Source: an uncultured Bacilli bacterium (GTDB lineage: Bacteria > Bacillota_I > Bacilli_A > RF39 > UBA660). Taken from it: a stretch of 64,000 nt of DNA. Where the stretch lies: positions 234-64,233 of the forward strand of contig CANRNO010000002.1 in the NCBI GenBank assembly GCA_947632065.1, written 5' to 3'. Position 1 is the stretch's first letter. Every line of letters starts with the position of its first letter. Shown here one piece after another: positions 1 to 64,000 of this stretch. The notes under the pieces were generated by a model. That model was not told the origin of the DNA. It saw only the letters and a program-made list of their open reading frames with translations, and ran no database searches. The translations under genes were made by a program, and so were the position numbers.

Positions 1-116
1 CATTTCTTAGTGTATAAATATTCTTTTTCCATTTCTACACCTTCTCTCAAAACGCCCATATTATAACACATTTTGTTAAAAAAGCAATTTATGATACGAT
101 ATAAATGGTGATAAAA

Positions 117-701
117 ATGAAATTAATTCTTGCAAGTACTTCTAATTACAAAAGTAAATTATTAAATCAAACTAAATTAAAACATATACAAATAGAAAGT
201 AATTTTGATGAAAAAACAATAAAAAATAATAATGTATATGAATATGTAAAAGAATTATCATTACAAAAAGCTCTAAGTATAAAAGATAAAGTTAAAACAG
301 GTATAATTCTAGGAATGGATACAGTAGTTTTTGTAGATAACCAAACACTAGAAAAACCAAAAGACAAAAACGAAATTAGAAAATTTCTAAAAATGTGTTC
401 AAATAATACAACAGAAGTTATTACTGGTATTACTCTAATTAATAAAAAGACTAATGAAATAATTACTGATTATACTATTACTTATGTCACATTAAGAAAT
501 CTATCAGATGAAGATATAGATTTCTACATTAAAACAGAAAAAGACGCTTTAAATGTATCAGGTTTTATAATAGAAACTTCAATATCAAATTTTATTGAAA
601 AAATAGAAGGTAGTTTCTTTAATATTTTAGGAGCACCTGTAGAAACTATATATAAATATTTACAAAAATGGAATATATCCTTAAAAGACTTAGAAAACTA
701 A
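117..701 (+). CDS. maf: Maf-like nucleoside triphosphate pyrophosphatase
   Basis: ORF 105..701. N-terminus KLILASTSNYKSKLL and the ~195 aa size fit the Maf family. The ATG at 117 is preceded by a GGTGAT SD. Confidence 0.8.
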   Translation: MKLILASTSNYKSKLLNQTKLKHIQIESNFDEKTIKNNNVYEYVKELSLQKALSIKDKVKTGIILGMDTVVFVDNQTLEKPKDKNEIRKFLKMCSNNTTEVITGITLINKKTNEIITDYTITYVTLRNLSDEDIDFYIKTEKDALNVSGFIIETSISNFIEKIEGSFFNILGAPVETIYKYLQKWNISLKDLEN

Positions 702-1402
702 GTCTTTTTTAAATATTTAATAATTTCATCACCTATAACTTTATAAGCATCCACATTAGGATAAAAACTTTTAGGATTTTCTAAATAATTACCATCTATT
801 AAATTATAAATATCAATATATCCTATATTTTTTCTATTAGTAAGATTTTTAAGTTCATTATTTAAAAGACTAAAAATATTACTATCATTCTTATTAATAT
901 AAAAATTATAATATCCAACTATTACAATATTTTTATTATATTTTAATATTTCATTTAATAATTTATTTATCTCTAATATAGTATCTTTAACTATCTTATC
1001 ATTAGATAATTTATTAACATCATTAAAAGAAACTTTAGACATAATATCATCCGCACCAATAGACAAAGTTATAAAATTTGAATCTCTTAAAGCATTTTTT
1101 AAAGACAAAGTCTTATCATCAATTAAAATAGTCTTATTAGAAATAATATCTTCATAAAGTTCATGAACATAATAATTCTTCTTAGAAAAATCTTTTGTAT
1201 AAAGTTTTATCTTTCTATTTTTAGAAATCTTATCTATAAAATAATCAGGATATCCTAAACCAACTTCTCCATAAGGATTTTCTCCCATAACATAGGCATC
1301 TCCTAAAGCAATATAAGAAATAGTCTTATCATGATATAAAAAATATATTAAATAAATAACTACAAACACTATTATAAAGAAAAGAATTTTTCTATATTTC
1401 AT
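698..1402 (-). CDS. Membrane-anchored SGNH/GDSL-fold protein, catalytic motifs apparently degenerate
   Basis: N-terminal TM helix. Blocks resemble SGNH hydrolases (IALGDAYVMG, ITLSIGADDI, FYPNVDAYKVIGDEI), but Ser, Asn and His positions read Ala, Asp and Tyr. Confidence 0.5.
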   Translation of the reverse strand: MKYRKILFFIIVFVVIYLIYFLYHDKTISYIALGDAYVMGENPYGEVGLGYPDYFIDKISKNRKIKLYTKDFSKKNYYVHELYEDIISNKTILIDDKTLSLKNALRDSNFITLSIGADDIMSKVSFNDVNKLSNDKIVKDTILEINKLLNEILKYNKNIVIVGYYNFYINKNDSNIFSLLNNELKNLTNRKNIGYIDIYNLIDGNYLENPKSFYPNVDAYKVIGDEIIKYLKKT

Positions 1403-1432
1403 GAGTCCTCCACAAAAAAAGAATATATAATA

Positions 1433-2686
1433 CTATATTTCTTTTAATTCTATTTTAGCACCCACGCTAGTTAATTTTTCAATTATTTGTTCATATCCTC
1501 TTAAAATATGTTCTATATTATCTATAATAGTAGTTCCATCAGCAATAAGCCCAGCTAGAACAAGAGCAGCCCCAGCTCGAAGATCAGTTGCAGTAACTGT
1601 ACTTCCAACGAGTGGAGTCTTATCTAAAATAATTGCTGTCCTATCACAAACCTCAATATCAGCACCCATCTTTTCAAGATATGGAACATGCATAAAACGG
1701 TTCTCCCAAATAGTCTCCTCTACTTTACTTTTTCCCTTACATTGAGTAAGTAACGTAGTAAAAGGCTGTTGTAAATCTGTAGGAAAACCAGGATAAGTTA
1801 AAGTTTTAATATTAGTAGCTTTATAATTTTTACCCTTATTAACAATTATATAATCTGTACCTATTTCAAGTTCAACACCAATTTCCTGTAATTTTGATGT
1901 TAAAGATTCCAAATGTTCTGGAATTATATTATCAATTTTTAAATAATGACCACATAAAGCACCTGCGATTAAATAAGTACCTGCCTCTATTCTATCAGGT
2001 ATAACCTCATGAAAACATCCGTGCAATTTAGAAACACCTTGTATTTTTATACTTGATGTTCCAGCACCTGTAATTTTTGCTCCCATATTATTAAGGAAAG
2101 TCGCAATATTTACAATTTCAGGTTCTTTTGCAGCATTCTCTATAACAGTCTCTCCTTTAGCATAAACAGCAGCAAGCATAATATTAACAGTTGCACCAAC
2201 AGATGCAATATCTAAATAAATATTAGCACCCTTAAGTTCATCTGCTTCTACTATATATTTATTATCCTCACTTGTAACTTTTGCACCTAAAGCCTCAAAA
2301 CCCTTTAAATGTAAATTAATTGGTCTTTTACCTATAGCACATCCACCAGGAAAGTACATTACAGCTTTTTTATATTTTCCAAGTAAAGCCCCCATAAAAT
2401 AATATGAAGCCCTTAGTTTTTGAGAATAATGAATTGTAATCTCTTTATTCTCTAAATCTTTAGCATTAATTAATAAACTTTCACTAGCACGTTTTACAGA
2501 AACATTTAAATATTCCAAAGTTTCACATAAAGCATCTGTATCTGTAATTTCAGGAACATTACAAATAGTAACATCTTCATCGGATAAAATTGCTGCTGGA
2601 ATTAATGCAACAACACTATTTTTAGCACCACTAATTCTAATTGTCCCAGATAGAGTATTACCTCCAGTTATTTCTAATACTTTCAT
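1433..2686 (-). CDS. murA: UDP-N-acetylglucosamine 1-carboxyvinyltransferase
   Basis: 417 aa. ISGAKNS, the active-site region GGCAIGKRPINLH, and full-length resemblance to MurA/MurZ. Confidence 0.95.
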   Translation of the reverse strand: MKVLEITGGNTLSGTIRISGAKNSVVALIPAAILSDEDVTICNVPEITDTDALCETLEYLNVSVKRASESLLINAKDLENKEITIHYSQKLRASYYFMGALLGKYKKAVMYFPGGCAIGKRPINLHLKGFEALGAKVTSEDNKYIVEADELKGANIYLDIASVGATVNIMLAAVYAKGETVIENAAKEPEIVNIATFLNNMGAKITGAGTSSIKIQGVSKLHGCFHEVIPDRIEAGTYLIAGALCGHYLKIDNIIPEHLESLTSKLQEIGVELEIGTDYIIVNKGKNYKATNIKTLTYPGFPTDLQQPFTTLLTQCKGKSKVEETIWENRFMHVPYLEKMGADIEVCDRTAIILDKTPLVGSTVTATDLRAGAALVLAGLIADGTTIIDNIEHILRGYEQIIEKLTSVGAKIELKEI

Positions 2687-2709
2687 ACTTCCTCCACATT
2701 ATTATATTT

Positions 2710-3570
2710 TTATTTTACTTTTTCTGTTCCAAAAATAGAAATTAATTCGTCTATTTTATCTTTAATAGCACTCTCTCCACTTCCTATTACTTTTCGTGGA
2801 TCATAAACTACACTATTATCATTTAAAAATTCTCTAACCGCCTTAGACCAAACTATTTGTAAATCTGTATTAACATTAATCTTAGAAATACCACAAGAAA
2901 TAGCCTCTTTTATTTGCACCTCAGGAATACCACTTCCTCCGTGTAAAACAAGCGGTATAGGAAGAACATCATTTATTTCTTTCATAGTTTTAAAATCAAG
3001 TTTAGGCTCCCCTTTATAAGGACCATGAACACTACCTAAAGCTGGTGCAAGAGCATCAATAGAAGTCTCTTTATAAAGCCTTTCACACTCATCTACTTTA
3101 GCATAAAACATATCACTTGTAATATTATCTTCAGTACCACCAATATGACCTATTTCTGCTTCTACACTTACATTTTTAGGATGAGCATATTCTACAATTT
3201 TCTTAGTTATTTCAATATTTTTATCTAACTCTTTACGTGATGCATCTATCATAACAGAAGAAAATCCAGCATCAATAGCTTCAAAACAAGCATCATATGA
3301 ACCATGATCCAAATGAAGACACACAGGTATAGTAATTTTTAAATCTTTAATCATACTATTTACCATAGAAGAAATAATATTATATCCTCCCATATATCTA
3401 GCTGCACCTTCACTAACTCCTAAAATAACAGGAACACCATGCTCTTGACATTCCTCTAAAATATATTTAGTCCACTCCAAATTATTTATATTGAACTGTG
3501 GAACAGCATACTTATTTTTCTTTGCATCAAGCAACATATTATTAAAATTCTCTAACATCATTATCACCAC
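2710..3570 (-). CDS. fba: Class II fructose-bisphosphate aldolase
   Basis: 286 aa. YAVPQFNINN, HLDHG and LVLHGGSG motifs. The start is uncertain among GTG/ATG codons at 3558-3570. Confidence 0.95.
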   Translation of the reverse strand: MVIMMLENFNNMLLDAKKNKYAVPQFNINNLEWTKYILEECQEHGVPVILGVSEGAARYMGGYNIISSMVNSMIKDLKITIPVCLHLDHGSYDACFEAIDAGFSSVMIDASRKELDKNIEITKKIVEYAHPKNVSVEAEIGHIGGTEDNITSDMFYAKVDECERLYKETSIDALAPALGSVHGPYKGEPKLDFKTMKEINDVLPIPLVLHGGSGIPEVQIKEAISCGISKINVNTDLQIVWSKAVREFLNDNSVVYDPRKVIGSGESAIKDKIDELISIFGTEKVK

Positions 3571-3628
3571 TTATATCATATAAAATTTATAAGTAGTTGT
3601 CAATGAATCTTACTTGATAAAACAAAAT

Positions 3629-3656
3629 AAAAATGTAAGTTTTAGCTTACATTTTT
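3629..3656 (-). terminator. Rho-independent terminator after the DHH gene
   Basis: Hairpin AAAATGTAAG / CTTACATTTT with a U-tract on the minus strand. It overlaps the stop codon. Confidence 0.6.
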
Positions 3657-4690
3657 CATTTACTCTCTAACTTTTTATAAACCTTTTTTAAAGTTTTTTC
3701 TAAACTATCTACTGGAACTAAAGCAGCAGCACTATGTTTACTTCCTCCACCACCTATATATTCCATTACTTTACAAACATCAACTCCACTAGAATTACTT
3801 CTTGCACTAACATGATAGTTATTATCATCTATTAATCCCATCACAAAAGATGCATTCAAATTATTAATAACATTATCATCCAAATCAGTTTGTAACATTC
3901 TACAATTTAGTATATCATCTGCTGCCTTAGCAATATCTTCTCTAGTATAATAATTTTCATCATCATAAGAAACACCTGCAAAACCCAAAGGATATTTTAT
4001 AATTTTAACTTTACTTGCTAATTTAAATATTTTTAAATTTTGAATATTATCTCTTTTAAACATATTATTTACTTTATCTACTTCTGCTCCCATTTCAAGT
4101 AATTTTGTAATTATCCTCATAGTATAAGAATTTACAGATTTAGTAAAACTATTAGTATCCAAAACTATACCAGAATATAAATAATCAGCAACTGAAGAAC
4201 TAAAACGTATATTATAATCCATAAGCATTTCAGTAACTATTGCACTAGCACTAGGCATTAATTCTGAAATAAATATATTATCATCAATAGTATCAATCGT
4301 ATTAGAATCCACCCTATGATGATCAACTATAAAAATATCTCTAAAATCATCTAAATAATCACTTATATGAATCATATCTTTTTTATTAGTATCAGTAACT
4401 ATCAACACATCATTATCACTTTTTATCTTTAAATATTCTTCCAAATTTATAAATTTATAAATTTTAGAAGACTGGTTAATTATTTCTAAGACTTTATTAT
4501 TTATAACCTTCTCATCATCATCAACTAAAATATATGCATCTTTATTAAAAGAACTCATTAAAACAGAAAGTCCAATCGCAGAACCTATCGCATCAAAATC
4601 TGGATATTTATGAGGTAAAATTATTACCTTATCTGCATCTTTTACTGATTGTTCTAAATTTCTTTCAAATTTATGTATACCAAAAGACAT
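3656..4690 (-). CDS. Stand-alone DHH/DHHA1 phosphoesterase (GdpP/NrnA-like)
   Basis: DFDAIGS, VDHHR, DTNSF and GGGGSKHSAAA motifs. Confidence 0.8.
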   Translation of the reverse strand: MSFGIHKFERNLEQSVKDADKVIILPHKYPDFDAIGSAIGLSVLMSSFNKDAYILVDDDEKVINNKVLEIINQSSKIYKFINLEEYLKIKSDNDVLIVTDTNKKDMIHISDYLDDFRDIFIVDHHRVDSNTIDTIDDNIFISELMPSASAIVTEMLMDYNIRFSSSVADYLYSGIVLDTNSFTKSVNSYTMRIITKLLEMGAEVDKVNNMFKRDNIQNLKIFKLASKVKIIKYPLGFAGVSYDDENYYTREDIAKAADDILNCRMLQTDLDDNVINNLNASFVMGLIDDNNYHVSARSNSSGVDVCKVMEYIGGGGSKHSAAALVPVDSLEKTLKKVYKKLESK

Positions 4691-4741
4691 AATAATGCCT
4701 CCTTCGATTAGTAATAATGATTATATCACAAATTTAAAAAA

Positions 4742-5278
4742 TTACAATAAAATGTATTTTAAAGATAAAAATATTAAAATAACAGACCCTACTATTTTAG
4801 AAGTTTTAGAAAACTTTGTACCAAAAACATTACCTATAATTAATCCTAAAAAAGTAAATATAAAACTAACACATGCAAAAACAAAAGAAGACATCAACAC
4901 ATTTTCTTTTAAAATTCCATATGCTACTCCAACTGATAAACTATCAAGACTAACAGTAAACGCAAATATAATAAAATAAACAAACTTATCTAATACAACA
5001 GCTTTTTCTTCATCTTTTAATGAATTAATCATTGAAAAAGCAATTATAAAAAATACAATACTAACAATAATATTAGAAGCAAGTGCTAACTTCTCTTGAA
5101 ATAATACTCCTATATTACCACCCATAATAGGCATTAGAAAATGAAAAAGTCCAACACAAAAAGAAAGTTTAAACATATTTTTATGACTAATTTTATTAAC
5201 ACCATATACTATAGCCAAAGAAAAAGCATCCATACTAAGTCCTAATGCCACAAAAAAATATATAAGGATATCACTCAT
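4742..5278 (-). CDS. mntP: Manganese efflux pump MntP family
   Basis: 178 aa, six hydrophobic segments. GLSMDAFSLAI is repeated as SLDSLSVGVAYG, the typical DUF204 duplication. Confidence 0.8.
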   Translation of the reverse strand: MSDILIYFFVALGLSMDAFSLAIVYGVNKISHKNMFKLSFCVGLFHFLMPIMGGNIGVLFQEKLALASNIIVSIVFFIIAFSMINSLKDEEKAVVLDKFVYFIIFAFTVSLDSLSVGVAYGILKENVLMSSFVFACVSFIFTFLGLIIGNVFGTKFSKTSKIVGSVILIFLSLKYILL

Positions 5279-5303
5279 TTTATCACCTTATATATTTTAT
5301 TAA

Positions 5304-5861
5304 CTAATTATTATTAAAATACTTATCAATTAATTCTTTAACAAAAAACTTATACTCAACATCTTCTTTTTCTTGAGTCTTCTCTGCTTCTAAAAGACAT
5401 AAAGGAGGAAAAAGAACACACCACCAATTATCTCCTTTACCTTCACCTAAAGTAACAACTAAAGACTCATATTCCCCTTCTTTATAAGTAACCCCTTTAT
5501 AAACTTTCTCTGGAAAATAATTTTTACCGTATTTAACATCTACATTCTGATTACTATTAATTTTCTTTAATGTATTATAAGCATTCTCTTGAAAAGATAA
5601 AACATTATTTTTTAAAAGATTACGTGATTCTTCTATTGTCTTAGAATCTTTCAAAACAGAAGTCATCTTCTTTTGTAAATTATCTCTAACTTTTAATTTA
5701 ATATTTTGATCTTTAAAAGAATTACTGTTTGCAATCACTCTAAATCTAATAGCTTCATTAGGTATTAAAACTTCTTCCTTTTCTCTACTCAAAAATCCAA
5801 TCAATAAAATTAATATTAATACCAATATAATAGTTTTTTTAATAATAAAACCACCTTTCAC
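5304..5861 (-). CDS. spoIIR: Stage II sporulation protein R
   Basis: Signal anchor, then IRFRVIANSNS..D and GDNWWCVLFPPLC, which are characteristic of SpoIIR. Confidence 0.85.
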   Translation of the reverse strand: MKGGFIIKKTIILVLILILLIGFLSREKEEVLIPNEAIRFRVIANSNSFKDQNIKLKVRDNLQKKMTSVLKDSKTIEESRNLLKNNVLSFQENAYNTLKKINSNQNVDVKYGKNYFPEKVYKGVTYKEGEYESLVVTLGEGKGDNWWCVLFPPLCLLEAEKTQEKEDVEYKFFVKELIDKYFNNN

Positions 5862-5900
5862 TTATAATAGTGATTAGTGGTTATAAATTTTATTCATTTT

Positions 5901-6734
5901 TTAAATAATTTCTTCTAAATTATGTAATATAAAAACCATTCTATCTCTGCCTGCTAAATCTTTTTTGACCTCTACTATCTCTCCAGGTAAATACTTTTGT
6001 ATCAAATTATAAACATCCATACCTTGAGTAGCACCTATTTCAAAAGCAACTAAACATCTATCATTCATATGATATTTTATATCTTTTAAAATTTTTATAT
6101 ACAAATCAAGTCCTTCTTCTCCACCATATAATGCAATAGAAGGTTCATTATTCTTAACTATATCTTCTATCTCTTCATTAGTTTTTATATAAGGAGGATT
6201 ACTTATAATCACATCATACTTTTTCGCAACTTTAGAAAACATATCACTTTCTATAAATTTAGCATCCACTTCTTGATATAAGGCATTACGATATGCAACA
6301 TTAAGTGCTTTCTTACTAATATCAAGTAAAGTAATATCAACATTTTTTAACTTTTTAGAAAGAGTAATTCCTATCGCACCACTTCCACATCCTAAATCTA
6401 TTACACTTACTTTATCAGTAAAATATCTATTTATATATTCAATTGTTTTCTCCACTAATTGTTCAGTCTCAAACCTAGGTATCAAAACATTCTCATTAAC
6501 CAAAAACTGATTACCATAAAAATTAACTTTACCAGTAACATATTGTATTGGTCTACCATCCTCAATTGCAGCAATCTCTTCTTTATACATATTACATTTA
6601 TCATCAGCTACTTTAGTATTCAAATGATTTAAAAGTTCAAGTGGATTATATCCAAGCAAATCAGCAAGTAAAATCTTAGCATGATCAGAATGAATTTGTT
6701 TTTTACCATAAATTAATAATTCTTCTACTGTCAT
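5901..6734 (-). CDS. prmC: Release-factor glutamine methyltransferase
   Basis: DLGCGSGAIG SAM motif and NPPY motif. It lies directly downstream of prfA. Confidence 0.9.
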   Translation of the reverse strand: MTVEELLIYGKKQIHSDHAKILLADLLGYNPLELLNHLNTKVADDKCNMYKEEIAAIEDGRPIQYVTGKVNFYGNQFLVNENVLIPRFETEQLVEKTIEYINRYFTDKVSVIDLGCGSGAIGITLSKKLKNVDITLLDISKKALNVAYRNALYQEVDAKFIESDMFSKVAKKYDVIISNPPYIKTNEEIEDIVKNNEPSIALYGGEEGLDLYIKILKDIKYHMNDRCLVAFEIGATQGMDVYNLIQKYLPGEIVEVKKDLAGRDRMVFILHNLEEII

Positions 6735-6744
6735 ATAAACCTCT

Positions 6745-7806
6745 TTATTCTTGTTCTTCTAATTTTCTCTTTTGATCTTCTTGAATCAAAGCATCTATTA
6801 TGTCAGATAAATCTCCATCCATTACTCTATCTAAATTCTTAGTAGTATATCCAATTCTATGATCAGTAACTCTATTTTGTGGATAATTATAAGTTCTTAT
6901 CTTCTCTGCACGATCTCCACTTCCTATTTTACTACGACGAACACTTCCCATTTCTTCTTCTTGTTTTTCTCTCATTTGTTCATAAAGTCTTGCTTTTAAA
7001 ACTTTCATAGCTTGTTCTTTATTTTGAATTTGACTTCTCTCATTTTGACAAGTAACAACAGTATTAGTAGGTAAATGAGTAATTCTAACTGCAGAATCAG
7101 TTGTATTAACTCCTTGTCCTCCACATCCAGAAGATCTAAATATATCTATTCTTAAATCATTTGGATTAATATCTATATCTATACTATCATCTTCTTCTGG
7201 TATAACTAAAACTGTTGCGGTTGATGTTTGAATTCTACCATTACTCTCAGTAACTGGCACTCTTTGAACTCTGTGAGATCCACTCTCATATTTAAGTTTA
7301 GAATAAATATTTTGTCCCTTAATAATAAATTCTATTTGACTAAAACCTCCTGCAGTTCCTTCAACAGCATTATAAACTTGGCAAGTATATCCTTGTTTTT
7401 CTGCATAACGAGTATACATTCTATATAAATCTCCTGCAAAAATATTAGCTTCATCCCCACCTGCTGCTCCTCTAATTTCCACAATAACATTCTTATCATC
7501 ATTAGGATCCTTAGGTATAAGTAACACTTCTAATTCTTTTTCTAATTTTCCTTTTTCTTCTTCTAAACCAGGTAATTCTTCTTTAGCCATATCACCAAGT
7601 TCACTATCACTCATCATTTCACGAGTATCTTCTATATCTTGTAATAACTTTTTATATTTTTTAAATGTAGTAACTACCTCTTCCATATCAGAAATCTTTT
7701 TAGAAATATCTTTAGTCCTTTTAAAATCATTTAATACCTCAGGTGTAGTCAACTCTTTTTCTAACTCTTCATATTTTTCCTCTATTGCCTCTAATCTCTC
7801 TATCAT
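6745..7806 (-). CDS. prfA: Peptide chain release factor 1
   Basis: PVTE-type (RVPVTESNGR) and GGQ (SGCGGQGVN) motifs. Start placed at the ATG at 7806 (MIERLEAIEEKYE), not the upstream extension in the ORF track. Confidence 0.95.
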   Translation of the reverse strand: MIERLEAIEEKYEELEKELTTPEVLNDFKRTKDISKKISDMEEVVTTFKKYKKLLQDIEDTREMMSDSELGDMAKEELPGLEEEKGKLEKELEVLLIPKDPNDDKNVIVEIRGAAGGDEANIFAGDLYRMYTRYAEKQGYTCQVYNAVEGTAGGFSQIEFIIKGQNIYSKLKYESGSHRVQRVPVTESNGRIQTSTATVLVIPEEDDSIDIDINPNDLRIDIFRSSGCGGQGVNTTDSAVRITHLPTNTVVTCQNERSQIQNKEQAMKVLKARLYEQMREKQEEEMGSVRRSKIGSGDRAEKIRTYNYPQNRVTDHRIGYTTKNLDRVMDGDLSDIIDALIQEDQKRKLEEQE

Positions 7807-7917
7807 TTTATACACGCCCTTCTGCATCTGTATTATAACATGAGTTTTATAATTTGTAAAAACTCTCAACTTATTATATGTAAACAATATAATGTCTTTC
7901 CAAATAAAAAGTTAGAA

Positions 7918-8358
7918 TTATTCTCCTTCTAACTCATTTTCTTCTAAGACAACTAAATCTTTTATATCTTCATTAGGATCCACATAATCATCAGTATCAT
8001 CAGTAGAATCATAATTATCTTCTAATATATCTTCTTCCTCTTCTAATTCTTCTTCATCTTCCTCTATTTCATCTTCTTCATCATCTTCACTTAAAGGTTT
8101 TTTAAGTTTATCAGAACTATGTCTACCCTTTAAATCCCAATTACCATTATCAAGTAAAATAAATCTCTTATCAGTAGATAAAGTAGTATAAAATTCTCCA
8201 ATCTTTTCTTCAAAAGTTCCTTCTGGTAAATTTAATAAATCAATTATCTTTTTAAATAAAGCAGCTGTACTTATAGATCTTTTTCTCTCTTCTAAAATCA
8301 TATAAGCAATATCTTTATTAGACATTAATTCTAACTCTTCTATACTTTTTTTATTCAT
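7918..8358 (-). CDS. rpoE: RNA polymerase delta subunit
   Basis: An N-terminal HARE-HTH-like domain followed by a long Asp/Glu tail, the typical Firmicute RpoE architecture. Confidence 0.8.
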   Translation of the reverse strand: MNKKSIEELELMSNKDIAYMILEERKRSISTAALFKKIIDLLNLPEGTFEEKIGEFYTTLSTDKRFILLDNGNWDLKGRHSSDKLKKPLSEDDEEDEIEEDEEELEEEEDILEDNYDSTDDTDDYVDPNEDIKDLVVLEENELEGE

Positions 8359-8448
8359 ATTTATTACTTCCTTTCGTTAATACTTTCTAGATACTATATG
8401 TAAAAAAATAAAATTTGACTTCTTTCATTACAAACAAACTTATAACAC

Positions 8449-8477
8449 GAAACAAATATAAATGCAACACCTTTTTA
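8449..8477 (-). promoter_or_regulatory. Sigma-A type promoter upstream of rpoE
   Basis: Minus strand reads TTGCAT - 17 nt - TATAAG with TG at -15/-14. Confidence 0.45.
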
Positions 8478-8482
8478 TATTT

Positions 8483-8842
8483 TTATTTTATAGATGTCAA
8501 TTCATAATTATAAAGTTGACCATTCACAATATACTCAATATTAATAAATCCTCTAGATACATTTAATTTTTTCACTTCAATATCAACCATAATTTTATTA
8601 TTTAAACTTTTAACTAAAATATAACCTTTTTTACTATTAAAATCATATTCCATGTATAAACTATTATTATCTCTTTTTAAAATATTATTCTCATAATCAA
8701 AACTTACAAATGTTTTTTCTTTGTCTTTTTCTATATATGACAATTCTTTATTATTATCACTGATAAACACTTCTACATCATAATCTATTTTTTTATCATT
8801 AGTTTCTAATTTCATATTTGCAAATTTTCTCAAAAGTATCAC
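8483..8842 (-). CDS. Hypothetical small beta-rich protein (possibly DUF1934/YwiB-like)
   Basis: 119-aa ORF with an AAGGAG SD near 8845. Only a weak remembered resemblance to DUF1934, and the start codon is uncertain. Confidence 0.45.
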   Translation of the reverse strand: MILLRKFANMKLETNDKKIDYDVEVFISDNNKELSYIEKDKEKTFVSFDYENNILKRDNNSLYMEYDFNSKKGYILVKSLNNKIMVDIEVKKLNVSRGFINIEYIVNGQLYNYELTSIK

Positions 8843-8933
8843 TCCTTTTAAAAATTATAATACAAAATTAAATTTTTATATACATAATTTTCAAATTAAT
8901 TTTTCATACTAAAATTTAGAAAGGTGTGAAAAA

Positions 8934-10901
8934 ATGAAAATACTAAAAAGACTATTAAAAGTATCATTAATTACAATAATTCTATTATTAACTATATATT
9001 CTGGTATTATTGTTTATGCTAAAATAACACCTAAACTTGAGATTAAAAGTGCCAACAGTATATCTTTATATGATAAAAATGAAAACTTATTCTTTCAAGG
9101 AAGCGGTAACAAAGAATGGGTATCACTTAAAAAAATATCTAAAAATTTAATAAATGCTACTATCGCAACAGAAGATAAAAATTTTTATAAACATAATGGA
9201 TTTGATTATCTAAGAATTTTAAAAGCGGGTTATACTAATGTAGTTAATAGAGAAAAACTTCAAGGAGCATCCACCATAACTCAACAATATGCTAAAAACT
9301 TATTTCTAGATTTTGATAAAACATGGCAAAGAAAATTAAAAGAAATGTGGTATACAGTAGAACTTGAAACTCACTATAACAAAGAAGAAATATTAGAAGG
9401 TTATTTAAATACAATTAATTATGGACATGGAATGTATGGTATAGAGAATGCTAGTAAATTCTATTTTGATAAAAGTGCACAAGACCTCACTCTAGCAGAA
9501 GCAACAATGTTAGCGGGAATTCCTAAATCACCTGCTAATTACTCTCCACTAGTAAATTTTAAGACTGCTAAAGAAAGACAATTAAAAATATTAGAGACTA
9601 TGGTAAAACAAGACATCATAACAGAAGAAGAAAAAGATACTGCATATAATCAAAAATTAAATCTAGTAGGTAAAAATAATCTTGAAAAACCAAATACTCA
9701 AATGTATTTCCATGATGCAGTATTAAAAGAATTAGAAACTATTGATAATATTCCAAAATCATATACAGAAACTAATGGATTAAAAATTTATACAACATTA
9801 GATCAAGATGCTCAAACTAATCTTGAAACTAATATTAAAGAATTAATGCCAAATGATAATAATGAAATACAAGCTGCTAGTACAATGATTAAACCAAAAA
9901 CAGGAGAAGTTGTTGCCCTAGTAGGTGGAAGAAATTATAACATTTCAGAATTCAACAGAGCAATATCTGCTAAAAGACAAGTAGGTTCAACAATGAAACC
10001 ATTCTTATACTATGCTGCCTTAGAAAATAATTTCACATCAAGCACTTCCTTCACTAGTGAACAAACAACATTTACTTTTTCAAACAACACTACATATTCA
10101 CCAAAAAATTATAATGATAAATATGGAAATAAACCAATATCTATGGCTGCTGCTATTGCATACTCTGAAAATGTATATGCTGTAAAAACACATATGTTCC
10201 TTGGAAGTAGTGCATTAATCAATGTCGCTAAAAGAACAGGAATAACTACAAAATTTGATAATGTAGCATCCCTTCCTCTTGGAACTAAAGAAATTAATAT
10301 GTTGGAATTTTCAGGAGCTTACTGTACTTTCGCAAACGAAGGATATAAAGTAAAACCACATTTTATTAGAAGAATAGAAGATAGTAAAGGAAATATTTTA
10401 TATCAATATAAACAACAAAATACAAAAGTATTAGATTCTTCCCTTACTTTTATTTTAAACAATATGCTAACAGGTACATATGATCCTGATTTTATAGATT
10501 ATAATTATCCAACTGCTATATCTTTAGCATCCAAATTAACACATAAATATTCTCTAAAAAGTGGTACAACTGATACAGATAACTGGTATATGGGATACAA
10601 CAAAGATATTCTTGTATCAACCTGGGTTGGATATGATAATAATAAGACTTTATTAAGTTCAGATTATAAATATGGACAAAATATTTGGTATAAAACAATA
10701 GAAAATTATGAAAATGGAAAAGAAGACAGTTGGTATGAAACACCTAGTAACATTACAGGTGTACTAGTAGATCCTATATCAGGAAGACCAGCAACAGAAC
10801 AAAGTGAAAAGAAAAAATTAATGTATTTTATAAAAGGTACTGAACCAAAAGATACAGATACTGTATTTGATGAAAAATTAGAAAACACACATCCTACTTA
10901 A
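8934..10901 (+). CDS. Class A penicillin-binding protein (glycosyltransferase + transpeptidase)
   Basis: N-terminal TM helix. GT51 motifs ATEDKNFYKHNGFD and GASTITQQ; transpeptidase motifs STMKP and KSGTT. Confidence 0.9.
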   Translation: MKILKRLLKVSLITIILLLTIYSGIIVYAKITPKLEIKSANSISLYDKNENLFFQGSGNKEWVSLKKISKNLINATIATEDKNFYKHNGFDYLRILKAGYTNVVNREKLQGASTITQQYAKNLFLDFDKTWQRKLKEMWYTVELETHYNKEEILEGYLNTINYGHGMYGIENASKFYFDKSAQDLTLAEATMLAGIPKSPANYSPLVNFKTAKERQLKILETMVKQDIITEEEKDTAYNQKLNLVGKNNLEKPNTQMYFHDAVLKELETIDNIPKSYTETNGLKIYTTLDQDAQTNLETNIKELMPNDNNEIQAASTMIKPKTGEVVALVGGRNYNISEFNRAISAKRQVGSTMKPFLYYAALENNFTSSTSFTSEQTTFTFSNNTTYSPKNYNDKYGNKPISMAAAIAYSENVYAVKTHMFLGSSALINVAKRTGITTKFDNVASLPLGTKEINMLEFSGAYCTFANEGYKVKPHFIRRIEDSKGNILYQYKQQNTKVLDSSLTFILNNMLTGTYDPDFIDYNYPTAISLASKLTHKYSLKSGTTDTDNWYMGYNKDILVSTWVGYDNNKTLLSSDYKYGQNIWYKTIENYENGKEDSWYETPSNITGVLVDPISGRPATEQSEKKKLMYFIKGTEPKDTDTVFDEKLENTHPT

Positions 10902-10910
10902 TTTTTTAAG
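10883..10910 (+). terminator. Rho-independent terminator of the PBP gene
   Basis: CCTACTTAA-TTTT-TTAAGTAGG hairpin followed by TTTTAT. It overlaps the stop codon. Confidence 0.65.
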
Positions 10911-10963
10911 TAGGTTTTATATTGTATCAAAACAATTCTTTTGTTATAATTGTAAAGTAGAAG

Positions 10964-11515
10964 GTGATGTATATAATGATTAAATTAATTATAGTGGGAG
11001 TTGTATTATTATTTCTAATATTAGTAATAATTGCGACTTTATCTTTTCGTAAAAAAATAAAATTTTATACTATCAAAACTAACGAAGCAGAAAACAGTAT
11101 AAAAAAATCATTAAATAAAAAGAAAAAATATTTAAGTAAAATAAAACCTCTTATCTTAGAAGAAATTGATCAAAATAACTTTTTAGAAGGTATCGAAGAT
11201 TTTAATATTGATAATAATGATTATTTAAATAATATTAAATCATTAGCTGATTTTCAAGATGAACTTACTTCAACAATAGATGAAAATGATAAACTCTTAA
11301 ATAAAGAAGAAATAGAAAAATTAATAGAAAAAATTAATGATAATGAAGTAGAATTAAATGCTTCAATTAAATATTATAATGATAACGCAAATATATTTAA
11401 TCAAAAAATAGAAAAATTTCCAGCAAATATAATTAGACTATTTTTCGGATATAAAAGAAAAGAATTTTATGAAAACAAACAAAGAGAAGAATTTGAAATT
11501 TTAAAAGATAAATAG
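10964..11515 (+). CDS. lemA: LemA family membrane protein
   Basis: N-terminal TM helix and the C-terminal YYNDNANIFNQKIEKFPANII motif typical of LemA. Confidence 0.75.
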   Translation: MMYIMIKLIIVGVVLLFLILVIIATLSFRKKIKFYTIKTNEAENSIKKSLNKKKKYLSKIKPLILEEIDQNNFLEGIEDFNIDNNDYLNNIKSLADFQDELTSTIDENDKLLNKEEIEKLIEKINDNEVELNASIKYYNDNANIFNQKIEKFPANIIRLFFGYKRKEFYENKQREEFEILKDK

Positions 11516-11527
11516 AAAGGCAAAATT

Positions 11528-12523
11528 ATGAATTTTATTGAAACAATTAAAGAAAGAGCAAAAAAAGATTTAAAAACTATTGTATTACCTGAATCAAATG
11601 ATAGAAGAGTTATAGAAGCAGCTGAAATAATTTTAAAAGAAAAAATAGCAAACATCATTATTATTGGAACAGATGATGATTTAAAAGAATCATCTATTGG
11701 TCTAGATATTTCTAAAGCAACTATAATTAATCCTCAAAAAAGCGATTTAACAGAACAGTTAATCCAAGAATTAGTAAATATAAGAAAAAATAAAAATTTA
11801 ACTTATGAAGAAGCAAAAAAACTTATTTTAGAAGATTATATGTATTATGCTTGTATGTTAGTAAAAACAAATAAAGCAGATGGTGTTGTATCAGGTGCTT
11901 GCCACTACACTGCAGATACTATAAGACCTGCCTTACAAATAATCAAAACTAAACCTAATACTTCCATAGTATCAGCATTCTTCTTACTTGATGTTCCAAA
12001 TTGTGAATATGGTGAAAATGGCATTTTTATTTTTGCTGATGCTGGACTTGTTCAAGATCCGACTTCAGAGCAACTAGCAACCATCGCAGCAAGTTCTGCT
12101 GAAAGTTTTAAACAATTAGTTGATAAAGAACCTATAGTTGCTTTACTTTCTCATTCTACCAAAGGTAGTGCTAAACATGAAAAAGTTACTAAAGTAATTG
12201 AAGCAACTAATATTGCAAAAGAAAAATATCCACAATATAAAATAGATGGAGAATTACAAACCGATGCAGCAATAGTTAAAGAAGTTGCAAAAATGAAAGC
12301 ACCAAATAGTGAAGTTGCAGGTAATGCTAATGTATTAATTTTCCCAGATTTAGATGCTGGAAATATTGGCTATAAATTAGTTCAAAGACTTGCAAAAGCT
12401 GATGCTTTCGGTCCAATATGTCAAGGTATAGCATCCCCAATTAATGATTTATCAAGAGGATGTAACAAAGATGATATTGTAGGTGTAGTTGCTATAACAG
12501 CAGTACAAGCACAAAATAAATAA
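11528..12523 (+). CDS. pta: Phosphate acetyltransferase
   Basis: 331 aa. IVLPES.D.RVIEAA, SHSTKGS and GNIGYK motifs. Confidence 0.95.
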   Translation: MNFIETIKERAKKDLKTIVLPESNDRRVIEAAEIILKEKIANIIIIGTDDDLKESSIGLDISKATIINPQKSDLTEQLIQELVNIRKNKNLTYEEAKKLILEDYMYYACMLVKTNKADGVVSGACHYTADTIRPALQIIKTKPNTSIVSAFFLLDVPNCEYGENGIFIFADAGLVQDPTSEQLATIAASSAESFKQLVDKEPIVALLSHSTKGSAKHEKVTKVIEATNIAKEKYPQYKIDGELQTDAAIVKEVAKMKAPNSEVAGNANVLIFPDLDAGNIGYKLVQRLAKADAFGPICQGIASPINDLSRGCNKDDIVGVVAITAVQAQNK

Positions 12524-12584
12524 CAAAAAGAAAGGAAATGAAGATGCTAGTACCTGTCAAGTACTCACTAAATAAAAAGTGAAA

Positions 12585-13493
12585 TTAATTTGAATATTTA
12601 AGTCGATACTGTACAGGAGACAAGTATCCAAGTTCTTTTTGAATACGTTCATTATTATACCAATGAACGTATTTTTTTATTTCTTTTGCTGCTTGCTTTT
12701 TAGTTATTTTGCTGAATTGACATAACCATTCATGCTTAAGCTGACAAAACCAATTTTCGATAGGACAATTTTCCCAGCAATGGCCTCTATGCGACATACT
12801 TCTAGTAAACCCCATTGTATTTGCAAGTTCAACATATTCATATGCAAAGTAAACGGCACCCTGATCAGTATTAATTATTGAACCTTCTTGTAGTTTTAAA
12901 TCTTTGTAACTTTCTTTTATTAAATTAATATCATTGTGATTTGATGTAGAAAGTGATACAATTTCTTTATTGAAGTAATCTTTAATAGCTGATAAATATA
13001 GTGTCCCATCACTACATTTAATATAGCTAACATCAGAAGAGAACTTTTGACTTGGTTTTTCTGATTTAAAGTTACATTCAATTAAGTATTGAGCCTTATT
13101 TGCAAGGTTCTTTTCTTTTGCACTAGAAACAGATAATCCTTTTTTAGTACGTTTTACTGTTTCTAATCCTAAAATATGTTTATATCTTCTAATTAATTTA
13201 TGATTTAAAATTATGTTTAATTTATTTTCTATATGCTTTTTTAATCTTATTGTTCCATAAATTCCTTTAACATTTTTATGCTCTTCTGATATCATATCAG
13301 CAATTTCTTGTTTATAATTATTTGCAATTGGTTTTCCGATTTTACACCACTTATAATAACTTCTTCTATTTATATTTAAAACTCTACATATCCTTAATAC
13401 TGGATAATTCTTTTTTAATTTATCGATGATTTGATATTTTTCTATTTGTGTTGCTGAGAGCGGATTTCCATCAGAAGAGCATAGGATTTTTTT
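12585..13493 (-). CDS. IS3-family transposase OrfB (rve integrase core), -1 frame relative to OrfA
   Basis: My translation of the -1 frame is open from the A7 run (KKILCSSDGNPLSATQIEKYQIIDKLKKNYPVLRICRVLNINRRSYYKWC) into the tracked ORF 12585..13295. That ORF carries the DDE-type core (SDVSYI, TDQGAVY, and WENCPIENWF, where the catalytic Glu would lie). Confidence 0.8.
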   Translation of the reverse strand, partial: KKILCSSDGNPLSATQIEKYQIIDKLKKNYPVLRICRVLNINRRSYYKWCKIGKPIANNYKQEIADMISEEHKNVKGIYGTIRLKKHIENKLNIILNHKLIRRYKHILGLETVKRTKKGLSVSSAKEKNLANKAQYLIECNFKSEKPSQKFSSDVSYIKCSDGTLYLSAIKDYFNKEIVSLSTSNHNDINLIKESYKDLKLQEGSIINTDQGAVYFAYEYVELANTMGFTRSMSHRGHCWENCPIENWFCQLKHEWLCQFSKITKKQAAKEIKKYVHWYNNERIQKELGYLSPVQYRLKYSN

Positions 13494-13708
13494 AATATAT
13501 CAATATCCTCCAATTCTTGATTATATTTCTTTTTACCTCGATTATCTTTTCCTAATATTCCTTTATCATATTCTTGATTCCATCGACTTACTGTTCCCGT
13601 ACTAGATATACCATATTTATTATTTAGATATGAGATAGTAGCGCCTTTTTTAAATTCTTGAACTATTCTGACTTTTTCTTCTAAAGTTCGCTTTTTATGT
13701 TTTCCCAT
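13442..13708 (-). CDS. IS3-family transposase OrfA (HTH)
   Basis: 88 aa with RTLEEKVRIVQEF..GATISYLNNKYGIS, a helix-turn-helix typical of IS3 OrfA. Confidence 0.85.
   Translation of the reverse strand: MGKHKKRTLEEKVRIVQEFKKGATISYLNNKYGISSTGTVSRWNQEYDKGILGKDNRGKKKYNQELEDIDILKKSYALLMEIRSQQHK
13487..13493 (-). promoter_or_regulatory. Candidate programmed -1 ribosomal frameshift site (A AAA AAA)
   Basis: Seven consecutive A on the minus strand lie inside OrfA codons tta-aaa-aaa, 42 nt (14 codons) before the OrfA stop codon. The -1 frame is open from here. Confidence 0.6.
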
Positions 13709-13807
13709 GAAAAAAATACCTCCTTGATTCTTTCTAAATAAATTTTACCATTCTTTTTATTTAGTGTGAACCTTAAAGGTATTATAATCGAAATTCCTTT
13801 CTTTTTT

Positions 13808-14470
13808 TTAATCTATACTCCAATTTATTTCTTCTATACCATTTTCTTTTAAGAATTTATTTGTTCGAGAAAACGGTTTACTTCCAAAAAATCCATTATT
13901 CGCAGAATATGGAGAAGGATGAGGAGATTCTATAACATAATGAATTTTATTAGTAATCAAATCTCTCTTATTTCTAGCATAACTTCCCCAAAGTATAAAA
14001 ACAACAGGAGTATTTTTTTCATTTATAATTTTTATTACTTCATCAGTAAAAGTTTCCCATCCTTTTCCCTTATGAGAAGTAGGATTATGTTCTTCTACTG
14101 TAAGTACAGCATTCAAAAGCAATACTCCCTCTCTTGCCCAAGGTTTTAAAGAATTATGCTTTGGAAAAGGTATACCTAAATCACTTTCTAATTCTTTAAA
14201 AATATTTTGAAGTGATGGAGGTTTACCAACACTATTAGAAACAGAAAAAGAAAGTCCTTCTGCTTGATTAGGTCCATGATATGGATCTTGACCTAATATA
14301 ACTACCTTAACATTATCAAAATCTGTATATCTAAAAGCATTAAATATCTCATTTTTTTTAGGATAAATAACTTTATTTTTATACTCTAAAGAAACATAAT
14401 TAAGAAGTTCTTTAAAATATTCTTTATCATATTCCTCTTCTAAATAATAATCCCAACTATTTCCTATCAT
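13808..14470 (-). CDS. ung: Uracil-DNA glycosylase
   Basis: GQDPYHGPNQAEGLSFSV and HPSP motifs. Confidence 0.95.
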   Translation of the reverse strand: MIGNSWDYYLEEEYDKEYFKELLNYVSLEYKNKVIYPKKNEIFNAFRYTDFDNVKVVILGQDPYHGPNQAEGLSFSVSNSVGKPPSLQNIFKELESDLGIPFPKHNSLKPWAREGVLLLNAVLTVEEHNPTSHKGKGWETFTDEVIKIINEKNTPVVFILWGSYARNKRDLITNKIHYVIESPHPSPYSANNGFFGSKPFSRTNKFLKENGIEEINWSID

Positions 14471-14488
14471 AACCGCAAAAACCCTCCA

Positions 14489-14944
14489 CTACTTATGATA
14501 ACTTTCATTATTCATAATTTTAAAAGCTCTATAAATTTGTTCTAAAAGAATTACTCTAAATAATTGATGAGGATAAGTCATCTTAGAAAAAGATAACTTT
14601 AAATTAGATATTTCTTTAATGGAATCATCAAGTCCATAACTACCACCAATAATAAAATTTATATCACTATAATTATTAAATATATTATCTATTTTTTTAG
14701 AAAAATCAACAGATGATAACATTTCACCTTCAATTGCTAAAGAAATATTATAATCTCTATCCTTTATATATCTTCTTATATTAGAAGCCTCTTTTTGTAT
14801 TATTTCTTTTTCACTTAACCTAGATTCATCTTTTAATTCAATTATTTCTACTTTAGTATATTTACTAAGTCTTTTTACATATTCATCTATAGCATCTTTT
14901 AAATATTTTTCTTTAATTTTTCCAACACATATAATTCTTATCAT
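14489..14944 (-). CDS. rlmH: 23S rRNA (pseudouridine1915-N3)-methyltransferase
   Basis: 151 aa SPOUT protein with an IICVGKIKEKYLKDAIDEYVKRL N-terminus typical of RlmH. Confidence 0.9.
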   Translation of the reverse strand: MIRIICVGKIKEKYLKDAIDEYVKRLSKYTKVEIIELKDESRLSEKEIIQKEASNIRRYIKDRDYNISLAIEGEMLSSVDFSKKIDNIFNNYSDINFIIGGSYGLDDSIKEISNLKLSFSKMTYPHQLFRVILLEQIYRAFKIMNNESYHK

Positions 14945-14946
14945 TA

Positions 14947-15711
14947 CTATACCTCTATTAATGGAGTTTCCTCTTCTTGTCTTGAAATCAACACTTCTAT
15001 ATCCGTTCTATCAATCTCATCTAACATAGATACTGTAGCACCCAATGCTTTTTCTTCTGTATTATTTTTTTCACTTAAATGTGCTAAAACAATATGTTTA
15101 GTTTTATCACTAATCAATTTTGATAAATACTTAGCTGTATCTTCATTTGATAAATGACCTCTATCTGAAATAACTCGTTGCTTTAAATAAGGTGGATAAG
15201 GACCTTCCATCAACATTTCTACATCATGATTACTCTCAATTAAATATAAATCTTTTCCATAAATTTTACTAAAATTTTTTCTATTTATATATCCTGTATC
15301 AGTAATATAAGCAATAGACTTATTATCAGATTCTAATATATATCCAACTGAACAATCAACATCATGAGAAGTATTAAAATAACTAATTTCTATATCTCCT
15401 ATAGTACAAAATTCATTAATTATTCTAATTTTATCTTTATCAATAAAATTACTTAACTCTTTTGTCATTTCATAAGGAACATATACCAAAATATTATTCT
15501 TTTTAAGAGTAGATACTAAACCTCTAATATGATCATCATGACAGTGAGTAATTAAAATACCATCAAAATCTTCTACACTAAGACCTAATTTTTCTAAATT
15601 TTTTCGTAGTTTCAAATAAGAAATACCCAAATCTACAATAAGCTTAGTATTAGAACTCATTATAATTGAACAATTTCCTTTTGAACCACTAGCTATTGTT
15701 CTAAATTTCAT
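14947..15711 (-). CDS. MBL-fold metallo-hydrolase (YycJ/WalJ-like)
   Basis: THCHDDH motif. Position next to rlmH matches B. subtilis yycJ. Confidence 0.75.
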   Translation of the reverse strand: MKFRTIASGSKGNCSIIMSSNTKLIVDLGISYLKLRKNLEKLGLSVEDFDGILITHCHDDHIRGLVSTLKKNNILVYVPYEMTKELSNFIDKDKIRIINEFCTIGDIEISYFNTSHDVDCSVGYILESDNKSIAYITDTGYINRKNFSKIYGKDLYLIESNHDVEMLMEGPYPPYLKQRVISDRGHLSNEDTAKYLSKLISDKTKHIVLAHLSEKNNTEEKALGATVSMLDEIDRTDIEVLISRQEEETPLIEV

Positions 15712-15712
15712 A

Positions 15713-17206
15713 TTAATATAAACTCATAGGGTTAATAGGTTGCCCACCTCTATAAGGATAACCAGTCCATAATGAAAAGTGTAAATGAACTCCATAGGCA
15801 TTACCTGTTTGACCCATTCCTCCTATTACTTGTCCTTTAACAACATGTGCACCAGTTGCCACACGACGACATCCACTACACATATGTGCATACATTGTAT
15901 AATATCCATTCGGATGTTTTATAACAACACCTTCACCAATACCCCAAATAAATCCAACTCCAGATTCAACTACAGTACCATCTCCTGCTGCAAAAATATT
16001 AGATCCATATCCACAACCTCTGATATCCATTCCATCATGTAAACTACCCCAACGATATCCAAATCCAGAAGATATTGATGAACAAGAAGCAGGCCATCCC
16101 CATTGTCCACTAGTTGCAACTACACTACCATATCCTCCACCAGAATAATTGCTTTCTTTACCACCTTTAACAATTATCTCTTTTATTGGTTCAGTAATAA
16201 CTTCTGTAGCAACAGGAACAATATTAACAATTTCTCCATTTATTTTCTGTACCTTTTGAGTAACTTTATTTTCTCCTTTAACACCTTTTTGAGTTATATC
16301 AATTGACCCAATAGGTTTACTATTATCATAAGTAGTTTCAGTTTCAAAATTCTTTTCTTCTTTTATAACAGTATGATCTTCTTCTACTAAATTAAATTGT
16401 GGATTCAACACACCAATTGTAACTTCTTCTCCTGGATAAAGTAATGCATTAGTATCTTGAAAAGAATCATTAGCAATCAAAAATTCTTCTGTAGATATCT
16501 TATTATTAAATGATATATCACTAATAGTATCTCCATCTTGTACAGTATATTTCTGTTGTTCTTTTGTTGTTCCAAACAATAAATATTTACTAAGAGCAAC
16601 TGTATCCATATAAATCTTTTCATTAACTGGTATTTTTTGTTTCTTAATAGAAATATTATTTTGAATATATACATTTTCAATAATAGATCCTGTATCTTTT
16701 ATTTCTGGTTGACTATCATTTTTATATTGTTTATATTTATCTTGATCAATAAAAGACTTTATAGTATTATCCACTGCATCAGTAAAAATCTTTTTATCTA
16801 ACACATAAATCGTTTGATCTTTTGTCTTTTTAGTTTTACCTTCATTAACAGTATTTTTAACTCCCTTAATTTTTATAGCATACCCATCTACAGTAAAAGG
16901 AGCTTTATCTTCAATTTTCTTATAAATTTCTTCTACACTAGATATATCTTCATTATAGGTAACTTCTTTTTTAACATCTAATGTATCTGGAGCATATATT
17001 TTATCTACATCATATTTATTTTTCAAATGTTTTTGTTGCTTATCAATATAATTTTCTAATTCTTTATCTGATTTAATAATACCTAAAGATTTTCCTTCCA
17101 AATATATTCTATATACAGTCTGTGGTTCAGTTGAAAGTTTTTTAAAACCTGTAGATATAAAACAAGCTAAAAGTAATATGATGAAAATTAAACTTTTCTT
17201 TTTCAT
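15713..17206 (-). CDS. Secreted LysM / G5 / M23-family peptidoglycan endopeptidase
   Basis: Signal peptide; LysM-like YTVQDGDTISDIS; G5-like ITQKGVKGENKVTQKV; M23 motifs HDGMD (HxxxD) and HLHFS (HxH). Confidence 0.8.
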   Translation of the reverse strand: MKKKSLIFIILLLACFISTGFKKLSTEPQTVYRIYLEGKSLGIIKSDKELENYIDKQQKHLKNKYDVDKIYAPDTLDVKKEVTYNEDISSVEEIYKKIEDKAPFTVDGYAIKIKGVKNTVNEGKTKKTKDQTIYVLDKKIFTDAVDNTIKSFIDQDKYKQYKNDSQPEIKDTGSIIENVYIQNNISIKKQKIPVNEKIYMDTVALSKYLLFGTTKEQQKYTVQDGDTISDISFNNKISTEEFLIANDSFQDTNALLYPGEEVTIGVLNPQFNLVEEDHTVIKEEKNFETETTYDNSKPIGSIDITQKGVKGENKVTQKVQKINGEIVNIVPVATEVITEPIKEIIVKGGKESNYSGGGYGSVVATSGQWGWPASCSSISSGFGYRWGSLHDGMDIRGCGYGSNIFAAGDGTVVESGVGFIWGIGEGVVIKHPNGYYTMYAHMCSGCRRVATGAHVVKGQVIGGMGQTGNAYGVHLHFSLWTGYPYRGGQPINPMSLY

Positions 17207-18564
17207 CCCTCTTCCTCCTTATGATATTCTTTTCTCATATTTAAAAATGTCGATGTATTCTTTTTAAATAATAACTCTATTGTTGCAGTTGGTCCATTAC
17301 GATGTTTTCCAATTATAAGTTCACTAATACTAATATCATCTTCACGTCTTTTTTCTTTATTATAATAATCATCTCTATATAGGAAAGATACAATATCAGC
17401 ATCTTGTTCAATAGAACCAGATTCACGTAAATCACTCATTAAAGGTCTTTTATCTTCTCTTCCTTCAACTGCACGAGAAAGTTGTGCAAGAGCAATAATT
17501 GGAACATGTAACTCCATTGCAAGTGTCTTTAAACTTCTAGAAATATCTGATACTTCTTGTTGACGATTACTACCATAATTTTTACCACCAGAAATAAGTT
17601 GTAGATAATCGATTATAACAATTCCCAATCCCTTTTCACTACTAGCAAGTCTTCTACACTTAGCTTTAATCTCTCCAATAGTAATACCAGGAGTATCATC
17701 TATAAAAATATTAGTATTTTCAACCTGAGATATAGCCTCATATATTCTATTCCAATCATCATTTAAAAGCTTACCTGTACGAAATTTATATCCTTCTACT
17801 TGTCCAAGAGATGAAAGCATTCTATTTGCAAGCTGTTCAGCACCCATTTCCAAGTTGAAAAGCGCAACAGCTTTATCTGTTGTAGTTGCAATATTAGTTG
17901 CTATATTAAGTGCAAATGCAGTTTTACCCATAGCAGGACGTGCTGCAATAATTATAAATTCATTTTCATGAAAACCGCTTGTCAACTTATCAAGTTCATA
18001 AAACCCACTAGCAAGTCCTGTTATTTCTCCTTTAGCATCATATAACTTTTCTAAATTAGACTGTGTTTTATTTAAAACTTCTTTGATTGAATGAAACTCA
18101 CTAGTTTGACGTTTCTTTATATTCAAAATTTTTCTTTCTGCATCATCAAGTAATGTATTTACATCTTCTTCATTTTGATAACCACTTGTAACAATATCAG
18201 TTGCTGTTTGAATCAAATTTCTAATAACAGCAGACTCTTCTACTGTATTTATATAATAATCTATATTAGAAGCAGTTGGAACAAAATTAACAAGTTCAGT
18301 TAAATATTCAACTCCACCTACTTCACTAAGTTTATTATCTTTTTTTAATTTTCCAGTAATAGTAGTTAAATCAATAGGTACTTTCTCTTCAACTAAATCT
18401 CTCATAGCATCAAAAATTTCCCCGTTTTTCTCATCATAAAAATGTTCAGGACTTAATATATCACAAGCTTTTTGTAATGCTTGTCTACTCAAAAAACATG
18501 CTCCTAAAACAGATTGTTCTGCCTCAATATTATTAGGCATTACTCTTCCTGGCATCTTCATCAC
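17203..18564 (-). CDS. dnaB: Replicative DNA helicase (DnaB family; DnaC in B. subtilis nomenclature)
   Basis: NIEAEQSVLGA N-terminus, Walker A ARPAMGKT and the IDYLQL motif. Confidence 0.95.
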   Translation of the reverse strand: MMKMPGRVMPNNIEAEQSVLGACFLSRQALQKACDILSPEHFYDEKNGEIFDAMRDLVEEKVPIDLTTITGKLKKDNKLSEVGGVEYLTELVNFVPTASNIDYYINTVEESAVIRNLIQTATDIVTSGYQNEEDVNTLLDDAERKILNIKKRQTSEFHSIKEVLNKTQSNLEKLYDAKGEITGLASGFYELDKLTSGFHENEFIIIAARPAMGKTAFALNIATNIATTTDKAVALFNLEMGAEQLANRMLSSLGQVEGYKFRTGKLLNDDWNRIYEAISQVENTNIFIDDTPGITIGEIKAKCRRLASSEKGLGIVIIDYLQLISGGKNYGSNRQQEVSDISRSLKTLAMELHVPIIALAQLSRAVEGREDKRPLMSDLRESGSIEQDADIVSFLYRDDYYNKEKRREDDISISELIIGKHRNGPTATIELLFKKNTSTFLNMRKEYHKEEEG

Positions 18565-19005
18565 CTACTTCGTTATTTCTATTCTTATTTTTGCATCTAC
18601 TCCTGTATAAAGATGAACTATAACATCATGAAAACCTAAACTAGTTATAGGATGATCTAAATCTATCTTTGTTTTATCAATACTAAATCCATTATCCTCT
18701 AGTTTTTCTTTTATCTGTTTTGTAGAAATACTGCCAAACATTTTATCATTAGCACCTGCTTTTACTACAAATTTAAATTTAGTCTTCTCCAATTTCTTTT
18801 TATCTTCTATTGCTTTAGCTTTATTTTCTTTATCTTTCCTTGCTTCTCTAACTTTTTGATTCTTTAACTCATTTAAATTTTTATTATTAGCAGCTTTAGC
18901 TAAACCATTTTTAATAAGATAGTTTTGTCCATAACCATCCTTTACAGTCTTTATTTCCCCTTTTTTTCCTACCTTTCTAACATCTTTTAATAATATTACT
19001 TGCAT
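18565..19005 (-). CDS. rplI: 50S ribosomal protein L9
   Basis: MQVILLKDV.K.GKKGEIK..KDGY..NYL N-terminus. Confidence 0.95.
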   Translation of the reverse strand: MQVILLKDVRKVGKKGEIKTVKDGYGQNYLIKNGLAKAANNKNLNELKNQKVREARKDKENKAKAIEDKKKLEKTKFKFVVKAGANDKMFGSISTKQIKEKLEDNGFSIDKTKIDLDHPITSLGFHDVIVHLYTGVDAKIRIEITK

Positions 19006-19994
19006 TAGTCCTCCTTATCTTGTTCTTTTATTAATTTAATTAATTTCTGATTTATATTACCTATAGTATCACCTTCTATACGTGCAGCACCATTATATTG
19101 GTCTCCTCCACCTTTAAAAGATTTTAAAATAACACCTATATCATAATTACCCATACTTCTAGCACTAATTCCTACTACCTTATCAGTAAGTCTTCCAATT
19201 ACAAAAGACGCCTCTACTCCATTAAAGAAAAGTAAATTATCAGCAACTTTAGCTAAATCTTCTCTTCTATATTTAGCATAATTAGTACCCTTAGCAACAG
19301 CAATCTTATCTATTATAGTAATATCAGTAGTTAATTTCTGACGTTCAGTATATTCCTTCAAATCTTGTTTTAATAAATATTGAACTTTTTTAGTACTAGC
19401 ACCAATACAAGAAAGAAAATAAGCACTATAATAAGTCTCTGAATTTGTCTTCAAAGTAAAATTATTTGTATCAAGTACAATACCAGAAAGTAGTAAAGTC
19501 GCATAATAAGAATCAATATCTATTTTTTCTTTTTCTACTAAAGAAGTAATCATTTCACAAGTAGAAGAAACATTATTATCTACAATAATTAATCCATCTT
19601 GTATAGATTTTCTCTCATATTCATGATGATCAATTATAACCTTTCTAGATATCTTACTTAACAAATCAATATTTTGAACAAGTTCTTTTTTATTAGTATC
19701 TAAAACTATAAGTAAATTTTTCTTAGGATATGAGCATAAAATATCATCTACATCACTACTTTTGATAAAATTAAAACATCCTTCAAGTTCAGCAAGTATT
19801 TTACTAACACCAAGTTCGTGATTTTTATCATCAATAACAATATAAGATTCTTTATTAAAATGACTAACTATTAAAGACATTCCAATACATGCTCCTAAAG
19901 CATCTAAATCAAGATTCTTATGTGCCATCAAAAATACTTTTCTAGATTTTTTTATTTGTTTTAATAGATTTTTTCTATTATCTAAAATACTCAT
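19005..19994 (-). CDS. Stand-alone DHH/DHHA1 phosphoesterase at the gdpP (yybT) syntenic position
   Basis: DLDALGA, IDHHE, DTNNF and GGGDQYNGAA motifs. Start moved to the ATG at 19994, which has a GAGGAA SD. It lies directly upstream of rplI, as gdpP does in B. subtilis. Confidence 0.75.
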   Translation of the reverse strand: MSILDNRKNLLKQIKKSRKVFLMAHKNLDLDALGACIGMSLIVSHFNKESYIVIDDKNHELGVSKILAELEGCFNFIKSSDVDDILCSYPKKNLLIVLDTNKKELVQNIDLLSKISRKVIIDHHEYERKSIQDGLIIVDNNVSSTCEMITSLVEKEKIDIDSYYATLLLSGIVLDTNNFTLKTNSETYYSAYFLSCIGASTKKVQYLLKQDLKEYTERQKLTTDITIIDKIAVAKGTNYAKYRREDLAKVADNLLFFNGVEASFVIGRLTDKVVGISARSMGNYDIGVILKSFKGGGDQYNGAARIEGDTIGNINQKLIKLIKEQDKED

Positions 19995-20092
19995 TTCCTC
20001 ATCCCTTTCAATCTCTTTTTTATTATATAATAAAATATAACTAATATCAATTGAAGAAAAAGAAAAAGAATGAATAAAATTCATCCTTTATA

Positions 20093-20311
20093 TTATTTTG
20101 TATATGGAAGTAATCCAATTGCACGTGCTCTTTTAATTTGAGTCGCAATAAATCTTTGATGACGAGCACAATTTCCAGTAACACGTCTTGGTAAAATTTT
20201 ACCTTTTTCATTTACATATCTTTTTAAAGTATCTACATCTTTATAATCAACAACAGCTTTTTTAGTACACATCATACATACTTTTTTCTTTCTACGATAA
20301 AAATCTGCCAT
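20093..20311 (-). CDS. rpsR: 30S ribosomal protein S18
   Basis: 72 aa with [20 protein letters not shown] and ARHQR. Confidence 0.95.
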
Positions 20312-20362
20312 AATTCTCCTCCTTTATATCTTAATTTTCATTTTAATATTTAGTATAGTTAA

Positions 20363-20851
20363 TTAGAAAGGTAATTCATCATCACTTATTTCTACACTAT
20401 CACCAAAATCTGCGAAAGGATTATTATCTACATCTGTAGTTTGAGCTTTTGCATCAGGAAAATCATATGGAGTTACTTCTTGATTAGTATTAGAACCTGT
20501 AGCAGGACTATCTACTGCTCCTCCTTGATTACTCTTTTTAGTACCTAAAAACTCTACATTATCCGCAATTACTTCAGTAATATAACGTCTTTTGCCATCT
20601 TCTCCATCATAATTTCTTGTTTGAATACGACCATCAATAGCAACTTGACTTCCTTGTGATAAATAATTTTTTACATTTTCTGCTTGCTTTCTCCAAACAA
20701 CTATATTAATAAAATCTGCTTCTCTTTCACCAGAATTATTAGTAAAATTTCTATTAACTGCTAATGAAAAAGTTGCAACTGCTATATTACTAGAGGTATA
20801 CCTTAATTCTGGATCTCTAGTAAGTCTACCTATTAAAAAAACTTTATTCAT
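20363..20851 (-). CDS. ssb: Single-stranded DNA-binding protein
   Basis: MNKVFLIGRLTRDPELRYT OB-fold N-terminus and an acidic C-terminal DDELPF tip. Confidence 0.95.
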   Translation of the reverse strand: MNKVFLIGRLTRDPELRYTSSNIAVATFSLAVNRNFTNNSGEREADFINIVVWRKQAENVKNYLSQGSQVAIDGRIQTRNYDGEDGKRRYITEVIADNVEFLGTKKSNQGGAVDSPATGSNTNQEVTPYDFPDAKAQTTDVDNNPFADFGDSVEISDDELPF

Positions 20852-20862
20852 AATAACCTCTC

Positions 20863-21150
20863 TTAATCTTCTACTCTTACAACAATATGACGTAGAATAT
20901 TTTCATTAATTAATACTACTCTTTCAAATTCTTCAATTGCATCGTTACCTGCTTCTACAGTAAATAAGAAATAGTATCCAGTCTTATGTTTTTTAATTTC
21001 ATAAGCTAATTCTTTTTGACCCATTTCTTTTTCTTCTAAAATTTTAGCTTTCTTTTCTTGAAGAAGTTTTTTAAGTGAATCTACTACATTCTTAACTTCA
21101 CCATCTTCAATATCAGTTCTAACGATAAACATTAATTCATATTTTCTCAT
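20863..21150 (-). CDS. rpsF: 30S ribosomal protein S6
   Basis: MRKYELMFIVR N-terminus and rpsF-ssb-rpsR gene order. Confidence 0.95.
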   Translation of the reverse strand: MRKYELMFIVRTDIEDGEVKNVVDSLKKLLQEKKAKILEEKEMGQKELAYEIKKHKTGYYFLFTVEAGNDAIEEFERVVLINENILRHIVVRVED

Positions 21151-21215
21151 TATTACACCTCCTTCTGGACATAAGGCCTATTACTAGGCAAGGAGTATTT
21201 AAAATACTCGAATGT

Positions 21216-21244
21216 ATTATAACAGATTTTTAACAAACTAGCAA
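21216..21244 (-). promoter_or_regulatory. Sigma-A promoter of the rpsF-ssb-rpsR operon
   Basis: Minus strand reads TTGCTA - 17 nt - TATAAT with an upstream TG (TGTTATAAT). Confidence 0.55.
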
Positions 21245-21344
21245 GAATATATTTTATATATCAAAATATATTCCTAAACTACATTTTTTATACTTTAAAA
21301 TGATATATCAAAACACATTTTATAATAATAGACATTTTACTATG

Positions 21345-21391
21345 TAAAAAATAAAGTAAATAACAATTCAAAATGTAAAGTTATTTACTTT
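21345..21391 (-). terminator. Rho-independent terminator of ychF
   Basis: Perfect 12-bp stem AAAGTAAATAAC / GTTATTTACTTT with a 15-nt loop, followed by a U-rich tract on the minus strand. Confidence 0.6.
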
Positions 21392-21400
21392 ATAATTTTA

Positions 21401-22501
21401 TTAAACATTAAAACGAAAATGACAAATATCTCCATCTTGCATTAAATAATCTTTTCCTTCAAGTCTTGCTTTTCCTGCCTCTTTTACTGCAATTTCACTT
21501 CCACAAGATATTAAATCTTCATATGACATTACTTCTGCTCTAATAAAACCTTTTTCAAAATCAGTATGAATAATACCAGCACATTGTTTAGCATTCATAC
21601 CTTTTTTAAAAGTCCAAGCTCTAACCTCATCCTTACCAACTGTGAAATAAGTTGCAAGACCAAGTAAATCATAAGTTGCTTGAATTAAATCATCAAGTCC
21701 AGAAGTTTGCATATCTAAACCTTCAAGTAACTCTTTTTTCTCTTCATCTTCAAGCTCAGATAAATCTTCTTCTAATTTTGCACATACAACCACTACCTTA
21801 GCATCTTCTTTTTCTGCATACTCTCTAACTTGTTTAATATAATCATTATCTCCTTTACCTATCATACCTTCTGAAATATTAGTAATATATATTATAGGTT
21901 TTATAGTTAAAAAATTATATGACTTCAAAGCAATTCTCTCTTCATCAGTAAATTCAACTAATCTCAAAGGTTTATTTTCCTCTAATGCTTCTTTAGCTTT
22001 TTCTAAAGCATCAAGTTCCATAAGCTCTTCTTTTCCTTTAGTAGTTCTTGCTTTCTTTGATACTTTATCTAGTCTATTTTGAATAATTTCTAAATCTGCA
22101 ATAGCAAGTTCCAAATTAATAGTCTCAATATCTCTAATTGGATTTATTTCACCATCAACATGAATTATATTTCCATCATCAAAACATCTAACCACTTCAA
22201 CTATCGCATCAACTTCACGTATATGAGATAAAAACTTATTACCTAAACCTTCTCCAGTAGATGCTCCTTTTACTAATCCTGCAATATCAGTAAACTCATA
22301 AGTAGTAGGTATTTTCTTATTAGGTTTATACATATCATTTAATTTTTCAATTCTCTCATCAGGCACTACTACAACACCAACATTTGGATCAATAGTCGCA
22401 AACGGATAATTTTCCGCTAAAATTTTTTGTTTTGTAATAGCATTAAACAAAGTAGATTTTCCTACATTAGGAAGTCCTATAATTCCTGCACATAAACTCA
22501 T
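21401..22501 (-). CDS. ychF: Ribosome-binding ATPase YchF
   Basis: AGIIGLPNVGKSTLFNA P-loop and the C-terminal TGS-like GKDY.MQDGD. Start set at the ATG at 22501 (MSLCAGIIG). Confidence 0.95.
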   Translation of the reverse strand: MSLCAGIIGLPNVGKSTLFNAITKQKILAENYPFATIDPNVGVVVVPDERIEKLNDMYKPNKKIPTTYEFTDIAGLVKGASTGEGLGNKFLSHIREVDAIVEVVRCFDDGNIIHVDGEINPIRDIETINLELAIADLEIIQNRLDKVSKKARTTKGKEELMELDALEKAKEALEENKPLRLVEFTDEERIALKSYNFLTIKPIIYITNISEGMIGKGDNDYIKQVREYAEKEDAKVVVVCAKLEEDLSELEDEEKKELLEGLDMQTSGLDDLIQATYDLLGLATYFTVGKDEVRAWTFKKGMNAKQCAGIIHTDFEKGFIRAEVMSYEDLISCGSEIAVKEAGKARLEGKDYLMQDGDICHFRFNV

Positions 22502-22558
22502 ATTATCCCTCATTTCTCTACTGTATTATACCAACAAAAAAAGTGTATTTCAACACTT

Positions 22559-24160
22559 TTAAATTGTAGGGTATACATTTGGTCCGATTGGAAGACCTAA
22601 TAAATACCAACCAAATATAATAACTAACCAAACAGTTAAACTAACTAAGAAATATGGCATAATTAATTTTATAGATTTTGTAATTGTAATTGGTTTTGAT
22701 TTTTCTTTATTATAAATATTCATATAACCTAAATAAATTGTAAATGCTGCTAGTAAAGGTGTTATTCCATTAGTCATAGAATCAGATGCTCTCATTATAA
22801 ATTGAGCAAACTGTGGTGACACATTAGATTGCATTAACAAAGGAACAACTACTGGTGAAAATATTTGCCATTTTATTGTTGGAGATGTTAAAAATAAATT
22901 AGAAACAGCAATAACAACAATAACTAAAATAATTAAAGGAATTCCTGTAAAATTAAGTGATTGAACTAAATTAGCAAGATTACCAGCGATTACAGTACCA
23001 ATTTCTGTTTTCTTAAATATTGCAATAAACTGTGAAGCAACAAACATAAGTAAAATAATACTACCTATTTTTTCAAAATTTGAAGTTGCTTTTTCTACTA
23101 TATCTTTATCATTCTTTACACTTTTAGCACCTATTCCATAAGCAAGTCCTACACATAGAAATAAAACACTCATCATAAAAGTAAATCCATCTTGGAAATA
23201 AGCACTATCTCCAAATATTTGATTTAAATACGTTTCTTGTTTCATATCTAAAAGTAAACCTGATTGTGGAAGATTAGGAATCAGCATATATATAAAAAGT
23301 GCTACAACTATAAATCCAGTAACTAATGCAAAACGTAATCCACGTTTTTGATTTTTCTCTTTTTCTATTTTTCTTTGTTCAAATTCTTCTATATCTATAA
23401 TATCTAATTCTTGAGTTTTACTAAAATTCTTTTCTTCTTTATAAGCACTTAATTTAGGAGCAATAAATTTTTCTATTGCAATAGTACCAAATATAGCAAG
23501 TGCAAACATACTAAATATAATTATAAAAAGATTAGAACTTAAACTAATATGTGCAGTCTCATCTATCAAATGAGCAGCACTTGTTGTATAAGGAATAAGT
23601 GATACTTCCATAGAACCAATAAAAACAGAAACACCATATCCAAATGCAACACCACAAAATGCTGTTATTATTCCAAGCAATGGATTTCTTTTTAAAACAC
23701 CATAAATTATAGCAGCAAGTGGTATCAATATAGCATATCCAACATCATTTATTAAAGAAGAAAGTATTCCTAAAAATAAAATAATAAATGTTAATTTAGG
23801 TTTATTTAATTTTCTTAAATACTTTTTACTAAATGCTTCTAAAAACCCAGTTGCTTCACAAACACTTATACCTATTAATGATATTAATAAACTAGCAAGT
23901 GGTGCGAAACTAACAAAGTTAGTAGCCCAGTTACTAATTATATATTTCATACCATCAAAATTTAACAAACTTTCAACAGAAACCATAGTTGTCTCTAAAT
24001 CATTTATATTTTCATTAACCAATTGATAAGTACTCTGAAAACCTAATTTTTCTAATAAAGCACTTAATAATACTACAATAAGACTTAAGAAAAGAAATAC
24101 TGTAATAGGATGAAAATAAAACTTTTTAAGTTTTAATTTTCTTTTCTTTGATAACTTCAT
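22559..24160 (-). CDS. AbgT-family transporter
   Basis: 533 aa polytopic membrane protein. The N-terminal HPITVFLFL..LLS and SLLNFDGMKYI..N..NFVSFAPL match my memory of the AbgT family. Confidence 0.75.
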   Translation of the reverse strand: MKLSKKRKLKLKKFYFHPITVFLFLSLIVVLLSALLEKLGFQSTYQLVNENINDLETTMVSVESLLNFDGMKYIISNWATNFVSFAPLASLLISLIGISVCEATGFLEAFSKKYLRKLNKPKLTFIILFLGILSSLINDVGYAILIPLAAIIYGVLKRNPLLGIITAFCGVAFGYGVSVFIGSMEVSLIPYTTSAAHLIDETAHISLSSNLFIIIFSMFALAIFGTIAIEKFIAPKLSAYKEEKNFSKTQELDIIDIEEFEQRKIEKEKNQKRGLRFALVTGFIVVALFIYMLIPNLPQSGLLLDMKQETYLNQIFGDSAYFQDGFTFMMSVLFLCVGLAYGIGAKSVKNDKDIVEKATSNFEKIGSIILLMFVASQFIAIFKKTEIGTVIAGNLANLVQSLNFTGIPLIILVIVVIAVSNLFLTSPTIKWQIFSPVVVPLLMQSNVSPQFAQFIMRASDSMTNGITPLLAAFTIYLGYMNIYNKEKSKPITITKSIKLIMPYFLVSLTVWLVIIFGWYLLGLPIGPNVYPTI

Positions 24161-24173
24161 ATTTCAATCACTC

Positions 24174-24362
24174 CTAAGAGATTACCTTTTTTATTTTCTT
24201 ATTAAATTCTATTCTAGGAAGTAAAATAGATCTTCCACAATTTATACATTTTATTTTTATATCAGCACCCACTCTAGTAACTTCAAATTCATTTGTACCA
24301 CAAGGATGTTGTTTTTTCATAACTACTCTACTACCTAACTTATATTCTAAATTATTTTGCAT
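24174..24362 (-). CDS. DUF951 family protein (YyzM-like)
   Basis: MKKQHPCG.NEF.V.R.G.DIKIKC..CGRS.LLPR.EF motif, and the same neighbourhood as B. subtilis yyzM. Confidence 0.8.
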   Translation of the reverse strand: MQNNLEYKLGSRVVMKKQHPCGTNEFEVTRVGADIKIKCINCGRSILLPRIEFNKKIKKVIS

Positions 24363-25179
24363 TATGTACCTCTATCTGATTATAAGGAATTTTAATCGAA
24401 GCATCTTTCAATGCTTTCGCAACTTCCTTTCTCATAATTCTTTGAACATCATACTGCTTCATAGATTCAACAGGAGCAGTCATTCTATATATTATCGCAC
24501 TTTCGTCTAAATCGTCAATACCTAATACTTCAACTTCTCCTTTTAGATAATCTAATTTTTTAGTTAATTTCTTTGCAAGTTTATTTAAAACTTTATCCAC
24601 TTCATCTAAATTACTTTCATAAGCAACAGAAAAATTCAAAATAGCAACAGAATCATTAATATTATAATTGATAATTTTACTAATAGAATGATTAGCAATT
24701 ATCATAGTAGACCCATCAATGCTTTTTATTTTAGTAGATCTTAAACCCACAAAAATAACTTCTCCCATAAAATTATCTATTTTAACAGTATCTCCTATTT
24801 CAAATGCATCATCTGCAATCATAGAAATACCCGCAATAATATCTTTCGCTGTATCTTGAAAAGCAAGTCCTATTAATGCAGCAGAAACTCCAATACCAGC
24901 AATTATACCACTAACATTAACACCAAATACAGATAAAATATAAAGACCGACAAATATATAAATTATATACTTTGTAAAGTTTATAAATAATGATTGCAAT
25001 GTCTGTAATTTTTTCTTTTTATATCTAGATTTAGTTTTACTTTTTTTAATAGTAGAAATAATAAAATTCTTTACAAATTTATAAACACAAATACCAAGTA
25101 TTATACTTGTTAAACAAGCAAATAACTTTTCTAATATTAATGTTAACTCAATACCAAACACTGCCATATTATCACCCAC
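24352..25179 (-). CDS. Small-conductance mechanosensitive channel (MscS family)
   Basis: Three N-terminal TM helices, then GDTVKIDNFMGEVIFVGLRSTKIKSIDGSTMIIANHSI, the MscS beta-domain signature. Confidence 0.8.
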   Translation of the reverse strand: MGDNMAVFGIELTLILEKLFACLTSIILGICVYKFVKNFIISTIKKSKTKSRYKKKKLQTLQSLFINFTKYIIYIFVGLYILSVFGVNVSGIIAGIGVSAALIGLAFQDTAKDIIAGISMIADDAFEIGDTVKIDNFMGEVIFVGLRSTKIKSIDGSTMIIANHSISKIINYNINDSVAILNFSVAYESNLDEVDKVLNKLAKKLTKKLDYLKGEVEVLGIDDLDESAIIYRMTAPVESMKQYDVQRIMRKEVAKALKDASIKIPYNQIEVHNAK

Positions 25180-25181
25180 TT

Positions 25182-26078
25182 TTAATTAGTCAAATTCATA
25201 ATTTCCAACAATCTATTTAAATCATTTTGATTAACAAATTGAATTTCTAAACGATTATTTTTAATTTTTACTTTTGTTCCTAATTGTTCACACAAAACAT
25301 CTTCTAAATATTTATATTCTGAAGACTCTTTCTTTTTAGGAGTCGCAATTTTATTTTTTCTAGTATATTCTTCATCTTCCTTTGTTACTTCTTCTAACTG
25401 TCTAACACTAAGACCATCATTAACAACTTTACTTGCTAAAGACTTAATTTGTCCTTCATTTTCTAATTTACTAAGAACTCTAGCGTGTCCCATACTTATC
25501 TTTTTTTCTGTTATTAAATCTTTAACAGAGCTTGGGAGATTAAGAAGACCTATCATATTAGTAATATGACTTCTACTCTTTCCTAAACGTTTAGCAAGTG
25601 CTTCTTGTGTTATTTTTAAATGCTCTAACATTTTTTTATAAGCAGCTGCTTCTTCTATTGCAGTTAAATTTTCTCTTTGTAAGTTTTCAAGCAAAGCAAT
25701 TTCCATCATTTCATCATCAGTAAAATCACGTACTATCGCAGGAATTTCTTTAAGTCCTGCTATTGTTGAGGCTTTTACTCTTCTCTCACCAGCAATAATT
25801 TCATAACCTTTAATGCTTTTTTTAACAATAATAGGTTGAAAAACTCCATGTTCTTTTATTGACTCTGATAATTCTTTCAATGATTCTTCATCAAAATTTT
25901 GACGAGGTTGATATGGATTACTACGTAATTCAGAAATATTAACTTTTACAATTGCTTCTTTTGGAGTTTCTGTAATAATTCTTTCTTCAACTTTATTATA
26001 ATCCATTGGTTCATTAGAAAATAATTCTTCTAATCCACGTCCTAAAGCTTTTCTCTTATTACTTTCCATTTCTTTCAA
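25182..26078 (-). CDS. parB: Chromosome partitioning protein ParB/Spo0J
   Basis: NPYQPR box, GERR motif, and an HTH region LGKSRSHITNMIGLL..ISMGHARVL that resembles the Spo0J type rather than the Noc type. Confidence 0.9.
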   Translation of the reverse strand: MKEMESNKRKALGRGLEELFSNEPMDYNKVEERIITETPKEAIVKVNISELRSNPYQPRQNFDEESLKELSESIKEHGVFQPIIVKKSIKGYEIIAGERRVKASTIAGLKEIPAIVRDFTDDEMMEIALLENLQRENLTAIEEAAAYKKMLEHLKITQEALAKRLGKSRSHITNMIGLLNLPSSVKDLITEKKISMGHARVLSKLENEGQIKSLASKVVNDGLSVRQLEEVTKEDEEYTRKNKIATPKKKESSEYKYLEDVLCEQLGTKVKIKNNRLEIQFVNQNDLNRLLEIMNLTN

Positions 26079-26844
26079 TCACTTCCTTAGCTAAATTTAT
26101 ATAAGCCTCACTCCCTCTACTTTTAGGATCATAAGCAATAATTGGTTCTCCGTGAGAAGGAGCCTCAGTAAGTCTAATTAATCTAGGAATAATTGTATTA
26201 TATACTCTCTCTTTAAAGAATTTTCTTATATCATCCACTACTTCAAATCCTAAATTAGTTCTAGAATCCAACATAGTAAGAAGAACTCCTTCTATATCTA
26301 AATCAGGATTCAAACTTTTTTGTGCTAACATAATTGAATTTAAAAGTTGCATTATACCTTCTAATGCAAAAAACTCACATTGTACTGGAATAATTACTGA
26401 ATCAGATGCAGCAAGTGCATTAGTTGTAATTAAACCAAGAGAAGGAGGACAATCAAGAATTACATAATCAAAAGAATCTTTTATAGTATCTAAATGACTT
26501 TTTAATTGTGTACCCTTAGAAAAATCCTTTGTTGTTATTCCTTTTTCAATCAATTCAAAATCAAGTCCAGCTAAATTAATAGTCGCTGGAATAACATATA
26601 ATTTTTTATACTTTGTTTTAATAATAGCTTCATTAATTAAACATTTTGAAACTAATACATCATAAATACTTTTATCAATATCCCCTTTATTAATACCAAC
26701 ACCAGTAGTTGTATTACCTTGAGGATCTAAGTCTATAAGTAGAACTTTTTTTCCAAGTAAAGCTAAAGATGCTGAAAGGTTTATGCTTGTTGTTGTTTTA
26801 CCTACTCCACCTTTTTGATTTACTAAAGATATTACTTTGCCCAT
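26059..26844 (-). CDS. parA: Chromosome partitioning ATPase ParA/Soj
   Basis: Deviant Walker A NQKGGVGKTT. Overlaps parB. Confidence 0.95.
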   Translation of the reverse strand: MGKVISLVNQKGGVGKTTTSINLSASLALLGKKVLLIDLDPQGNTTTGVGINKGDIDKSIYDVLVSKCLINEAIIKTKYKKLYVIPATINLAGLDFELIEKGITTKDFSKGTQLKSHLDTIKDSFDYVILDCPPSLGLITTNALAASDSVIIPVQCEFFALEGIMQLLNSIMLAQKSLNPDLDIEGVLLTMLDSRTNLGFEVVDDIRKFFKERVYNTIIPRLIRLTEAPSHGEPIIAYDPKSRGSEAYINLAKEVIERNGK

Positions 26845-26875
26845 ACATACCTCACCTTTCTTCTCTACTTACAAT

Positions 26876-26884
26876 ATTGTACCA
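26876..26884 (-). promoter_or_regulatory. Extended -10 element (TGGTACAAT) upstream of parA
   Basis: Minus strand reads TGGTACAAT about 30 nt upstream of the parA ATG. The -35 element is weak. Confidence 0.35.
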
Positions 26885-26946
26885 AAAAATGAAATATTTT
26901 GAAATGCTTTTACATAAAAAAATTAAGTTTGTTTTTTTCTATCACA

Positions 26947-26982
26947 CAAAAAACAACATATTAATTTTTAATATGTTGTTTT
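26947..26982 (-). terminator. Rho-independent terminator after the noc-like gene
   Basis: 13-bp perfect stem AACAACATATTAA / TTAATATGTTGTT plus a U-tract on the minus strand. Confidence 0.7.
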
Positions 26983-26984
26983 AA

Positions 26985-28595
26985 TCAATCATTTTCTTCT
27001 TCTACTTGAGGCTTTTGAATTTTGATAACAATCTGATATGAGTTTTCAAAATTCATTTCCTCTGTATCTATTTTTAAATTATTTTTCTCTAAACTTCTAA
27101 CAGTATCACGTATAGTATTTATTCCAGCTTGAACATCATAATTAACTGCTCGTTTTCTATTCGCTTCTTCCTTATCTTCTTTCAATTCTGGATAAGCATC
27201 TTCTTTTAAAGCATCACGATAAGAAGTAGCTTTCAAATAATCAGAACTAACTCCCCCACTTTTATTTTTTCTTTCAAATTCTTCTATTGTTGGAGTCTTA
27301 AATAAAGTTTCATCAAAATGAGCAAAATCTGGTTCTTTCTCTTCTTGGTCTGCTTTTTCATCTTTTTCAGGTTCTTTATAATTTTCTAAATCTTCTTCAT
27401 CAAAAGAATCATCATAATCATCACTATCTTCACTCACATCAAAAGAATCATTTTCATCCATTTCCTCTTTTGGACTCATCTTAGGTGGCCTAATATTTAA
27501 TAAACTATCCAAAGATGAAACAGAAGGACCATTATCATTATCTGAGTTTGGTAAATTTTCTTCTGTAGAAAAGAATCTATTACTCTCAGATAAATCATTA
27601 TCTTCCCTTGGTGTTGAAGTAAATTCAAAATTTTTCTGTGAAGAATCATCATCGTCATCATCATTATCTAAATCAGGATCAATCTCACCATAATTAATAA
27701 ACTTAGGTTTCTCGATATCCAAAAAATCATTATCTAATTTATCTTCATTCTTAGCTTCATCTATCAATTGTGGCTTATAAGAATCATCTCTATCATTTTC
27801 TTTATCTATTTTATTATTATGCTCTAACTCTTTTGTAACATCATCAAAATCTATTAAAGTATCAGGTTTAGGTGGAACATGATGTTTTTCTTCTGGATCT
27901 GGGTTTTCAAATGAATCAAATTTAAATTCCTGTGATTTTTCTTCTTGTCTTTCTTCTTCATCAGGACGTGTCTTATTCATTTCTTCATTCATATGTTGAC
28001 CATGTTTTATCAATCTTTCTAATTCTCTTACTGTAATACGTTCTTGAATTACTTTCTTAACAAGTTTCTCTTGCTCCTCTTTATCAGGAACAGAAAGTAA
28101 AGTTCTTGCATGTCTCTCTGAAATTTTCGCATTCAAAAGTGCATTTTGTACACCTTCTGATAAAGACAATAAACGTAATTTATTAGCAACTGCTGATTGA
28201 CTTTTTCCCATAGTCTTTGCAAGTTCTTCTTGTGTCATTTGATCTATTTCTAATACTTTTTGATAAGTCTTTGCTTCTTCTATAGGGTTAAGATTTTTTC
28301 TTTGTAAATTCTCAAGTAAAGCAACTTTAGAACTTTCTTTATCATCTAAATCACGAATTATTGCAGGAATCTTAGTAAGACCTGCTTTTGCAGAAGCTTT
28401 ATATCTTCTCTCACCAGCAATAATCTCATATTTTTCACCATTTCTACGAACAATAATAGGTTGAATAACACCATGTTCTTTAATAGAAACAGCAAGTTCC
28501 TTCAAAGATCTTTCATCAAATAATTCCCTAGGTTGAAAACGATTAGGTATTATATCATCTAAATATAAATATACAACCTCATTCTCTGAATGCAT
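26985..28595 (-). CDS. noc: Noc-like ParB-family protein with a long acidic internal region
   Basis: ParB N-domain (NRFQPR, GERR). HTH GKSQSAVANKLRLL..ISERHARTL resembles B. subtilis Noc (GKGQSTIANKLRLL..ITERHARAL). About 280 aa of D/E/N/K-rich low complexity precede a short C-terminal domain. ATG at 28595 preferred over the GTG at 28607. Confidence 0.75.
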   Translation of the reverse strand: MHSENEVVYLYLDDIIPNRFQPRELFDERSLKELAVSIKEHGVIQPIIVRRNGEKYEIIAGERRYKASAKAGLTKIPAIIRDLDDKESSKVALLENLQRKNLNPIEEAKTYQKVLEIDQMTQEELAKTMGKSQSAVANKLRLLSLSEGVQNALLNAKISERHARTLLSVPDKEEQEKLVKKVIQERITVRELERLIKHGQHMNEEMNKTRPDEEERQEEKSQEFKFDSFENPDPEEKHHVPPKPDTLIDFDDVTKELEHNNKIDKENDRDDSYKPQLIDEAKNEDKLDNDFLDIEKPKFINYGEIDPDLDNDDDDDDSSQKNFEFTSTPREDNDLSESNRFFSTEENLPNSDNDNGPSVSSLDSLLNIRPPKMSPKEEMDENDSFDVSEDSDDYDDSFDEEDLENYKEPEKDEKADQEEKEPDFAHFDETLFKTPTIEEFERKNKSGGVSSDYLKATSYRDALKEDAYPELKEDKEEANRKRAVNYDVQAGINTIRDTVRSLEKNNLKIDTEEMNFENSYQIVIKIQKPQVEEEND

Positions 28596-28706
28596 ATAAT
28601 CACCCACTTTTATTCTCTTTTAATAACAAAACCCCTATTATCAATATACATTATATCATTAAAACCTATAAAATTACAATAAATTTTCTTACTTTTATTA
28701 TAATTT

Positions 28707-28733
28707 ACAAAAAAAAGAAGAAATTATTCTTCT
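28707..28733 (-). terminator. Rho-independent terminator of spoVG
   Basis: AGAAGAA-UAAU-UUCUUCU hairpin with the stop codon in the loop, followed by a U8 tract on the minus strand. Confidence 0.6.
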
Positions 28734-29011
28734 TCAGTTTCTTCTTCATGAGGCTCTTCTGCTTCATTATAAGCATTAATTACAGCTTCTTCAAACATTG
28801 CTCTTACTTCAGGATTTATAGGATGTGCTATATCACGATATCCTCCTGTTGCAGTCTTACGACTAGGCATAGCGATAAATAATCCATTATCACCTTCAAT
28901 TATACGAATATCATGAACTGCAAAACTATCATCTAATAATACTGATGCAATTCCTTTCATACGAGATCCTTCTTTTTCGATCTTACGTACATTAACTGAT
29001 GTAATCTTCAT
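28724..29011 (-). CDS. spoVG: Septation/regulatory protein SpoVG
   Basis: [11 protein letters not shown]...[27 protein letters not shown], a typical SpoVG sequence. Confidence 0.95.
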
Positions 29012-29096
29012 CTTTTATCCTCCTTTTAGCATTTAAACTTTATAATAATATTTTATACTAAATACATAGAAAATGCAACAGTTTTTAAAAAAATAC

Positions 29097-29315
29097 TTAT
29101 TCGATAATTTCTAAATTTTCAATAAGAATATCACTATATGTAAATGACTTAATTCTATTATCTTGTGTTTGTGTTTCTATAATAAAAACAGCAGGATATG
29201 TATCTATTATTCTACCTTCAAATTCTTCAATTTGATTTCTTGCACCATTAAATTTAAATTTTAACAATTTACCTTTTTTTTGACTCATTTCATTTCTTAT
29301 CTTTTCAACATTCAT
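29097..29315 (-). CDS. veg: Veg protein
   Basis: 72 aa with a GR....EG.I..TYP.VF pattern and yabG-veg gene order as in B. subtilis. Confidence 0.8.
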   Translation of the reverse strand: MNVEKIRNEMSQKKGKLLKFKFNGARNQIEEFEGRIIDTYPAVFIIETQTQDNRIKSFTYSDILIENLEIIE

Positions 29316-30100
29316 CTAGGAAACCCCACATACATAGTACCATTTGTAATAATTCCTCCTATCCCATTAGAACCATATTTTGTTTTTTCTATCATACTTA
29401 ACAAATCTATACTTTTATTTTTCTCAGACAAAGCAATAGAACTAGCAATAATAGCAGGATCAAGTGCGTGAATATTTATTCTTTTAGGACTTGAAGCAAA
29501 ATTTGCTCCTGCTTTTATAAGTTGCTCATAATTAGATTGACAAGCACCAGCAATTATAATAAGTTTATCTTGACTTTTTTCATATTTACGAGCTTCTTTA
29601 ATAGCACTTACAAAATTCTTACTATTTTGATAATTATTAATATCTTCTATATCATTCTTACGTCTATAATAGGCATCATGACCAGTTATAACTACAATAT
29701 CAGGTTTATACTTTTCTAAATAATTTCTTATTTCTAAAGGCATAGCATTCTCTTTTAAATCAACACCATAAGCCTTTACTTTTATATCTTTATAAAACTT
29801 CAAACATCTTTCTAAATAATCTTGATCTCCATCTATATGTAAAATTGTTCCTGGTATATAAAAATATTGACTTCTATCCAAATTAATATCCTTTTTATTT
29901 TCTTCTATTATTTTTCTATCATCTTTTAAAGAATCTATATCATCATTTTCTTTTTTTAAATCTTCTATATAACTATCAGCATAAAGTCTTAAATCAACAC
30001 CTTTTAAAATTACAACACCTTTATTAATTTCCAAAATTTTAAAAATTATGTCATTATCATGAGAATTACGACTTACAATATCACCAACTTTAAAATTCAT
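29312..30100 (-). CDS. yabG: Sporulation-specific protease YabG
   Basis: N-terminal FKVGDIV.R.SH..DI.F.I, the central HIDGD and VITGHDA motifs, and rsmA-yabG-veg synteny. Start approximate; the ORF track extends to 30160. Confidence 0.8.
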   Translation of the reverse strand: MNFKVGDIVSRNSHDNDIIFKILEINKGVVILKGVDLRLYADSYIEDLKKENDDIDSLKDDRKIIEENKKDINLDRSQYFYIPGTILHIDGDQDYLERCLKFYKDIKVKAYGVDLKENAMPLEIRNYLEKYKPDIVVITGHDAYYRRKNDIEDINNYQNSKNFVSAIKEARKYEKSQDKLIIIAGACQSNYEQLIKAGANFASSPKRINIHALDPAIIASSIALSEKNKSIDLLSMIEKTKYGSNGIGGIITNGTMYVGFPR

Positions 30101-30146
30101 ATTCCTCATCTCCAAAAAATTATATGAAAACAAAAAGAAAATATTA

Positions 30147-30941
30147 CTAACAAATCTCATTAGTAATATCTACAAACACCTCAAGAGGAAGTTCTTCTGC
30201 TCTAACTCTCAAATCTTTATTATATTTTTTTAATACTTTCTCTATCTTCTCTAAATCATATTTTTTTAAATTATTTCTTATATTTTTTCTTTTAAATTGA
30301 AAACTATCCTTTACTAAATTATAAAAAGTATCTATATTTTTCACTTTCAGTTTCTCTTGTTTTTCAATAAGTTCAATTACAACACTATCTACATTTGGTA
30401 CTGGTTTAAATTCATAACGAGAAACATTCATCATTTTTCTTAATCCATATGAATAACTAAGTATTACACTCAAAGCATTATAACTACGAGTTCCACTAGT
30501 TGCACTCATCCTTTCTCCAAGTTCTTTTTGAACCATCATTACTATCTTTTTAAATCCAATAGAAGAATCAACCAATTTAAATAAAATAGGTGTAGTAATA
30601 TAATAAGGAACATTACTTACAAAATAAACATTATCAACTTTATATTTTTTTATATCTTCTTCAATATTTCTTTTTAAAAAGTCATCAAATATAAAATCAA
30701 TATTTTCTACATTTTTAAATTCTTCATTTAAAACTTCTTTAAGCTCATTATCAATTTCATAAGCCAAAACATATTTTGAATATTTTACTAACTCTTTGGT
30801 TAAAGCACCACTTCCTGGACCTACTTCAATTACTAAAGAATTACTTAAAATATCTGTCTTCTTTACCATATTTTCTATAATTACTTTATTTTTCAAAAAA
30901 TTTTGACCAAACTTCTTTTTAAAATTAAAATTATCATTCAT
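30147..30941 (-). CDS. rsmA: 16S rRNA (adenine1518/1519-N6)-dimethyltransferase
   Basis: KKFGQNFL, EVGPGSGALT and NVPYYITTPI motifs. Confidence 0.95.
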   Translation of the reverse strand: MNDNFNFKKKFGQNFLKNKVIIENMVKKTDILSNSLVIEVGPGSGALTKELVKYSKYVLAYEIDNELKEVLNEEFKNVENIDFIFDDFLKRNIEEDIKKYKVDNVYFVSNVPYYITTPILFKLVDSSIGFKKIVMMVQKELGERMSATSGTRSYNALSVILSYSYGLRKMMNVSRYEFKPVPNVDSVVIELIEKQEKLKVKNIDTFYNLVKDSFQFKRKNIRNNLKKYDLEKIEKVLKKYNKDLRVRAEELPLEVFVDITNEIC

Positions 30942-30994
30942 ATAAAAACACCTAAATTCTTTTTCTATAACATAACAAAATTTTAATATTTATT

Positions 30995-31027
30995 CAAGAA
31001 AAAAACTTTGTAACAATTACAAAGTTT
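30995..31027 (-). terminator. Rho-independent terminator of the sipW-like four-gene operon
   Basis: Perfect 11-bp stem AAACTTTGTAA / TTACAAAGTTT with a 3-nt loop and a U-tract on the minus strand. Overlaps the stop of the 176-aa ORF. Confidence 0.7.
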
Positions 31028-31547
31028 CTTCATCATCAACTTGCACAGCAATTGGTTTTTCTTCTCTTGCTTTCTTATCTTTTTTTTCTTTTAAAGATTT
31101 ATTTTCTTTATTCTTTCTTTTAAATATAAATCCACCCTCACTAAACATTAAAAAACCATCTGCAATGCATAAACCATACATCATAACATTTATAAAAGTT
31201 AACATATCAGAATAGAAATTAAAATTAATATGATATGTATTCTTCCATCTATAAATCATGTTAACATCAAAAACACTTCTTAATGCTAAAAAAGCAATTG
31301 TAAAAAATACTAAACAACAAGTTAAATTAAAGAATACATTTTTTGTAACTCCTGTTTGCTTAAAAAACATATTAATTATAAATAACACAAGTAACACAGC
31401 ATAAGGTATAAATACATAAATTAAATTAAACATATCTTTTTCTAATCTTTGATACATCGCAATTAATACATATAAAGAAGTTCCAAATGCTACAAGTAAC
31501 AATATAAACTTTAAGAAATAAAACATTCCATTTAATATTCTAACCAT
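31017..31547 (-). CDS. Hypothetical polytopic membrane protein with a Lys/Glu-rich tail
   Basis: 176-aa ORF with about four hydrophobic segments. Last gene of a tightly packed operon. I do not recognise the family. Confidence 0.55.
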   Translation of the reverse strand: MVRILNGMFYFLKFILLLVAFGTSLYVLIAMYQRLEKDMFNLIYVFIPYAVLLVLFIINMFFKQTGVTKNVFFNLTCCLVFFTIAFLALRSVFDVNMIYRWKNTYHINFNFYSDMLTFINVMMYGLCIADGFLMFSEGGFIFKRKNKENKSLKEKKDKKAREEKPIAVQVDDEETL

Positions 31548-31557
31548 TAGGCACCTC

Positions 31558-32247
31558 CTACACTATTCCTTTAAACCATCTAGAAAATTCTAACAATAAA
31601 TCAATAGATTTTGTATAAGAATTTCTTATTTCATAAAAACTATCTCTTGTCATTTCATATATATTAGACTTAGAGTTTTCACTACTAAAGAAGTAGCTTC
31701 CATTATTAAGTAATACATTTGCAACATAATCATCATCTGTTCTTATGCTATCAGCATTTAATTTTAAAAATGGTGCTATTTTAGCAAGATCTGCATCATG
31801 GAATTTTGCTTCATTTCCAGTTACACCTAAATCATATAACTGATTAACAATACAACCATTTACTATTTTACTTCTATACAAGTTTTGAAAATTATAAACA
31901 TCTTTTATAGTAAGCTCTTTTTTATCTAATGCTTCATTTAATTTTTCATCTTCAAATTCTTTAACACATAATTGAAGTTTTGAATTGATTGTCATTAACA
32001 TAACTCTCTCTTTTGGTCCTTTATATAAATTAGGATTAAAAGATTCTGTAATACTCTTTACTTCTGATAACCTATCATTAACATACTGTTTATATGTTTG
32101 AATGTCTTCATCTTTTCTTTCTAATTTGGTACTAATATCTTTATAATGATAAAAATTTATAAACAATAAGAAAAATGCAGCACCAAAAACCAACCCTGTA
32201 AAAGTATAACCTATTACTTTTATATATTCTTTTAATAATTTAATCAT
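31558..32247 (-). CDS. Hypothetical single-pass membrane protein
   Basis: 229-aa ORF with an N-terminal TM helix (VIGYTFTGLVFGAAFFLLFINFY). It abuts the upstream gene with no gap. I do not recognise the family. Confidence 0.55.
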   Translation of the reverse strand: MIKLLKEYIKVIGYTFTGLVFGAAFFLLFINFYHYKDISTKLERKDEDIQTYKQYVNDRLSEVKSITESFNPNLYKGPKERVMLMTINSKLQLCVKEFEDEKLNEALDKKELTIKDVYNFQNLYRSKIVNGCIVNQLYDLGVTGNEAKFHDADLAKIAPFLKLNADSIRTDDDYVANVLLNNGSYFFSSENSKSNIYEMTRDSFYEIRNSYTKSIDLLLEFSRWFKGIV

Positions 32248-32790
32248 CTACTTTTCCTCCGATACTGATTGAATATTGACCTTATAACGATAATACTTAT
32301 TTAACCAGTCTGTATTACGAGCACTTTCTGGAATCCATACTTTTAATTGATATTTATTAATTGTAGAAACACCTATTATTCTCTCGTCAATTATATTATT
32401 ATTAATCTCAGACATATCACCTTTAGCAATCACTCTTCCATTTAATTTTAATTCATAATTTAATTGATTTCTTGAAAGTAATTCACTTTTTCTATATCCC
32501 TTTTTATTACTAAGTTCTACTTCTTCAATCAAAACTTGATATCTAGAATCAGTACTTCCATTATTTTTAACACTAAATTTATAAGCGTCCATCTTTTCTA
32601 CTTCATCTTCTTTAATAGGCTCTAACTGTTCTATATCTACACCTTTTCCAGAATCACCTAAAACAATTTCAACATTACCTAGCCTATTTTCTTCATTATT
32701 AGAATATAATCTAAAACAAAATATTGCAACTACAACAGTAAAAATTACTATGGCAGAAGCAGATAGCAGAACCACCCCGGTCTTTTTCAT
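32248..32790 (-). CDS. Hypothetical signal-anchored, beta-rich exported protein (candidate SipW substrate)
   Basis: ATG at 32790 with an AAGGAGGG SD lying inside the last sipW codons. N-terminal MKKTGVVLLSASAIVIFTVVVAIF. FSVKNNGSTDSRYQVLIEE-type strands are loosely reminiscent of TasA/camelysin-like proteins. Confidence 0.55.
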   Translation of the reverse strand: MKKTGVVLLSASAIVIFTVVVAIFCFRLYSNNEENRLGNVEIVLGDSGKGVDIEQLEPIKEDEVEKMDAYKFSVKNNGSTDSRYQVLIEEVELSNKKGYRKSELLSRNQLNYELKLNGRVIAKGDMSEINNNIIDERIIGVSTINKYQLKVWIPESARNTDWLNKYYRYKVNIQSVSEEK

Positions 32791-32791
32791 A

Positions 32792-33739
32792 TTAACGCCC
32801 TCCTTTTTTATTTTTTTTCTGTTCACTATATTTTCTTAAAATTTCTAAATATTCATCATCGGCATATTTTTCTTCTTTTTTAGACTCTTTCTTTTTGCTT
32901 TTCTTTATATTTTCTTTTGCCTTACTAGATTTTGATTTTTCAATATTTTCCTTAGTTTTATTTGATTTATTACTATAGCTTTCCTTTTTCTTGTCTTCTT
33001 TAAAATCTAAAATTTCATCATCTATTATCTCATCATCTATAAATTTATTTCTATCTTTCAAATCAGAACTACTAACTGTTTTAGGTACAGATAAATTACC
33101 ATTTTTACGATTTTTATTTAATCTTGAAGTTTCATGTTTAATAGTCTTTATAAGTTTTATAATATCATAAATAATAATAGCAAGACATGGTATAACGATT
33201 GCAATTATCCAACCATAAGTTTGAGATAAGAAATATTGTATATAACCTATCTTAGGTATTCTTAAAATTACTTTACCATAAATATTTTTTCCATTTACTA
33301 AAGCCGTATCTTCAGTATTATTATTATCACCTTTTGTTCTAAATAAAACATTATCTGTTCCTTTATTCTCAATTCCTACTATACGATGGGTAATTGTAAT
33401 ACCATCATATCTTGGATCTTTTGAATCAAATGTTATAATATCATTCTTTTTAAGTTTTTTTACATCAGTCCTCATTACAACTACAGCATCCTGCACCTTA
33501 ATTGCAGGTACCATACTAGGACTAATAATTACATAAGCATTAAATAGAGGTATTGTCTCTTTTCCAGTTTCAATATTTCTTTTAAGATCTACAACATATA
33601 CAACTAAAGTAATAGCTGCAATAATTAATATTAAAAATATAGACCATAAAATTACTTTTGACACATAATGAAGAGATAACTTTATTGTATCAAATACTTT
33701 TATATGAGGTTTATATTCTGCATTTATATCCTCTCTCAT
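32792..33739 (-). CDS. sipW: Signal peptidase I, SipW (ER/archaeal) type, with a ~110-aa Lys-rich C-terminal extension
   Basis: SPSMVP (Ser), ITHRIV (His) and TKGDNNN motifs, plus a second TM helix. The tail carries KENIEKSKSSKA / KENIKKSKKKES repeats. Confidence 0.8.
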   Translation of the reverse strand: MREDINAEYKPHIKVFDTIKLSLHYVSKVILWSIFLILIIAAITLVVYVVDLKRNIETGKETIPLFNAYVIISPSMVPAIKVQDAVVVMRTDVKKLKKNDIITFDSKDPRYDGITITHRIVGIENKGTDNVLFRTKGDNNNTEDTALVNGKNIYGKVILRIPKIGYIQYFLSQTYGWIIAIVIPCLAIIIYDIIKLIKTIKHETSRLNKNRKNGNLSVPKTVSSSDLKDRNKFIDDEIIDDEILDFKEDKKKESYSNKSNKTKENIEKSKSSKAKENIKKSKKKESKKEEKYADDEYLEILRKYSEQKKNKKGGR

Positions 33740-33821
33740 TATGAATCACCCTTCTTTACCCTATTAATATAAATTATCATAACATATTTAAAACTAAAAA
33801 TCTAGTTTAATAGTATTCATT

Positions 33822-34577
33822 TTACATATTAAACGTACTTTTAGTATTATTTACAATTATTTTTTCGCATTCCTCATAATTAATACCTTTTATTTCTGAA
33901 ATTTTTTTCAAAATATAAGGTAAATATTTAGAACTATTCTTCTTTCCTCTATAAGGATCTGGTGTTAAAAAAGGACTATCAGTCTCAATAACAATGGATT
34001 CTATAGGAATATTTTTAACCACTTCTCCAAGCTTACTATTTTTAAAAGTTAAAACTCCTCCTATTCCTAATTTATATCCCATTTTTATATAAATGTTTGC
34101 TGTTTCCAAAGAACCTGAAAAGCAATGAATTACTCCTTTTACTTTTGGATATTCTTTTAAAATATTAATAGTATCTTGTGAAGCATCACGTGAATGTATA
34201 ACTACAGGTAAAGATAATTTTTCTGCAAGTTTAAGTTGTTTTCTAAATAATTCTTGCTGTTGTATTTTTTCATCTTTTGTATAGTGATAATCTAACCCTA
34301 TCTCTCCTAATGCTACTACTTTAGGAGTACTCAAAAGTAAACTCTCTAATCTTTTTAAATCTTTTTCTTTGATATTAGAAGCATATTCAGGGTGAATACC
34401 TAAACTTAAATATATCAAATCATATTTTTTAGAATATTCAATAACTTCATCATATTCTAAAACATCACAAGAACTAACAATAATACCATCAACACCAGCT
34501 TCTCTATCTTCTTTTATAACTTTATCTATATCACTATAATACTCTTTACTTAAATGACAATGTGAATCTATTAACAT
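33822..34577 (-). CDS. tatD: TatD-family metal-dependent hydrolase (YabD)
   Basis: LIDSHCHL, IGEIGLDY, VIHSRDA and ETDSP motifs. Confidence 0.9.
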   Translation of the reverse strand: MLIDSHCHLSKEYYSDIDKVIKEDREAGVDGIIVSSCDVLEYDEVIEYSKKYDLIYLSLGIHPEYASNIKEKDLKRLESLLLSTPKVVALGEIGLDYHYTKDEKIQQQELFRKQLKLAEKLSLPVVIHSRDASQDTINILKEYPKVKGVIHCFSGSLETANIYIKMGYKLGIGGVLTFKNSKLGEVVKNIPIESIVIETDSPFLTPDPYRGKKNSSKYLPYILKKISEIKGINYEECEKIIVNNTKSTFNM

Positions 34578-34630
34578 ACTTCATCCTCCTTAAAACAAAT
34601 ATAATACACTAAAAAGTAATAATAAATATT

Positions 34631-34667
34631 TTTGAAAAATAAAAATATCTTAATTAAATAAGATATC
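34631..34667 (-). terminator. Rho-independent terminator in the spoVT-tatD gap
   Basis: AUAUCUUA-UUUAAU-UAAGAUAU hairpin followed by UUUUAUUUUU on the minus strand. Confidence 0.55.
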
Positions 34668-34948
34668 TTGTATGTCTTCTATGTATTTTTATTCTAACAT
34701 AATAAAATGTCAGAGTACATAGATAGGCAATATCAACCAACTCCCCACTATGTAAGATAATTAACAATAAATAAATTGCTACTGAGAAATAAGCAATATC
34801 TAAAGAGTGCTTCTGCATTATTTTATCTAACATATATTCTCCTTTTTTTATTTCTACTTCTCACTGCTACCTTTCTACTATAACACAAAAAAAGAAAGAA
34901 AAAAGTTTTTTTCCATATTTTTTTCTAACTTTACATTATTTTTTACAT

Positions 34949-35479
34949 TTATTGTTCTACATATTCACCTAAGAATCTAGCAGTAACATTAGCAATCTTC
35001 TCATCTGTAGCAGATAAATTCTCTTTAGTTGATACTACTAATACTAAACCAATAGCATCCCCATTCATAATAATTGGATATATTACATAAGTACAATTTA
35101 ATTGTTGCCCTTCTACTAATTCTAATTTATTAAAATCTTTTTCTACTACAATTTTTCTATTATTCATAACGTCTTCTAGATATGTAGAAATATTTTTATT
35201 TAAATATTTTTCTTTTAACTCTCCTGAAATAGCTAAAAAACAATCTCTATCAGAAACAAAGATATTTTTACCAATAGTATTATTTACTATACTAATAAAA
35301 GATTTAGCAAGTTCATTCATTTCTCTAATTGAAGAAAACTTCTTTAAACCTATTGTTTCTTTATCTACAAAAATCTCTAAAGGCTCACCATCTCTAATTC
35401 TTAAATTTCTTCTTATCTCTTTTGGAATAACAATTCTACCAAGATCATCTATTCTTCTAACTACTCCCGTTGTTTTCAT
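34949..35479 (-). CDS. spoVT: Stage V sporulation protein T (AbrB-type N-domain + GAF-like C-domain)
   Basis: MKTTGVVRRIDDLGRIVIPKEIRR.LRI..G.PLEIF SpoVT/AbrB swapped-hairpin domain. The 176 aa length matches SpoVT rather than the 96-aa AbrB. Confidence 0.9.
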   Translation of the reverse strand: MKTTGVVRRIDDLGRIVIPKEIRRNLRIRDGEPLEIFVDKETIGLKKFSSIREMNELAKSFISIVNNTIGKNIFVSDRDCFLAISGELKEKYLNKNISTYLEDVMNNRKIVVEKDFNKLELVEGQQLNCTYVIYPIIMNGDAIGLVLVVSTKENLSATDEKIANVTARFLGEYVEQ

Positions 35480-35607
35480 CTTATCTTCCTCGCTTTCAAA
35501 CTAATATTATTGTTTCTAAATATCAAAAATTTATACTATTTTTTCTGCATCTATTTATATTATAATAGTTATATTTGATTTTAATGTTGGTAAATTCTGG
35601 ATAAGAA

Positions 35608-35650
35608 GAAAAAACAAAAAAAGATTACTGTGATTTCTCACAGTAAATCT
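35608..35650 (-). terminator. Rho-independent terminator after the 223-aa ORF
   Basis: AGAUUUACUGUGA-GAAA-UCACAGUAAUCU hairpin (one bulge) followed by a U-tract on the minus strand. Confidence 0.6.
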
Positions 35651-35658
35651 TCATATAC

Positions 35659-36330
35659 CTAATTAACATCTTTATTTCCTTTAAAAAGATATGATTTTCT
35701 ATTTACAAATATATATCTTTCACTTTGCTCTTTAATTCCATTAAATAAAGTTGTATCTTTAACTAAAACTTTTAATTCTATACTTTCTAATAATTGTTTA
35801 AAATATTTCTTTTTCATATATTTAACAAATTCATCAGAAAATTTATTTAAAACCATATCTTCTAAATCATCACTCGAAATATATTTTTTTATATCTTTCA
35901 AAATATATTTTTCTATATTATTTTCTATAATGCTTTTTGACTCTTTTTTTAATTTTCTATTAATATCAGAAAATTGCTTTTTTGTTATCTTAATTGTATC
36001 CATATCTTTTTTAGGAGAAAAGTCTGAAACATTACAAATTAACAACTTCTCTCTTTCTTTTTGAATAGATTCAAAATCTTTACTTATATTATCACGATAG
36101 TCTTGTAACAGTTTTTCCATATTTTCAGTATTCAAAACAACATTATATTTTTTTGCAAGTACCAAAAGCTGATTTTTTATAGAATCCATAGAATCAAGTG
36201 GAGGTTTTTGTAATAATGAATTAATATCATCAATAAATAATGCTTTATTATTGTTTTTAATTATTTCCTTTACTGATTCTTTATAATTATTCAAATTTTT
36301 TTCTTTTATTTTCGCAACTTCTTCTTCCAT
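35659..36330 (-). CDS. Hypothetical Lys/Glu-rich soluble protein
   Basis: 223-aa ORF between mfd and spoVT with its own terminator. I do not recognise the family. Confidence 0.5.
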   Translation of the reverse strand: MEEEVAKIKEKNLNNYKESVKEIIKNNNKALFIDDINSLLQKPPLDSMDSIKNQLLVLAKKYNVVLNTENMEKLLQDYRDNISKDFESIQKEREKLLICNVSDFSPKKDMDTIKITKKQFSDINRKLKKESKSIIENNIEKYILKDIKKYISSDDLEDMVLNKFSDEFVKYMKKKYFKQLLESIELKVLVKDTTLFNGIKEQSERYIFVNRKSYLFKGNKDVN

Positions 36331-36400
36331 ATATTTTCCTCTTCTACTTTCTAATAAAGAATATCAATCATTTATTTTTTAGTCAATACCGTTTTAAAAA

Positions 36401-39400
36401 TTAAACAATCTTTTCTAATAAATCAATTAAATAATATAATGGATTTTTTTCTAACTTTATAGTATCCAAAATTATAATTATCTTACTACTTGTACTTTTA
36501 AATCTAAACATTGGAGAAATTTTAAAAGACTCCATAAACAATTCTTCCATATTAATTTTTTTACTAAGACTAATATCAAAATACATCTCTACAGAATTTT
36601 TAGTTTGAACTAACTTCTCCATTTTTACTTTGTTTGCTAACTTTTCAAACCATTCCTCATGCATATAAAGTATCATGTCATCATTAAGACTACCAAAACG
36701 ATCTTCTAACTCTTTTTTAATTTCATTTAATTTAGCTAAACTATCAATAGAATTAATTTTTCTATGAATTTCAATTTTCAAATCCTCATCTTCTACATAA
36801 TCATCATCTATATGAGTACTAACTTGATATAATGGATTTTTTTCTTCTTCAGATGTATCTTCTATGTCCTCTCCTTTTTGTTTACTAATTTCTTGCTTCA
36901 ATATTTTTAAATATAAATCCATTCCAACAGAATCTATAAATCCTGCCTGTTCACTTCCTAACATATCACCTGCTCCACGAATAGATAAATCTCTTGTAGC
37001 AATAGAAAAACCACTACCAAGTTCAGTAAATTCTTTAATAACATTAAGTCTTTTAATTGCAGATTCTGTCAATACCTTATTTCGTTTATACATCAAATAA
37101 GCATATGCGAATCGATCACTTCTTCCTACTCGTCCTCTAATTTGATATAACTGACTAAGACCAAATCTATCAGCATCAAATATAATTAATGTATTAACAT
37201 TTGGAATATCAATTCCAGTTTCTATAATTGTAGTACAAAGTAAAATATCATACTTATGATTAGTGAAATCCAACATCCTATTTTCTAACTCTTCTTTTGT
37301 TAATTGCCCATGAGCACATACTATCTTAGCATCAGGCACTAACTTTTGAATAGAAAATGCTTTTCTTTCAATAGACTCAACCCTATTATAAAGTATGAAT
37401 ATTTGTCCTCCACGTGATAACTCTTTATAAATAGCATCTTTTACTATTTGATCATTTTCATCTATTACATAAGTTTGAATTGGATATCTATTAACTGGTG
37501 GAGTTTCTATCAAAGAAAGACTTCTAATACCAGTAAGAGACATTTGTAAAGTTCTTGGAATTGGAGTTGCAGTTAATGTTAAAACATCTACATTATTCTT
37601 ATATTCCTTTATTCTTTCTTTATGAGCAACTCCAAAACGTTGTTCTTCATCTATAACCAAAAGTCCTAAATCTTTAGGTTGAATATCTTTACTCAATAAT
37701 CTATGTGTACCAAACACTAAATCAATAGTGCCATCTTTCAATCCTTCAATTATTCTTTTCTTTTCTTTTTCAGTAGTAAATCTATTCAAAATACCTATAT
37801 TAATTGGAAAATTACTGAATCTCTCTATCGCATTATTATAATGTTGATTTGAAAGAATAGTAGTAGGACATAAAAACAATACTTGCTTAGAATCTAATAT
37901 AGCTTTAAAACATGCAACAAAAGCAACTTCAGTCTTTCCAAAACCAACATCACCACAAAGTAATCTATCCATAGGCTTAGCTGACTCCATATCAGTCTTT
38001 ATCTGTGAAATTGCTAATTTTTGATCATCTGTTAAATCAAAATCTATATCCTCTTCAAATTGCTTTAATAAATTATTATCTTTTGAAAAAGCAAAACCTT
38101 TCTGACTTTCTCTTAAAGCATAAAGTTTTATAAGACGTTTAGCGATATCCTGAACTTTTTTACGAACTCTACTTTTTGTATTAATCCATTCCTTACCACC
38201 TAATTTATTAATTTTAGGAACTATTCCCTCTTTTCCAGAAAATTTATTTAAAACATCTATTTTCTCTACTGGAATATAAAGTTTATCATTTCCTTTATAT
38301 AAAACTTCAATATAATCTTTTTTAAGTCCATTACTAGTAAGTTCTTTTATACCATTGTATACTCCAATACCATGAATTTCATGAACTACATAATCACCTA
38401 TCTCTAATTTTTCTAAATTTTTAATTTTACTAACATGTTTTAATCTAGTCTTATATTTTTTCTTTTCATTTTTTATTTTAAATAATTCTTTTTCAGTTAT
38501 AAAAATATATTTATCATACATATAACCTTTATCTAATGCTTTTTCTATTATATTAATCTTATTTTCTTTTATATTCTGTTCATTGGTTAATACATACGCT
38601 ATATTTAAATGTTTTACAATCGCATTTATTTGATGTTTTTTAAGACATATCACAACTGTTTTTTTATTAGAAATTACCTCTTTCAAAAAAGACTCTATTC
38701 TAGTAATATTCTCACTAAAAATAGGAACATCTTTTACATCAAATTTATCTACTTCAATATCTTTTAAAGAAATATTATTAAGATTCATATAATATATATT
38801 TTGAGATGAATAAATATTTTCTAAAGAATGCATATAATTTCCTTTAAAATCCTTATCTCTACTATTTCTATAAACTAATATTTCTTCTTCTAATTGTAAA
38901 TAACTATTTTTAATTTGTTCATAATCTTTAAAAACTGTAATAAACGAAGAATAAGATGAAATAGATACTACTTCATTAGAATACTTTTCTAAATATTTTT
39001 GTTTTACTTCTAACTCATCAAAATTATTATCCGTTAAAAATTCCCAACAAGGATATATCTTTATCTTATCTAATTTATCAATAGACTTTTGAGTTTCTGG
39101 ATCAAAAGTCCTAATTGAATCAATAGTATCTCCAAAAAATTCTATTCTTACAGGATTTTCCTCACCTATTGGAAAAACATCAACTATATATCCTCTACGT
39201 GCAAACTCAGAAGTGTTTGTAACAATAGAATCTTTTTTATATCCTATATTAACTAAATTACTAGCAAACTCTTCAAAATCTATATCTTTATTTACTTTTA
39301 AAGAAATTATACTATTTTTATATTTCTCCTTGGTAGGCAAAAATCTTAAATATCCCATAAGATTAGTAACAATTATTTTATTTTTTTTAGAATTTACTAT

Positions 39401-39694
39401 CATACTTAATGTTTCAAGTCTTGTAACTTCTAAATCAGGACTAACAGCTAAAGATTCACTAGTTAAGAAATCATCCATAGGAAACAAATAAACATCTTCA
39501 GTATAATTTGATAAAGAATTATATATTTTATTAGCTTCATACAAAGAATTCATAACAACAAGCAAATCTTTATCCTGTTGATTCAATAAATTATATAAAT
39601 AAACACAAAAAAACTCATCCGTAATACCAAGTATACCCCTATTACCGATGTTTTTAGGATCTCTTATTTTTACCAAACTATCAAACACACTCAT
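36401..39694 (-). CDS. mfd: Transcription-repair coupling factor
   Basis: 1097 aa. UvrB-like N-terminus, the RID/CarD-like block GDYVVHEIHGIG, the SF2 helicase motifs GDVGFGKTEVA and DEEQRFG, and the TRG motif region. Confidence 0.97.
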   Translation of the reverse strand: MSVFDSLVKIRDPKNIGNRGILGITDEFFCVYLYNLLNQQDKDLLVVMNSLYEANKIYNSLSNYTEDVYLFPMDDFLTSESLAVSPDLEVTRLETLSMIVNSKKNKIIVTNLMGYLRFLPTKEKYKNSIISLKVNKDIDFEEFASNLVNIGYKKDSIVTNTSEFARRGYIVDVFPIGEENPVRIEFFGDTIDSIRTFDPETQKSIDKLDKIKIYPCWEFLTDNNFDELEVKQKYLEKYSNEVVSISSYSSFITVFKDYEQIKNSYLQLEEEILVYRNSRDKDFKGNYMHSLENIYSSQNIYYMNLNNISLKDIEVDKFDVKDVPIFSENITRIESFLKEVISNKKTVVICLKKHQINAIVKHLNIAYVLTNEQNIKENKINIIEKALDKGYMYDKYIFITEKELFKIKNEKKKYKTRLKHVSKIKNLEKLEIGDYVVHEIHGIGVYNGIKELTSNGLKKDYIEVLYKGNDKLYIPVEKIDVLNKFSGKEGIVPKINKLGGKEWINTKSRVRKKVQDIAKRLIKLYALRESQKGFAFSKDNNLLKQFEEDIDFDLTDDQKLAISQIKTDMESAKPMDRLLCGDVGFGKTEVAFVACFKAILDSKQVLFLCPTTILSNQHYNNAIERFSNFPINIGILNRFTTEKEKKRIIEGLKDGTIDLVFGTHRLLSKDIQPKDLGLLVIDEEQRFGVAHKERIKEYKNNVDVLTLTATPIPRTLQMSLTGIRSLSLIETPPVNRYPIQTYVIDENDQIVKDAIYKELSRGGQIFILYNRVESIERKAFSIQKLVPDAKIVCAHGQLTKEELENRMLDFTNHKYDILLCTTIIETGIDIPNVNTLIIFDADRFGLSQLYQIRGRVGRSDRFAYAYLMYKRNKVLTESAIKRLNVIKEFTELGSGFSIATRDLSIRGAGDMLGSEQAGFIDSVGMDLYLKILKQEISKQKGEDIEDTSEEEKNPLYQVSTHIDDDYVEDEDLKIEIHRKINSIDSLAKLNEIKKELEDRFGSLNDDMILYMHEEWFEKLANKVKMEKLVQTKNSVEMYFDISLSKKINMEELFMESFKISPMFRFKSTSSKIIIILDTIKLEKNPLYYLIDLLEKIV

Positions 39695-39704
39695 AATTTT
39701 TCAC

Positions 39705-40271
39705 CTATTTATTTTTACTATTGTATTTACTCATCAATTCTGAAAAACTTAATGTAAAATAGTCATCAATTATATTATTAACTTTTTTTTGTAACTTATT
39801 TAAAATTTCTAACTCATCATGAGAAAATTTACCTAATACATAATTTATAGTATCATAATCTTTATTGTTAGAAATTCCTATTTTAAGTCTCTTATAATTC
39901 TGACTAGAAATCATTTTTTCTATATTTTTAAGACCATTATGTCCTCCACTACTACCTTTAGATTTTAATTTAAAATTTCCTATATTTAAGTCTAAATCAT
40001 CTGAAATAACTAAAATATCAGAAATATCTATTTTATAATAATTAACATAATAACTAACCACTGTACCTGATAAGTTCATATAAGACTGAGGTTTTAAAAA
40101 AATAACATCCTCACCATTTATCTTTGTTTTGATATATAAGCCATTATTTTTATTACTAAAACCACTAATACCTTTAGACTCTAAATATTTATCTAAAAAC
40201 ATAAATCCTATATTATGACGAGTTTTTTCATACTCTTTACCAGGATTTCCTAAACCAACTACTAATTTCAT
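39705..40271 (-). CDS. pth: Peptidyl-tRNA hydrolase
   Basis: MKLVVGLGNPG..Y..TRHNIGF and GSSGGHNGLK motifs. Confidence 0.95.
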   Translation of the reverse strand: MKLVVGLGNPGKEYEKTRHNIGFMFLDKYLESKGISGFSNKNNGLYIKTKINGEDVIFLKPQSYMNLSGTVVSYYVNYYKIDISDILVISDDLDLNIGNFKLKSKGSSGGHNGLKNIEKMISSQNYKRLKIGISNNKDYDTINYVLGKFSHDELEILNKLQKKVNNIIDDYFTLSFSELMSKYNSKNK

Positions 40272-40275
40272 ATTA

Positions 40276-41118
40276 TCACTTCCCTCTTGTATGATACTCT
40301 TTATAAATTATAGACTTTGCAACTTTCCTTTCTTCTGAAACCTTCTTAATAGCATCCTTTTCTGACATACCATCATCTAAATATAATTTAATATGATCTA
40401 AAATAGAAATAGAAGAAAAATCACTTAAATTATTATTACCAGATACAACAACAACAAATTCCCCTTTTAAAGTATTTAATTCTTCTAATACTTCACTTAC
40501 TAATCCCCTATAAACTTCTTCATATTTTTTAGAAAGTTCACGGCACAAACATATTTCTCTATCACCAAAAATATCAAGTATATCTTTTAAAAACTTTTCC
40601 ATCCTATGAGGAGCTTCATAAAATATTAATGTATGAGTAATATTTTTCAAAGACTCTAACTCTTTTTTTCTTTTCGAATCTTTAGAATTTAAAAATCCAT
40701 AAAAAGTAAAAGGTGAAGGCATTATACCTGACATAGTTAAAGCTGGAACAAACGCAGTTGCACCTGGTAAAGATACAACATTAATATCTTGTTTAATTGC
40801 TTCTTTAACCACCTCATATCCTGGATCACTAATAATAGGAGTTCCCTGATCAGTAACAAGTGCAATATCATTTCCTTCTTTTATTTTCTCTATTACTTTT
40901 TCTTTAATTTGTTTTTCATTATATTCATGACAACTAACTAACTTTTTCTTTATATCATATTTTTTTAATAAATTTCCAGTAACTCTAGTATCTTCACATA
41001 AAACTAAATCAACATTTTTTAAAACATTAAGCGATCTCATAGTAATATCTTCTAGATTTCCAATAGGTGTAGGTACTAAATATAAACATTTACTATTATC
41101 ATAACTCTTTTGACTCAT
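40276..41118 (-). CDS. rsmI: 16S rRNA (cytidine1402-2'-O)-methyltransferase
   Basis: LYLVPTPIGNLEDIT, CEDTR and ISDPGY motifs. Confidence 0.9.
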   Translation of the reverse strand: MSQKSYDNSKCLYLVPTPIGNLEDITMRSLNVLKNVDLVLCEDTRVTGNLLKKYDIKKKLVSCHEYNEKQIKEKVIEKIKEGNDIALVTDQGTPIISDPGYEVVKEAIKQDINVVSLPGATAFVPALTMSGIMPSPFTFYGFLNSKDSKRKKELESLKNITHTLIFYEAPHRMEKFLKDILDIFGDREICLCRELSKKYEEVYRGLVSEVLEELNTLKGEFVVVVSGNNNLSDFSSISILDHIKLYLDDGMSEKDAIKKVSEERKVAKSIIYKEYHTRGK

Positions 41119-41119
41119 A

Positions 41120-41866
41120 TTACATCACCTCACTTAATAACCTTTCATATTCATTAGTTTCCTTACCATTATCATCATACATTATAAACGGAGAGCATAT
41201 CTTCAATCCAGATTTACCATTTTTTATTCCTTCAATAAAAAACAATTTAGATTCCATATTCTTATTATGATGAATAAATCTAATAACTTTGGGTTCAATA
41301 TTATATTTTCTAAATAAAGATATTATTTCTACTAATCGCTCTGTCCTAAAAATCATAGCAAGTCTTCCATTGCTTTTTAAAAGTTTTTTACTTATAGAAA
41401 AAATATCTTCTAGACTAATTAACTCTTCATGTCTACTATTTTTCTTTGAATCACTAATTGGCAATTTAGAATAACTATCATTAAAAAAAGGAGGATTACT
41501 TAATATAACATCATAAATTTCAGTATGTAATTTTTTTGAAAAACTTTTCATATCGTCATTATAAATAGTAACTTGATCTGTTAAATTATTAAGTTCAATA
41601 TTTTCTTTTGCTATTAAAGAAACATCTTTTTGTATTTCAACAGCATCTATATGTGCATTTGTTCTAAGAGAAAGTATCAACGGAATAGGTCCTATACCAG
41701 TACCTAAATCTAATACTTTTTTTACTCTTGAATTCATAGTAACAAAATTAGCTAAAATTAAACTATCCAAAGAAAAAGCCAAAAAATTTTCATCTTGCAT
41801 AATTTTTCTATTATACCCAACTAAATCAGTTATTTTTCGCGAACAATTCTTTACTATCATATTCAA
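41120..41866 (-). CDS. tRNA (adenine37-N6)-methyltransferase-like SAM MTase (YabB/TrmN6 family)
   Basis: DLGTGIG SAM motif and NPPF motif. Position between yaaT and rsmI matches B. subtilis yabB. Confidence 0.75.
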   Translation of the reverse strand: MNMIVKNCSRKITDLVGYNRKIMQDENFLAFSLDSLILANFVTMNSRVKKVLDLGTGIGPIPLILSLRTNAHIDAVEIQKDVSLIAKENIELNNLTDQVTIYNDDMKSFSKKLHTEIYDVILSNPPFFNDSYSKLPISDSKKNSRHEELISLEDIFSISKKLLKSNGRLAMIFRTERLVEIISLFRKYNIEPKVIRFIHHNKNMESKLFFIEGIKNGKSGLKICSPFIMYDDNGKETNEYERLLSEVM

Positions 41867-42629
41867 TAATTCCTTGATTTTTATATTCTACTTTTACTGT
41901 TTTCTTAAATACATCCATTGAAACTATTTTTCCTACACCTTCCTTAGTTTCAACTATTGTTCCTAAAGAAGGTAAATCCTTTTTCATTTCTGTATATACA
42001 TCATCTTCATAATTTAAACAACATAAAAGTCTACCACAAACTCCATTTATTTTAGTTGGATTCAAAGCCAACATTTGATTTTTAGCCATATTAATAGAAA
42101 CACTAGTAAAATCTGTTAAAAATGTATTACAGCATAAAAATAAACCACAAGGACCTAATCCTCCAACACGTTTTGCTTTATCTCTTACTCCTATTTGTCT
42201 TAATTCAATTCTAGTTTTATATTTCTGAGCAAGTTTCTTAGCAAGTTCTCTAAAATCTACTCTAGCAGAAGATACAAAATAAAAATATAATTGATTACAA
42301 GAAAAAGTATATTTTGCATCAACAAAATTCATATCCAACTCTAAATCTTTTGCAACTTTTTTAGCATATTTTAAAGCCTTGCTTGCTTCTTTATTATTTC
42401 TCTTATCAACATCTAAATCCTTTTTAGTTGCGATACGCACTACCTTAGAAAGTGGCATAGATAAATTATCCTTACTTTCCTGATAAACAGCTTTTTTTAC
42501 AACACCTATCTGTAATCCATTCTCCGTATCAACAACTACTACATCTTTTACTTTTAAAGGTAAAGAATTAGGAGAATAATAAGTTAATTCATTAGAATTA
42601 TTTAAAGCAACACCTACTACATCATACAT
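41826..42629 (-). CDS. yaaT: PSP1-domain protein YaaT/RicT
   Basis: Cys-rich GPCGLFLCCNTFL..VSINMAKNQ..LNPTKINGVCGRLLCCLNYE block. Confidence 0.85.
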   Translation of the reverse strand: MYDVVGVALNNSNELTYYSPNSLPLKVKDVVVVDTENGLQIGVVKKAVYQESKDNLSMPLSKVVRIATKKDLDVDKRNNKEASKALKYAKKVAKDLELDMNFVDAKYTFSCNQLYFYFVSSARVDFRELAKKLAQKYKTRIELRQIGVRDKAKRVGGLGPCGLFLCCNTFLTDFTSVSINMAKNQMLALNPTKINGVCGRLLCCLNYEDDVYTEMKKDLPSLGTIVETKEGVGKIVSMDVFKKTVKVEYKNQGIIEYDSKELFAKNN

Positions 42630-43473
42630 TATCTTTTACCTCCATATATTTAATTATAAAATTATCTAACCAAAGTTTAAAATTCAAATTATAATTCAAG
42701 TTTTCCTTTTCTTTTCTAATTAGTTCTATAAACTTCAAAAGTTGATCCAATGTTAAATTGTTTAAATTATCATCATCTTCTATAATTTTAATAGAATCAT
42801 CAGAACTACTAATATAATTATAATATTTTTTTTCTAATAAATCTAATATCTTAATAGTTTGTTTTTTATCAACAAATAATTCTTCAATAATTTTATTATA
42901 ATTCAAGAAAGCTTGTTTTGATGAAGAAAACAATTCAAAAAAGTGGACAAGAATACTATCATCAAAAATTTCATCAAGATTATCCATACTAAGAACCTGA
43001 CATCTAGAAATAATAGTATCTAACAGCATATATTTATTCTTAGTAACTAAAATTGCTATAACACCATCACTAGGTTCTTCTAAAAACTTCAAAATAGTAT
43101 TAGATGCTTCCTTATTCATTTTATCCGCATCAAAAACTACATACACTTGCAAATTATCCAAAGATTTATTTTTAAATTTAGATTTTACATTAATTAATTG
43201 TTCCTTTTTAATAATTTGATTATTAGGAAATACTTTTATAAAGTCAACAAAACTCTCATTATCAATTAAATTACAAATTCTTATATATTCTTCATCATTA
43301 GTATCAGAATAATTTCTAGAAAAAATTAATTTAACTAATTCTATTATAGCATTTTCATAATTTTCATTTTCATTTGTTTCAATTATATAAGCATGAAAAA
43401 ACTTCTCTTTATTTAAAAAGTTCACCTTTACTTGTTCATAAAAATTTTTATATTTTGAAATTTCGTTTTGCAT
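42622..43473 (-). CDS. holB: DNA polymerase III delta-prime subunit
   Basis: AAA+-like fold with the LKFLEEP and SRCQ motifs, and holB-yaaT synteny. Confidence 0.8.
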   Translation of the reverse strand: MQNEISKYKNFYEQVKVNFLNKEKFFHAYIIETNENENYENAIIELVKLIFSRNYSDTNDEEYIRICNLIDNESFVDFIKVFPNNQIIKKEQLINVKSKFKNKSLDNLQVYVVFDADKMNKEASNTILKFLEEPSDGVIAILVTKNKYMLLDTIISRCQVLSMDNLDEIFDDSILVHFFELFSSSKQAFLNYNKIIEELFVDKKQTIKILDLLEKKYYNYISSSDDSIKIIEDDDNLNNLTLDQLLKFIELIRKEKENLNYNLNFKLWLDNFIIKYMEVKDNV

Positions 43474-43480
43474 AACTACC

Positions 43481-43666
43481 TCACAATGTAAACATCTTTA
43501 ATATAATAAGTGCAAATATGGCAGGTACTCCTAAAAAGCCAACCAAGGAAAGTGTTATTAAATTTATAGGAATTACTAAATTAAAATTGGCAGCAATTAT
43601 ATTATATCCATACAACACAAAAGAACTTAAAATAAACCTTTTTAAATATGTAAAAATTTTCTCCAT
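43481..43666 (-). CDS. bofA: BofA-family pro-sigma-K processing inhibitor (small membrane protein)
   Basis: 61 aa with two TM helices and the IPINLITL..GFLGVP pattern. Position after recR matches B. subtilis. Confidence 0.6.
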   Translation of the reverse strand: MEKIFTYLKRFILSSFVLYGYNIIAANFNLVIPINLITLSLVGFLGVPAIFALIILKMFTL

Positions 43667-43712
43667 ATTTTATACCTCGCTTATTAATACAAAATATGAA
43701 AAAAATTTATTT

Positions 43713-44309
43713 TTATGATATTAGCTTTCTATCATTTAAAGCCCTCTCTAAAGTAAGAGTATCAATATATTCCATATCAGCTCCAATTGGAACTCCACTA
43801 GCAAGTCTGGTAATTTTGATATCTAAACCTTCCAATAACTTTTTCACATAAAGAGCAGTTGTTTCTCCTTCTATACTAGGCTTAAATGCAAATATTATTT
43901 CTTTAAAATTTTCGTGTTTTATTCTATCAATTAATTTATCTAATCCTATATCTTCTGGATTCACTCCATCTAATGGCGAAATAAGACCGTTAATAACATG
44001 ATATAATCCTTTATAAACTTGAAGTTTTTCTATTAAAAAAACATTTTTCGCATCTTCTACTATACATAAAGTTTCTCTATCTCTAGTTTTATCATTACAT
44101 ATAAGACAATTATTATCTTCAACAAAAGAATTACATATATTACAAAAGGAAATATTTTTTTTAATATTTTTCAAACTATTTGTAAATAATTCCACTTTTT
44201 CATCATCAAAATCTAATACAGAAAAAGCAAGTCGTTCTGCGGTTTTTTCACCAATACCAGGAAAATACTTAAAAGATTCAATTAACTCATTCAAACTCTT
44301 TGGATACAT
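43713..44309 (-). CDS. recR: Recombination protein RecR
   Basis: FPGIG.KTAERLAF HhH motif, a C4 zinc finger and a Toprim domain. Confidence 0.95.
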   Translation of the reverse strand: MYPKSLNELIESFKYFPGIGEKTAERLAFSVLDFDDEKVELFTNSLKNIKKNISFCNICNSFVEDNNCLICNDKTRDRETLCIVEDAKNVFLIEKLQVYKGLYHVINGLISPLDGVNPEDIGLDKLIDRIKHENFKEIIFAFKPSIEGETTALYVKKLLEGLDIKITRLASGVPIGADMEYIDTLTLERALNDRKLIS

Positions 44310-44311
44310 AA

Positions 44312-44611
44312 TTAAAATAACCCTGGTAATGCGCTAGTATATTTTCCAAGTTTCTTTTCTGTTATTTCATCAACTTGCTTCAAAGCATTATTTGTAGCAA
44401 CTAAAATCATATCTTCTAAAATCTCTAATTCATCTGCAGTTATTTCACTATCTTTATTTATTTCCACTTTAACAACTTCTTTTGTACCTTTAACAACTAC
44501 TTTAACTAAAGAACTTTCTCCTACAAATTCCATAGCATCTATTTCCTCTTTTGATTTCATCATATCTTTTTGCATTGCTTGGGCTTGTTTCATAATTGCT
44601 TGCATATTCAT
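44312..44611 (-). CDS. ybaB: Nucleoid-associated protein YbaB/EbfC
   Basis: 99 aa with a MQAIMKQAQ.MQ.DM N-terminus, located between dnaX and recR. Confidence 0.9.
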   Translation of the reverse strand: MNMQAIMKQAQAMQKDMMKSKEEIDAMEFVGESSLVKVVVKGTKEVVKVEINKDSEITADELEILEDMILVATNNALKQVDEITEKKLGKYTSALPGLF

Positions 44612-44625
44612 ATCTAATCACTCCT

Positions 44626-46302
44626 TTATTCATATTCTACAATATCGCCAAACATCTCAACAATAGATTCAGAATTAACATCATCACTTTCTGACTTATT
44701 ATCTTCTTCTAATTTTGGCTCTTCTTGGTACTCATATAGTATACCATTTTTTTTGTTTTTAATATACTCTTCTTTCATTTTTTCCCAATTTTCATCTGTA
44801 ATAAATGCAAGAGACACATCAAGACCTGTAACTTGATTATAAACACTTTGTAATTTATCTATATTTTTAAGATTCTCCTTAACAGACGAATCATATTCAT
44901 AACTCAAAATAACATTTCTTTCACTAGCAGCTCTAATAGTGGCATCCATTATATCACATATAAGATAACCTATTTTTGTATCAAAAGTAAAATCACTAAA
45001 CTTAGAAAAAAGATTTTTATTTTTTAAAAGTGAATCCTTAGAAGCCTCGGCAAAAGTATTATTTATTCTTACATCATTAACTTCATATAAAAACTTTAAA
45101 TTATTTTCAACAGAATTATCTATTCTTTTTGAAGGTTCATTCTTTTTATCCACAGATATCTTTTTGTCTTCTATAATTTCTTTTTCCACAGTTTTAATCT
45201 CTTCTGTTTCATTTTTCTTTTCCACAACTTCAGCAACTTCTTGCTTTTCTTTTAATAAAACATTAGAAAAACTCCTCAAAACATTTAAAATCAATATTTC
45301 AAAATAAATATTAGGATGCTCACTTCTTTTTATTTCGAACATTTTTTCGTTCAAGGTATTAGCTAACAACTCTACTCGTTCAATATTAACCGCCTTAGGA
45401 ATATTTCCCTTTAAATAATAATCCACAATTAAATCAGATAATTTATACACAAGTTGATTAGCAATCTGAATAATATTTTTTCCACTATTGAAATAATCAT
45501 TTATCCTACTTACTAATTCTTGCTTATTTCCCATACAAAAATCAGTAATAAAATCTATTATTTCTTTTTCCCCAAGTAATGAATTCAACTTATAAAAATC
45601 ATCTAAGGTAATTTCACCTTTCTTATAAATTGACAACTTATCTAACATTCCTAAAGAATCTCTCATTCCACCTTCAGAAACCTTAGCTATTTCAAATAAA
45701 ACTTCATCAGATATATTTATTTTTTCCACATCACAAATATATCTTAATCTTCTAACAATATCATTATTAGACACACGTTCAAAAGAAAAAGTTTGGCATC
45801 TTGAAATAATAGTTTCGGGAACCTTATCAATCTCCGTAGTAGCCAGAATAAAAATACTATGTGCAGGTGGTTCTTCAATAGTTTTAAGCAGAGCATTAAA
45901 AGCTCCCATAGATAACATATGTACTTCATCCACTATATATATTTTATAATTTAAACTACTAGGAACCAAATTAACTTTGCTTTTTAATTCTCTTATTTCA
46001 TCAACACCATTATTAGAAGCAGCATCTATCTCAATAATATCAACACATTCGTTTTCTCTAGATACAACACAATTTTCGCATTCATCACATAGTAACTTAC
46101 CATCCGGATGAGAGCAATTAACAGCACGAGCCATTATTTTAGCTAAAGTTGTCTTTCCAGTCCCTCTAGGTCCATAAAAAATATATGAATGACTAATTTT
46201 ATTATTTTTGATTGCATTTTGCAATGTTTTAACAACAATTTGTTGCCCAACAACATCTTCAAAATTCTTTGGGCGATATTTACGATATAATACCTGATAC
46301 AT
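44626..46302 (-). CDS. dnaX: DNA polymerase III gamma/tau subunit
   Basis: YRKYRP..F.DVVGQ, GPRGTGKTT and SRCQ motifs. The ATG at 46302 follows a GGAGG SD. Confidence 0.95.
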   Translation of the reverse strand: MYQVLYRKYRPKNFEDVVGQQIVVKTLQNAIKNNKISHSYIFYGPRGTGKTTLAKIMARAVNCSHPDGKLLCDECENCVVSRENECVDIIEIDAASNNGVDEIRELKSKVNLVPSSLNYKIYIVDEVHMLSMGAFNALLKTIEEPPAHSIFILATTEIDKVPETIISRCQTFSFERVSNNDIVRRLRYICDVEKINISDEVLFEIAKVSEGGMRDSLGMLDKLSIYKKGEITLDDFYKLNSLLGEKEIIDFITDFCMGNKQELVSRINDYFNSGKNIIQIANQLVYKLSDLIVDYYLKGNIPKAVNIERVELLANTLNEKMFEIKRSEHPNIYFEILILNVLRSFSNVLLKEKQEVAEVVEKKNETEEIKTVEKEIIEDKKISVDKKNEPSKRIDNSVENNLKFLYEVNDVRINNTFAEASKDSLLKNKNLFSKFSDFTFDTKIGYLICDIMDATIRAASERNVILSYEYDSSVKENLKNIDKLQSVYNQVTGLDVSLAFITDENWEKMKEEYIKNKKNGILYEYQEEPKLEEDNKSESDDVNSESIVEMFGDIVEYE

Positions 46303-46350
46303 AATAACCTCCAAGTTAAATACTATTATACCAAATAAAAAGAAATAATG

Positions 46351-46794
46351 TTATCTTTTATTCTCAAAAAATTCTTTCATTATTTCTTTTATATCTTCTG
46401 CACAAATATTACTTTCATAATTAACTTTTTTATTTGTAGCACTCCCATCAAAAATTTGTCTTATTATTTTATAATTATTCTTATCAGAATTTTCTAATCC
46501 ATAATAAACTTTTCTTATTCTTGATTGTTGAATTGCACTAGCACACATAGGACAAGGTTCTAATGTTATATAAATATCACAATCATTAAGTCTCCAATTT
46601 CCCATTTTCTTTTGAGCTTTTTCTATCGCAATAATTTCAGCATGTTTTAATACATTGTTAAGTTTATTTTTTTTATTATATCCTCGAGCAATTATTTTAT
46701 TATCTTTAACAATAACTGCTCCGATTGGAACTTCATCTATATCATACGCTTTTTTTGCTTCTTTTATTGCTTCTTTCATATATTTTATTTTCAT
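46351..46794 (-). CDS. tadA: tRNA adenosine(34) deaminase
   Basis: HAE and PCPMC zinc motifs. Start set at the ATG at 46794 with a GGAAGTG SD. The longer ORF-track start (46875) overlaps the SRP RNA. Confidence 0.9.
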   Translation of the reverse strand: MKIKYMKEAIKEAKKAYDIDEVPIGAVIVKDNKIIARGYNKKNKLNNVLKHAEIIAIEKAQKKMGNWRLNDCDIYITLEPCPMCASAIQQSRIRKVYYGLENSDKNNYKIIRQIFDGSATNKKVNYESNICAEDIKEIMKEFFENKR

Positions 46795-46807
46795 AGTAAT
46801 CACTTCC

Positions 46808-46897
46808 AAAAAATAAAGATGCACATAAGTAACAAATGTTAAGGCTGCTATTTTCCAATCCTGACCTGATTCCACCGATACTTATTGCATCAAGATG
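46808..46897 (-). ncRNA. ffs: Small (4.5S-type) signal recognition particle RNA
   Basis: Minus strand reads AUCAGGUCAGGAUUGGAAAAUAGCAGCC, which matches the domain IV consensus CAGGUCAGG-stem-GGAA tetraloop-stem-AGCAGCC. Closing helix GAUGCAAUAAGUA / UACUUAUGUGCAUC, an upstream TATAAT and a 3' U-tract. Confidence 0.8.
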
Positions 46898-46952
46898 ATT
46901 ATATTATATAATTTTTAATTTAACAACATTTTTTATTTATTTTATAAAAAAT

Positions 46953-46968
46953 TATTTCCCAAGAAATA
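46953..46968. promoter_or_regulatory. Noc-binding-site-like sequence (14/16 match)
   Basis: TATTTCCCAAGAAATA vs the NBS consensus TATTTCCCGGGAAATA. Confidence 0.5.
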
Positions 46969-46984
46969 TTTAGTACTATCAAAA

Positions 46985-47000
46985 TATTTCCCGGGAAATA
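46985..47000. promoter_or_regulatory. Noc-binding site (NBS), perfect consensus
   Basis: TATTTCCCGGGAAATA. The palindrome extends to 24 nt (46981-47004). Confidence 0.75.
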
Positions 47001-47011
47001 TTTTTATTATA

Positions 47012-47027
47012 AGTTTCACGTGAAACT
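47012..47027. promoter_or_regulatory. parS: parS site (14/16 match)
   Basis: AGTTTCACGTGAAACT vs the parS consensus TGTTTCACGTGAAACA. The core 14 nt are identical. Confidence 0.7.
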
Positions 47028-47040
47028 ATATATATTTTTT

Positions 47041-47056
47041 TGTTTCACGTGAAACA
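47041..47056. promoter_or_regulatory. parS: parS site, perfect palindromic consensus
   Basis: TGTTTCACGTGAAACA, 16/16. Confidence 0.85.
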
Positions 47057-47084
47057 AAAAAGAAGAAATATTTTTATTTCCTCT
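47056..47084 (-). terminator. Rho-independent terminator of gyrA
   Basis: Minus-strand AGAGGAAAUA-AAAA-UAUUUCUUCU hairpin (one G-U pair) followed by a U-tract. Confidence 0.7.
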
Positions 47085-47085
47085 T

Positions 47086-49545
47086 TTACTCAGTAATTTG
47101 TTCTTCTTGTTCTGATGTTTCTTCTTGCTCTTCCTGTTGAACTACAGCAACTGTTGATACACTTTGTTTTTCTTTTAAATGAATTAGTCTTACTCCTTGA
47201 GTTGCTCTTTTCAATATAGATACTTGAGATAATGGCATTTTCATCAATATTCCACTATCAGTTATAATCATTAAATCTTTTTTCTCAATATCATTAACAC
47301 ATTTTAAAGATACTATATTTCCATTTTTCTCAGTAATATTTAATGTTTTAACTCCTTTGCTACCTCTATGTGTTAATCTATATTCCTCGATTTTAGTTTG
47401 TTTTCCATATCCCTTTTCTGATATAACCAATATATAATCTCCAGGTTTTACTACTTCTGCACCTACAACTTTATTTCCACATAAATCTATTCCTTTTACA
47501 CCTGAAGCTGTTCTACCCATAACTCTTACTTCGTTTTCAGAAAATCTAACCATTCTACCTGATGAAGATCCTATAGCTATTTCATCATCTCCGCTTGTAG
47601 CTTTTACACTTATTAACTGATCATCATCTTTTAAAGTAATTGATATTTTTCCACTTTTTCTTATATTATCAAATTCCTCAACCTTAGTTCTTTTTACCAA
47701 ACCATTAACAGTTGTAAAAACTAAGTATTTAACTTTTTCCTCAGCATTCTCATCATACTTAATAATAGAATTAATTTTTTCATCTTTTTCTAATGCTAAC
47801 AAGTTAATAATAGGAATACCTTTTGATTGTCTACTAAACTCTGGGATAGTATATCCTTTCATTCTATAAACCTTTCCCTTATTAGAGAAGAATAATATAT
47901 AATCATGTGTTTTCATAGAAATTAAATGATCCACAAAGTCTTCTTCGTTAGTACTCATTCCTTTAACTCCTACTCCACCACGATTTTGAGTACGATAAGT
48001 ATCTGCTTTTAATCGTTTAATATATCCATTATTAGTTAAAGTTACAATTATGTTTTCCACAGGTATTAATGATTCATCTTCTATATATTCAATAGCTGTC
48101 ATATCAATATCTGTTTTTCTTTCATCACCATATTTGTTCTTAATTTCAAGCATTTCTTCTTTTATTATATTTAAAACTTTTTCCTCAGAAGCAAGAATTG
48201 ATTTTAACTCTTCGATTTCTTTTAACAATGCTTCTAATTCGTTTTCCACTTTTTCACGTTCTAATCCAGTCAAACGACGTAATTTCATTTCTAATATAGC
48301 TTGTGCTTGAGCTTCTGTTAAATTATATTTACTCATCAAGCCCTGCATTGCTTCTTCATCTTTTTTAGAACCTCTAATTAAAGCAATTATTTCATCAATA
48401 TGATCTAATGCAATCTTTAATCCCTCTAAAATATGCGCTCTAGCTTCATCTTTTTGTAAATCAAACTTAGTACGACGAATAATAATTTCTTTTTGATAAT
48501 CAATATATTTAGAAATTATATCTTTTAAACCTAATGTTTTTGGCACTCCTTGGTCTAACATTAAAAAATTAATACCATAACTAGTTTGAAATGCAGTATG
48601 TTTATATAAATTATTTAGTACTACTTGAGGATTAGCATCTTTCTTCAAAGTTATAGTTATTTTAACACCATTTTTCAAATCAGTATGATAATCAGCAATA
48701 CCATCTATAACTTTATTATGAACTAAATCTGCAACTTTATTTTTCAAATCTAATGTATTAATTCCATAAGGTACTTCATCAATTATAATATAATGTTTTC
48801 CTTTTTCCTCTTCGATTTTAGCTCTACTTCTTATAGTAATAGTACCTTTTCCTGTTTCATAAGCTTTTTTAATTCCACTATTTCCCAAGATAATTGCACC
48901 AGTTGGAAAATCAGGTCCTTTTATAAATTGCATTAATCCATCTGTATCAATATCAGGGTTATCTATGTATGCAACACAACCATCAATTACTTCTCCCAAA
49001 TTATGAGGAGGAATATTGGTTGCCATACCAACTGCAATTCCCATAGTACCATTTACTAATATATTAGGAAATCTAGATGGTAAAATCTCTGGTTCTTTCT
49101 CTGATTCATCAAAGTTAGGAACAAAATCCACAGTATTTTTATTAATATTTCTTAATAATTCCAAAGAAATTTTAGAAAGACGAGATTCTGTATAACGCAT
49201 TGCTGCTGCCCCATATCCTTCTATATTACCAAAATTACCATGACCATCAACTAACATGTAACGATAAGAAAAATCTTGTGCCATACGAACCATTGCCTCG
49301 TAAATACTAGAATCACCATGTGGGTGATATTTTCCCATAACATCTCCGACGATTCTTGCACTTTTCTTATGAGGTTTATCAGGAGTATATCCAGATTCAT
49401 ACATAGAATACAAAATTCTTCTATGAACAGGCTTTAATCCATCCCTTAAATCAGGTAAAGCCCTAGAAACTATTACACTCATAGAATATTCCAAAAAAGA
49501 ATCTCTAACTTCATTTACAATATTATTTTGTTCTAATCTATCCAT
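47086..49545 (-). CDS. gyrA: DNA gyrase subunit A
   Basis: 819 aa. [16 protein letters not shown] and AAMRYTE (active-site Tyr) motifs. Confidence 0.98.
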
Positions 49546-49558
49546 ATAACCTTACCTC

Positions 49559-52598
<3,040 letters not shown>

Positions 52599-52693
52599 TT
52601 AAAACCAAATAAAAGACTCATATTATCACCTATCCCCTATTTCGGTATTCCTATACGTGCACTACTATTATATCATATATGAATTATTTTTGC

Positions 52694-52726
52694 ACCAAAA
52701 AAAGTTACAACTACTGTAACTTTTTT
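52694..52726 (-). terminator. Rho-independent terminator of comK
   Basis: GTTACA-GTAGT-TGTAAC hairpin flanked by A and U runs. Overlaps the stop codon. Confidence 0.6.
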
Positions 52727-53160
52727 CTATTTCTTATAAGTGATTCTAATCTTGTAGCTCTAAGAAGTTGATTCTGAAAAGATCTATATGAAACAGGTAC
52801 AATTATCTGTGTATCATTTTCAAATGTTACTCTAATACTATTACTACTTAATTCTTCATAATCCTTTACTTGTTTAGAAGCAATCCATACACATTTAGGA
52901 TCTTGAGGTGAAATTGTTGGAAAGAATACTAAATTATTATAATCTTCAACAACAATAGGAACTTTATATTCTACTCCTAAAATAGATTTTGCTCCTTCCT
53001 TTCTACCTTCATATGAACTACCAAAATACCTACAACTATCATCCATTATTTCAAATGGAACCTTATCTACTACATATTCATTATCATCTTCAAATACTTT
53101 ACTTGAAGATTTCTTCATTGGAACTATTGCTAAAGTTCCTTCACTTACTTCATAATTCAT
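52711..53160 (-). CDS. comK: Competence transcription factor ComK family
   Basis: Aligns block by block with remembered B. subtilis ComK: NYEVSEGTLAIVP, SCRYFGSSYEGRKEGA, LVFFPTISPQDPKCVWI and VSYRSFQNQLLRA. ATG at 53160 with a GGGGGT SD. Confidence 0.85.
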   Translation of the reverse strand: MNYEVSEGTLAIVPMKKSSSKVFEDDNEYVVDKVPFEIMDDSCRYFGSSYEGRKEGAKSILGVEYKVPIVVEDYNNLVFFPTISPQDPKCVWIASKQVKDYEELSSNSIRVTFENDTQIIVPVSYRSFQNQLLRATRLESLIRNRKKLQ

Positions 53161-53273
53161 CTTATTACCCCCTATCTTGAAAACTTGAGCCCCCGTTTTC
53201 AATACCATAATAGCACATCCTTATGTCGAAAAAGCACGAAAAATGTCATATTTAAAAAAATATTAAAATTTAT

Positions 53274-53302
53274 AAAAAAAATACTATAAAAATAGTATTT
53301 TA
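53274..53302 (-). terminator. Rho-independent terminator of dnaN
   Basis: AAAATACTAT-loop-ATAGTATTTT perfect hairpin with a U-run. Overlaps the dnaN stop. Confidence 0.6.
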
Positions 53303-54427
53303 ATATGTACGTATTGGTAAAACTAATTGAGTTAAACTCTCATCATCCAATGATTTAATAATAATAGGTTTTACTTCTCCAACAAAATTTATTTCCACAG
53401 TTTTTGTTGAAAAAGATTTTAAAGCTTCCATCATATACTTAGCACTAAATGAAATTTTAATATTTTTTCCACTATTATTGTTAATTTTCATTTTCTCTTC
53501 TACTTTTCCTATTTCTGCTGCTTGACTTCTAATATAAAGTTCATTACCATCAGTTTCTAATGTAACTATATTTTTTTCTTTATCACTCATCAAGATACTA
53601 GCTCTATCTATTACACTATAAAACTGATCTAGATTAACATTAATATTAAAGAAATAATCTTTTGGAAGTAAATTAGTAGTATTAGGATAAGTTCCATTAA
53701 TAATTCTTGATTGGAATTTTAAAGTATTATGCTTAAATAATACCTTATTATTAAAGATATGTATTTCGATAGATTCATTATTATCATCTAATATTTTAAA
53801 AAGTTCTTCCAAATTATGACTAGGAATAACAATATTAAAATTTTCATTTAATTCCTTATTTAATTTAACTATTTTTCTAGCTAAACGATATGAATCAGTT
53901 GAATTACATTCTAATATATTACCAACAAAATTAAAATTAATACCAGTTAAAATAGGTTTTGTTTCTTCATGAGAAGATGCAAAAGCAGTCTGCACTACTA
54001 TTTGTTTTAAATCTTCTGTTGTTATCTCTATTTTATCTTTACTCTCTTCCAATGCTATATTAGGAAATTCAGATTCTACAATACCATTTAAATTAAATTC
54101 ACTATTTTCTGTATAAATTCTAATTTTAAAACCATCTATTACTTCTATATTAATAAATTCACTAGGTAATTTTCTTACTATATCTAATATATATTTACCC
54201 TGAACAATTATACTACCTTCTTTTTCTATAGAAAAGTCTTCTTCTTTATCTTTAGGAATTTCTACTTGAATAGTAATATCATTATCAGAAGCAGTAAGTA
54301 ATAATCTTTTTTTATTTAACTCCATTTTTATACCAGATAATACAGGTATTAAATTTTTAGTTGATATTGCCTTTGATACTTTCATTAAAGCACCCATCAT
54401 TAAATCTTTTTTTATTGTAAATTTCAT
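53300..54427 (-). CDS. dnaN: DNA polymerase III beta sliding clamp
   Basis: 375 aa with an MKFTI.KD.L N-terminus. Directly downstream of dnaA. Confidence 0.95.
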   Translation of the reverse strand: MKFTIKKDLMMGALMKVSKAISTKNLIPVLSGIKMELNKKRLLLTASDNDITIQVEIPKDKEEDFSIEKEGSIIVQGKYILDIVRKLPSEFINIEVIDGFKIRIYTENSEFNLNGIVESEFPNIALEESKDKIEITTEDLKQIVVQTAFASSHEETKPILTGINFNFVGNILECNSTDSYRLARKIVKLNKELNENFNIVIPSHNLEELFKILDDNNESIEIHIFNNKVLFKHNTLKFQSRIINGTYPNTTNLLPKDYFFNINVNLDQFYSVIDRASILMSDKEKNIVTLETDGNELYIRSQAAEIGKVEEKMKINNNSGKNIKISFSAKYMMEALKSFSTKTVEINFVGEVKPIIIKSLDDESLTQLVLPIRTY

Positions 54428-54575
54428 TATATATACCTTCTTTCTTTTTATAATTATTTTTTATATTATTACTGTGGAAAAAGTTTAAAACTATATTTTT
54501 CCTTATTATTACTACAAATTATTAAACATTTCTATGTGGAAAACAAGTGAATAATTTTATATTTTCCACAAATGA
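54428..54575. other. oriC: oriC downstream module (dnaA-dnaN intergenic): three DnaA boxes plus an AT-rich candidate unwinding element
   Basis: Exact TTTTCCACA boxes at 54473-54481 (reverse), 54535-54543 (reverse) and 54562-54570. 54428-54472 is almost pure A/T. Confidence 0.75.
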
Positions 54576-55952
54576 TTATTGAATATCTTTTTTTAGCTTT
54601 TCTATAATATTAACTAAATCTTTATTAACTTTTAATTCTTGTTCTATTTTTTCAACAGAGTGCATTACTGTAGAATGGTCCTTTCCTCCAAATTCAGTTC
54701 CAATTTTAGGAAAAGATTCATCAGTAAGTTGTCTACATAAATACATGGCAATCTGTCTTGGAAAAGCAATATTAGCATTCCTTTTTTTACTTCTAATATC
54801 ATCCACACTAATTTGGAAATATTCAGATACAATTTTTTGAATTCTATGTACATCATTTTTTTCATAAAGACCTTTACTAATAAAGTCTTTTAAAGCTTCG
54901 ATTGCTAAATCAAGATCAATTTTAGAACTTCCCATAATAGCTGAATATGCAACAAGTCTTGTAATAGATCCTTCTAATTGTCTAACATCATTTCCCATAT
55001 TAGAAGCAATATATTCAATAACATCATCAGGAATTTCTTGTTCTATATTTCCAGCTGAAATCTTTTTCTTTAAAATTTCTTTTCTAAGATTAAAATCAGG
55101 AGGATCAATATTAACAGTCAAACCCCAACAAAATCTTGTTTTTAACCTACTTTCTAATAGTTTTAAATCATCTGGAGATCTATCAGAAGATATTATAATC
55201 TGCTTATTATTATCGTGTAAACTAGTAAAAGTATGAAAAAATTCTTGTTGTGATTGAGTAGCTCTACCCAAAAATTGTATATCATCTATCATTAAAACAT
55301 CAATATTTCGGTATTTATTTTTGAAAAAATTGACGGAATCAAAGTTTGTCCCCTTCTCATCTTTTTTATTTATTCCTATAAAATCATCAATAAATTGATC
55401 ACTTGTAACATAAAGGACTTTCTTATTACTATGTTCCACAATATAATTTCCAATCGCATGCATTAAGTGAGTCTTTCCTAGCCCACTATTACCATATAAA
55501 AATAATGGATTATACATTTTACCTGGATTTTCTGCAACAGAACAAGCTGCTGCTTGAGCAAATTTATTGCTACTACCTACTATAAAATTTTCAAAAGTAT
55601 ATTTTGGATTTAAATTATTCCTAGCAGGTGGTGGATTAAGTCCGCTAAAAAAAACATCTTCTCTTAAATTTTCTGGTTGCCTCTCCTCTACTTCTTGCTT
55701 TTGTACCTCTTCAGGAAGAAGAAACTCGATATCAAACTCTTCACCAGTAACATCTTCTAAAGTCTTTATAATCAATTCTAAATAATTATCAGCTAAATGT
55801 TTCTTATGTATAGACATAGGAACCAATATAACAGCTTTCCCGTCTTCCAAACTATAAAGTTTAGTCTCTGCAAACCAAGTCTTATAAGAAAGTGAAGTTA
55901 AATCTTGATTGATTTGCTTCAAAAAATTAGACCAAATTATTTCAACATTCAT
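54576..55952 (-). CDS. dnaA: Chromosomal replication initiator DnaA
   Basis: 458 aa. Walker A GNSGLGKTHL, domain IV FGGKDHSTVMH. Confidence 0.98.
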   Translation of the reverse strand: MNVEIIWSNFLKQINQDLTSLSYKTWFAETKLYSLEDGKAVILVPMSIHKKHLADNYLELIIKTLEDVTGEEFDIEFLLPEEVQKQEVEERQPENLREDVFFSGLNPPPARNNLNPKYTFENFIVGSSNKFAQAAACSVAENPGKMYNPLFLYGNSGLGKTHLMHAIGNYIVEHSNKKVLYVTSDQFIDDFIGINKKDEKGTNFDSVNFFKNKYRNIDVLMIDDIQFLGRATQSQQEFFHTFTSLHDNNKQIIISSDRSPDDLKLLESRLKTRFCWGLTVNIDPPDFNLRKEILKKKISAGNIEQEIPDDVIEYIASNMGNDVRQLEGSITRLVAYSAIMGSSKIDLDLAIEALKDFISKGLYEKNDVHRIQKIVSEYFQISVDDIRSKKRNANIAFPRQIAMYLCRQLTDESFPKIGTEFGGKDHSTVMHSVEKIEQELKVNKDLVNIIEKLKKDIQ

Positions 55953-56216
55953 TCTACCACTCCCCTATAAAAACGAAAATATAAAAGATAAATCTAGTGT
56001 AACTCATCTGAGGAAAAAGGTAAATAAAATATTTAAAAAAAATTTAATTCACAACTTTTCCTCATTTTTTTCCTCAATTAAAAACTTTATTTTAAAAAGA
56101 AAAAGTATTGTTTTCCACATTTTCCACAAATTTAAATCCTCAATTGTTAATAATGAAATCCACAAGGCTGTGAAAACTGTGAATTAAATTTATTTCAACA
56201 AATTTCGCTATACTAA
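55953..56216. other. oriC: oriC upstream module (rpmH-dnaA intergenic) with a DnaA-box cluster
   Basis: Tandem exact TTTTCCACA boxes at 56111-56119 and 56120-56128. Weaker boxes are AAATCCACA at 56156-56164, TGTGAATTA at 56178-56186 and TAATTCACA at 56045-56053. Confidence 0.75.
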
Positions 56217-56246
56217 TTGACAAAAACCTATTTTTTCTATTATAAT
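56217..56246 (+). promoter_or_regulatory. Sigma-A promoter of rpmH
   Basis: TTGACA (56217-56222) - 18 nt - TATAAT (56241-56246). Confidence 0.5.
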
Positions 56247-56277
56247 AATGGAGATTTATGACTGGAGGTGGACTGTA

Positions 56278-56400
56278 ATGAAAAGAACATATCAACCAAA
56301 CAATAGAAAAAAAGCAAAGAAACATGGATTTTTTGCACGCAAGAAAACTAATATTCTAAATAGACGTCGTCGTAAAGGTCGTAAAAGACTTTGTAAATAG
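56278..56400 (+). CDS. rpmH: 50S ribosomal protein L34
   Basis: Not in the ORF track because it is under 60 aa. My translation is [40 protein letters not shown], with a GGAGGTGG SD upstream. Confidence 0.9.
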
Positions 56401-56404
56401 TATT

Positions 56405-56428
56405 CCACTTTAAACAAAGTGGTTTTTT
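56405..56428 (+). terminator. Hairpin plus T-tract between rpmH and rnpA (terminator/attenuator)
   Basis: CCACTTT-AAAC-AAAGTGG followed by TTTTTT. Confidence 0.6.
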
Positions 56429-56449
56429 ACTATTATAAAGAGGTGTCAT

Positions 56450-56782
56450 ATGAAAAAAAAATTTATAGTAAAAAGTAATCGTGATTTTGAAAAAATAATA
56501 AAAACAGGAGCCTTCAAAAAAAATAGACATTACATAATCTATTATAAGAAAGCAAAATATGAATATAGTAGATTTGGTATTTCTGTTAGTAAAAAATTAG
56601 GTAATGCTGTTTTTAGAAATCATTACAAAAGAAAAATTCGTAGTATTGTAGATAATTATCGAAAATCTATTCCAAATAATTTTGATTATGTTATAATAAT
56701 GAGAAGAGACATGATAAATTTAACTTATCGCGATATGGAGAAATCTTTCTTTAAGTTAATGGAAGATATAGAGAAAGGATAA
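56450..56782 (+). CDS. rnpA: Ribonuclease P protein component
   Basis: 110 aa, basic, with an RFGISVSKK.GNAV.RN..KR motif. Follows rpmH. Confidence 0.9.
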   Translation: MKKKFIVKSNRDFEKIIKTGAFKKNRHYIIYYKKAKYEYSRFGISVSKKLGNAVFRNHYKRKIRSIVDNYRKSIPNNFDYVIIMRRDMINLTYRDMEKSFFKLMEDIEKG

Positions 56783-56783
56783 T

Positions 56784-57722
56784 GTGCATATGAACAAAAC
56801 AAACAAAAAAAAATTAGTAATTCTCTTAGTATTGTTAGTATCATTATGTTTTATATCAACCGGTTGTACTAAAACTTTAATTGATAAAAACAACAAAGCA
56901 GTAAAAAATGAGGTTACAGGTCAAAACTTAACAGAAAATATTCTTTGTAAACCAACTAACAAAGAAACAATAAAAGCTTATGAAAAAAACAAAGTAAAAT
57001 TAGATAAATTGCCAGATTGTGAGAAATTCACAGTAACATCAGGTAAATACGAAGGATTATGGACAACATTTTTGATAAAACCACTTGCATACATTCTAAT
57101 TTTATTAGGAAAAACAGTTAATAGTTATGCAATATCATTAATTCTTATAAGTTTAATTATTAGATTATTACTTTATCCAGTAACAAAAAAGACTGCGATG
57201 CAATCAGAACTTATGAAAAAAGCTCAACCAGAACTTAATCGTATTCAAAACAAATACAAAGGAAAAGAAGATCAAGAATCAATGATGCGTCAAAGTCAAG
57301 AAATGATGGCGGTATATAAAAAATATAATATGAATCCTATGTCAGGATGCTTATTCTCATTTATTCAATTACCACTTTTAATTGCATTTTTTGAAGCAGT
57401 ACAAAGAACACCAGCCATATTTGAAGATAAATTCTTAACTTTACAAATGGGAACAACACCAGTAGTTGGACTTGGAACATCATCAAGTATTGCTTACTTA
57501 ATTTTAGCAATCTTAATAGGTGCAACAACATTCTTTGCTTTCAAAATGAATATGGCAGGCAATACATTAGATGATAGTATGAAATCTATGCCAATTGTAA
57601 TGACTGGTATAATAACAGTAACAGGTATACTAATGCCAAGTGCACTAGGAATTTATTGGATAACTACTAATATATTTACTATTTTCCAAAATGAAATGGT
57701 TAAAAGGAGTAAGAAAAAATGA
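56784..57722 (+). CDS. yidC: Membrane protein insertase YidC/SpoIIIJ (lipoprotein type)
   Basis: Lipobox LCFISTGC and the Oxa1 core (YPVTKK...MQ...P....IQ.KYK). The start could be the GTG at 56784 or the ATG at 56790. Confidence 0.9.
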   Translation: MHMNKTNKKKLVILLVLLVSLCFISTGCTKTLIDKNNKAVKNEVTGQNLTENILCKPTNKETIKAYEKNKVKLDKLPDCEKFTVTSGKYEGLWTTFLIKPLAYILILLGKTVNSYAISLILISLIIRLLLYPVTKKTAMQSELMKKAQPELNRIQNKYKGKEDQESMMRQSQEMMAVYKKYNMNPMSGCLFSFIQLPLLIAFFEAVQRTPAIFEDKFLTLQMGTTPVVGLGTSSSIAYLILAILIGATTFFAFKMNMAGNTLDDSMKSMPIVMTGIITVTGILMPSALGIYWITTNIFTIFQNEMVKRSKKK

Positions 57723-58330
57723 AAAAAGAAAGATATAGTGCAAAAACAAAAGAAGAAGCAATTAAAAATGCAACCATAGATTTACAAGAGTTAGAAGAAA
57801 ATTTAATTATAATTGAAAAAGAGAGTAAACAAGGACTTTTCAGTAAAAAAGTAGAAATAGAAGTTATTGAAAAAAGAGATGTAGTAGATTTTATAAAAAC
57901 ATATTTACATGGACTAATAAAAGATTTAGGTATAGAAGCTAATATAGAAGTAAAAAATAGTAATGAAATTCCAACTTATTCAATATATTCAGATAATGAT
58001 GCATTATTAATAGGGAAAAATGGAAAAAATTTAAAAGCTTTATCAATAATAACTGCTAATGTAGTAAAAAAAGAATTAGGTATGCCGTTTAAATTTTTAA
58101 TAGATGTAAGTGATTATAAAGAAAAAAGAGAAAGACAATTAGTAAGACTAGCAAGATCAATCGCAAGAGAAGTAAAAACATCTAAAATAGAAGCTCAAAT
58201 GGATTCAATGAATTCATATGAAAGAAGAATAGTTCATAATGCACTTACTAACAATAAATATGTTTATACAGAAAGTACAGGAGAAGAACCAAATAGAAGA
58301 GTAGTTATAAAACCAAAAGAGGATAAATAA
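57719..58330 (+). CDS. jag: Jag/KhpB RNA-binding protein (KH + R3H)
   Basis: C-terminal R3H region SMNSYERRIVHNAL...TES.GEEP.R.VVI. Follows yidC. Confidence 0.85.
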   Translation: MKKERYSAKTKEEAIKNATIDLQELEENLIIIEKESKQGLFSKKVEIEVIEKRDVVDFIKTYLHGLIKDLGIEANIEVKNSNEIPTYSIYSDNDALLIGKNGKNLKALSIITANVVKKELGMPFKFLIDVSDYKEKRERQLVRLARSIAREVKTSKIEAQMDSMNSYERRIVHNALTNNKYVYTESTGEEPNRRVVIKPKEDK

Positions 58331-58356
58331 ATCTTCTTTTTTTCTTAGTAAAAATA

Positions 58357-58365
58357 TGTTATAAT
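58357..58365 (+). promoter_or_regulatory. Extended -10 element (TGTTATAAT) upstream of mnmE
   Basis: TGTTATAAT lies about 40 nt upstream of the mnmE ATG. No clear -35 element. Confidence 0.35.
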
Positions 58366-58405
58366 ATCCTCGCAAGAAATAAAAAGGTCTAAAGGAAGTG
58401 ATAGA

Positions 58406-59758
58406 ATGAATGATACAATTGCTGCCATTTCAACAAGTTTAGGAGTAGGAGCTATATCAATTATTAGAGTAAGTGGAAAAGATGCTATAAAAATAGTAAA
58501 TAATTTTTTTAATGGAAAAGATTTGAACAAAGTAGAAAGTCATACTATAAATTATGGATATATAAAAAATAATAATGAAATAATAGATGAAGTATTAATA
58601 TCAGTTATGAAAGAGCCAAAAACATTTACAAGAGAAGATGTAGTAGAAATAAACTGTCATGGTGGAATAATGAGTACAAATAAAATATTAGAACTTCTTT
58701 TAACAACAGACATTCGTCTTGCCGAACCAGGGGAATTCACAAAAAGAGCTTTTTTAAATGGAAGAATAGATTTAACTCAAAGTGAAGCTATTATGGATTT
58801 AATAGAAAGTAAAAGTGAAGAAGCACGAAAAATAGCAGTCAACCAATTATCAGGAAAAACTTCTAATTTAATAAAGAACTTTAGAGAAGAACTAAAAGAT
58901 ATTATTTCAAATATAGAAGTAAATATAGATTACCCAGAATATCAAGATATAGAAGAAGTAACAAAAGAAAAAATGCAAAAAACTTTACCACAATTAAAAG
59001 AAAAACTAACTAATTTATTAGAAAAGTCTCAAAATATGAACATTATAAAAGATGGTATAAAAACAGTTATAGTAGGAAAACCTAATGTAGGAAAAAGTAG
59101 TATTCTAAACTTATTTTTAGAACATGATAAAGCAATAGTAACAGATATTCCAGGAACTACAAGAGATATAGTAGAAGGGGAAGTATATTTAAATGGAATA
59201 CTACTTAATATGATAGATACCGCAGGAATTAGAGAAAGTAGTGATAAAGTAGAAAACATTGGAGTTAAAAAAAGTATAGAATTAATTCAAGATGCAGACT
59301 TAGTGATATTAGTACTAGATTCATCCAAAGAATTAGAAAAAGAAGATTATGAAATAATAGAAAAATTAAAAAATAAGAACTATATTACAGTTTTAAATAA
59401 AAACGATTTAAAACAAAAAATAAATATAAAAGAAGATTTAGAAAATATTGTATCAATAAACACAAATAGTGAACAAGGAATAAAAGATTTACAAAATAAA
59501 ATAAAAGAATTATTTGATTTAGAAGAAATTTCTAAAAAAGATTATAATTATTTAACTAACACAAGACAATTAACACTTGTAAAAAAATCTATTGAAAGTT
59601 TAAAAGAAGCAGAAGAAGCACTAAAAAAAGAACTACCAATAGATATAATAGAAGTAAATATCAAAGAAGCATTTGATTTATTAGGAGAAATAATAGGTGA
59701 GGTTTATGATGAAGAAATTTTAGATCACTTATTTGAAAATTTCTGTGTTGGAAAATAG
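58406..59758 (+). CDS. mnmE: tRNA modification GTPase MnmE
   Basis: [31 protein letters not shown] and the C-terminal FCVGK. Confidence 0.95.
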
Positions 59759-59769
59759 GAAGTGAAATT

Positions 59770-61626
59770 ATGAAATATGAAGTAATAGTAGTAGGAGGAG
59801 GTCATGCTGGATGTGAAGCATCCCTTGCAGCTTCTCGTATGGGACATAAAACATTATTAATAACAGGTAATAAAAATAATATTGCTGATATGCCATGTAA
59901 TCCATCTATTGGAGGACCTGCTAAAGGTATAGTTGTAAGAGAAATAGATGCTTTAGGTGGAGAAATGGGAAAAAATACAGATAAAGGTTCTATTCAAATG
60001 AAAATGTTAAATACAAAAAAAGGACCAGCAGTAAGAGCCCTAAGAGCCCAAGCAGATAAAACAACTTATCCAAAAGAAATGTTAAAAACATTAGAAAATG
60101 AAGAAAACTTAACAATAAAAGAAGCAATGGTAGAAGATTTAATAGTAGAAGAGAACATAATAAAAGGTGTAATATTAGAAAATAAAGAAGAAATTCTATC
60201 AGATGCTGTAATATTAACAACAGGAACTTATCTAAAAGGACAAGTATTAGTCGGAAGTAAAAAGACAAGTAGTGGACCCCATGGGGAAAAACCAAGTCTT
60301 CATTTAAGTGATAAACTAAAAGAATTAGGATTTACTATATTAAGATTAAAAACAGGAACACCACCAAGATTAGAAAAATCATCAATTGATTATACACAAA
60401 CTAGTCTAGAACCTGGAGATAATGAAGTACATAATTTTTCTTTCTATGAAAAAACAGAATATGATCCGGAAAAACAAACTCCATGTCATCTAATATATAC
60501 AAACGAAAAAACCCACCAAATAATAAACGAACATTTAGATGAATCAAGTATGTACGGAGGTTATGTAGAAGGAGTAGGACCAAGATATTGTCCTTCTATA
60601 GAAGATAAAGTAGTAAGATTTAAAGATAAAAATCGTCATCAATTATTTTTAGAACCAGAAAGTCTTTATTATGATGATATATATTTACAAGGATTTTCAA
60701 CAAGTATGCCTCACTATGTCCAAGAACAAATGGTACATAGTCTTAAAGGGTTAGAAAATGCTAAAATATTAAAATATGCTTATGCTATTGAATATGATGC
60801 AATAGATTCTAGACAATTAAAGCAAAGTCTAGAAAGTAAATTAGTAGAAGGACTATATACTGCAGGACAAATCAATGGAACAAGTGGATATGAAGAAGCA
60901 GCAGGACAAGGATTAATAGCTGGAATTAATGCTTCATTAAAACTTGAAGGAAAACAACCATTAATATTAAAAAGAAATGAATCATATATTGGAGTTCTAA
61001 TAGATGACCTAACAACAAAAGGAGTAAGAGATCCATACAGATTACTAACATCACGAGCTGAATATAGATTACTATTACGTCATGACAATGCTGATTTAAG
61101 ACTTAGTGAATATGGTCATCAAATAGGATTATTAAAAGAAGAATATTATCAAAAATTCCAAAAAAAGAAACAAGGAATAAAAGAATTAATAACTTTCTTA
61201 GAAAATAATAAAATAACTCCTACAAAAGAAGTAAATAAATATTTAAAAGAAATACATTCTGCAGAACTAAAAGATGGTATAACTTTGTATAATTTATTAA
61301 AAAGACCAGAGATAACAATAGAAAATATAAAACATTTCTATCCTTTAGAATATCCAAAAGAAGTAATAGAACAAGTAGAAATTAATATAAAATATGAAGG
61401 ATACATTAAAAAAAGTCAAAAAGAAGCAGAGAAAATGTTAGAATTAGAAAACAAATTAATTCCAAAAGATATAGATTATAGTCAAATTTCAAATATAGCA
61501 AGCGAAGCAAAACAAAAATTATCAGAGATAAGACCAACCTCTATAGGTCAAGCATCTCGTATAAGTGGAGTAAATCCAGCCGATATTTCTATATTAATGG
61601 TTTATTTAAGAAAGAAGGCTAAATAA
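59770..61626 (+). CDS. mnmG: tRNA uridine 5-carboxymethylaminomethyl modification enzyme MnmG
   Basis: [16 protein letters not shown] motif and [11 protein letters not shown]. Confidence 0.97.
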
Positions 61627-62270
61627 TGACATGGGATGAATTTATACAAGAAACAAAAAAATTAGGAATACAAATAGATAAAGAAAAAGAAAATAAATTA
61701 AAAAAATTTTACAAATTACTTATTGAATGGAATCAGAAAATAAATTTAACTAGAATAACTGATGAACAAGAAGTTTATGAGAAACATTTTTATGATAGCC
61801 TAACTCTATCAAAAGTAGTTTCCTTAAAAGAAGAGAAAACTCTATTAGATATAGGAACAGGAGCAGGTTTTCCTGGAATAGTATTAAAAATATGTTATCC
61901 AAATTTAAAAATAACATTAATAGATTCTCTTTTAAAAAGAGTAAATTACTTAAACGAAATAATAAAAGAACTAGATTTAAAAGAAATAGAAGCCATTCAT
62001 ACTAGAGCAGAATTCTACAAACAAGAAAATAAAAAGTTTGATATTGTAACTTCAAGAGCGGTAGCAAAACTTCCTAAACTTCTAAATTATGCATTACCTT
62101 TCTTAAAAAAAGAAGGAATATTTGTAGCTATGAAAGCAAGTGTAGAAGAAGAGATAAAAGAGTCTCAAAATATATTAAATAAGAAAAAATATAAAATATC
62201 AAAGATTGAAACATTTAATCTACCAAAAGAAAAAAGTTTAAGAAATTTAGTAGTTATCAAAAGAAAATAA
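61626..62270 (+). CDS. rsmG: 16S rRNA (guanine527-N7)-methyltransferase
   Basis: NLT.I.....V.EKHF.DSL and DIGTGAGFPG motifs. Confidence 0.93.
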   Translation: MTWDEFIQETKKLGIQIDKEKENKLKKFYKLLIEWNQKINLTRITDEQEVYEKHFYDSLTLSKVVSLKEEKTLLDIGTGAGFPGIVLKICYPNLKITLIDSLLKRVNYLNEIIKELDLKEIEAIHTRAEFYKQENKKFDIVTSRAVAKLPKLLNYALPFLKKEGIFVAMKASVEEEIKESQNILNKKKYKISKIETFNLPKEKSLRNLVVIKRK

Positions 62271-62320
62271 TAGTTCTTAAAAACACTTAATCCTCATACA
62301 CTAAAGTAGGAGGACATAAT

Positions 62321-62611
62321 ATGGACAATAAAGAGAACATAAATAATTATAATCATGGTATAAATTTAGTAGAAAGAAAAAACCTAGTTATTTCAGGTGT
62401 AAAAAAAATAGAAAACTTCGATAAAGAACAATTTTTAATTGAAACAGTAATGGGAATGTTATTAGTAAAAGGAGAAGACTTAATATTAATTAAATTAGAT
62501 ACATTACAAGGTTCTCTTGCCATCAAAGGAATGGTAAGAAGTCTTTCTTATATAGAAGAAAATAAATTCAAAGATAAGGAAAATAGTATTTTTAATAGGC
62601 TTTTTAAATAA
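62321..62611 (+). CDS. yabP: Sporulation protein YabP
   Basis: 96 aa with an R..L.ISGV..I..FD......T..G.L.VKGEDL.I..L pattern. yabP-yabQ-divIC order as in B. subtilis. Confidence 0.8.
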   Translation: MDNKENINNYNHGINLVERKNLVISGVKKIENFDKEQFLIETVMGMLLVKGEDLILIKLDTLQGSLAIKGMVRSLSYIEENKFKDKENSIFNRLFK

Positions 62612-62928
62612 TGAATTTAAAAATTCAAATAATATCTAGTATAGTATCTTTAATTTATGGATATATTTTCTCATGTTTAGTTAATATTAATTATAAATTT
62701 CTTTTTTCTAAAGTACTATGGTTTAAAATAATTATTACCATTGTATTTATTATAGATTGTGGTCTATTATATTTTATAATTATAAAACATATAAATAATG
62801 GATACATTCACTATTATTTATATATTATGATAACTATAGGATTTTCTTTAGGATATGTAAAAACAAAATCATTAAGAGAGTTAACCACTACTATATATAA
62901 CAAATTAAAAATAAAATCAAAAACCTAG
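62611..62928 (+). CDS. yabQ: Spore cortex biosynthesis protein YabQ (small membrane protein)
   Basis: 105 aa with three hydrophobic segments, translationally coupled to yabP. Assigned mainly by synteny. Confidence 0.6.
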   Translation: MNLKIQIISSIVSLIYGYIFSCLVNINYKFLFSKVLWFKIIITIVFIIDCGLLYFIIIKHINNGYIHYYLYIMITIGFSLGYVKTKSLRELTTTIYNKLKIKSKT

Positions 62929-63008
62929 ATTTTCTAGATTTTTTCTTTTTGACATAAAAATAAAAATGTCAAATAATTGTAAAAAACAAAAAAACCTCTT
63001 TTTCTTTC

Positions 63009-63036
63009 TTGTACAAACTTATTATAGTGATATAAT
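63009..63036 (+). promoter_or_regulatory. Sigma-A type promoter upstream of divIC
   Basis: TTGTAC - 16 nt - TATAAT. Confidence 0.45.
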
Positions 63037-63061
63037 ATATGTTAGGAAGGTAGGTAAAATT

Positions 63062-63358
63062 ATGGCACGTAAAAAGAAAAATAAATATCATTCTAAAAAA
63101 AGAATTATAATGTATGCTATTTTTTCTGTTGTCGTAATAATTTTTACAACCTTTACAATAGGAAAGTATTGGGTAGAAATAATAGATAAATACCAAGAAA
63201 AACAAGAATTAGAAAAAAAATTAGTAAAATTAAAAGAAAAAGCAGAAGAACTTAAAGTTGATGCAGACAAACTGCAAGATTCTGATTATATAGCACGTTA
63301 TGCAAGAGAAAAATATAATTATTCAAAAGAAGGAGAGTTTATTTTACGAATACCGTAA
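63062..63358 (+). CDS. divIC: Septum formation initiator DivIC/FtsB family
   Basis: Basic N-terminus, one TM helix, then a coiled coil (QELEKKLVKLKEKAEELKVDADKLQD) and YIARYAREKY. ATG at 63062 with an AGGAAGG SD. The upstream ORF-track extension overlaps the promoter. Confidence 0.75.
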   Translation: MARKKKNKYHSKKRIIMYAIFSVVVIIFTTFTIGKYWVEIIDKYQEKQELEKKLVKLKEKAEELKVDADKLQDSDYIARYAREKYNYSKEGEFILRIP

Positions 63359-63425
63359 AGTAAACTTTTAATTTGTTATTGATATCCACTACTAAATTAG
63401 ATACAATATTTATGGAGATGAAGTT

Positions 63426-64000
63426 ATGAATACTGAATTAGATAATTTTCATTTTAAAGAAAATGATACCATTGTCTTAGGATGTTCTTCAGGACCAGAT
63501 TCAATGGCACTTTTTCATATGCTTCTAAAGCTTAGAGAAAAATATAAATTAAATTTAATTTGTGCACATGTTAATCATAATATGAGAAAACAAAGTGCAG
63601 AAGAATATGCATTTTTAGAAAAATATTGTGATACACATAATGTAGCGTTTGAAGGAATGATTATCAAAGAATATGGTGATGATAATTTCCATAATGAAGC
63701 AAGAAATATCAGATATCATTTCTTTGAAGATATAGTATTAAAATATGATGCAAAATATTTAATAACTGCCCATCATGGAGATGATTTAGTAGAAACAATA
63801 TTAATGAGAATTTCTAGAGGATCAAACCTACAAGGATATAGTGGCTTTCACGAAATAGTTGATATGGATAGTTATAAAATTATAAGACCACTTATAAACT
63901 TTACTAAAGAAGAAATTTTAGAATACGATAAAAAAAATAAAGTACCTTATTATATAGATGAATCTAATAATCAAGATAAATATACAAGAAACCGTTATAG
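63426..64000 (+). CDS. tilS: tRNA(Ile)-lysidine synthetase, 5' partial (runs off the window)
   Basis: PP-loop LGCSSGPDS, followed by AHVNH..R. Confidence 0.85.
   Translation, partial: MNTELDNFHFKENDTIVLGCSSGPDSMALFHMLLKLREKYKLNLICAHVNHNMRKQSAEEYAFLEKYCDTHNVAFEGMIIKEYGDDNFHNEARNIRYHFFEDIVLKYDAKYLITAHHGDDLVETILMRISRGSNLQGYSGFHEIVDMDSYKIIRPLINFTKEEILEYDKKNKVPYYIDESNNQDKYTRNRY

Follow-up and report, generated by a model that had tools for sequence, protein, structure and literature searches.

Why should the predicted loading sites of two paralogous ParB-family clamps stand side by side, within 104 bp, close to a bacterial replication origin? ParB and Noc are textbook paralogues that have split in DNA specificity and in function (segregation versus nucleoid occlusion), and their site sets, parS and NBS, are described as separate. 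The whole stretch of DNA analysed here (the window, 64 kb) holds four palindromes of these two kinds in the spacer between gyrA and ffs:

46953-46968, no strand: NBS-like palindrome TATTTCCCAAGAAATA, 14/16 with 2 mismatches
46985-47000, no strand: perfect NBS TATTTCCCGGGAAATA, 16/16
47012-47027, no strand: parS-like palindrome AGTTTCACGTGAAACT, 14/16, its 14-bp core perfect
47041-47056, no strand: perfect parS TGTTTCACGTGAAACA, 16/16, with the gyrA stop codon 30 bp away

The site starts lie 32, 27 and 29 bp apart, and the coordinates and match counts that a first-pass annotation had given for the four palindromes at 46953-47056 (14, 16, 14 and 16 of 16) are borne out. For parS, the sites at 47041 and 47012 were scored against the 16-bp consensus TGTTNCACGTGAAACA (16/16 and 14/16, respectively); the NBS consensus is identical to the site at 46985-47000, and what sets it apart from parS are positions 1 and 6 in either half-site. 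The same annotation had taken these four sites to be the sole matches in 64 kb, which holds when up to two mismatches are allowed, while at three mismatches a single extra NBS-like site appears inside dnaX (45402-45417, TATTTCCCTTTAAATA). Dinucleotide-preserving shuffles give a chance expectation, at three mismatches or fewer, of 0.25 (parS) and 0.18 (NBS) sites per window, which corresponds to about 0.0007 sites per 104 bp. The hexamers CCCGGG and CACGTG are rare, as had been claimed: the former occurs once in 64 kb, within the perfect NBS at 46985-47000, and the latter five times in the window, twice of these in the array.

The array lies among housekeeping genes near the origin, which can be placed as follows:

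47086-49545, minus strand: gyrA (1157 bits on its NCBIfam model), the array's conserved upstream flank, with synteny in about 90 related loci
46810-46896, minus strand: ffs, the small SRP RNA (53.6 bits, Rfam RF00169), the downstream flank
46898-46926, minus strand: putative sigma-70-like promoter TTGTTA-17-TATAAT directly upstream of ffs, a consensus match only
54428-56449, no strand: oriC region, with dnaA, DnaA-box clusters on either side and the GC-skew switch
54576-55952, minus strand: dnaA, inside the oriC region

The end of the array is 27 bp upstream of the -35 hexamer of the putative ffs promoter. From dnaA, the DnaA-box clusters (54473-54570 and 56111-56128) and the flip of the GC skew near 56 kb, the array is placed 7.5-9 kb from oriC, in agreement with the roughly 9 kb first estimated. 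A role of the palindromes as a gyrA terminator was ruled out, as they lack a subsequent T-run when read in the direction of gyrA. Several further features of the region were observed along the way. Within dnaX, six DnaA-box-like 9-mers lie on one strand at 45146-45730, one of them perfect (TTATCCACA), beside the three-mismatch NBS-like site. At 46351-46896, the longest tadA ORF, whose GTG is at 46875, shares sequence with ffs; the later tadA start chosen by gene callers (147 aa) is in keeping with an independent ffs gene that precedes tadA. Between dnaN and recF, a ComK-family ORF is found throughout the clade (52711-53208, minus strand, in the window), its assignment being based on PF06338 in an identical gene (L002) and in relatives.

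Which proteins would read the sites? The window encodes two members of the ParB family, and three consecutive genes on the minus strand make up the relevant cluster:

26985-28607, minus strand: NocL, 540 aa, Noc-type ParB paralogue and presumed NBS binder (Pfam ParB_N and HTH_ParB)
26059-26844, minus strand: ParA/Soj-type ATPase (ParA-superfamily models), between the two ParB-family genes
25182-26078, minus strand: canonical chromosomal ParB/Spo0J, 298 aa, presumed parS binder (Pfam, solved-structure match)

The assignment of the 298-aa protein as ParB is consistent across several measures. Among solved structures, it matches B. subtilis Spo0J best (6sdk, 223 bits versus 159 for Noc), it is more similar to Spo0J (54%) than to Noc (44%), its N-terminus carries the KRKALGRGLEELF motif, and its specificity columns read R-M-N-G in an alignment where B. 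subtilis Spo0J has RHTG. On the NCBIfam model for Noc (TIGR04285) it scores 240.9 bits. Both ParB and NocL retain the CTP-binding boxes, and both have GERRxKA rather than GERRxRA in ParB box II, with lysine in place of the third arginine.

NocL is composed of a ParB_N plus HTH_ParB core (residues 11-211) joined through a linker (about 212-495) to a Noc-like C-terminal domain, which presumably resembles that of B. subtilis Noc. Its best solved-structure matches are Noc proteins (7ng0/7nfu; 207 bits for Geobacillus and 182 for B. subtilis, with Spo0J at 177), and its similarity to Geobacillus Noc (54%) exceeds that to its own ParB (49%). The specificity columns of NocL align as Q-K-S-R with QKKR in Geobacillus Noc. 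For NBS preference, Q173 and R201 together with one lysine at 179 or 184 suffice (Jalal et al., PMC7383237), and NocL has the residues which this rule assigns to an NBS-type protein. The same is true of the family, of which we sampled 146 representatives (clusters at 50% identity): Q173 is found in 146/146, K179 and R201 each in 145/146, and K184 in 0/146. The CTP boxes are present in NocL (GERRYKA and ENLQR) and conserved family-wide, with lysine as third basic residue of GERRxKA being the majority state (127/146). In relatives (L133, L134, L138), the gene order is rsmG-NocL-parA-parB-mscS-DUF951. Judged by reciprocal similarity and gene order, NocL is an orthologue-like relative of Noc.

In the window itself, yabP comes after rsmG at 61626-62611, and the NocL-parA-parB-mscS block (24352-28607) is found about 28 kb away, across oriC, which indicates a rearrangement of the origin region. 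Outside the window, we infer that NocL and the array share one contig from the identical size of 72,954 bp and from the fact that L135 and L138, which stem from two samples, overlap by 115/115 nt.

There is one conspicuous departure from Noc as it is known. The N-terminal amphipathic, membrane-targeting helix of Noc (aa 1-10/15) is required for function and was present in all homologues examined (Adams et al., PMC4331003; PMC8429893), and NocL shows no such helix in the alignment to its structure matches, in the DNA upstream of its start or in its AlphaFold2 model. Residue 8 of NocL aligns with residue 25 of Geobacillus Noc, an in-frame stop codon precedes the GTG start by four codons, and the first element of the model is a strand (residues 11-15) with no helix before it. 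The late start, the upstream stop and the model thus together indicate that the membrane helix is absent. Nor was it found in the family, in the 28 homologues and 146 representatives that were examined, where 14-22 residues precede NRFQPR (median 17 in the 146). Furthermore, the 300.9 bits of NocL on TIGR04285 stay below the cut-off of 315. The statement of the first-pass annotation that both clamps are encoded in the window therefore stands as far as specificity is concerned, with a ParB of the parS type and a paralogue of the NBS type, but the Noc-type protein is atypical, lacking the membrane helix and falling under the cut-off. For the same two reasons, the nucleoid occlusion role that had been attached to it is not to be assumed.

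The second unusual trait of NocL is its linker of about 290 aa, which is 32% Asp/Glu with a net charge of -56 and is predicted to be disordered, while the C-terminal domain is modelled with confidence (residues 492-531, AlphaFold). Great length is a property of the family: each of the best 120 database matches to NocL is 409-556 aa long, and the median of the 146 representatives is 461 aa. Two short motifs, PKFINYGEI (about 300-308) and (A)DLDSLL (365-370), are conserved amid the fast-evolving acidic disorder and coincide with small pLDDT bumps, which makes them candidates for binding a partner; across the wider family, they are for the most part missing.

Is the neighbourhood of NBS and parS a peculiarity of this one genome? 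We scanned 185,579 species genomes for TTTCCCGGGAAA, followed after a gap of 2-32 bases by TTTCACGTGAAA, and obtained at least 119 stretches with adjacent NBS and parS. Among the 119 matches listed, 115 have a GC content of 23-37%, and about 112 represent the same locus, gyrB-gyrA-[sites]-tadA/ffs-[sites]-dnaX-ybaB-recR, where the GyrA proteins of the matches listed are 61-83% identical to that of the window. This conservation of housekeeping-gene synteny also ruled out a mobile element or phage as the origin of the array. The records behind the matches listed are uncultured gut MAGs titled 'Bacilli', 'Erysipelotrichaceae' or 'Tenericutes', as well as Clostridium sp. CAG:710 and Ca. Onthousia. 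We speak of the clade simply as uncultured gut Bacilli of low GC, with Ca. Faecimonas and Ca. Onthousia being classed as 'Bacilli incertae sedis'. This label is kept broad because some MAG titles ('Muribaculaceae', 'archaeon', 'Mycoplasma') clash with a Firmicute gene content and because the NCBI taxonomy is ambiguous for 'Candidatus Scybalousia', which it places under Bacteroidales.

Loci that were selected by the pattern are ascertained for adjacency, and relatives were for this reason also sampled by GyrA protein alone. In all five relatives selected in this way (L127, L128, L129, L131, L135), the gyrA-tadA spacer contains a mixture of NBS (N) and parS (P). Together with L122, their arrangements are:

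L127, GyrA 91% identical: P N N P
L128, GyrA 85%: P N P P
L129, GyrA 84%: N P P
L131, GyrA 84%: N P P N P
L135, GyrA 83%: P P N P
L122, 70% over the GyrA C-terminal query: P P N P P P P

The gyrA-tadA spacer holds all parS sites of these six loci, and no parS or NBS was found in about 50 kb across oriC in three relatives. A metagenome scan with the GyrA C-terminus gave a small unbiased sample of five loci, two of which are distant (GC 50%) and uninformative. Among more distant loci, L124 has a parS-only cluster at the locus, and in L123 the parS sites are accompanied by a single NBS at a distance of 1.7 kb; such parS-only clusters in distant loci imply a phylogenetic boundary of the composite form. 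The array is thus conserved in relatives, as an alignment across them had been expected to tell, both in the about 112 matches listed at the same locus and in 5/5 protein-selected relatives.

What is conserved is the mixture rather than any particular arrangement of it. The window and L127 share a four-site scaffold in which the site type differs at positions 2 and 4; at position 4, the NBS-like site at 46953 of the window has a perfect parS as its counterpart. Since the type differs at homologous scaffold positions, sites evidently change type over time, probably through conversion among the members of an array. Across this deep clade, then, the predicted parS and NBS sites are kept as a mixture at one syntenic position, while their number, order and spacing turn over.

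How sharply the two site classes are kept apart can be read from their sequences. Over 851 kb, the loci among the matches listed contain 350 NBS-like sites and 480 parS-like ones, and 822 matches to the shared framework in related loci sort into 452 pure parS, 349 pure NBS, 0 chimeric and 21 other sites. Such discrete classes argue for selection on both kinds of site and for their binding by homodimers, and the lack of any chimeric palindrome ruled out that they serve ParB/NocL heterodimers. The closeness of the two classes goes well beyond the pair by which a locus was found: with the ascertained pair of each locus removed, 167 of the 223 NBS left have a parS no more than 100 bp away, where uniform placement would predict 24.8. 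In the DNA examined (the 64 kb of the window and about 1 Mb of origin-region loci), the juxtaposition is not a chance outcome of many dispersed sites.

In some species, the four-site array as found in the window is replaced by tandem arrays, whose unit periods are lineage-specific:

L084:4442-5534: 83 bp x 13.2 copies, one parS and one NBS per unit
L054:7095-7754: 75 bp x 8.8 copies, one parS and one NBS per unit
L042:4295-6446: 172 bp x 8.7 copies, one parS and one NBS per unit
L055:1139-2103: period of about 80 bp
L033, L041, L112 and L109: periods of about 84, 76, 105 and 56 bp

The periods of the first three were determined by a tandem-repeat finder, those of the others were read off the site coordinates, and the units are 92-95% identical in L084 and L054. 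These arrays have to be considered when asking whether the two site types alternate. Among neighbouring sites there are 480 unlike pairs, 29 NBS-NBS pairs and 147 parS-parS pairs, and a pooled test gives 461 alternations against an expected 340 +/- 10.5. We discount this pooled value, because a test per locus (64 versus 28 loci, p = 2e-4 overall) shows that tandem arrays drive it, and in loci with 4-8 sites there is only a trend (35 versus 22 loci, p = 0.11). Strict alternation thus stems largely from tandem duplication of a two-site unit. The distances between NBS and parS centres are bimodal at 25-27 and 35-37 bp, the latter being the main mode, with a minor mode at 48-49 bp. The steps of about 10-11 bp between these modes hint at phasing with the DNA helix; in a phasing test on the NBS-parS spacing, R was about 0.3 across periods of 10.5-12 bp, which is too broad, and the claim was dropped.

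We consider it on balance probable that the 104-bp segment is an origin-proximal centromere of a composite form typical for the clade, comprising loading sites for two paralogous ParB-family CTP clamps. The best surviving alternative is that the two site types are merely co-located, each being selected near oriC on its own account in a long non-coding spacer that tolerates palindromes and their duplication and lets sites interconvert, with NocL acting at many sites, in roles akin to occlusion or replication control, and without any functional coupling to ParB. This would agree with the switches of site type at homologous scaffold positions in close relatives, which repeat turnover predicts, with the influence that S. 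aureus Noc has on replication initiation (PMC5540599), and with the existence of lone NBS: counted over the window and about 1 Mb of origin-region loci, 41 of 339 NBS (about 12%) are more than 1 kb from any parS, and NocL is hence predicted to load elsewhere too, as canonical Noc does. Such lone sites are recurrent in two places. One is dnaX, where perfect or near-perfect NBS occur around residue 350-400 in 11 related loci; the other is the junction of rsmI (TP_methylase) and pth about 7 kb downstream of the array, where a lone perfect NBS is found in three relatives (L128:19847, L131:20039, L135:19986), with no NBS at this junction in the window. Set against this are the 88% of NBS that do have a parS within 1 kb and, in the same DNA, the near absence of parS without an NBS inside 1 kb (4/439). 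Moreover, unlike sites stand closer together than like ones, as parS-parS neighbours less than 35 bp apart are rare (2/147) and NBS-parS pairs are common in this range. The mixture persists over 61-91% GyrA identity despite a complete turnover of arrangement, and the membrane helix which B. subtilis Noc needs for occlusion (PMC4331003) is missing from NocL. While the lone NBS and the non-significant alternation in small arrays keep independent co-location alive, we regard it as unlikely.

A second alternative, which appears rather improbable to us, is antagonism or insulation. Here, NocL at the NBS, as a roadblock or steric competitor, would limit ParB in loading at adjacent parS or in sliding on towards gyrA, ffs and dnaX, or ParB would do the same to NocL, such that the array would be a regulated centromere or a switch. 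The geometry of the window lends itself to such a reading, with the NBS pair facing ffs and the parS pair facing gyrA, and so does the small distance between sites in general, since NBS and parS centres are mostly 22-40 bp apart, which leaves 6-24 bp between the 16-bp sites. DNA-bound roadblocks are reported to halt ParB clamps in vitro, with bypass through dimer-dimer recruitment being possible (PMC8299390, PMC9242446). However, NBS are in most arrays interleaved on the inside and not placed at the edges, and they would thus trap ParB rather than bound it, and at the main spacing of 35-37 bp both sites could be occupied at the same time. A pure brake would likewise be hard to square with a pair that has been amplified to 9-13 copies, so that the interleaving and the pair amplification both speak against a pure boundary or brake.

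Finally, the idea that the NBS-like palindromes belong to another factor, or are chance or structural palindromes, is hardly credible in view of the 16/16 match to the experimentally defined NBS, the 349 copies pure at all four specificity positions, the paralogue with matching Q/K/R residues that is encoded nearby (and family-wide), and a chance expectation of only 0.18 per 64 kb.

How would a composite centromere for two clamps work? ParB homodimers would nucleate at parS and NocL homodimers at NBS, and each dimer would close into a CTP clamp and slide outward. With the loading sites interleaved at about 25-37 bp, both clamps would share and fill the same few kilobases and form one mixed nucleoprotein complex. 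In this complex, ParB would provide the interface to ParA and probably also to SMC, whereas the linker of NocL and its short motifs may add a second property to the origin complex, be it a partner, a tether or a material property. NocL, being devoid of the membrane helix, would not be expected to perform chromosome-wide, membrane-coupled nucleoid occlusion, the process in which Noc brings DNA to the membrane and thereby prevents division over the nucleoid. One may go further and suppose that NocL is a second centromere clamp and not an occlusion factor at all, and that the bipartite ParB/NocL centromere may even be the ancestral state, from which the Noc of Bacillales later gained its helix and dispersed its sites; this step is compatible with the genomic data, and we put it forward tentatively, as less likely than not.

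It is instructive to compare the locus with systems that are better understood. With the Noc-NBS system of B. subtilis and S. aureus, it has in common the identical 16-bp NBS consensus, the Q173/K179/R201-type residues and the CTP boxes (PMC7383237, PMC8429893), and the NocL gene of the relatives lies between rsmG and parA-parB, which is the position of noc in B. subtilis. The differences are the missing N-terminal amphipathic membrane helix (PMC4331003), a position 184 that is never lysine in the NocL family, a linker of about 150-500 aa which the family inserts before the C-terminal domain (acidic in the protein of the window), the score below the NCBIfam cut-off for Noc, and the placement of the sites, which in the DNA examined are concentrated among parS, whereas those of Noc are described as scattered over the origin-proximal part of the chromosome and missing around the terminus. 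As in chromosomal ParABS systems, there are perfect and near-perfect parS less than 10 kb from oriC, a canonical ParB with the N-terminus for ParA interaction, and an adjacent parA. Unlike in those systems, the parS sites are interleaved with the predicted loading sites of a second ParB-family protein, and in some relatives they come in 9-12 tandem copies, each paired with an NBS.

The tandem arrays also recall plasmid centromeres. The sopC of F consists of 12 x 43-bp repeats, and the parS of P1 has A- and B-boxes; in both plasmids, as far as is known, one ParB reads all motifs (plus IHF in P1). Alike are the head-to-tail units with a palindrome for a partition protein and, for P1, the composite nature with more than one motif class; the difference is that the two motif classes here match two paralogous clamps, and that the array is chromosomal and bound to one syntenic locus. 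A further comparison is that to RacA and its ram sites, which serve origin anchoring in sporulating B. subtilis and place the sites of a second DNA-binding protein near oriC beside Spo0J and parS. To our knowledge, RacA is not a ParB-family CTP clamp and the ram sites are unrelated to parS, such that the analogy is functional only and NocL is likened to RacA solely by the origin-near sites of a second DNA-binding protein.

Both site types and both protein families are already known. What appears to be new is the interleaving, the paired units and the helix-less family: in the open-access and bioRxiv literature, which we searched also with the NBS 16-mer, we could not find a description of conserved parS/NBS interleaving, of tandem parS plus NBS units or of a long Noc-type family without the helix.

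If the composite reading is correct, paralogous CTP clamps may share DNA, and the 104-bp segment would be a natural substrate on which to study how such clamps mix or block each other. For genome annotation, the example of NocL cautions that naming proteins 'Noc' by homology may be misleading across a very large family, which comprises at least 146 clusters at 50% identity. The NBS-parS array may furthermore serve as a simple marker of the origin region in many genomes of uncultured gut Bacilli. With respect to the history of the two proteins, it may be that the genomes of this clade have retained an intermediate stage on the evolutionary path from ParB to Noc.
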